The notes beneath the pieces are model-generated. The model saw only the letters and a program-made list of their open reading frames with translations. It was not told where the DNA came from and did no database searches. The translations under genes were made by a program, and so were the position numbers. From IMG/VR virus record IMGVR_UViG_3300036790_000261, positions 1 to 24,724 of that record: DNA of 24,724 nt, one strand, 5' to 3'. The DNA comes from a virus (taxonomy: Duplodnaviria; Heunggongvirae; Uroviricota; Caudoviricetes). Below, piece after piece: positions 1 through 24,724 of this stretch (position 1 is its first letter; each line of letters opens with the position of its first letter).

Positions 1-119
1 GTGTCGCGTTTCTCTCCCTAAACCCGAAAAGCCCCAGTTCAGGGCTATTTTTCCAGTGCCACCTAAAAAATTCGAACAAGCGTACCGGTTAACGCAACAC
101 TGTTTCGCTATAAGGCGTC

Positions 120-156
120 TTGGCGCGGTTGGTAACGCGTGTTAAGCTCTGCGACA
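120..156 (+). promoter_or_regulatory. Putative housekeeping-sigma promoter giving a leaderless mRNA
   Basis: TTGGCG (120-125), 17 nt, TAAGCT (143-148), 7 nt, ATG at 156; no Shine-Dalgarno. Confidence 0.5.
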
Positions 157-296
157 TGACGAAGGCTGACGACCTTGAAGCCCGTTGGTGCGTCGCGTGC
201 CGTCACGCGAATCACTGGCACGGCGCCCCAGACGGCACGTGCGACGACCCGCGGTGCGAGTGCCCGTACCGGCCTGATGGAGTAGCGAGTGTCTGA
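156..296 (+). CDS. Cys/His-rich microprotein (46 aa), putative zinc finger
   Basis: Hand-translated MTKADDLEARWCVACRHANHWHGAPDGTCDDPRCECPYRPDGVASV; CxxCxH..H..C..CxC pattern; not in ORF track. Confidence 0.6.
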   Translation: MTKADDLEARWCVACRHANHWHGAPDGTCDDPRCECPYRPDGVASV

Positions 297-402
297 CATC
301 GACGGCGAGTGGCTCGACATCTGGCTTGCGGTTACCCGTGCGAACCTCGTTACCTGGCAGGACTGGATTTACGGGGGGCGCTGGGAGGAGACAAATGCCT
401 GA
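289..402 (+). CDS. Small hypothetical protein (37 aa, Trp-rich)
   Basis: GTG start, MSDIDGEWLDIWLAVTRANLVTWQDWIYGGRWEETNA; overlaps both neighbours by 8 nt and fills the gap between them. Confidence 0.4.
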   Translation: MSDIDGEWLDIWLAVTRANLVTWQDWIYGGRWEETNA

Positions 403-856
403 CCCGTACGAGCGGCACGGCCGTAACTCGTGGGAGTGGGGCCCGAGCCCGCCCCGGGGCCAGTCTCGTGCCGCTGCCGCGGACCAGGGGCTGGGTTCCG
501 CGAAGCGCCCGCCGGCGAAGAAGGACCCGGGCCTGTGCAAGGCGCAGCACTGGAAGGGCCCGCACATCCCGGTGTTCCGGCTTCGCCAGTACGGGTACCG
601 GAGATCCACGTGTGAGTGGGGCACGAACTGGGGGAAGCCGGAACCGCGGTGGCACTGCGCGCACGAGGAGGTCTGCTCGGGGTGCGGGAAGGTACTGAGT
701 GTTTTCGTTGAGAGCCGCTGCCCTGACCTTCACCCGGTCACCAAGGAGGAGCAGGAAGCGCTTGACCGGGAGGCAGAGCGGTGGCGTGAGCGCCGGTCGG
801 TACGGCGTCGCCCGGTGATTGACGGCCCGCAGGGTTACCGGAAGAGGAAGGCGTAG
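395..856 (+). CDS. Hypothetical protein (153 aa) with Cys/His clusters and basic C-terminus
   Basis: ATG 395 after GGAGGAG; in frame with track ORF 326..856; HCAHEEVCSGCG motif. Confidence 0.7.
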   Translation: MPDPYERHGRNSWEWGPSPPRGQSRAAAADQGLGSAKRPPAKKDPGLCKAQHWKGPHIPVFRLRQYGYRRSTCEWGTNWGKPEPRWHCAHEEVCSGCGKVLSVFVESRCPDLHPVTKEEQEALDREAERWRERRSVRRRPVIDGPQGYRKRKA

Positions 857-859
857 ATC

Positions 860-979
860 GTGGCGAGGGTTCTTCAGTTTCTGTTCGGTACGTGCACGTG
901 CAGCTGCGGCATGTTCTCCAAATACGGCTGCATGAACAACAAGCACTGCCACAACAAGGCGACAGGCTGCAACGCGTAG
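860..979 (+). CDS. Cys-rich microprotein (39 aa)
   Basis: Hand-translated MARVLQFLFGTCTCSCGMFSKYGCMNNKHCHNKATGCNA; stop abuts the next ATG at 980. Confidence 0.5.
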   Translation: MARVLQFLFGTCTCSCGMFSKYGCMNNKHCHNKATGCNA

Positions 980-1234
980 ATGCCTGTCATCTGTGAAGCG
1001 GCCGTCGAGCTGCTGGAGCCAGACGTTGACGACGTTCCGCCGTGCCAGGCGTGGCGCATTCAGGAGCTGTCTATTCGATGCGGGGTTCCGTCGTCGTTCT
1101 GTGTTTACATTTCGTGCACATGCGGGGAGCGCGGGTCCTATTTTCTCTGTGGCGAGGATTTCTGGCGGGTGAAGTACGGATTCGCTCAGTGCGGGGCGTG
1201 TAAGACACCAATTACGAAGTGGCAGGAGATATAG
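980..1234 (+). CDS. Cys-rich hypothetical protein (84 aa)
   Basis: 9 Cys including CxC and CxxC; tight packing with neighbours. Confidence 0.6.
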   Translation: MPVICEAAVELLEPDVDDVPPCQAWRIQELSIRCGVPSSFCVYISCTCGERGSYFLCGEDFWRVKYGFAQCGACKTPITKWQEI

Positions 1235-1237
1235 CAG

Positions 1238-1549
1238 ATGGCGACAACGATTAAAGCCGTTCGGCGCAATAAGGGCAACTGTATCTGCAATAACCGGCCG
1301 GAATGGGTGAAAGAACTAGCTGGGGTATGCCGGTACGGCTGCTGCAAGGAGTTCCGCTGCCCCGTATGCCGGGGGAAACTTGGCGGATGGGGCTCCGTTG
1401 AGTGCAAGTGCGAAGGTGGTCCCCGGTGGTTGCGTCACCCGGGTATGGCCACGCCGGGGCGCTATGACCTAGCGAGAGACAAGTTTGTGGAGGTTCACGT
1501 TGCGGTTAAGCCCTCGCTGCTTCGGCGGGGTTTGCACCGGAATCCCTGA
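1238..1549 (+). CDS. Cys-rich hypothetical protein (103 aa)
   Basis: 9 Cys (CIC, CC, CPVC, CKC); starts 3 nt after the previous stop. Confidence 0.6.
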   Translation: MATTIKAVRRNKGNCICNNRPEWVKELAGVCRYGCCKEFRCPVCRGKLGGWGSVECKCEGGPRWLRHPGMATPGRYDLARDKFVEVHVAVKPSLLRRGLHRNP

Positions 1550-1592
1550 GTTCTACCGGCTTTATCCAGCTTTACCCAAGTTTGGCGGAGAA

Positions 1593-1627
1593 GCCCCTCT
1601 CTGTTTGCAGCAGGGACAGGGAGGGGC
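1593..1627 (+). terminator. Putative intrinsic terminator closing the first microprotein operon
   Basis: 12-bp stem GCCCCTCTCTGT / ACAGGGAGGGGC (one G-U), 11-nt loop; weak U tract. Confidence 0.4.
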
Positions 1628-1794
1628 CTTCCGGGTGTTCCGCGGTCTTTCAGCCGGCTGGTCACGGTGACCGGGGTTCGCGGGGCCGGGAGCCAGTCTT
1701 GTCCGGCTTGCCGCACGAGGGTTGCCGCCCCGAGTCCCCTGAGTGTACCTGAGACGGGCGGAATAAACGAGTCCGGTGCGTTATTGTGAGTCTC

Positions 1795-1998
1795 ATGACG
1801 TTCATCGGAGCAATTAGCGACCGCGGCGGTGCCGGGCGCAACGGGGACGGAACCTGGCCCGCGACGGACGGAAAAGGCTGCCCGAACTGCGGTGCGGTCG
1901 GCAAGGGCGGTCATGGCGGCCATTGCCAGAACGGGCAGTACACCTACGACGAGAGCGGTCGGCTGCTAGGACGTAAAGAGAGGGTCAGGCGTGTGTGA
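1795..1998 (+). CDS. Hypothetical protein (67 aa), CPNC..GHGGHC putative Zn finger
   Basis: ATG 1795 lies 7 nt after TATTGT (1782-1787); in frame with track ORF 1786..1998. Confidence 0.55.
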   Translation: MTFIGAISDRGGAGRNGDGTWPATDGKGCPNCGAVGKGGHGGHCQNGQYTYDESGRLLGRKERVRRV

Positions 1999-2413
1999 AA
2001 TCGCGGAGAATTTCATCAGCGGGGCATTCCGCAAGGTAAAGGACTGCGGAGACTGCAGCTGCTCGTCCAGTACCACGGAGCACGTTGAAGGCGCGGGCGG
2101 CTGCTGCGTGAACTGCGGCAACCCGGTTTTAAGCCGGAGCCTTCGCCGGGGTGATGACTGCCGGGAACGGCTTGCCGGTGATCTCGGTGAAGTCAGCCGC
2201 GAGCTGAACCAGGTCCACGCCGGCCAGGAAAGCCGTGCTAGCGAGGTGCTCGGGCCAGATGACAACCCAGGCTTCCTCGGCTTCGTGCTCCCAGAACTGA
2301 TCGGTAAAGCTGGTTTCCTGCGCCCAGGTGATGAACCGCTCGTCGCCCCCGACGGAACCCGCACCCGGGGCGCCGTAGCCGCCGGTGACAACGGAGTGCC
2401 CGCCGTCGACTGA
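1991..2413 (+). CDS. Cys-rich hypothetical protein; only the first ~46 codons look coding
   Basis: CGDCSC..H..CCVNC in N-terminal part; the rest is antisense to the 2129..2932 gene. Confidence 0.35.
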   Translation: MCEIAENFISGAFRKVKDCGDCSCSSSTTEHVEGAGGCCVNCGNPVLSRSLRRGDDCRERLAGDLGEVSRELNQVHAGQESRASEVLGPDDNPGFLGFVLPELIGKAGFLRPGDEPLVAPDGTRTRGAVAAGDNGVPAVD

Positions 2414-2932
2414 GCTGGCTGAGCTGTACCCCCAGGGCTCGCCGTCCTTGAACTGCTGCATGTTCACGTCGAGGACGTTGATGCCGGTCCACACGTAGCC
2501 GAACAGCGCGATCGCCGCCTCAAGCTCTTCCGGGTCCTTCACGTTGACCGCGGCGAAGCCGACCGCCTTGACCCCGTCGGGACCGGGGTTGGCGACGAGC
2601 CACTCCAGCAAAGTCTGGATGTCCATGCCGTTGTCGTCGGCGGGGAAGCCCGGGTTCTGCGTCTTGTAGACCTCGAAGACCTGGTCCTGGTCCGGGTAGT
2701 AAGGAGTGTCGTTCAGGGTGTAGGTGACCAGTCGGCGGACGTTGGCCCAGGTGACCGCGACGCAGTCGCCGTAGGTGTCGTTGCCGAGCATCTGCCAGCC
2801 GCCGTTCATCGCGGCGAGGTAGTCCTCAGCGGCCGGGACAGCGGGGACGACGCCGGTCAGGTAGTCGGCGAGCTTGAGGGATGCGGCCCGCTTGGGGGCG
2901 CGGCGGCCGAGCTTGCCGGGAGTGCGTACCAC
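2129..2932 (-). CDS. Papain-like (clan CA) cysteine peptidase, 267 aa
   Basis: MLGNDTYGDCVAV (catalytic Cys), GGHSVVTGGY (catalytic His, cf. papain NHAVLxVGY), FITWAQ (cf. NSWG); SD GAGAGGA upstream on the minus strand. Confidence 0.75.
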   Translation of the reverse strand: MVRTPGKLGRRAPKRAASLKLADYLTGVVPAVPAAEDYLAAMNGGWQMLGNDTYGDCVAVTWANVRRLVTYTLNDTPYYPDQDQVFEVYKTQNPGFPADDNGMDIQTLLEWLVANPGPDGVKAVGFAAVNVKDPEELEAAIALFGYVWTGINVLDVNMQQFKDGEPWGYSSASSVDGGHSVVTGGYGAPGAGSVGGDERFITWAQETSFTDQFWEHEAEEAWVVIWPEHLASTAFLAGVDLVQLAADFTEITGKPFPAVITPAKAPA

Positions 2933-3021
2933 GGTGGTCCTCTCGTCAGAAACAAAGGGGACCGGCTCCCGGTCAGGGCCACGGCTTAGCGGTAGTCTAG
3001 CGCCGAGTTACTATGATGCTT

Positions 3022-3129
3022 ATGAGTACGTATAGGAAGTCAAGTTACAGCCACGCCAACGGCAACTGCGTTGAGGCAGGGCGGGCATCAGGTGTTGTCG
3101 TCCGGGACACGAAGGAGGTGCCCGCTTAG
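3022..3129 (+). CDS. DUF397-family (BldB/Scr2-like) peptide, C-terminally truncated (35 aa)
   Basis: Hand-translated MSTYRKSSYSHANGNCVEAGRASGVVVRDTKEVPA, matching the DUF397 signature WRKSSxS..G.CVEV..V.VRD[ST]K; TACTAT 7 nt before the ATG. Confidence 0.75.
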   Translation: MSTYRKSSYSHANGNCVEAGRASGVVVRDTKEVPA

Positions 3130-3139
3130 AATCAGCGGC

Positions 3140-3559
3140 ATGGGACGCTGGGTTGAGGCGAAGCGCGACGGCAAGTGCGGGCACTGCCCGCGGGCAATCA
3201 CTGCCGGGGACGAGATCTGGGTGAAGTCCGCCGGGGTGTCCTACTGCCAGGATTGCGGGCTGCTCGCGGAGAACGTCCCGCATGAGTGCGGTGAGCTGGA
3301 GACCTCGATCATGAAGGAGCTGGCGAAGCTCCCGATGGAAGCCGGCGAGGGCGTGCTGGCCCAGTCGATGATCATGCTGGCCCGGCAGCTGGACGACGGT
3401 GACGTTCCCCCGCGCGAGCGCCCGCAGTACACCAAGGAGCTGCGGATCAGCCTGCTCACGCTGCAAGACGCCTACCCGGCGACCGATGACGAGGACGAGA
3501 CTGAGACAGCCCGGCAGAAGCGCGAGCGTCGCGCCCGTGAGTCCGGCAGTGGCTACTAG
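3140..3559 (+). CDS. terS: Probable terminase small subunit with N-terminal CxxC/CxxC zinc finger (139 aa)
   Basis: C-terminal LARQLDDGDVPPRERPQYTKELRISLLTL..DETETARQKRERR resembles actinophage TerS (LA..LD..KELR..L..RR..R); upstream of TerL; ATG 7 nt after TAGAAT. Confidence 0.55.
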   Translation: MGRWVEAKRDGKCGHCPRAITAGDEIWVKSAGVSYCQDCGLLAENVPHECGELETSIMKELAKLPMEAGEGVLAQSMIMLARQLDDGDVPPRERPQYTKELRISLLTLQDAYPATDDEDETETARQKRERRARESGSGY

Positions 3560-3595
3560 CGGAATAACTCTGCGCCTTGTGTGGTTCAATGAGGC

Positions 3596-3937
3596 ATGGA
3601 AACTGAGATGACACGGGCGTTGAGCTGTTGTGGCGCCGCCAGTCAGCAAGAATGCCGCAACCGGTGCCCAGTGGACTGCCAGTGCCGGTGCCCGGGTTGC
3701 TGCTGCCCGCGAGCGCGAGCGGGCTACGACTTCACCGCATCGTCCCGCTACCACTGCGATGTCTGCGACGGCCTGAAGTCAGTGCCCGCTGACATCCTCT
3801 TCGAGCGCGACCGGGTGTGCACCTGCGGCGTCACGCTTCACGCCATCCCCGAGCTGACCCTGCACGACATCGACTGCGACACCGTCCCCTGCCCGTTCTG
3901 CCAGCTGCTCGACGAGCCCGTGCACCAGGAGGTGTAA
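3596..3937 (+). CDS. Extremely Cys-rich protein (113 aa, 17 Cys), metallothionein-like N-terminus
   Basis: CCGAASQQECRNRCPVDCQCRCPGCCC has 10 Cys in 27 residues; HCDVC, CTC and CPFC follow. Confidence 0.6.
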   Translation: METEMTRALSCCGAASQQECRNRCPVDCQCRCPGCCCPRARAGYDFTASSRYHCDVCDGLKSVPADILFERDRVCTCGVTLHAIPELTLHDIDCDTVPCPFCQLLDEPVHQEV

Positions 3938-4147
3938 GTGGATGACCTGATCGAGGCCCTGACTATCCTCCGGAAATACCTGGCGAAGCCGACGCATACG
4001 CCCACCAACTGCGCGCATGACGTGCTGTGGGTTGCTGTCGACCCGAAGACGGTGCCCCCTGAGGACGTGTACCGGCTTGACGAGCTCGGGTTCGTTCCGG
4101 ACGAAGACAGCGACGGTTTCATGTCGCACAGGTTCGGGAGCTGCTGA
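3938..4147 (+). CDS. Phage hypothetical protein (69 aa)
   Basis: SD AGGAGG at good spacing; DLIEAL..KY..PT.C.HDVL.V..V..ED..RLDELGF pattern typical of small phage proteins. Confidence 0.75.
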   Translation: MDDLIEALTILRKYLAKPTHTPTNCAHDVLWVAVDPKTVPPEDVYRLDELGFVPDEDSDGFMSHRFGSC

Positions 4148-4148
4148 C

Positions 4149-4331
4149 ATGAACGACCCGCGTCTTCTTGTTCGGGTAGACGGCCGGGGCAGGATCAGCC
4201 TTGCCTCGGTAGCCGGCCCGCAAGAGTACAGCTACTACCTGGTTGAGGTCGCCGAGGACGGGGTGATCACCCTGACGCCAGCTGTCGTTGCCCCGCTGGT
4301 CGCTGACAAGCCCGTGCACCAGGAGGTATAA
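4149..4331 (+). CDS. AbrB/MazE/SpoVT-like swapped-hairpin DNA-binding protein (60 aa)
   Basis: MNDPRLLVRVDGRGRISLASVAGPQEYSYYLVEVAEDGVITLTP fits VDxRGRIxL...Y.V...DG.I.L.P. Confidence 0.6.
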   Translation: MNDPRLLVRVDGRGRISLASVAGPQEYSYYLVEVAEDGVITLTPAVVAPLVADKPVHQEV

Positions 4332-4333
4332 GC

Positions 4334-4555
4334 GTGCCGCACTGCTACGACTGCGGGGAAACGATCGTCGAGGACGCTGATTCCGGCAGCTGGGTGCACG
4401 AGGCCAGCCCCGCGGCTTTTAACCCGGCGCAGTGCGTGCTGGGCACCAGCGACGGCCGGGCTTACGGCATCAGCGAATCCGTTGCCGCTCCTTGCGCGGA
4501 CAATAACTGCCCTGACCCGGCAGGCCCCCCGTGGTGGGCGGAATTCGTGAGGTGA
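4334..4555 (+). CDS. Hypothetical protein (73 aa), CxxC..WxH
   Basis: SD AGGAGG upstream; GTGA overlap with the next gene. Confidence 0.6.
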   Translation: MPHCYDCGETIVEDADSGSWVHEASPAAFNPAQCVLGTSDGRAYGISESVAAPCADNNCPDPAGPPWWAEFVR

Positions 4556-4764
4556 TCCTCTGGTGGCGTCTCCGCAGGTGGCTGCTGCACCCGGTGGACA
4601 GCTGCCGCTGGTGGTGGAAGACGCGGCACGTGCCTCGGCCGGGCGACCGGGTTGTCGACTGCCGGGGGCGCCTGTCCCGGGTTGCCGCGGTTGACGACGA
4701 TGACGTGACGCTTGAAGACGGCTACCGCTGCTCGTGGATGCACTGCTGCAGCTGGCCGGAGTAG
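4552..4764 (+). CDS. Hypothetical Trp/Cys-rich protein (70 aa)
   Basis: GTG at 4552 in GTGA overlap; PRPGDRVVDC.. SH3-like beta pattern. Confidence 0.55.
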   Translation: MILWWRLRRWLLHPVDSCRWWWKTRHVPRPGDRVVDCRGRLSRVAAVDDDDVTLEDGYRCSWMHCCSWPE

Positions 4765-4765
4765 A

Positions 4766-4890
4766 CCCGGGGCCATGCCAGGCACGTAGCCCACTACTGC
4801 TTCGCCCCGGGGCCATCCCAGGCACGTAGCCCACTACAGCTTCGCCCCGGGCCAAATCTTTCGCGAAGTCCACTGGACGAACGCCCCGGG
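4766..4890. repeat. 40-bp tandem repeat (2 near-identical copies plus a diverged third unit) with phased CCCGGG
   Basis: 4766-4805 vs 4806-4845 differ at 2 positions; CCCGGG at 4766, 4806, 4846 and 4885. Confidence 0.9.
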
Positions 4891-4912
4891 TCAGGTTCCC
4901 TCTCGTTCTTTA

Positions 4913-4953
4913 GCCTGCCTTCCGGCGAGAGGGGCGTTACGAGGAAGGCAGGC
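4913..4953 (+). other. Perfect 11-bp hairpin
   Basis: GCCTGCCTTCC (4913-4923) / GGAAGGCAGGC (4943-4953). Confidence 0.7.
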
Positions 4954-5056
4954 CAGGGAGCACCCCTCCGGCGGAACCGGCCCGTTACCTGGAAAGGCGT
5001 CATAGCCGATCTGGAGTAGAGCAGGTTCGACCCCTGTACCGGAGGGGTGCTCTTTG
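4954..5056 (+). ncRNA. Putative tRNA-like structured RNA with canonical T-arm
   Basis: 14-bp perfect stem 4958-4971/5039-5052, extendable to 18 bp with two G-U; T-arm GCAGG-TTCGACC-CCTGT at 5021-5037; no canonical D or anticodon arm. Confidence 0.5.
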
Positions 5057-5077
5057 CTGTGTCCGTAGTATCAGCAT

Positions 5078-6724
5078 GTGCAAAGTGCTACGCCGAGTGT
5101 CCTCTACGGGTCCCAGCGCCCCCGGTTCTTCACGTGCCCGCCGCGGCACGAGCACCGGGTTGAAGGCTGCCGTCCGTGCGCTGGCGGAGGCAGCGAGTAC
5201 GAGCCTGAGGTCGGCTGCGGCGACCAGCAGGCTATTGACGTGCTCGGCTGGGCGCAGGACGCTGCCGGGTACGAGCCTGACCCGTGGCAGAGCTGGTTCC
5301 TGACTCAGGCGCTCGGCACCCTGCCCGACGCGACCTGGGCGTCGACTGACGTCGGCCTGGTGGTCAGCCGCCAGAACGGCAAGGGCACCATCCTGGAAAT
5401 CCGCGAGCTCGGCGGGCTGTTCGTGCTCGGCGAAGAACTGATCATCCACACGGCGCACGAGTTCAAGACTGCGGCTGAGCACTTCCGCCGGGTCAAGGCA
5501 GCGTTCGACGACCACCCGGCGCTGCGCAAGCGGGTCAAGCGGATCAGCGGCTCGCACGGCGAGGAAGCGGTCGAGCTGTTCCCGCAGCCCACCCTGATCT
5601 TCGGGCCCGGCCGCAAGCAGATCACCCGCAGGGTTGCCGGCCGGCTCCGGTTCCTCGCCCGGTCCAAGGGCTCCGGCCTCGGCTTCTCCTGCGACTGCCT
5701 GGTCTACGACGAGGCGATGATCCTGACCGAGGACCAGGTGGCCGCGTCCCTGCCGACGATGTCCGCCCGCGCTAACCCGCAGATCTGGTACACCGGCTCC
5801 GCCGGCCGTGAGGACAGCTTCCAGTTCGCCGCGATCCGCCAGCGCCTGGTCAAGGGCACCCGCGACCTGTGCGCCGCCGAGTGGAGCATCGACCCGCATA
5901 ATGACGGCTGCACCCGGGACGAGGAAACCGGGCGCGAGTCCAACATGTTCGTCACCTGCACCAAGCACGACGACCGTGATGTGCCGAAAAGCTGGGCGAA
6001 GGCCAACCCCGGTTACGGGTACCGGATCAGCGAGAAGTTCACCCGCGACACCGAGCTCAAGGGCATGCCCGCCCACAAGTTCGACCGGGAGCGCCTAGGG
6101 GTCGGGGACTGGCCGCAGCCGGAGGCGCCGTGGGCGGTTATCAGCGAGATCAGCTGGCAGAAGCTTGCCGTCGGGCGCGATGACGCCGGGTTCCCCGTGC
6201 AGCCCATCGTGTTCGCCGCGGACATCGACGAGGACGGCCGCAGCGCCACCATCAGCGCCGCCTGGGACCATGACAGCAAGAAGGTCGTGCTGGAGATCCC
6301 GAAGGGCTGCTCGCGGCAGGGCAGCGACTGGGTGATGGACAAGCTGACCGCCATGTACGAGAAGTGGCGCCCGCTGGCCGTCGTGATGCCGAAGAGCGGT
6401 CCCTGCGCCGCGCTCATCCCCGACGGGAAGAAGAAGTGGCGCGAGCGGCTTGTAGAGATAGGCACCGCGGAAGAGGCAGCTGCTTTCGCCTGGTTCCTGC
6501 AGCAGGCCCGTGCCGAGTCAATGTGGCACTTCGGCCGGGACGGGGCCCCCACCCTGTGGCACGCTGTTGCCACCGCGGCGACTCGTGTTGTCGGGGACGG
6601 CGGCAAGGCATGGTCCCGGCGGGACAGCGAGAGCGACATCACCCCGGTCACCAGCGCTACCCTCGCCGCCTACGTGCTGAACCGGGAGCGCCGCAGCTAC
6701 AACCTGCTCGACTCGATTGGTTAG
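5078..6724 (+). CDS. terL: Terminase large subunit (548 aa)
   Basis: Walker A VSRQNGKG, Walker B CLVYDEA, motif III YTGSAG, C-terminal RNase H-like nuclease (DID..., DITP); GTG 6 nt after TAGTAT. Confidence 0.97.
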   Translation: MQSATPSVLYGSQRPRFFTCPPRHEHRVEGCRPCAGGGSEYEPEVGCGDQQAIDVLGWAQDAAGYEPDPWQSWFLTQALGTLPDATWASTDVGLVVSRQNGKGTILEIRELGGLFVLGEELIIHTAHEFKTAAEHFRRVKAAFDDHPALRKRVKRISGSHGEEAVELFPQPTLIFGPGRKQITRRVAGRLRFLARSKGSGLGFSCDCLVYDEAMILTEDQVAASLPTMSARANPQIWYTGSAGREDSFQFAAIRQRLVKGTRDLCAAEWSIDPHNDGCTRDEETGRESNMFVTCTKHDDRDVPKSWAKANPGYGYRISEKFTRDTELKGMPAHKFDRERLGVGDWPQPEAPWAVISEISWQKLAVGRDDAGFPVQPIVFAADIDEDGRSATISAAWDHDSKKVVLEIPKGCSRQGSDWVMDKLTAMYEKWRPLAVVMPKSGPCAALIPDGKKKWRERLVEIGTAEEAAAFAWFLQQARAESMWHFGRDGAPTLWHAVATAATRVVGDGGKAWSRRDSESDITPVTSATLAAYVLNRERRSYNLLDSIG

Positions 6725-6733
6725 GAGAACAAC

Positions 6734-6889
6734 ATGATGTCTGTCGTCAAGTTCAAGGACGGCACTGAGGACGTTCAAGTGTGGGAAGACCCGGATATGA
6801 CTCCGGCAGCAACCCTGACCGGGGCTATCGCGGACGGTGAGACCCTGAAGGGCGAGGAGCACGCCGGCGCCTGGCTGTACCTGTCGTGA
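6734..6889 (+). CDS. Small acidic hypothetical protein (51 aa)
   Basis: SD AGGAG, ATG 6734; MMSVVKFKDGTEDVQVWEDPDMTPAATLTGAIADGETLKGEEHAGAWLYLS. Confidence 0.6.
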   Translation: MMSVVKFKDGTEDVQVWEDPDMTPAATLTGAIADGETLKGEEHAGAWLYLS

Positions 6890-6984
6890 GTGACGAGCAC
6901 GCGCCCCGTGACCCGAGCTGGGGCCGCGGGGCGCTCCTCGTCGTGCTGCTGGTCATCGTGTTCGTGCTGATGACCTGGGCGTAG
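6886..6984 (+). CDS. Single-TM microprotein (32 aa)
   Basis: GTGA overlap; MSDEHAPRDPSWGRGALLVVLLVIVFVLMTWA. Confidence 0.55.
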   Translation: MSDEHAPRDPSWGRGALLVVLLVIVFVLMTWA

Positions 6985-7062
6985 GGACGGCGCGGTAGCC
7001 CGGTCGGGGGCGGTACCTGGCTGCCGGGCTCTTCTGACCGCCGATGCACCGCGCCGTTAGCC

Positions 7063-7533
7063 CTAACGTACCTGGAAGTACATCGTTGGCTTCCAGTACA
7101 CGTTCCAGGCGTAGTCGCCGACCCTGGTCCCCTCGGTCCGGGTGCCGAACGTCACGTCGTGCCCGCGGTCAACGAACTCAACGTGGTCGTCGCCGTAGAA
7201 CGCCAGGTCCCCGGCCACCGGGTGGTACGTGCGGACGAGGATGCCGTCGGCGACGCCTGTGGCGAGCATTGACCAGGTGTCCCGGGGCATGCTGATACCG
7301 AGCTGGCGAGCCGCCCAGTACACGAGCCCGCTGCAGTCGAACGTGGTCGGCCCGGCCCCGCCGTCGGCGTACCAGTCACCGGTCCGGGTTTTCGCCATCG
7401 CCATGACGCTCGCCCCGCGGTCGGTGAAGACAGCCGCGTGCGCGGGAACCGGCAGCAGGAACCCTGCGATGGCGAGCGCAGCGACGGTAACGGCCGCGAG
7501 GCGAGCTAGAGCGCCCTTGCGAAGCAACCTCAT
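7063..7533 (-). CDS. Secreted NlpC/P60 peptidoglycan endopeptidase (156 aa)
   Basis: Signal peptide MRLLRKGALARLAAVTVAALAIAGFLLPVPAHA; Y..GG.GP..FDCSGLV, LPR-like MPRD, GDLAFY, DHV; ATGA overlap with the upstream gene. Confidence 0.92.
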   Translation of the reverse strand: MRLLRKGALARLAAVTVAALAIAGFLLPVPAHAAVFTDRGASVMAMAKTRTGDWYADGGAGPTTFDCSGLVYWAARQLGISMPRDTWSMLATGVADGILVRTYHPVAGDLAFYGDDHVEFVDRGHDVTFGTRTEGTRVGDYAWNVYWKPTMYFQVR

Positions 7534-7919
7534 GGTACGTCCAGCGGCGCGTTCAGCCGGGCGACAACGGCGTCGGAGTCGGCGCGCATCTGCGCGATGA
7601 ACGCGTCGGTGTCGTCGGTCGGGTCGATGACGTGGAACGCGCCGGAGACCTGGCTGGCCGGGATGACCGGGAATTCTGTGGTGTCGCCGCTGCGCGGGGG
7701 CCAGTAGTCGTCGTTCCACTCGGGCAGCTCGTAGGCGGCGCCGTCGTAGTCGGGCAGCTTCTTGTCGGCGAGGACGTGCCACACCTCAGCGTCACCTTGC
7801 CGGGTGCGGCGGATGTCCCGGTACCAGACGAAGCAGGTGACGGACAGCAGGGCGAACAGGACGATCAGGCCGGAGCCGACCATGTGCAGCACAGACACGC
7901 TTACTCCGTTCACTTGCAC
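7530..7919 (-). CDS. Single-pass membrane protein (129 aa) with acidic tail
   Basis: Hydrophobic VGSGLIVLFALLSVTCFVWY followed by RDIRR; overlaps both neighbours. Confidence 0.65.
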   Translation of the reverse strand: MQVNGVSVSVLHMVGSGLIVLFALLSVTCFVWYRDIRRTRQGDAEVWHVLADKKLPDYDGAAYELPEWNDDYWPPRSGDTTEFPVIPASQVSGAFHVIDPTDDTDAFIAQMRADSDAVVARLNAPLDVP

Positions 7920-8590
7920 ACCCAGGGCGCGAAGGAATCCCCGGCGGCCCGGAACTTGGCGACGGCGTTGGCCGCGTTGACGGACGGGTTGGTCAGGCTG
8001 CCGGGCAGGACCGCGCCGAGGATCTGCCAGACGCCGGTCGCGCCCGACGGGTTGTAGGCGTCCGGGTTGAAGCCGCTCTCGCAGTAGGCGATCTCGACGG
8101 CATGGGGCTCAGCCCATGAGGGGCCGCCCGCGCCAAGCCACAGCTGCCCGACTTCCGCTGCCGACAGCACGCCGCCGCTGTACGCCGTGCTCGCCTGGGG
8201 GGGAGGCGCAGACGCGGCGCGGGCGCTGGTGCTGGCTAGAGCGGCAGGGGCGGGCTGCGCGGCGGCGCGGGCGGCAGCTTGGGCCGCGGCGATGGCGGCT
8301 GCTTTCTGCGCGGCGAGTTCAGCGAGGTACTGCAGGTGCGCAGTGTGAGCGAGGTGCGCGGCGTGCGCCTGGGCGGCGGTCCAGCTTGCCGTCCAGCGGG
8401 CCGCGGCGGTTGCCCGGTAGTCCGCTGACACCTGGGTTACGGCGCTGAGAACGGGTAGGGACGGCTTAAGCGGTGACGCCTGGGCCGCGGTCACCAGGAC
8501 CGTGCCGAGGACGAGCGCGAGGCTTGCTGACAGTCCCGTCAGAGTCACCCGCAGATAAGCCGAGAAGGGTGTAAAAACCCTGGCCAGCAT
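7910..8590 (-). CDS. Secreted or anchored lytic transglycosylase (SLT/lysozyme-like fold), 226 aa
   Basis: N-terminal signal/anchor, Ala-rich linker, IAYCESGFNPDAYNPSGATGVWQI (catalytic Glu in ES, G..QI), terminal PWVC; SD AAGGA. Confidence 0.88.
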   Translation of the reverse strand: MLARVFTPFSAYLRVTLTGLSASLALVLGTVLVTAAQASPLKPSLPVLSAVTQVSADYRATAAARWTASWTAAQAHAAHLAHTAHLQYLAELAAQKAAAIAAAQAAARAAAQPAPAALASTSARAASAPPPQASTAYSGGVLSAAEVGQLWLGAGGPSWAEPHAVEIAYCESGFNPDAYNPSGATGVWQILGAVLPGSLTNPSVNAANAVAKFRAAGDSFAPWVCK

Positions 8591-8717
8591 GTATATCCTT
8601 TGATCGTTGATTGGTGCCGGGCGCGGGGAAGGACTTGCCGGTACTTCGCCCCGTGAGCGGCCGTTTAACGCATGACGATAACAGGCAGGTCTCGGGCTTG
8701 CCCATAAAAATCGTTAA

Positions 8718-8752
8718 GAAGGCCTCTTCGGGCTAGTTCCGGAGGGGCCTTC
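8718..8752 (+). terminator. 14-bp hairpin between divergent genes
   Basis: GAAGGCCTCTTCGG / CCGGAGGGGCCTTC with two G-U pairs on the + strand, 7-nt loop. Confidence 0.45.
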
Positions 8753-8772
8753 GGCATGTGTAGCCTGAGGCC

Positions 8773-9036
8773 ATGACCGCAGTGATGGACCGGGCGACCG
8801 TCGACTTCATCAACACTGAAGCTGAGCGGATCGTCAAGGAGAACCCGCCGAGCGTCGTGGCGCTCACGGTCTTCCTGTTCTCCTTCTTCGCCGTCGCCTG
8901 GGTTATCGGCCGGGTGTGGTTCCACCTCGCGAAGCTCGTCCCGCTGATTGCGCTGTCCTGCCGTTCCGGTTACCGCAAGGGCGGCCGGGTCCCCGTCGAG
9001 TTCAAGGCGCCCGCGCAGCCTTCGTACCCGCAGTAG
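8773..9036 (+). CDS. Small membrane protein preceding the portal (87 aa)
   Basis: TM segment VVALTVFLFSFFAVAWVIG; ATG 6 nt after TAGCCT. Confidence 0.75.
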   Translation: MTAVMDRATVDFINTEAERIVKENPPSVVALTVFLFSFFAVAWVIGRVWFHLAKLVPLIALSCRSGYRKGGRVPVEFKAPAQPSYPQ

Positions 9037-9126
9037 TAGCCCCGTATATCACCCGCCTGTAACCTGGTCAAAGGACCCTACGGCCGCACGCGGAGCTAGG
9101 CATACCCCGGAAGGTGTGCTTAGCGC

Positions 9127-10929
9127 GTGGGCTTCATTGACAACATCAGGGCGTCCGCTCATGAAGAGCGCGTCATCGGTGGTGTTCCGTGGCAGCCCTG
9201 GACCAACCCGTTCTGGCGGTTCGACACCGGCGGCCCCGTCCACCCGACGCGCTCTTTCTACGGCCCGACGGAGGCGATGGGGCTGCCCGCCCTGTACGCC
9301 GGCGTCAAGCTGCTCGCGGACAGTGCGGCCTCCCTGCCGCTGCGGGTGTACCAGAACCTCGACAGCAGCACGGGCTACGGCATTGGCAAGCACCGGCTGT
9401 ACGGCGGGCCCACTATTTTCGACCGGCCGTCGGTCATCGGCACGTTCTTCGACTGGATGGCGCAGTCGATGGTGTCCGTGCTGCTGCAGGGCAACTGCTG
9501 GGGGTTCATCACCGGCAAGGACGGCTACGGCTTCCCGACGGGCATTGAGTGGATTCCGCCGGAGGACGTCTACGTCCTGGAGCCGCAGGACATGCAGACG
9601 GCTAACCCGCTGCGGGCCAAGGTGTTCGTCTACGGCCGTGAGGTTACCTGGTACGGGCCCGACTCCGAGGTCTTCCACGTTCGCGGCATTACCCTGCCGG
9701 GCCGGGTGGAGGCGATCTCGCCGCTGCGCAACTTCGCGCTGACGATCACCGCCGGGCAGGAAGCGCAGCGGTACGGCACGAGCTGGTACGAGGGCGGCGG
9801 CTTCCCGCCCGGCACCTTCCAGAACGCTGAGATGGAAGTGAACGCCGCGCAGGCGGCTGAGATCCGCGCTGAGCTTGTTAAGTCGCTGCGCCGCCGCGAG
9901 CCCCTGGTGTACGGCCGGGACTGGGACTTCAAGCCGGTCACCGTGCCGCCGAGCGAAGCGCAGTTCATTGAGGCGATGCAGCTGAACGCCACTCAGGTCG
10001 CCGCGATCCTCAACCTCCCGCCCGACCGGGTTGGCGGCAGCCGCGGCGACAGCCTCACCTACTCCACCGCCGAGCAGTCCACCCTGCAGATCATCGAGGC
10101 GCTGCGCCCGTGGCTGGTCCGGTTCGAGCAGAGCTTCTTCGACCTGCTGCCCCGCAACCGGTTCACCCGCTTCTGGACTGACGCGCTGCTCAAGACGGAC
10201 CTGGAGGCCCGGATGAACAGCTACCAGACGATGCGGAACATCGGCATCCGCACTGCCGACGAGATCCGCGAGCTGGAGGACCTGCCGCCGCTCGCGTCCG
10301 GGATCGGCGCTGAAGAGATGCCGCTCACCACGATGAACGCGATGGGCACCAGGGCCGGCGCGATCCCCAAGTCGTTCCTGAAGTCCGTCGTGCTGGAGAT
10401 GGACGTCGCTACCGACCGGCTGATCAAGCTGGAGAAGACCTACATCGCCCAGGGCAAGCTCCCCCAGGCGGCTCCGCAGGTCCCCGGCGCTGGCGGCGGC
10501 TCAGCTCCCGGCAGTGCGAAGCGCACCGACAACGGCGAGTACGGCAACGGCACCGGCGAGGGTTCCGGTCCCGGATCTAACTCGGGCGCGGGCGGCGGCG
10601 CTGCATCGTCCGGCCCGGCGCTAGTTACCGGTCCGCAGCCTCCGTCAGGAATGGCGCCGATCGGCATGCCGAATGCCCCGCTGCCGCTGGCCCAGGACCC
10701 GGCGTCGTTCCTGGCCTCGCTGATCAGCGTCCAGCGGAACGCGGGCTACGACTACGAGGAGCGCGAGGCAGCCCGGCACATTTACGCGCGGATTGTCGAG
10801 CGGGCTAAGCAGATCGAGGCGGCTGAGCCGGAAGAGCGCATTCCGGCTTCGCACGTGCTAGCCCCCTGGGTTCCAGGCCGCGCTGACCTGCGTGACGTGG
10901 TCCTTTCCGCGAACGGGCACAAACGGTGA
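9127..10929 (+). CDS. HK97-family portal protein with long low-complexity C-terminal extension (600 aa)
   Basis: AM.LPALYAGVKLLADS.ASLPL, LLQGN.W, VFHVR, G.SPL..F..TI..G, QFIEA, A.ILNLPP..VG, L.PWL.RFEQ, TADEIRELEDLPPL. Confidence 0.95.
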   Translation: MGFIDNIRASAHEERVIGGVPWQPWTNPFWRFDTGGPVHPTRSFYGPTEAMGLPALYAGVKLLADSAASLPLRVYQNLDSSTGYGIGKHRLYGGPTIFDRPSVIGTFFDWMAQSMVSVLLQGNCWGFITGKDGYGFPTGIEWIPPEDVYVLEPQDMQTANPLRAKVFVYGREVTWYGPDSEVFHVRGITLPGRVEAISPLRNFALTITAGQEAQRYGTSWYEGGGFPPGTFQNAEMEVNAAQAAEIRAELVKSLRRREPLVYGRDWDFKPVTVPPSEAQFIEAMQLNATQVAAILNLPPDRVGGSRGDSLTYSTAEQSTLQIIEALRPWLVRFEQSFFDLLPRNRFTRFWTDALLKTDLEARMNSYQTMRNIGIRTADEIRELEDLPPLASGIGAEEMPLTTMNAMGTRAGAIPKSFLKSVVLEMDVATDRLIKLEKTYIAQGKLPQAAPQVPGAGGGSAPGSAKRTDNGEYGNGTGEGSGPGSNSGAGGGAASSGPALVTGPQPPSGMAPIGMPNAPLPLAQDPASFLASLISVQRNAGYDYEEREAARHIYARIVERAKQIEAAEPEERIPASHVLAPWVPGRADLRDVVLSANGHKR

Positions 10930-10992
10930 AACGTTGCACGTCAGGTAGCAGGTACCTACCCTGTTCAGTAGAAGTGGCGCAGCCTGCGCTGA

Positions 10993-11556
10993 TTACGTTG
11001 AGGGAGGTGGCGGATGCCTGAGCACGGTTTCTCGCGCTCGCCGGATTACTTCAACGGGAATCAGGCCAAGGTCGAATCGCCGGTGATGGTTCGGGCACAG
11101 CATGACTACATTGCTCAGCGTGTCGGTGCCACCGTTTTTGCGCGCGATGATGTGGCAGACGTCGCAGGGTGCTCCGTCCCAGTCGCAGATAGCACAGCGG
11201 TCGGCGAACGAGCGGCGAATTGCTTTCCGGAAGGTGGATGTCAGCCGGTAGTTCTGCTGTACGCGTCCCGTCATGCGGCGGCTGTGGCCGCGATTTTTGC
11301 AGAGCAGCGAGCAGTACGCGCCGTTGGGTCGTACGGACGTGTAGTAGGTGAAGGGTTTCCCGCACTCTTTGCACGGCTTGGTAATCGGGGCTGTTCCAGC
11401 AGCTGTGTTGACTTCCCGTTCGTGCGCCCGGTGACAAGGTACCGAGCAGAAGGTCACCTTCGCGTCGCGTTTAGGTCCACGCGACAGGATCGGGCCGTCG
11501 CAGTGCTTACAGGTCTTGCCTGGGACGAATCTAGACACTGCTTTAGTGTACGGCAA
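10993..11556 (-). CDS. HNH endonuclease (homing-type) with N-terminal Zn-ribbon repeats
   Basis: CKHC..FCSVPC and CKEC..YCSLLC repeats; CAICD..CHII.RKNGGTD.LSNVV.LCPNHH; TTG start uncertain. Confidence 0.9.
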   Translation of the reverse strand: MPYTKAVSRFVPGKTCKHCDGPILSRGPKRDAKVTFCSVPCHRAHEREVNTAAGTAPITKPCKECGKPFTYYTSVRPNGAYCSLLCKNRGHSRRMTGRVQQNYRLTSTFRKAIRRSFADRCAICDWDGAPCDVCHIIARKNGGTDTLSNVVMLCPNHHRRFDLGLIPVEVIRRARETVLRHPPPPST

Positions 11557-11602
11557 TCAGTACGACAGACCGGAGCTAGCGCTCGAAGGAGAGGTCTTTA
11601 GG

Positions 11603-13000
11603 ATGGCTGTTCTGTCGAGCGCCGCGAGGGACAATCTGCCCGATTCGGCATTCGCATTCATCGAGCCCGGCGGCAAGAAGGTCAACGGCAAGACCGTCCC
11701 TGGCAGCAAGCGGCACTACCCGGTACACGACGAGCCCCACATCCGGGCTGCACTGTCACGCATCGGGCAGGGCGCCCGGTTCGCGAATGAGGCGAAGGCG
11801 AAGGTAATGGCGGCGGCTAAGGCCAAGGGAATCCAGCACGACGAGGCTAGCTCGTCCACCGGCCGGTCACTGGAGTCCCTCTACCCTGAGGTCCGGTTCC
11901 TCGCCGACGTCCCCGAGATCCGCTCGGTGAACGAGGGCCCGGCGCACATCACCGGCTACGCCGCCGCGTTCGGCAAGCTGTCGCGCCGCCTCGGTGGTTT
12001 CGTCGAGCGGGTCATGCCGACCGCGTTCAACGAGTCCCGCGACGCTGGCTGGCCCGACATGGTCTGCCGGTTCAACCACAAGGACGACATGCTGCTCGGC
12101 ACTACCGCGGCCGGCACGCTCCAGCTGGCGGTCGACGAGCGCGGCCTGCGCTACGACGTCGTCCCGCCGAACTGCCGCGACGACGTGCTGGAGTACGTGC
12201 AGCGCGGCGACGTCCGCTACAGCTCATTCGCGTTCCGCTGCCTGGTGCCCGGTACTGACGACGAGTGGGGCGTCACCGAGTTCAACTTCCCGATGCGCTC
12301 CCTCCACAACATCAACGCGCTCGACGTCGCGCCGGTTACCGACCCGGCCTACCGCGACACCACGGCGGTCGCCCGCAACATGACCGGCGCCATTGAGTCC
12401 CTCGCCATGTGGGTCGACGCCGAGCCTGCTGAAGTCCGCAACATGCTGGAGGCCGGTCAGGCGAGCCGCTTCTTCAAGCGCACTGACCGGCCGTCTGCTG
12501 CCCTCCCGGCGGAGACCGTTCCCGAGGTGCGAGCCAGCGAAATGCTCGACGACCCGGCGATCGCCCTGCGCAACTGGACGTTCAAGGACGAGCCCGAAGC
12601 CGGGGACCGCTCGGCAGGCGACGACGGCGAAGAGCAGCGTGAGCTGACGGCCGACGAACTGGCCGCGCACATCGAGGAAACCCGCGCCATGCACAACGCG
12701 GAGACCATGTGCCGCAAGTACGTCGACGGCGAGCCCTGCGTCCAGGGGTCAGGTCACGACGGTGACTGCACGGGCCGCTGCTACGGCCGCCCGCACGGCC
12801 TGCCCTGCGCGATGGCCATGGGCCACGGCGGCGAGCACCAGCCGATGGCGGTCGACGACGGTAACGGCCCCGGCCGCGGCCGGCCAGCTAAGCGCGACGG
12901 TGAAGAGGCGGCAGAGGGCGCGGAGAAGCGGACGCTGTCCGGCCCCGAGGCACTGCTGAAGGCCTTCGAGCGCCGGAGCCAGCTCGCTGTGATTGACTAA
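11603..13000 (+). CDS. HK97-type prohead protease with N-terminal DUF6582-like domain and C-terminal acidic/Cys-His tail (465 aa)
   Basis: ATG 11603 after AAGGAGAGG; ITGYAAAF, GFVE.V.P.AF, RFNH (His), SSFAF (Ser), DVAPVTDPAY. Confidence 0.93.
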   Translation: MAVLSSAARDNLPDSAFAFIEPGGKKVNGKTVPGSKRHYPVHDEPHIRAALSRIGQGARFANEAKAKVMAAAKAKGIQHDEASSSTGRSLESLYPEVRFLADVPEIRSVNEGPAHITGYAAAFGKLSRRLGGFVERVMPTAFNESRDAGWPDMVCRFNHKDDMLLGTTAAGTLQLAVDERGLRYDVVPPNCRDDVLEYVQRGDVRYSSFAFRCLVPGTDDEWGVTEFNFPMRSLHNINALDVAPVTDPAYRDTTAVARNMTGAIESLAMWVDAEPAEVRNMLEAGQASRFFKRTDRPSAALPAETVPEVRASEMLDDPAIALRNWTFKDEPEAGDRSAGDDGEEQRELTADELAAHIEETRAMHNAETMCRKYVDGEPCVQGSGHDGDCTGRCYGRPHGLPCAMAMGHGGEHQPMAVDDGNGPGRGRPAKRDGEEAAEGAEKRTLSGPEALLKAFERRSQLAVID

Positions 13001-13029
13001 TCCCGTGCCAGACGGGCAGGTTTAACCGA

Positions 13030-13386
13030 GTGGATGAGAACCCGGGGTCGCACGTCTCGCCCCTGGAGAACGTAGAACGGCGCATCCTGGTGCAGCTTCA
13101 GCAGATGGAGCTGCGCCTCAACCAGAAATTGGAGCAGATCATGGTTTCTCAGACCGACATTGACGCCCTGACCACGCAGCTCGTTGCCTCGGTAGGCGAC
13201 CTTCAGGCGCAGTCCACGGCGATCGGCGCGGACGTCACCGCTATCCAGGCAGCCCTGGCTAACCCGAACAGCATCGACATCACGGCGCTTCAGGCTGCGG
13301 TGGCGTCGCTCGCGACCAACCAGGCGAGCCTGGACGCTTCGGTCGGCACGCTGAACGACGTCGTGCCCCCGGCGCCCGCGAGCTGA
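13030..13386 (+). CDS. Coiled-coil hypothetical protein (true start may be ATG 13141)
   Basis: Heptad-like IDALTTQLVASVGDLQAQ..LQAAVASL; GGAG precedes ATG 13141. Confidence 0.7.
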   Translation: MDENPGSHVSPLENVERRILVQLQQMELRLNQKLEQIMVSQTDIDALTTQLVASVGDLQAQSTAIGADVTAIQAALANPNSIDITALQAAVASLATNQASLDASVGTLNDVVPPAPAS

Positions 13387-13428
13387 CTGCCACGCGGCAG
13401 TTAGACTGACGGCCTGAGGCTGCTCTGA

Positions 13429-13474
13429 GTAGAACCCTTAACAAGCACGGGGCTTGTTAAGGGTTCTGCCTTTT
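13429..13474 (+). terminator. Strong intrinsic terminator upstream of the capsid gene
   Basis: Perfect 16-bp stem AGAACCCTTAACAAGC / GCTTGTTAAGGGTTCT, 5-nt loop, followed by GCCTTTT. Confidence 0.75.
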
Positions 13475-13573
13475 CCGCAGTTAGTTTCGTACCGTAGTCT
13501 TTAACTGATGTAAGCCGCGGCCACGCAGTATGTGCTGGAGCCGGTCCGTTTCCTGAAAAGGGAAGGACTGGCA

Positions 13574-14935
13574 GTGGCTTCGGACCTTGCCAAGTCGCTT
13601 CACGACCAGGAGCTTGACGTCTGGGGCAAGATTCAGTCCCTCGCGCAGGCTGCTGCCACCGAGAAGCGCAACCTTACTGACGACGAGCAGCGCTCTTACG
13701 ACGCGATGCACGCTGAGCTCGACGGCGTTGACAAGCGCCTCAAGGACATCCTTGAGGGCGAGAAGCGCACCGCGGCGTCTGACGAGATGTTCGCCAGCCT
13801 TGAGCAGCGCACCTCGAACCCGGGGGCCAACCGCCGGCCGAACGAGTTCGAGATGGAGCTGCGCTCCTTCGTCGCCGGCGAGCGGCGCGCGATCGACATC
13901 GTGTCGACTGAGTCGCGGATCATGAACCGGCTTGCTACCGGCCGGCCCGTCAGCCCGTACGAGGTCCGTGTCCTGACTGACGCCTACGTGGCGCCTGGCT
14001 CGTTCACGAACCAGACCAACGCCGGCATCGTGCCGATTGACTTCTACGATCAATTGCTCTCGTACCTCATTGAGGTCTCGGGCGTGATGCAGACTGGCCC
14101 GACCGTGCTGAACACCGCGGGCGGCGAGCCGATCCAGGTTCCCATCGTGCAGCAGCACACCGGCCTGACCACGGCCGGCGCGCAGGTTGAGGTTTCCGCC
14201 GCGCAGTCGGCGACGCTGGCCACGGCTGACCCCGGCTTCGGCCAGAAGACGCTGACCGCGAACAAGTTCGGCATCCTGATCCAGGTGGCCCGCGAGCTGA
14301 TCGACGACTCCGGCGTCAACCTGCTCGGCTACCTGGCCATGTCGGCCGGCCGCGCGATCGGCAACCGGCTCGGCAACGCGCTGATCAACGGCGGCGACGG
14401 CATCTCCGGCTCGATCCTCGGTGCGCCCATCGCAGTGACCGGCGGCTCGGCCTCGGCGGTGTCCGGCACCAACCAGGTTGCGGGCGGCCCGTCGTACTCC
14501 AACCTGATCGACATGGAGTACAGCGTCATCGCGCCGTACCGCCAGTCGCGGTCCTGCTACTGGCTCGCGGCCGACCAGACGATGGGCTCGCTCCGGAAGC
14601 TGACCGACACCGTCGGCCGCCCCCTCTGGGAGCCCTCCACTGTCCTCGGCTCGCCTGACCTGCTTCTCGGCAAGCCGCTGGTCGCGGACCCGTTCATGCC
14701 GGCTTACGGCACCGCCGCGACGTCCATCGTGTTCGGCGACTTCAGCCAGTACTTCGTCCGGATGGTCGGCGGGGTGCGGTTCGAGCGGTCGGACGACTTC
14801 GCGTTCGGCAGCGACCTGGTGTCCTTCCGGGCCATCATCCGCGCGGACGGCCAGCTGATGAACCCGCCCGTCGCGGTCACCCCTGGCAACAAGGGCCAGC
14901 CCCTGGTCCTGTTCAAGGGCGGCGCCACGGCGTAA
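13574..14935 (+). CDS. Major capsid protein, HK97 fold with N-terminal delta (scaffold) domain (453 aa)
   Basis: GTG 13574 after GGAAGGA; coiled-coil N-terminus; SRELIDDS-like ARELIDDS, KL.DT.GRPLWEP, LLGKPLV, VFGDFSQY, RF.RSDD..F..D.V.FR...R.DG. Confidence 0.97.
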   Translation: MASDLAKSLHDQELDVWGKIQSLAQAAATEKRNLTDDEQRSYDAMHAELDGVDKRLKDILEGEKRTAASDEMFASLEQRTSNPGANRRPNEFEMELRSFVAGERRAIDIVSTESRIMNRLATGRPVSPYEVRVLTDAYVAPGSFTNQTNAGIVPIDFYDQLLSYLIEVSGVMQTGPTVLNTAGGEPIQVPIVQQHTGLTTAGAQVEVSAAQSATLATADPGFGQKTLTANKFGILIQVARELIDDSGVNLLGYLAMSAGRAIGNRLGNALINGGDGISGSILGAPIAVTGGSASAVSGTNQVAGGPSYSNLIDMEYSVIAPYRQSRSCYWLAADQTMGSLRKLTDTVGRPLWEPSTVLGSPDLLLGKPLVADPFMPAYGTAATSIVFGDFSQYFVRMVGGVRFERSDDFAFGSDLVSFRAIIRADGQLMNPPVAVTPGNKGQPLVLFKGGATA

Positions 14936-14968
14936 GGTTTACCTGCTTAGCGGATGCCTGCTCTACGG

Positions 14969-15003
14969 GAAGCCCCTCGTCAGTTAACCTGGCGGGGGGC
15001 TTC
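14969..15003 (+). terminator. Terminator downstream of the capsid gene
   Basis: 15-bp stem GAAGCCCCTCGTCAG / CTGGCGGGGGGCTTC (2 G-U), loop TTAAC. Confidence 0.65.
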
Positions 15004-15021
15004 GCCGTTTACGGAGGACAC

Positions 15022-15495
15022 ATGAGGGCCATCAGGATCACGCAGGCGAACTGGCTGAACGACCAGGTTGGCGGGGACCGGAACGACATCAAGCTCGTGC
15101 AGGACGAGATGGCGTACGGGGCGGTTGAGGTGCACCAGATCGCGGTGTACGCACCCGAGTACGACCCGGTGCCGTTTCCCGTGATGCCGGCCGAGACGGC
15201 GGTGGAACTGCAGGACACCCCGTTGACGGTTGCTGAGTCCGCCGGGCAGGCTGAGCGTGACGCCGCCGATGAACTCGTGAAGATGTCCGAGGAGCTCGGC
15301 CTCTACGACGACCCGCCGCATCAGCCTTGGGAAGATGCCGCCGGGCCTAGCGACGTCGAGCCGCCGAAGATGCCGTGGATAACGCACAGCAAGGCGAAGT
15401 GGGTTGAGTGGGCGATTCACCAGGGGGCTAACTCAGGGCTAGCGGCTGCGATGACGAAGAACGAGCTGATGTCCCGCTATGGGGAACGCCTTTAA
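15022..15495 (+). CDS. Hypothetical post-capsid protein with C-terminal helix-extension-helix-like motif
   Basis: SD GGAGG; C-terminal KAKWVEWA..QG..AAAMTKNELM, a pattern typical of small proteins after actinophage capsid genes. Confidence 0.8.
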   Translation: MRAIRITQANWLNDQVGGDRNDIKLVQDEMAYGAVEVHQIAVYAPEYDPVPFPVMPAETAVELQDTPLTVAESAGQAERDAADELVKMSEELGLYDDPPHQPWEDAAGPSDVEPPKMPWITHSKAKWVEWAIHQGANSGLAAAMTKNELMSRYGERL

Positions 15496-15538
15496 GCGCC
15501 CTACACTGGGAATATAGCGTCCAGCAAGGAGACTTCTC

Positions 15539-16069
15539 ATGGCAGCTGTTTCAGACGGCACTAACCCGGGCCGCAGCTCGCGCCCTGAGCGCCAGTCGCC
15601 GGGCCGGAAGCGCAACGGCCGCGCCGAGTCCGGTGTCGACCCCACTAATGAGAACGGCCAGGTCCCGTCCGAGATCTTCGGCTTCTCGCAGACTTACTCC
15701 ACCGGCGCCCGCGGCAGCTCCGGCGGTCACGAGCCTACTGACGTGACGCTGATGCCCGGCCAGCTCGACACCGGCCTCGCCCAGGTGTCCGGCTCGGAGA
15801 TCACCTCGACCGGCGCCCCGGGCAGCACGGGCGCCCGCTCCGGAAGCTCCGGCGGCGAGACGGTCACCTACACCGACTTCTTCGGCTTCATGGGCCAGGA
15901 GCACCGCGAGAGCTCGGCGACCATGCACGTTGACGGCCCCGGTGACTCCACCCAGTTCGGCGACAACAGCGGCTTCAGCGGCGTCACCCTGCCGATCCTG
16001 CAGAATGCGCGGCCGACTTCTAGCGGCGCGGGCATGGGTCACGTCCGGGGTGCCGGCAAGGGACTGTGA
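15539..16069 (+). CDS. Gly/Ser/Thr-rich low-complexity hypothetical protein (176 aa)
   Basis: SD AAGGAG; GC3-biased codons; GTGA overlap with the next gene. Confidence 0.8.
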   Translation: MAAVSDGTNPGRSSRPERQSPGRKRNGRAESGVDPTNENGQVPSEIFGFSQTYSTGARGSSGGHEPTDVTLMPGQLDTGLAQVSGSEITSTGAPGSTGARSGSSGGETVTYTDFFGFMGQEHRESSATMHVDGPGDSTQFGDNSGFSGVTLPILQNARPTSSGAGMGHVRGAGKGL

Positions 16070-16257
16070 TGGCTAAGGACGAGTCAGGGGCGAGATGGCC
16101 GGCCTGGCCGGTTTACGGGGCGGTAGGCGCAAACGGGAATTACGACCCGGTCGCGGGAACTGCGTACGTGTCAGATTTCACCCTGACCCCGTCCGGCCTC
16201 GCTGAGCAGGAAGCCGCGCAGCCCGCAGAGGAGGTACCTGATGAAGGACCTGAGTGA
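16066..16257 (+). CDS. Hypothetical protein (63 aa)
   Basis: Coupled start; overlaps the next gene. Confidence 0.6.
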   Translation: MMAKDESGARWPAWPVYGAVGANGNYDPVAGTAYVSDFTLTPSGLAEQEAAQPAEEVPDEGPE

Positions 16258-16486
16258 CCTTGCCCGGGGCAGCCTGACGATGAATTCGTCGATGGCCGCA
16301 GGTAACACTGTCAGCGTGAACCCTCCTTTCAGCCCCGTCGGGACCGAGTCTGAGGCTTACGCGGACATCCAGCTGCACTCGGAGCCTGAGCCTGACCTCG
16401 GCCCGAACAACGACCACCAGCTGAAGACGCTGACCGGCGACACCGGCTCTTTCCGGCCGACCGCGCTGACCTGGAAGAAGGTGTAG
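16241..16486 (+). CDS. Hypothetical protein (81 aa)
   Basis: SD GAGGAGG before the ATG. Confidence 0.7.
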   Translation: MKDLSDLARGSLTMNSSMAAGNTVSVNPPFSPVGTESEAYADIQLHSEPEPDLGPNNDHQLKTLTGDTGSFRPTALTWKKV

Positions 16487-16749
16487 TGATGGCACAGAGC
16501 TGGGGCCCGATCCACCAGGCCACCACCGACGGCAAGACGGCTGGTCACGGGGACGGCACGGTAACCACCCCGCACGTCGGCAGCAGCCTGCACGGCGAGA
16601 ACTACGACGCCACCGACGGGCGGCACAACAAGGCTGACCACCAAGGCTGGCCGTCGGTCGACCACCTGTCCGGCCCGACCAGCCACGACGACTTCGGCAG
16701 CAAGGCCGGGTCGTTCGAGGACGGCCCCGGAGTGTGGCGCCAGACATGA
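16486..16749 (+). CDS. Gly/His/Asp-rich hypothetical protein (87 aa)
   Basis: Start overlaps the previous stop; AAGGTG upstream. Confidence 0.7.
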   Translation: MMAQSWGPIHQATTDGKTAGHGDGTVTTPHVGSSLHGENYDATDGRHNKADHQGWPSVDHLSGPTSHDDFGSKAGSFEDGPGVWRQT

Positions 16750-16834
16750 CAGTGGCCCGCCGCTAAACTCAAGACAGCTCGCCGTGGCCTGCTAGCAGGA
16801 GCCGGCATCGATTTGTAATGATGCCGGAGTCCTG

Positions 16835-17248
16835 ATGATTCTCCTGTCCACCACGTTCGCCGACAACCTGCTGGGCACGGGCACTGAGGGCGTAGCCACG
16901 CAGATCGGCGGCGGCACCCTCATTATCTACAGCGGCACTGCCCCGACCGGCCCGAATGAGGGACTGTCCGGTAACACCGCGCTCGCTACCTTCACGTTCT
17001 CGGCGGCAGGCAGCCAGGGCTCCCCGGCGTCCGGTTCAATGACCCTGGTGTTCGCAGCCACCACGGTTACCGCAGCTGCGTCAGCTACCGCGACGTTCTT
17101 CCGGATTGCCAGCAGCGTGCCGACCGCCCTGATTCAGGGCACCGTCGGCACGTCAGGCGCCGACTTCAATCTCTCGTCCACCACGATCACTTCCGGCGAC
17201 AACGTTGCCATCACCGGCACGCCGACGATCTCCTGGACGGTGACCTGA
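16835..17248 (+). CDS. Probable virion structural protein (137 aa, beta-rich)
   Basis: GGTLIIYSGTAP..ALATFTFS..TATFFRI..IQGTVGTSGADFNLSSTTITSG, a pattern typical of small structural proteins that precede fibre genes. Confidence 0.75.
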   Translation: MILLSTTFADNLLGTGTEGVATQIGGGTLIIYSGTAPTGPNEGLSGNTALATFTFSAAGSQGSPASGSMTLVFAATTVTAAASATATFFRIASSVPTALIQGTVGTSGADFNLSSTTITSGDNVAITGTPTISWTVT

Positions 17249-17874
17249 TGTCCGGCCAGCAGTGGGTGTCGCTGCTTAATCCGGCGAGCCCGCGTGCTTC
17301 CGGCGCCGGCACCGTGCTCAACACCGCGGCGACCGCCACCATCTCACCCTGCCAGGCGGGCGCGCTGACGGCTGACGTCGCCACGGTTAACCCGGACGGC
17401 TACCCGGTGCTTGCCTGGTACCCCGGCCTGCTGATCCGGGTTCTCGCCCGCGGTTTCCTGACTACCACCGGAACCTCCACCACCGCTACCTGGCTGCTGC
17501 GCGCCAATAAGGGCAACAGCAACAGCTTTACGACCCTCGCCACCACGGTCGCCTTGACCACAGGTACCGGTTCGGTGACCGGCCTGCAGTGGAAGATAGA
17601 GGCTCTGCTGCGGTGCACGGCAGTCGGCAGCGGTACCAGCGGCAGCGTCTCGACGCAGGGCGAGTTTTGTATCCTCAGCGCGGTTACGGCTAACCCCGTC
17701 GGTCTAGCAGGCACGACGGGCAACGACACGAACATGCCGATGCCGAACATCTCGGGTGAGACGGCGCTAGGGCTAGACACCACGCAGGTCACGGGTATCG
17801 GCCTGGCGGCGACACTAGCAGGCGCGAACGCGACGGTTCAGTGCACGCAGTGGCTCGTGGAAGCCCTCGACTAA
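17248..17874 (+). CDS. Thr/Gly/Ala-rich probable virion protein (208 aa)
   Basis: TGATG coupling; beta-strand-like composition. Confidence 0.75.
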   Translation: MSGQQWVSLLNPASPRASGAGTVLNTAATATISPCQAGALTADVATVNPDGYPVLAWYPGLLIRVLARGFLTTTGTSTTATWLLRANKGNSNSFTTLATTVALTTGTGSVTGLQWKIEALLRCTAVGSGTSGSVSTQGEFCILSAVTANPVGLAGTTGNDTNMPMPNISGETALGLDTTQVTGIGLAATLAGANATVQCTQWLVEALD

Positions 17875-17898
17875 CGGCTGCCTAACTGGAGGTAGCCC

Positions 17899-19932
17899 GT
17901 GGCAATAACAGTCACCGCCACGATGAGCGGTACCACGGCCCTTGAGCACATCTACCTGTGGATCAGGGTCCTCACCGGGGCTACCGAGACCGGCGGCGCC
18001 AGCGTCTCAGGCGTTAACGCGTCCGGCGGTGCGAGCGTCACCGCGAGCCTGACCCCGAACTTCAGCAACTCGCTGCCCTGCTTCGCGATCACCGCGGACA
18101 ACTGGGGCGGCTCGTTCACCGCGGCGACGAACAACACGATCGACTCCGGCTCCAACGACGCAGACGACTGGGGCGCCGGGTTCGGCCGCTACACCGGTAC
18201 CGTCACGGCGAGCTCAGCGCTGACGTTCGGCGCGTCGGGGGTCGGCGGCGGCACTGACTACACGTCCTGGGCGTGCTACGAGGTCCCGTCTACCGGGGGC
18301 AGCACCCCGTCGATCGACGCCTCGTCCCCGGCGCTGGCCGCAGCGACCGGCTCGCTCGTCAAGACAGTTACCTCGGCTAGCTTCACCCCGCCCGCCGGGT
18401 CGGTTGTCGTCGCGATGGTCTGCGGCGGCGGCAACGGCACGTCCGGGCCGTTCATCATGACGGTGACCGACACCAGCGTGATGACCTGGACGCAGCGGGC
18501 CGGGTCGCCGACAATTGCCGACCAGGACACCTTCGTCTTCACGGCTACTGTCCCGGGTGCCGCCGGGGCTCCGGCTCTCCCGGTGCCCCTGCTGCTGGTA
18601 CCGCCCGGCCGCAGCTCGCCGATGTCTCGCCGGCTGCTGACGACGCTATTGCCGCTGAGCGCGCAAACCGAGTCCGGCGCTTTCACTGTCCCGCTGCCTG
18701 CCCTGGCGACCTCCCTGACTGGCGTGATAGAGCACCAGGGGTCGTTCAGCGTGCCGCTGCCCGCTCCTGTCACCGCGCTGACCGGCACGGCCCAGCAGAC
18801 TGAGTCCGGCGTTTTCGCCGTCCCGCTGCCTGCCCTGGCGACGGCCCTGACGGGCGTGGTCGTCCATACCGGGTCCCTCAGCCTTCCGCTGCCTGCCCCG
18901 GCTACCTCGCTAACGGGTACGGCCCAGCACACCGAGTCAGGCCCCCTGGCGATACCGCTGCCTTCACCTGTCACGGCGCTGACTGGCAAGCTTGGTCACA
19001 CGGGCAGCCTCTCCGTGGCGCTGCCTTCACCCGTGACCTCGCTAACGGGTACGGCCCAGCACACTGAATCTGGCGCGTTCACCATCACGCTGCCCGGCCC
19101 GGCGACTTCGCTAACCGGAATCCAGGGCACGGCAGGCTCATTCACGATCACGCTGCCCGCCCCCGCGACCTCGCTAACCGGAACCGCCCAGCACACTGCG
19201 TCCGGGTCGCTCAGCATCCCGCTGCCCGCCCCCGCCACGTCGCTGTCGGGTAAGACCGGGCACGCCGGCAGCTTCTCCGTACTACTTCCGGCGCCTGCCA
19301 CCGCGCTGTCGGGTACGGCTCAGCACACCGAGTCCGGCGCATTCGCGATCACGCTGCCCGTCCTGGTGCTGCCCCTGACGGGAACTTCCGGGACGCCGGG
19401 GACGGTAACCGGCGCGTTCGTGATCGTGCTGCCGCCTGGCGTCCGCCAGGAGACAGAGTCCGGTGCGCTCACCCTGGCACTGCCGGTCCTCAAGACTGCG
19501 CTGACCGGGTCTGTCGGGCGGCACGGGGCCTTCGCGATCACGCTGCCTGCAGCCCGCACTGCCCTGGCGGCGCACGTGCCGGTCACTACCTCCGGGGCAC
19601 TCGCCATCGTCTTGCCGCCGCCGGTCACCGCGCTGTCGGGACACGCGCCTGCCACCGTATCCGGGCAGCCAGCGCTCACCCTGCCGTCGCCTGCCACCGG
19701 TCTCACCGGCGTGATCACGCATCTCGGCCTGTTCAGCGTGTCCCTCGACGTGCCTGCAGACCACCTGACCCGGTTTGAGATGTTCGGCTGCGAGTCCCGG
19801 GTAAGCGTCGCCGCTCGGCTGCCCGCTCTCGTCACGACCCTGGCGGCACGCGTTCCTGACCAGCCGGGCTACCGGACCAGCTACCTCGCCGGCCGGTGGA
19901 TCTCCGTGCGCCTGCCTAAGAAGGAGGCCTGA
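17899..19932 (+). CDS. Fibre-like virion protein: N-terminal beta domain plus Ser/Thr/Pro-rich repeat stalk (677 aa)
   Basis: SD GGAGG; PPGRSSP linker; five 44-aa repeats then degenerate copies. Confidence 0.85.
   Translation: MAITVTATMSGTTALEHIYLWIRVLTGATETGGASVSGVNASGGASVTASLTPNFSNSLPCFAITADNWGGSFTAATNNTIDSGSNDADDWGAGFGRYTGTVTASSALTFGASGVGGGTDYTSWACYEVPSTGGSTPSIDASSPALAAATGSLVKTVTSASFTPPAGSVVVAMVCGGGNGTSGPFIMTVTDTSVMTWTQRAGSPTIADQDTFVFTATVPGAAGAPALPVPLLLVPPGRSSPMSRRLLTTLLPLSAQTESGAFTVPLPALATSLTGVIEHQGSFSVPLPAPVTALTGTAQQTESGVFAVPLPALATALTGVVVHTGSLSLPLPAPATSLTGTAQHTESGPLAIPLPSPVTALTGKLGHTGSLSVALPSPVTSLTGTAQHTESGAFTITLPGPATSLTGIQGTAGSFTITLPAPATSLTGTAQHTASGSLSIPLPAPATSLSGKTGHAGSFSVLLPAPATALSGTAQHTESGAFAITLPVLVLPLTGTSGTPGTVTGAFVIVLPPGVRQETESGALTLALPVLKTALTGSVGRHGAFAITLPAARTALAAHVPVTTSGALAIVLPPPVTALSGHAPATVSGQPALTLPSPATGLTGVITHLGLFSVSLDVPADHLTRFEMFGCESRVSVAARLPALVTTLAARVPDQPGYRTSYLAGRWISVRLPKKEA
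18664..19323 (+). repeat. Five tandem 132-bp (44-aa) coding repeats, each two ~22-aa G[SA][FL]xxxLPxPxTxLTG sub-units
   Basis: Units start [QH]T[EA]SG at 18664, 18796, 18928, 19060 and 19192; a sixth degenerate unit starts at 19324. Confidence 0.9.
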
Positions 19933-19933
19933 C

Positions 19934-20221
19934 GTGCACTGGCTCGGCTGGCTTATCGGGATCTACCCGGTGCCGCAGGGGACGTCCCCTATGTACCAGC
20001 TATGGTCCGGGTTCATCCCGGCGCTGGCCGTGCTTTCCCTCGCCGGCGGCCTCTGGGGGCACTTCAAGAGAATCAACTGCCACGTGCACGGCTGCTGGCG
20101 GATCGGCCGTTACGACCTTCAGGGGTTTAAAGTCTGCCACGCTCACTACCCTGACGACCGGGTGAGGCGAGGCGGCGTTGCCTGGGACCACCTGCGGGAA
20201 AAGATTGACGAGCGGCCGTGA
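19934..20221 (+). CDS. Membrane protein with CH..GC..C..H motif (95 aa)
   Basis: TM FIPALAVLSLAGGLWG followed by NCHVHGCWRIGR..VCHAH; GTGA overlap with the channel gene. Confidence 0.7.
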   Translation: MHWLGWLIGIYPVPQGTSPMYQLWSGFIPALAVLSLAGGLWGHFKRINCHVHGCWRIGRYDLQGFKVCHAHYPDDRVRRGGVAWDHLREKIDERP

Positions 20222-20556
20222 ACGTCCACCACCAGCGGGCGTTGCTAGTCCTGGTGCTGACCCTTGCCCTCGACGTCGCTCTCGGCGTGCTGTATGGCCT
20301 GGCCGATCACGTGCACGTCCTGCACGGCATGTACTGCGCTCTCGGTACTGCGACCACCGTCGGCTGCGATATTTTGCCTGCCAACGGCTTCGCCTACGTG
20401 CTGTCCGCGGTCATGATGGTCACTGTCGTCCCGCTGTTTGCTTCAGTTTTCGCGTTTTTCACCAGCGGCCTGACGGCTGACCACGTTGATACGCTGACCG
20501 ACAAGCAGACCCAGGACATCAAGGAGCACGTGAATGACACTGTTCGCAAGTCGTGA
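20218..20556 (+). CDS. Miniature two-TM KcsA-like (Ion_trans_2) channel with non-canonical filter (112 aa)
   Basis: TM1, pore helix LHGMYCALGTATT, VGC-D, ILPAN, TM2; aligns by eye to KcsA RALWWSVETATTVGYGDLYPVT. Confidence 0.8.
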   Translation: MNVHHQRALLVLVLTLALDVALGVLYGLADHVHVLHGMYCALGTATTVGCDILPANGFAYVLSAVMMVTVVPLFASVFAFFTSGLTADHVDTLTDKQTQDIKEHVNDTVRKS

Positions 20557-20812
20557 CTCAATTAGCGGGGTCGTGACGGTCCACGTCACCTACGGGCCTG
20601 TTTCTATCACGGTCGACGAGGCTGAAGGCCACATGCTGCAGTTCTGGCACGAGCTTGGGCAGCTGGTCGCCGCGGAGGATAACGAGAAGCGAGCTAGGGC
20701 AGGTTACGAGCGAGCCCGGGAATTGATGCGGCAGCGCGGTGAGGCGATCTGCACCTGGGACGGCCTGCTCCCGGAGAACCAAGACTTCTGGGTCGCCGCG
20801 TTCACGGAGTAA
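20534..20812 (+). CDS. Hypothetical protein (92 aa)
   Basis: SD AAGGAG before the ATG. Confidence 0.7.
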   Translation: MTLFASRDSISGVVTVHVTYGPVSITVDEAEGHMLQFWHELGQLVAAEDNEKRARAGYERARELMRQRGEAICTWDGLLPENQDFWVAAFTE

Positions 20813-20953
20813 GCTTCCCGCAGGTTTGCAAGCACTTGCCCGAGCCGTTCGAGTCGGCAGGCTGCCCGGGAAGCTACAGGCCCCTAGCAGGTGCGGCCGT
20901 TCGATCCGGCCAGCGTCGTCCCCCGCCCCGGCGACGGGGACGACGCGCTGGCC
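20812..20953 (+). ncRNA. Putative structured RNA region with two tRNA-type T-loop hairpins and a long terminal hairpin
   Basis: 9-bp stem 20812-20820/20867-20875 enclosing GCCG-TTCGAGT-CGGC (20844-20858); GGCCG-TTCGATC-CGGCC (20895-20911); 16-bp bulged hairpin 20908-20953. Confidence 0.45.
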
Positions 20954-20965
20954 TAGGATGCGGTC

Positions 20966-21244
20966 ATGGCTAAGAACAAGAAGGTCAAGCCGATCGCTGA
21001 GTCTGCCGCGCGTGACCTTGACGAGACCCGGCGCCTCGCTTACACGCTGCTCGCCGGCGTTGACCGCAAAGACCGGGAACTAGCTGGCACCCTGGTTAAC
21101 GCGCTAGTGCACCACCAGGGGGCGGGCGCCGTGGACGAGGCGATGGCGCAGGTCTGCGCACTGCTGGAGAGTCCGCAGGACGACGAGGCTCGCCGGTGGA
21201 TGCTGCGTCACGTCAAGAGGATCACGGACGCCCTCGGGGACTAG
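20966..21244 (+). CDS. Helical hypothetical protein (92 aa)
   Basis: ATG 6 nt after TAGGAT; GC3-biased codons. Confidence 0.7.
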   Translation: MAKNKKVKPIAESAARDLDETRRLAYTLLAGVDRKDRELAGTLVNALVHHQGAGAVDEAMAQVCALLESPQDDEARRWMLRHVKRITDALGD

Positions 21245-21253
21245 CATGCCCCT

Positions 21254-22324
21254 GTGCGTATTCTCGCGAGTCACGACGGTGGTACCGGGTGCGCCCATTA
21301 CCGGATGATCGTGCCGCTGACCGCGGTGAACGAGCTCGCCGACGGCGTCAGCGTGACCTTCCGCTCGGGCGGCGACAAGGCGATGAACAACCCGCACCCG
21401 ATGGTGAGGATCGCTGACGCGGACGAGGTTGACGTTGTTGTGGCGCAGCGGGCGAGTGCGTACGCGGGGCTCGGCCTGTGGCGGCGGTGGGGGAGTAACC
21501 CGTGGCGGCGCACCGTCTACGAGAACGACGACGACGTCTTCAGCATTACCCCGGAGAACACCGCGGCCTGGTCAACCTTCAAGGAGGGAACCGAGGTCCG
21601 CGAGGCGGTGCTGCGCTACTGCACGACAGCGAACCTGATCACCACGACCAGCCCGCACCTGGGTGACCGCTTCCGCGAGATGCTCGGCAACCGGGTGCCC
21701 GTCGAGGTGCTGCCCAATTACGTCCCCGGCTGGGCGCTCAGCCTGCCGCGCGACACTCTTGACCGGCGGCTGCGCGTCGGGTGGATGGGCGGCTCGTCGC
21801 ACGCCCTGGACGTCATGGAAGCCGCGCCGAGCGTTCGCCGGTTCATGCAGCGCTTCCCCGGGTGGGACCTGTTCATCAACGGCGTCGACTACCGGGACAA
21901 GTTCAAGGCTGAGCCCGAGCGGTCGTTTTTCGTCCCCTGGATACACGTCACTGACCACCCGCAGGTCTACTACCGGGCCATCGACTTCGACATCGGCATC
22001 TGCCCGCTGAAGTCCACCCAGTTCAGCCGGTCTAAGAGCTGGGTTAAGGCACTGGAGTACTTCAGCCGCGGCATCCCGGTTGTCGCCAGCGACGTCGAGC
22101 CCTACCGGCGGTTCATCGACCACGGCGTTAACGGCTTCCTTTGCAAGACCGGCCACGAGTGGCTGAAGTACCTGTCCCTGCTTGCCAGCGACGAAGAGCT
22201 CCGCCTGAAGATGGGCGAGGCGGCGAAAGCGAAGGCACGCGAGAACACCATCGAGACCCATTATGCTGAGTGGGTCAACGCGTACCGCATGCTGTTCCCG
22301 GTTGGATGGGAGTACAAGGGGTGA
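21254..22324 (+). CDS. GT-B fold glycosyltransferase (GT4/group 1-like), 356 aa
   Basis: GCAHYRMIVP, VYENDDD, VLPNY, VGWMG, DIGICPL..FSRSKSWVKALEY..GIPVVASD..Y..HGVNGFL. Confidence 0.92.
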   Translation: MRILASHDGGTGCAHYRMIVPLTAVNELADGVSVTFRSGGDKAMNNPHPMVRIADADEVDVVVAQRASAYAGLGLWRRWGSNPWRRTVYENDDDVFSITPENTAAWSTFKEGTEVREAVLRYCTTANLITTTSPHLGDRFREMLGNRVPVEVLPNYVPGWALSLPRDTLDRRLRVGWMGGSSHALDVMEAAPSVRRFMQRFPGWDLFINGVDYRDKFKAEPERSFFVPWIHVTDHPQVYYRAIDFDIGICPLKSTQFSRSKSWVKALEYFSRGIPVVASDVEPYRRFIDHGVNGFLCKTGHEWLKYLSLLASDEELRLKMGEAAKAKARENTIETHYAEWVNAYRMLFPVGWEYKG

Positions 22325-22689
22325 ACTACGAGCCCAAGGTGTACGTGAAGGGCGCCCTGCCGTCCTGCCGCGACCAAGGCTGCCGAGCCCCAGAGCTAGC
22401 AGCGCTGGCACGTCAGCTGTCTAACCACGAACGCGCAGTTCTAGACCTACTGAACATAAAAGGGGAGCAGATGAAGCCGACGCAGGCGCTGTGGTGCGAG
22501 CAGGGGGGCCACGCGTTCAGTGAGAAGGACACCGGTGTCCAGGTGCTCACGATCGCTGGCCGGGGCCCGGACGGGCAGACAGTAGAGGAAACGCGAACCA
22601 GTTGCGGGGAGTGCGCGGCCCTCGCTAAGACCAAGCTCGGCAAGGCGCGCAACAGCCAGCCCTCTCAGCTTCCGCCTAGCGACTCGTGA
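22321..22689 (+). CDS. Hypothetical protein, C-x4-H..CxxC putative Zn site (alternative start ATG 22471)
   Basis: GTGA overlaps at both ends; AAGGGGAG before 22471. Confidence 0.6.
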   Translation: MNYEPKVYVKGALPSCRDQGCRAPELAALARQLSNHERAVLDLLNIKGEQMKPTQALWCEQGGHAFSEKDTGVQVLTIAGRGPDGQTVEETRTSCGECAALAKTKLGKARNSQPSQLPPSDS

Positions 22690-23582
22690 GGGCACTGGTA
22701 ACCGGGTCCAGCGGCTTCGTCGGCACGTACCTCGCTAAGTCACTGACGGACGACGGCTGGGACGTTACCGGGTTTAACCTGCGCGCCGGGCAGGACGTTC
22801 GTAATTACGACCAGATGCGCAACGTCATGGAAACCGTTCAGCCCGACCAGGTTTTCCACCTCGCGGCCGTCGCGTGGCCCGGCGAGTCGATCACCGACCC
22901 GAGACGCACGTTCGACGTTAACGTGACCGGGGCGCTGAATGTGCTGGAGGCCGTGTGGCAGACCGGTTCTGACGCTCGCATCCTGCTCGCCGGGACCAGC
23001 GAGGAGTACGGTTACGAAGGCTGGCCCGACGGGTACACCCTGACTGAGGACAGCCCCGTGCGCCCCACCACCCCGTACGGTGTCACTAAGCTGGCCGCCA
23101 CCACGCTCGGCATGACCTACGCTCGCCGTCACCACCTGCGCGTTGTCGCCACCCGTGCGTTCAACCACACCGGCTGGGGACGTCAGGCGGTCAACGCCGA
23201 GTCGGCGTTCGCCCGGCGGATCGTCGCCGTCGAGCAGGGCCTGGCCGACCGGGTTGAGCACGGCCCGCTGGCCCCGGTACGCGATTTCAGCAACGTTCGC
23301 GACGTCGTGCGCGCCTACCGGCTGCTGATCACCCAGGAGCCCGGCATCTACAACATCGGCTCGGGACGGCCTGTCAGCATGAAGGACGTGCTCGGCATGC
23401 TTACCGCTGCTTCAACCCGCCAGAGCATCAAGCTGACGGAGCGTTCCGGTCTCGGCCGCCCTGATAACGCGGGCACCTTCCCGGACGTCAGTTTCGCGAA
23501 GCTCCGGGCACTCGGCTGGGCCCCCGAGTTCGCCCTGGAAGACACCCTGGCTGAGGTACTGAGTTACTGGAGGCACCGGTGA
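22686..23582 (+). CDS. Extended SDR, GDP-mannose 4,6-dehydratase / GDP-4-keto-6-deoxymannose reductase (GMD/RMD)-like, 298 aa
   Basis: TGSSGFVG Rossmann motif, FHLAA, GTSEEYG, PYGVTK (YxxxK), RAFNHTG, VRDF..VRDVVRAY. Confidence 0.92.
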   Translation: MRALVTGSSGFVGTYLAKSLTDDGWDVTGFNLRAGQDVRNYDQMRNVMETVQPDQVFHLAAVAWPGESITDPRRTFDVNVTGALNVLEAVWQTGSDARILLAGTSEEYGYEGWPDGYTLTEDSPVRPTTPYGVTKLAATTLGMTYARRHHLRVVATRAFNHTGWGRQAVNAESAFARRIVAVEQGLADRVEHGPLAPVRDFSNVRDVVRAYRLLITQEPGIYNIGSGRPVSMKDVLGMLTAASTRQSIKLTERSGLGRPDNAGTFPDVSFAKLRALGWAPEFALEDTLAEVLSYWRHR

Positions 23583-24724
23583 GGAACTGCCGCAGTTGCG
23601 ACGGCAGTCTTGAGGACGTCTACGACCTCGGCCTGCACCGCCTGCCGGACTTCACAGAACCAGGTACCCCGGCCGGCCCGCCGCAGCCGCTGCACCTGGT
23701 GACGTGCTCCCGGTGCACCCTGCTCCAGCTAGCAGACACCACTCCGCGCGCCGACCTTTACCACGAGCGGTACGGATTCAAGTCCGGGGTGAACGAGGCT
23801 GTCCGCGCCGACCTGGCTGACGTTGCGACCTGGGCGCTGGAGCACGTGACGCGCCTTCCGCTAGCCAAGTGGCTGGACATCGCCTGCAACGACGGCACGC
23901 TGCTGTCCAACGTCCCGAACCAGGTGTACCGGGCCGGCGTGGACCCGCTCGCGCAGTTCGCCGCGGAGGCCAGTGAGCACGCCGACCGGATTGTCAGCGA
24001 CTACTTCAAGCCTGAGTATTTCGACGTTGCCTTCGACGTGATCACGTCGGTGTCAGTGTTCTACGACCTTGATGACCCGAATGAGTTTGTCGCCGGCGTC
24101 GCCAGTGTCCTGGCCCCGGACGGGGTCTGGGTCATCCAGCAGAACTACGCCCTGGAGATGCTCCGGCTGAACGCGGTCGACAACGTGTGCCACGAGCACG
24201 TCACCTACTTCTCCGTCACCTCGATGCTGCCCCTGCTGGAGCGGCACGGCCTGGAGATGACCGAGGTTGCCTACAGCCCGGTTAACGGCGGCTGCTTCCG
24301 CGCCCTGGTCACGCGCAAGGGCCGTCGGCCAGCTCACCCCGGTGTCGCTAAGGCTGTTGCGGCTGAGGCTGTGCTCGCCGACCCCGCCGCCCTGCGCCGC
24401 TGGGCCCTGGACGTGCAGTACGAGCTGCAGCGCACCCGGCGGGCCGTCGAGGACGTTAAGGCCAGCGGCGGGCAGACTTACGTTTACGGGGCGTCTACCC
24501 GGGGCGGCACGATCCTTCAGCTGCTCGGCACGGGGCCGGAGCTGCTGCCGTACGCTGTCGAGCGCCAGGCCGCGAAGGTCGGCAAGGTCATGGCCGCGAC
24601 GGGTATCCCGATCATCAGTGAAGAGCAGATGCGGGCCAGCCCGCCCGCCGCCCTGCTGGTCAGCCCGTGGTTCTTCCGGGACGTGTTCACCGCCCGCGAG
24701 GCCGCCTACCTAGGCGCCGGGGGG
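23579..24724 (+). CDS. SAM-dependent NDP-hexose 3-C-methyltransferase (TcaB9/MtmC/TylC3/EryBIII-like), 3' truncated by the window end
   Basis: Hand-translated, open for 382 codons, absent from ORF track: Zn site C4xxC7/C43xxC46, LDIACNDGTLL, CHEHVTYFS, YGASTRG, GIPIISEE, LLVSPWFF. Confidence 0.92.
   Translation, partial: MRNCRSCDGSLEDVYDLGLHRLPDFTEPGTPAGPPQPLHLVTCSRCTLLQLADTTPRADLYHERYGFKSGVNEAVRADLADVATWALEHVTRLPLAKWLDIACNDGTLLSNVPNQVYRAGVDPLAQFAAEASEHADRIVSDYFKPEYFDVAFDVITSVSVFYDLDDPNEFVAGVASVLAPDGVWVIQQNYALEMLRLNAVDNVCHEHVTYFSVTSMLPLLERHGLEMTEVAYSPVNGGCFRALVTRKGRRPAHPGVAKAVAAEAVLADPAALRRWALDVQYELQRTRRAVEDVKASGGQTYVYGASTRGGTILQLLGTGPELLPYAVERQAAKVGKVMAATGIPIISEEQMRASPPAALLVSPWFFRDVFTAREAAYLGAGG

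Follow-up and report, generated by a model that had tools for sequence, protein, structure and literature searches.

A late-operon glycan cassette of an uncultured actinomycete phage, possibly for making and attaching a branched C-methyl deoxysugar

In this study, we analyzed a window of 24,724 nucleotides (the whole stretch of DNA presented) from an uncultured phage of soil-type actinomycetes together with its complete 122-kb genome (CheckV completeness 100%). A gene cassette at positions 21254-24724 and its downstream continuation, flanked by the capsid and tail genes of the genome, may serve to make and attach a branched C-methyl deoxysugar. Judged from the sequences, we give this scheme of a late-operon glycan cassette as a whole an even chance of being correct, while the formation of a branched methyl-deoxysugar, taken for itself, is quite probable.

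As described in the earlier note, the four genes in the window are linked by GTGA start/stop overlaps at 22321, 22686 and 23579, which were read straight from the DNA (Table 1). The methyltransferase gene (C-MT), said there to run off the window, is indeed open at the window end, with residues 1-382 covered, and complete in the genome, whose coordinates continue the window numbering. Reading the downstream sequence for further glycosyltransferases, which had been proposed as a check, revealed two GT-A glycosyltransferases and a second methyltransferase, with additional 4-base overlaps at 24766, 25356 and 26183. The location inside the virion gene region was likewise confirmed, with terminase-to-capsid genes upstream and adaptor and tail genes downstream. 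No match to phage records was obtained for the region by megablast, and a promoter and terminator scan yielded nothing exceeding shuffled controls.

Table 1. Features of the cassette and of the surrounding virion gene region.
Feature	Position	Strand	Length (aa)	Description
Large terminase	5078			upstream of cassette
Portal	9127			upstream of cassette
Protease	11516			upstream of cassette
Major capsid	13532			upstream of cassette
Thr/Ser/Gly-rich repeat proteins	17899-19932 and 28210-29715			on either side of cassette
GT1	21254..22324	+	356	GT-B fold (Glycos_transf_1) glycosyltransferase
Small Cys/His protein	22321..22689	+	122	conserved, directly after GT1
SDR	22686..23582	+	298	RMD-like extended SDR
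C-MT	23579..24769 (window part 23579..24724)	+	396	putative sugar C-methyltransferase
GT2a	24766-25359		197	GT-A glycosyltransferase, beyond window end
GT2b	25356-25985		209	family-2 glycosyltransferase, GT-A type, beyond window end
CDCGC-motif ORF	26007-26186		59	beyond window end
MT2	26183-26758		191	SAM-methyltransferase-like protein, beyond window end
Head-tail adaptor	29712			downstream of cassette
Tail terminator	32919			downstream of cassette
Major-tail-like gene	34994			downstream of cassette

By family assignment, C-MT is a sugar C-methyltransferase of the TcaB9/MtmC type, predicted to perform SAM-dependent C-methylation of an NDP-4-keto sugar. The protein has the complete three-domain architecture of zinc domain PF08421, class I SAM domain and C-terminal PF08484, with all Pfam matches above the cut-offs (PF08421 1.3e-7, PF13489 1.8e-13, PF08484 1e-29), and matches TcaB9 (7e-40) and MtmC (2e-39) end to end (range for TcaB9, MtmC and KijD1 7e-40 to 5e-36). 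In the alignment, its cysteines C4, C7, C43 and C46 fall on the zinc-site CxxC pairs of TcaB9, and they are kept in the clade, and Y65, E206 and H207 correspond to TcaB9 Tyr76 and Glu224-His225. Among 41 sampled clade members, the four zinc cysteines and the SAM motif are conserved throughout, as are Y65 (41/41) and E206 (41/41), and H207 is present in 40. The earlier assignment to this enzyme type thus held for the full-length match and the three domains but has to be qualified in two respects: the C-MT clade, which is mostly phage-borne, stands apart from the classical enzymes in the tree with 100/100 support, and in place of TcaB9 H181 and Y222 the phage clade has Y162-D163 and C204 throughout, whereas classical enzymes carry x-His and Tyr at these sites. 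His181 and Tyr222 are the residues changed in the TcaB9 mutant structures PDB 4e2w and 4e2x. Due to their replacement, the chemistry or the substrate of C-MT may differ. A reading of the His/Tyr changes as a simple swap was rejected, MtmC also having a His just before Glu-His; they are replacements only. The clade-wide replacements and the fully supported split could also indicate methylation at C5 or of another acceptor altogether; we consider this quite improbable, given that the Glu-His pair and Tyr65 are retained together with the zinc and SAM sites and that the gene is constantly coupled with 4-keto-sugar SDRs and glycosyltransferases. A tblastn search with C-MT gave no actinophage match, the best matches being jumbo-phage and cyanophage genes with 27-33% identity. 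At E <= 1e-20, its metagenomic homologues number more than 1,400, and the top 120 of them are 55-70% identical.

The preceding gene encodes an extended SDR with a GxxGxxG motif and a Ser/Thr-Tyr-Lys triad according to its sequence and the 2pk3 alignment (G7xxG10xxG13, T104-S105-E106, Y131xxxK135, FNHTGWGRQ; Pfam GDP_Man_Dehyd 8.8e-50, Epimerase 4.9e-46). It had been called GMD/RMD-like in the earlier note, and the second half of this name proved appropriate: PDB 2pk3, a GDP-6-deoxy-D-lyxo-4-hexulose reductase, was matched with 159.9 bits (E 7.7e-46) and the Pseudomonas RMD 6x3b with 117.2 bits (8.3e-33), compared with 100.9 bits for the best dehydratase and ~82 bits (~1e-22) for GMDs. The score with the gmd model (82.3 bits) does not reach the equivalog cut-off of 415, identity to true GMDs is 27-28%, and the NHESPRRG-type GMD motif, found as FNHESPRRG in an Actinomadura GMD and as FNHEGPGRRG in the GMD of the related phage contig L014, is missing, with FNHTGWGRQ there instead. 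Also, JGI names the SDR homologues GDP-4-dehydro-6-deoxy-D-mannose reductase. We infer that the SDR is an RMD-type 4-ketoreductase reducing NDP-4-keto-6-deoxyhexoses at C4 and, being RMD-like, not the producer of the 4-keto substrate. Some dehydratase activity may be present, as RMD and GMD are close kin and the Ser/Thr-x-Glu motif as well as one Arg of the dehydratase 'PRR' motif are kept (Arg166 aligns with its second Arg, where RMDs have Gln). Pseudomonas GMD has been reported to be bifunctional, and an SDR acting as both 4,6-dehydratase and 4-reductase would make the phage autonomous, needing just host GDP-mannose. In view of the low gmd score and identity, the missing motif and the separate GMD in L014, this is about as improbable as a C-MT of other specificity.

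The SDR is the sole SDR in the complete genome, in which neither a nucleotidyltransferase (NTP_transferase) nor a sugar dehydratase was found. With one SDR, of RMD-like type, and no nucleotidyltransferase, the phage depends on a host sugar nucleotide, and the former idea that it makes its own sugar without host sugars had to be abandoned. Probably, a host 4-keto-6-deoxy sugar nucleotide is diverted rather than a sugar built from scratch, and this nucleotide is probably the product of host GMD, an enzyme present in 88/151 sampled Actinomycetia genomes (a tally in which G030 and G043, both flagged as unpublished, are counted). An Actinomadura gene (59% identity) forms the sister branch to the phage C-MT clade and is flanked by a GMD (413.9 bits, cut-off 415) and by a Nudix gene with GDP-mannose mannosyl hydrolase as best match. 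In L014, a GMD-like gene (326.7 bits) directly follows C-MT, and in the viral contigs L009-L012 GMD is located 1.5 kb upstream of it. Because the nearest relatives of C-MT directly adjoin true GMD genes, GDP is the likelier carrier, which we hold with fair but not high confidence. Proximity to GMD is not specific to the clade, since three classical-type C-MT genes are located 5-13 kb away from a GMD; therefore, a rule separating GDP-type from dTDP-type enzymes by their active sites was dropped. In a dTDP route, C-MT and SDR would use dTDP-4-keto-6-deoxy-D-glucose from host RmlB to form dTDP-6-deoxy-3-C-methylhexose. RmlB is present in 9/9 actinomycete genomes checked, all solved relatives (TcaB9, MtmC, KijD1) use dTDP-sugars, and activity of the family was shown solely on TDP-sugars as of PMC3539893. 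This route is nevertheless unlikely, as the best SDR matches are GDP-specific RMDs and the nearest C-MT relatives adjoin GMD, not RmlB.

The RMD-like SDR adjoins C-MT in 9 of 12 loci, a GT2a-type gene is located within 3 kb in 10 of the 12, and GT2a adjoins SDR-C-MT in most related loci. In the sister phage L040 (identity 83% for the capsid, 79% for GT1, 71% for MT2 and 68% for GT2b), GT2a, SDR and C-MT are missing together, and their exact slot is occupied by a 231-aa protein and an unrelated SDR. The three genes co-travel as a module. More tentatively, and with clearly less than even confidence, this could represent a mobile virion-sugar module, composed of a GDP-4-keto-6-deoxymannose-using C-MT clade with rebuilt active site, an RMD-like reductase and a GT-A enzyme, that is swapped among sister phages in a diversification like that of O-antigen serotypes. 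If the glycan-cassette scheme is true, the module would be one of several interchangeable sugar modules within a single phage lineage, pointing to selection for virion glycan diversity.

Among the transferases, GT1 belongs to Glycos_transf_1 (PF00534, 5e-10) and matches phrog_7162 'glycosyltransferase' with 5.6e-38. As its highest 19-residue hydropathy is only 1.18, it has no membrane helix. In a tblastn search of 50,697 phage records (E <= 1e-5), solely Streptomyces and Arthrobacter phage glycosyltransferases were matched by GT1 (25-32% identity), and no mycobacteriophage and no Che8/Corndog glycosyltransferase. The AlphaFold model of GT2a (pLDDT 89) matched TarP, SpsA and WrtF in Foldseek (prob 1.00, TM 0.6-0.68), GT2b was assigned to PF00535 (1.6e-16), and MT2 showed a weak Methyltransf_25 match and the motif LDVGCGPG. 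The small ORF between GT1 and SDR, noted previously for its putative zinc motif, gave no match in family searches and is, according to its conservation, a real gene in its 122-aa form starting at 22321: 30 homologues of ~120-130 aa align across almost the entire length with invariant C16, C21, W58, C59, H64, C95 and C98, and the gene has the same place immediately 3′ of GT1 in both L040 and an 84-kb sister contig. A 72-aa short form (ATG at 22472, strong ribosome-binding site) was rejected because the homologues span all 122 aa. The Cys/His pattern suggests zinc binding, and the protein might assist GT1 as a zinc-binding accessory. Its AlphaFold model was poor (pLDDT 64), and the score of 0.00 for a predicted complex with GT1 speaks neither for nor against binding.

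Virion proteins are favored as acceptor because of the position of the cassette among virion genes, and we rate this target as slightly better than an even bet. In relatives, the cassette is found beside genes for the capsid, the tape measure or the tail. That phages modify the surface glycans of their hosts is well known from Gtr systems, and a membrane polysaccharide-synthase cassette is present elsewhere in the genome (GT2 at 62790), so that the sugar might also be placed on the infected-cell envelope or a secreted polymer for receptor masking or superinfection exclusion. We regard this as rather improbable, as no membrane glycosyltransferase, flippase or polyprenyl-phosphate transferase is encoded in the cassette, its enzymes are without exception predicted to be soluble, and the cassette is linked into the virion operon, with virion-gene neighbors in relatives. 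Phage glycosyltransferases and sugar epimerases hypermodify 5hmC (bioRxiv 10.1101/2023.12.21.572611), a precedent for decoration of hydroxymethylated bases of the phage DNA by the glycosyltransferases. For the present phage this is extremely improbable: a thymidylate-synthase-type hydroxymethylase (PF00303) and a C5 DNA methyltransferase (PF00145) are absent from the genome, and the cassette is located among virion and not replication genes. PF12851 (Tet_JBP) stands outside this negative result, its control giving no match. The points counted for a virion target were the location between capsid and adaptor genes, the virion neighbors in relatives, the soluble enzymes and the flanking Thr/Ser/Gly-rich repeat proteins.

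With virion proteins as the preferred target, the pathway would start from a host NDP-4-keto-6-deoxyhexose, most likely GDP-4-keto-6-deoxy-D-mannose formed by host GMD. C-MT would methylate C3, or less likely C5, with SAM as donor, and would act before the SDR because the methylated carbon must neighbor the 4-keto group. Reduction at C4 by the SDR would then yield NDP-6-deoxy-3-C-methylhexose, the configuration of which is not predictable. GT2a, co-inherited with SDR and C-MT, would move the methyl-sugar onto a glycan. GT1, together with the small Cys/His protein, and GT2b would begin and lengthen this glycan, which MT2 might also methylate. The acceptor would most likely be at least one virion protein.

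The new part is the branched-sugar branch. To our knowledge, branched C-methyl sugars occur in antibiotics of actinomycetes and in a small number of surface glycans of bacteria, not in phages. In agreement with the earlier note, which knew of no characterised phage pathway of this kind, none was found in the literature searched, and no paper there combined phage and 3-C-methyltransferase. If the scheme is true, phages rework sugar nucleotides of the host to furnish their coat with rare sugars, and the clade is a large and probably GDP-dependent part of a family of enzymes employed in natural-product glycodiversification.

Compared with TcaB9, MtmC, KijD1 and TylC3 (PDB 3ndi, 4rv9, 5t64), C-MT is alike in full-length similarity (E ~1e-40), the three domains, the zinc Cys4 site, the SAM motif, Tyr76 and Glu224-His225 (TcaB9 numbering), but differs in its ~30% identity, separate clade (100/100) and replaced His181 and Tyr222. 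While those enzymes belong to dTDP-sugar antibiotic clusters, C-MT is phage-borne, RMD-coupled and GMD-linked. The RMDs of Aneurinibacillus (2pk3) and Pseudomonas (6x3b), the best solved matches of the SDR, have a similar length and share the motifs SEEYG, PYGV(S/T)K and FNH-x-G-x-G with it, whereas the SDR has Arg166 for the RMD Gln, its activity is predicted and its substrate would already be C3-methylated. Giant viruses possess autonomous sugar-nucleotide pathways (chlorovirus GMD, rare sugars of Megavirinae) and likewise encode nucleotide-sugar tailoring enzymes for glycosylating their own particles, but they infect eukaryotic hosts, their enzymes are unrelated, and we know of no C-methyl-branched sugar in them.

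Virion glycosylation has been described for the mycobacteriophages Che8, Corndog and Myrna (PMC12363180 and PMC13313380, citing Freeman et al. 2023). As far as described there, soluble phage glycosyltransferases and methyltransferases, believed to decorate capsid or tail proteins, are common to both, and in the present phage, too, soluble glycosyltransferases are encoded among or next to virion genes. Those systems are described in these citations as glycosyltransferases plus O-methyltransferases, to which the present cassette adds C-methylation and 4-reduction; GT1 has no detectable similarity to the Che8/Corndog glycosyltransferases at E <= 1e-5. In Coxiella burnetii, a GDP-virenose pathway of GMD, the C-methyltransferase CBU_0691 and a reductase has been predicted (PMC3539893, PMC3204966). 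CBU_0691 is reported to be 44% identical to TylCIII and is therefore of the classical type, and the pathway differs in being bacterial, serving the LPS O-antigen and itself being only predicted. Its logic is the same as that proposed here, leading from GDP-mannose via the 4-keto-6-deoxy sugar, C3 methylation and 4-reduction to a 6-deoxy-3-C-methylhexose.

The virus record comprises 122,331 bases, was rated complete by CheckV and is covered by the window for its first 24,724 bases; GC content is about 66%. From GT1 to C-MT, the first four genes of the cassette, start and stop codons overlap in the four bases GTGA (at 22321, 22686 and 23579), and the coupled chain extends to two further glycosyltransferases and a second methyltransferase-like gene, MT2. 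On its 5′ side the cassette is preceded by genes for the large terminase, portal, protease and major capsid protein; on its 3′ side come genes for the head-tail adaptor, the tail terminator and the tail. Thereby, the earlier note was right in describing four GTGA-chained genes in the virion region with a C-MT leaving the window, as judged by the overlaps, the Pfam and PHROG matches and the flanking capsid and tail genes; the additional glycosyltransferases which it proposed to look for downstream are present as GT2a and GT2b.

Cassette genes and neighbouring features (window numbering, continued along the genome)
Feature	Coordinates	Strand	Remarks
Thr/Ser/Gly-rich proteins	16835–19932		5′ side of cassette
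677-aa repeat protein	17899–19932		~22-aa repeats, TESGAF..PLP..T.LTG
Small ORF	20218–20556		just 5′ of GT1
GT1, GT-B glycosyltransferase	21254–22324	+	Pfam and PHROG matches
Small 122-aa protein	22321–22689	+	
SDR	22686–23582	+	Pfam and PHROG matches back family
C-MT, 396 aa	23579–24769	+	extends beyond window; all three family domains present
GT2a	24766–25359		in coupled chain
GT2b	25356–25985		in coupled chain
59-aa ORF	26007–26186		CDCGC motif; GTGA-coupled to MT2
MT2	26183–26758		in coupled chain
501-aa Thr/Ser/Gly-rich protein	28210–29715		3′ side of cassette; ATATGTALQVPS-like repeats
HNH endonuclease	30768–31277		phrog_99, 6.8e-31; between head-tail adaptor and tail genes
409-aa CgeB-like protein	33320–34549 (L002:12320–13549)		Glyco_trans_1_2, 1.6e-8, above cut-off

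The 409-aa protein, located between the tail terminator and a major-tail-like gene and found with 45% identity in contig L004, is an additional glycosyltransferase amid the tail genes. The small ORF preceding GT1 is conserved in position, and its counterparts in the sister phage L040 and in an 84-kb contig are annotated as Ion_trans_2 (ion channel). The 59-aa ORF corresponds to a 63-aa gene at the same position in L040.

The C-MT aligned end to end with TcaB9, MtmC and KijD1, NDP-hexose 3-C-methyltransferases with solved structures (E 7e-40 to 5e-36). The four zinc cysteines and the SAM motif (DIACNDG) are kept, as are Tyr65 and Glu206-His207, equivalent to Tyr76 and Glu224-His225 of TcaB9. 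Tyr162-Asp163 replace His181 of TcaB9 and Cys204 replaces Tyr222, the two residues altered in the deposited mutant structures 4e2w and 4e2x. An alignment of 59 family members was cleanly divided at these positions: the classical type, including MtmC and three paralogues from one Actinomadura genome, has x-His and Tyr, while the 41 close relatives sampled around the phage C-MT all have Tyr162, and Asp163 and Cys204 occur in 35/41 each. Also, the maximum-likelihood tree separated phage-type and classical-type C-MTs (support 100/100) and united the close relatives in a clade (99/96) with a single Actinomadura craniellae gene as sister. Family members occur in 70 of 400 evenly sampled Actinomycetia genomes; identity above 40% to the phage C-MT was found only in the Actinomadura centre genome (G001) searched beside them. 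A database search gave 1,412 matches at E ≤ 1e-20, the best 120 of which (55–70% identity) are nearly all metagenomic, many on contigs of 90–120 kb. No close copy was detected among isolated phages in the collection of phage records. At one related locus (L019:7236–12196), a 922-aa fusion glycosyltransferase (Glycos_transf_1 and Glyco_transf_17) lies 5′ of the C-MT, and the SDR following it seems broken into 45-aa and 209-aa pieces.

For the SDR, which the earlier note had called GMD/RMD-like, only the RMD part held. Its closest solved relatives are two GDP-6-deoxy-4-hexulose reductases (159.9 and 117.2 bits), compared with 100.9 bits for the best dehydratase and about 82 bits for GMDs, and homologues are named GDP-4-dehydro-6-deoxy-D-mannose reductase by the JGI pipeline. 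Since it is the sole SDR of the genome and no nucleotidyltransferase was found there, the 4-keto substrate must be supplied by the host, and the proposal that the phage makes its sugar independently of host sugars would not hold, unless the SDR is bifunctional, acting as 4,6-dehydratase and 4-reductase. Such a double function is unlikely, as the SDR carries FNHTGWGRQ where true GMDs have FNHESPRRG and scores 82 bits on the gmd equivalog model, far below the cut-off of 415. Of 151 Actinomycetia genomes sampled, 88 were positive for GMD; G030 and G043, both flagged unpublished, are included in this tally and bear on no other claim.

GMD genes were found near the closest C-MT relatives in three independent contexts. 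In A. craniellae the order is Nudix, C-MT (59% identity to the phage C-MT) and GMD (413.9 bits), the Nudix gene matching GDP-mannose mannosyl hydrolase best, if weakly. A related phage contig (L014/L015) has a GMD-like gene 3′ of the C-MT (326.7 bits; 54% identity to the Actinomadura GMD), and in more distant viral contigs (L009–L012) a GMD lies 1.5 kb upstream. Judged from gene neighbourhood, this adjacency and the RMD-like partner favour GDP-4-keto-6-deoxymannose as the probable C-MT substrate. A dTDP-sugar would be in line with all biochemically studied family members, which use dTDP-sugars (PMC3539893), and three classical-type C-MT genes also lie 5–13 kb from a GMD; we nevertheless consider it the less likely carrier type and favour the GDP-linked substrate.

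The A. craniellae trio (G001:C40:220683–222841) is chromosomal and lies in no evident antibiotic cluster or prophage; three classical paralogues occur elsewhere in the genome. The trio may make a branched sugar, linked to GDP, that is destined for a glycan of the cell. The cassette of the 90-kb contig L014 (6438–16386, after the capsid gene) comprises SDR, 233-aa protein, C-MT, GMD-like gene, 212-aa protein, 427-aa DRL_cat-domain protein, GT2, methyltransferase, DUF8361, GT2 and GT1. This cassette is much larger and suggests a fuller, more elaborate sugar pathway.

Among 12 loci with a C-MT of the phage-type clade, the RMD-like SDR directly adjoins the C-MT in nine, and a GT2a-type gene lies within 3 kb in ten. 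GT2a has only a weak Pfam match; its confident structure model (pLDDT 89) predicts a clear GT-A fold like those of TarP, SpsA, a mannosyltransferase and the GDP-fucose enzyme WrtF, and GT2a is likely the transferase for the module's sugar product. L040 shares the capsid protein (83% amino acid identity), GT1 (79%), small protein (59%), GT2b (68%), MT2 (71%) and downstream repeat protein (67%), but in L040 the slot between small protein and GT2b, occupied here by SDR, C-MT and GT2a, holds a 231-aa protein together with an unrelated SDR. Another sister contig has SDR, C-MT, cupin, GT2, FkbM methyltransferase and a second GT2 in this slot. The sugar-tailoring genes are therefore a replaceable insert in a conserved glycosylation scaffold. 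The gene of the small protein always follows GT1, and in 30 homologues Cys16, Cys21, Trp58, Cys59, His64, Cys95 and Cys98 are invariant. The small protein may bind zinc and act together with GT1; its structure model was poor.

Virion proteins are the favoured acceptor, because the enzymes are predicted to be soluble, the cassette is translationally chained within the virion operon, relatives carry it beside virion genes (behind the capsid gene, on either side of the tape-measure gene, or beside adaptor/tail genes), and Thr/Ser/Gly-rich repeat proteins flank it on both sides. These flanking proteins are candidate acceptors, as is the capsid protein (13532–14935). L040 keeps the 501-aa protein, but within the portion of L040 examined the 677-aa protein had no match. 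Modification of the host envelope is possible. Glycosylation of phage DNA is unlikely because neither a hydroxymethylase nor a C5 methyltransferase was found in the genome.

No isolated phage has a capsid protein more than 30% identical to the one encoded here. In Rhizomonospora bruguierae (GCA_018397995.1, contig BBQH01000015.1), the module is also found in a prophage, where GT1, genes of 50 and 243 aa, SDR (53% identity) and C-MT are flanked by replication genes (SSB, DnaB) on one side and a scaffold gene on the other; this prophage is a possible cultivable model. As both this prophage and the module's closest cellular relative, from Actinomadura, fit, a filamentous actinomycete would be a consistent host.

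The earlier note knew of no characterised phage pathway for branched sugars, and our literature searches likewise found no paper connecting phages with sugar 3-C-methyltransferases. Virion glycosylation is described for mycobacteriophages (cited in PMC12363180 and PMC13313380), and the virion-acceptor reading of this cassette fits. Actinophage virion glycosylation cassettes are already known; new are the nucleotide-sugar branch of C-MT and predicted 4-reductase in a phage, the distinct, largely phage-borne C-MT clade suggested by sequence comparison, and the modular exchange of this branch.
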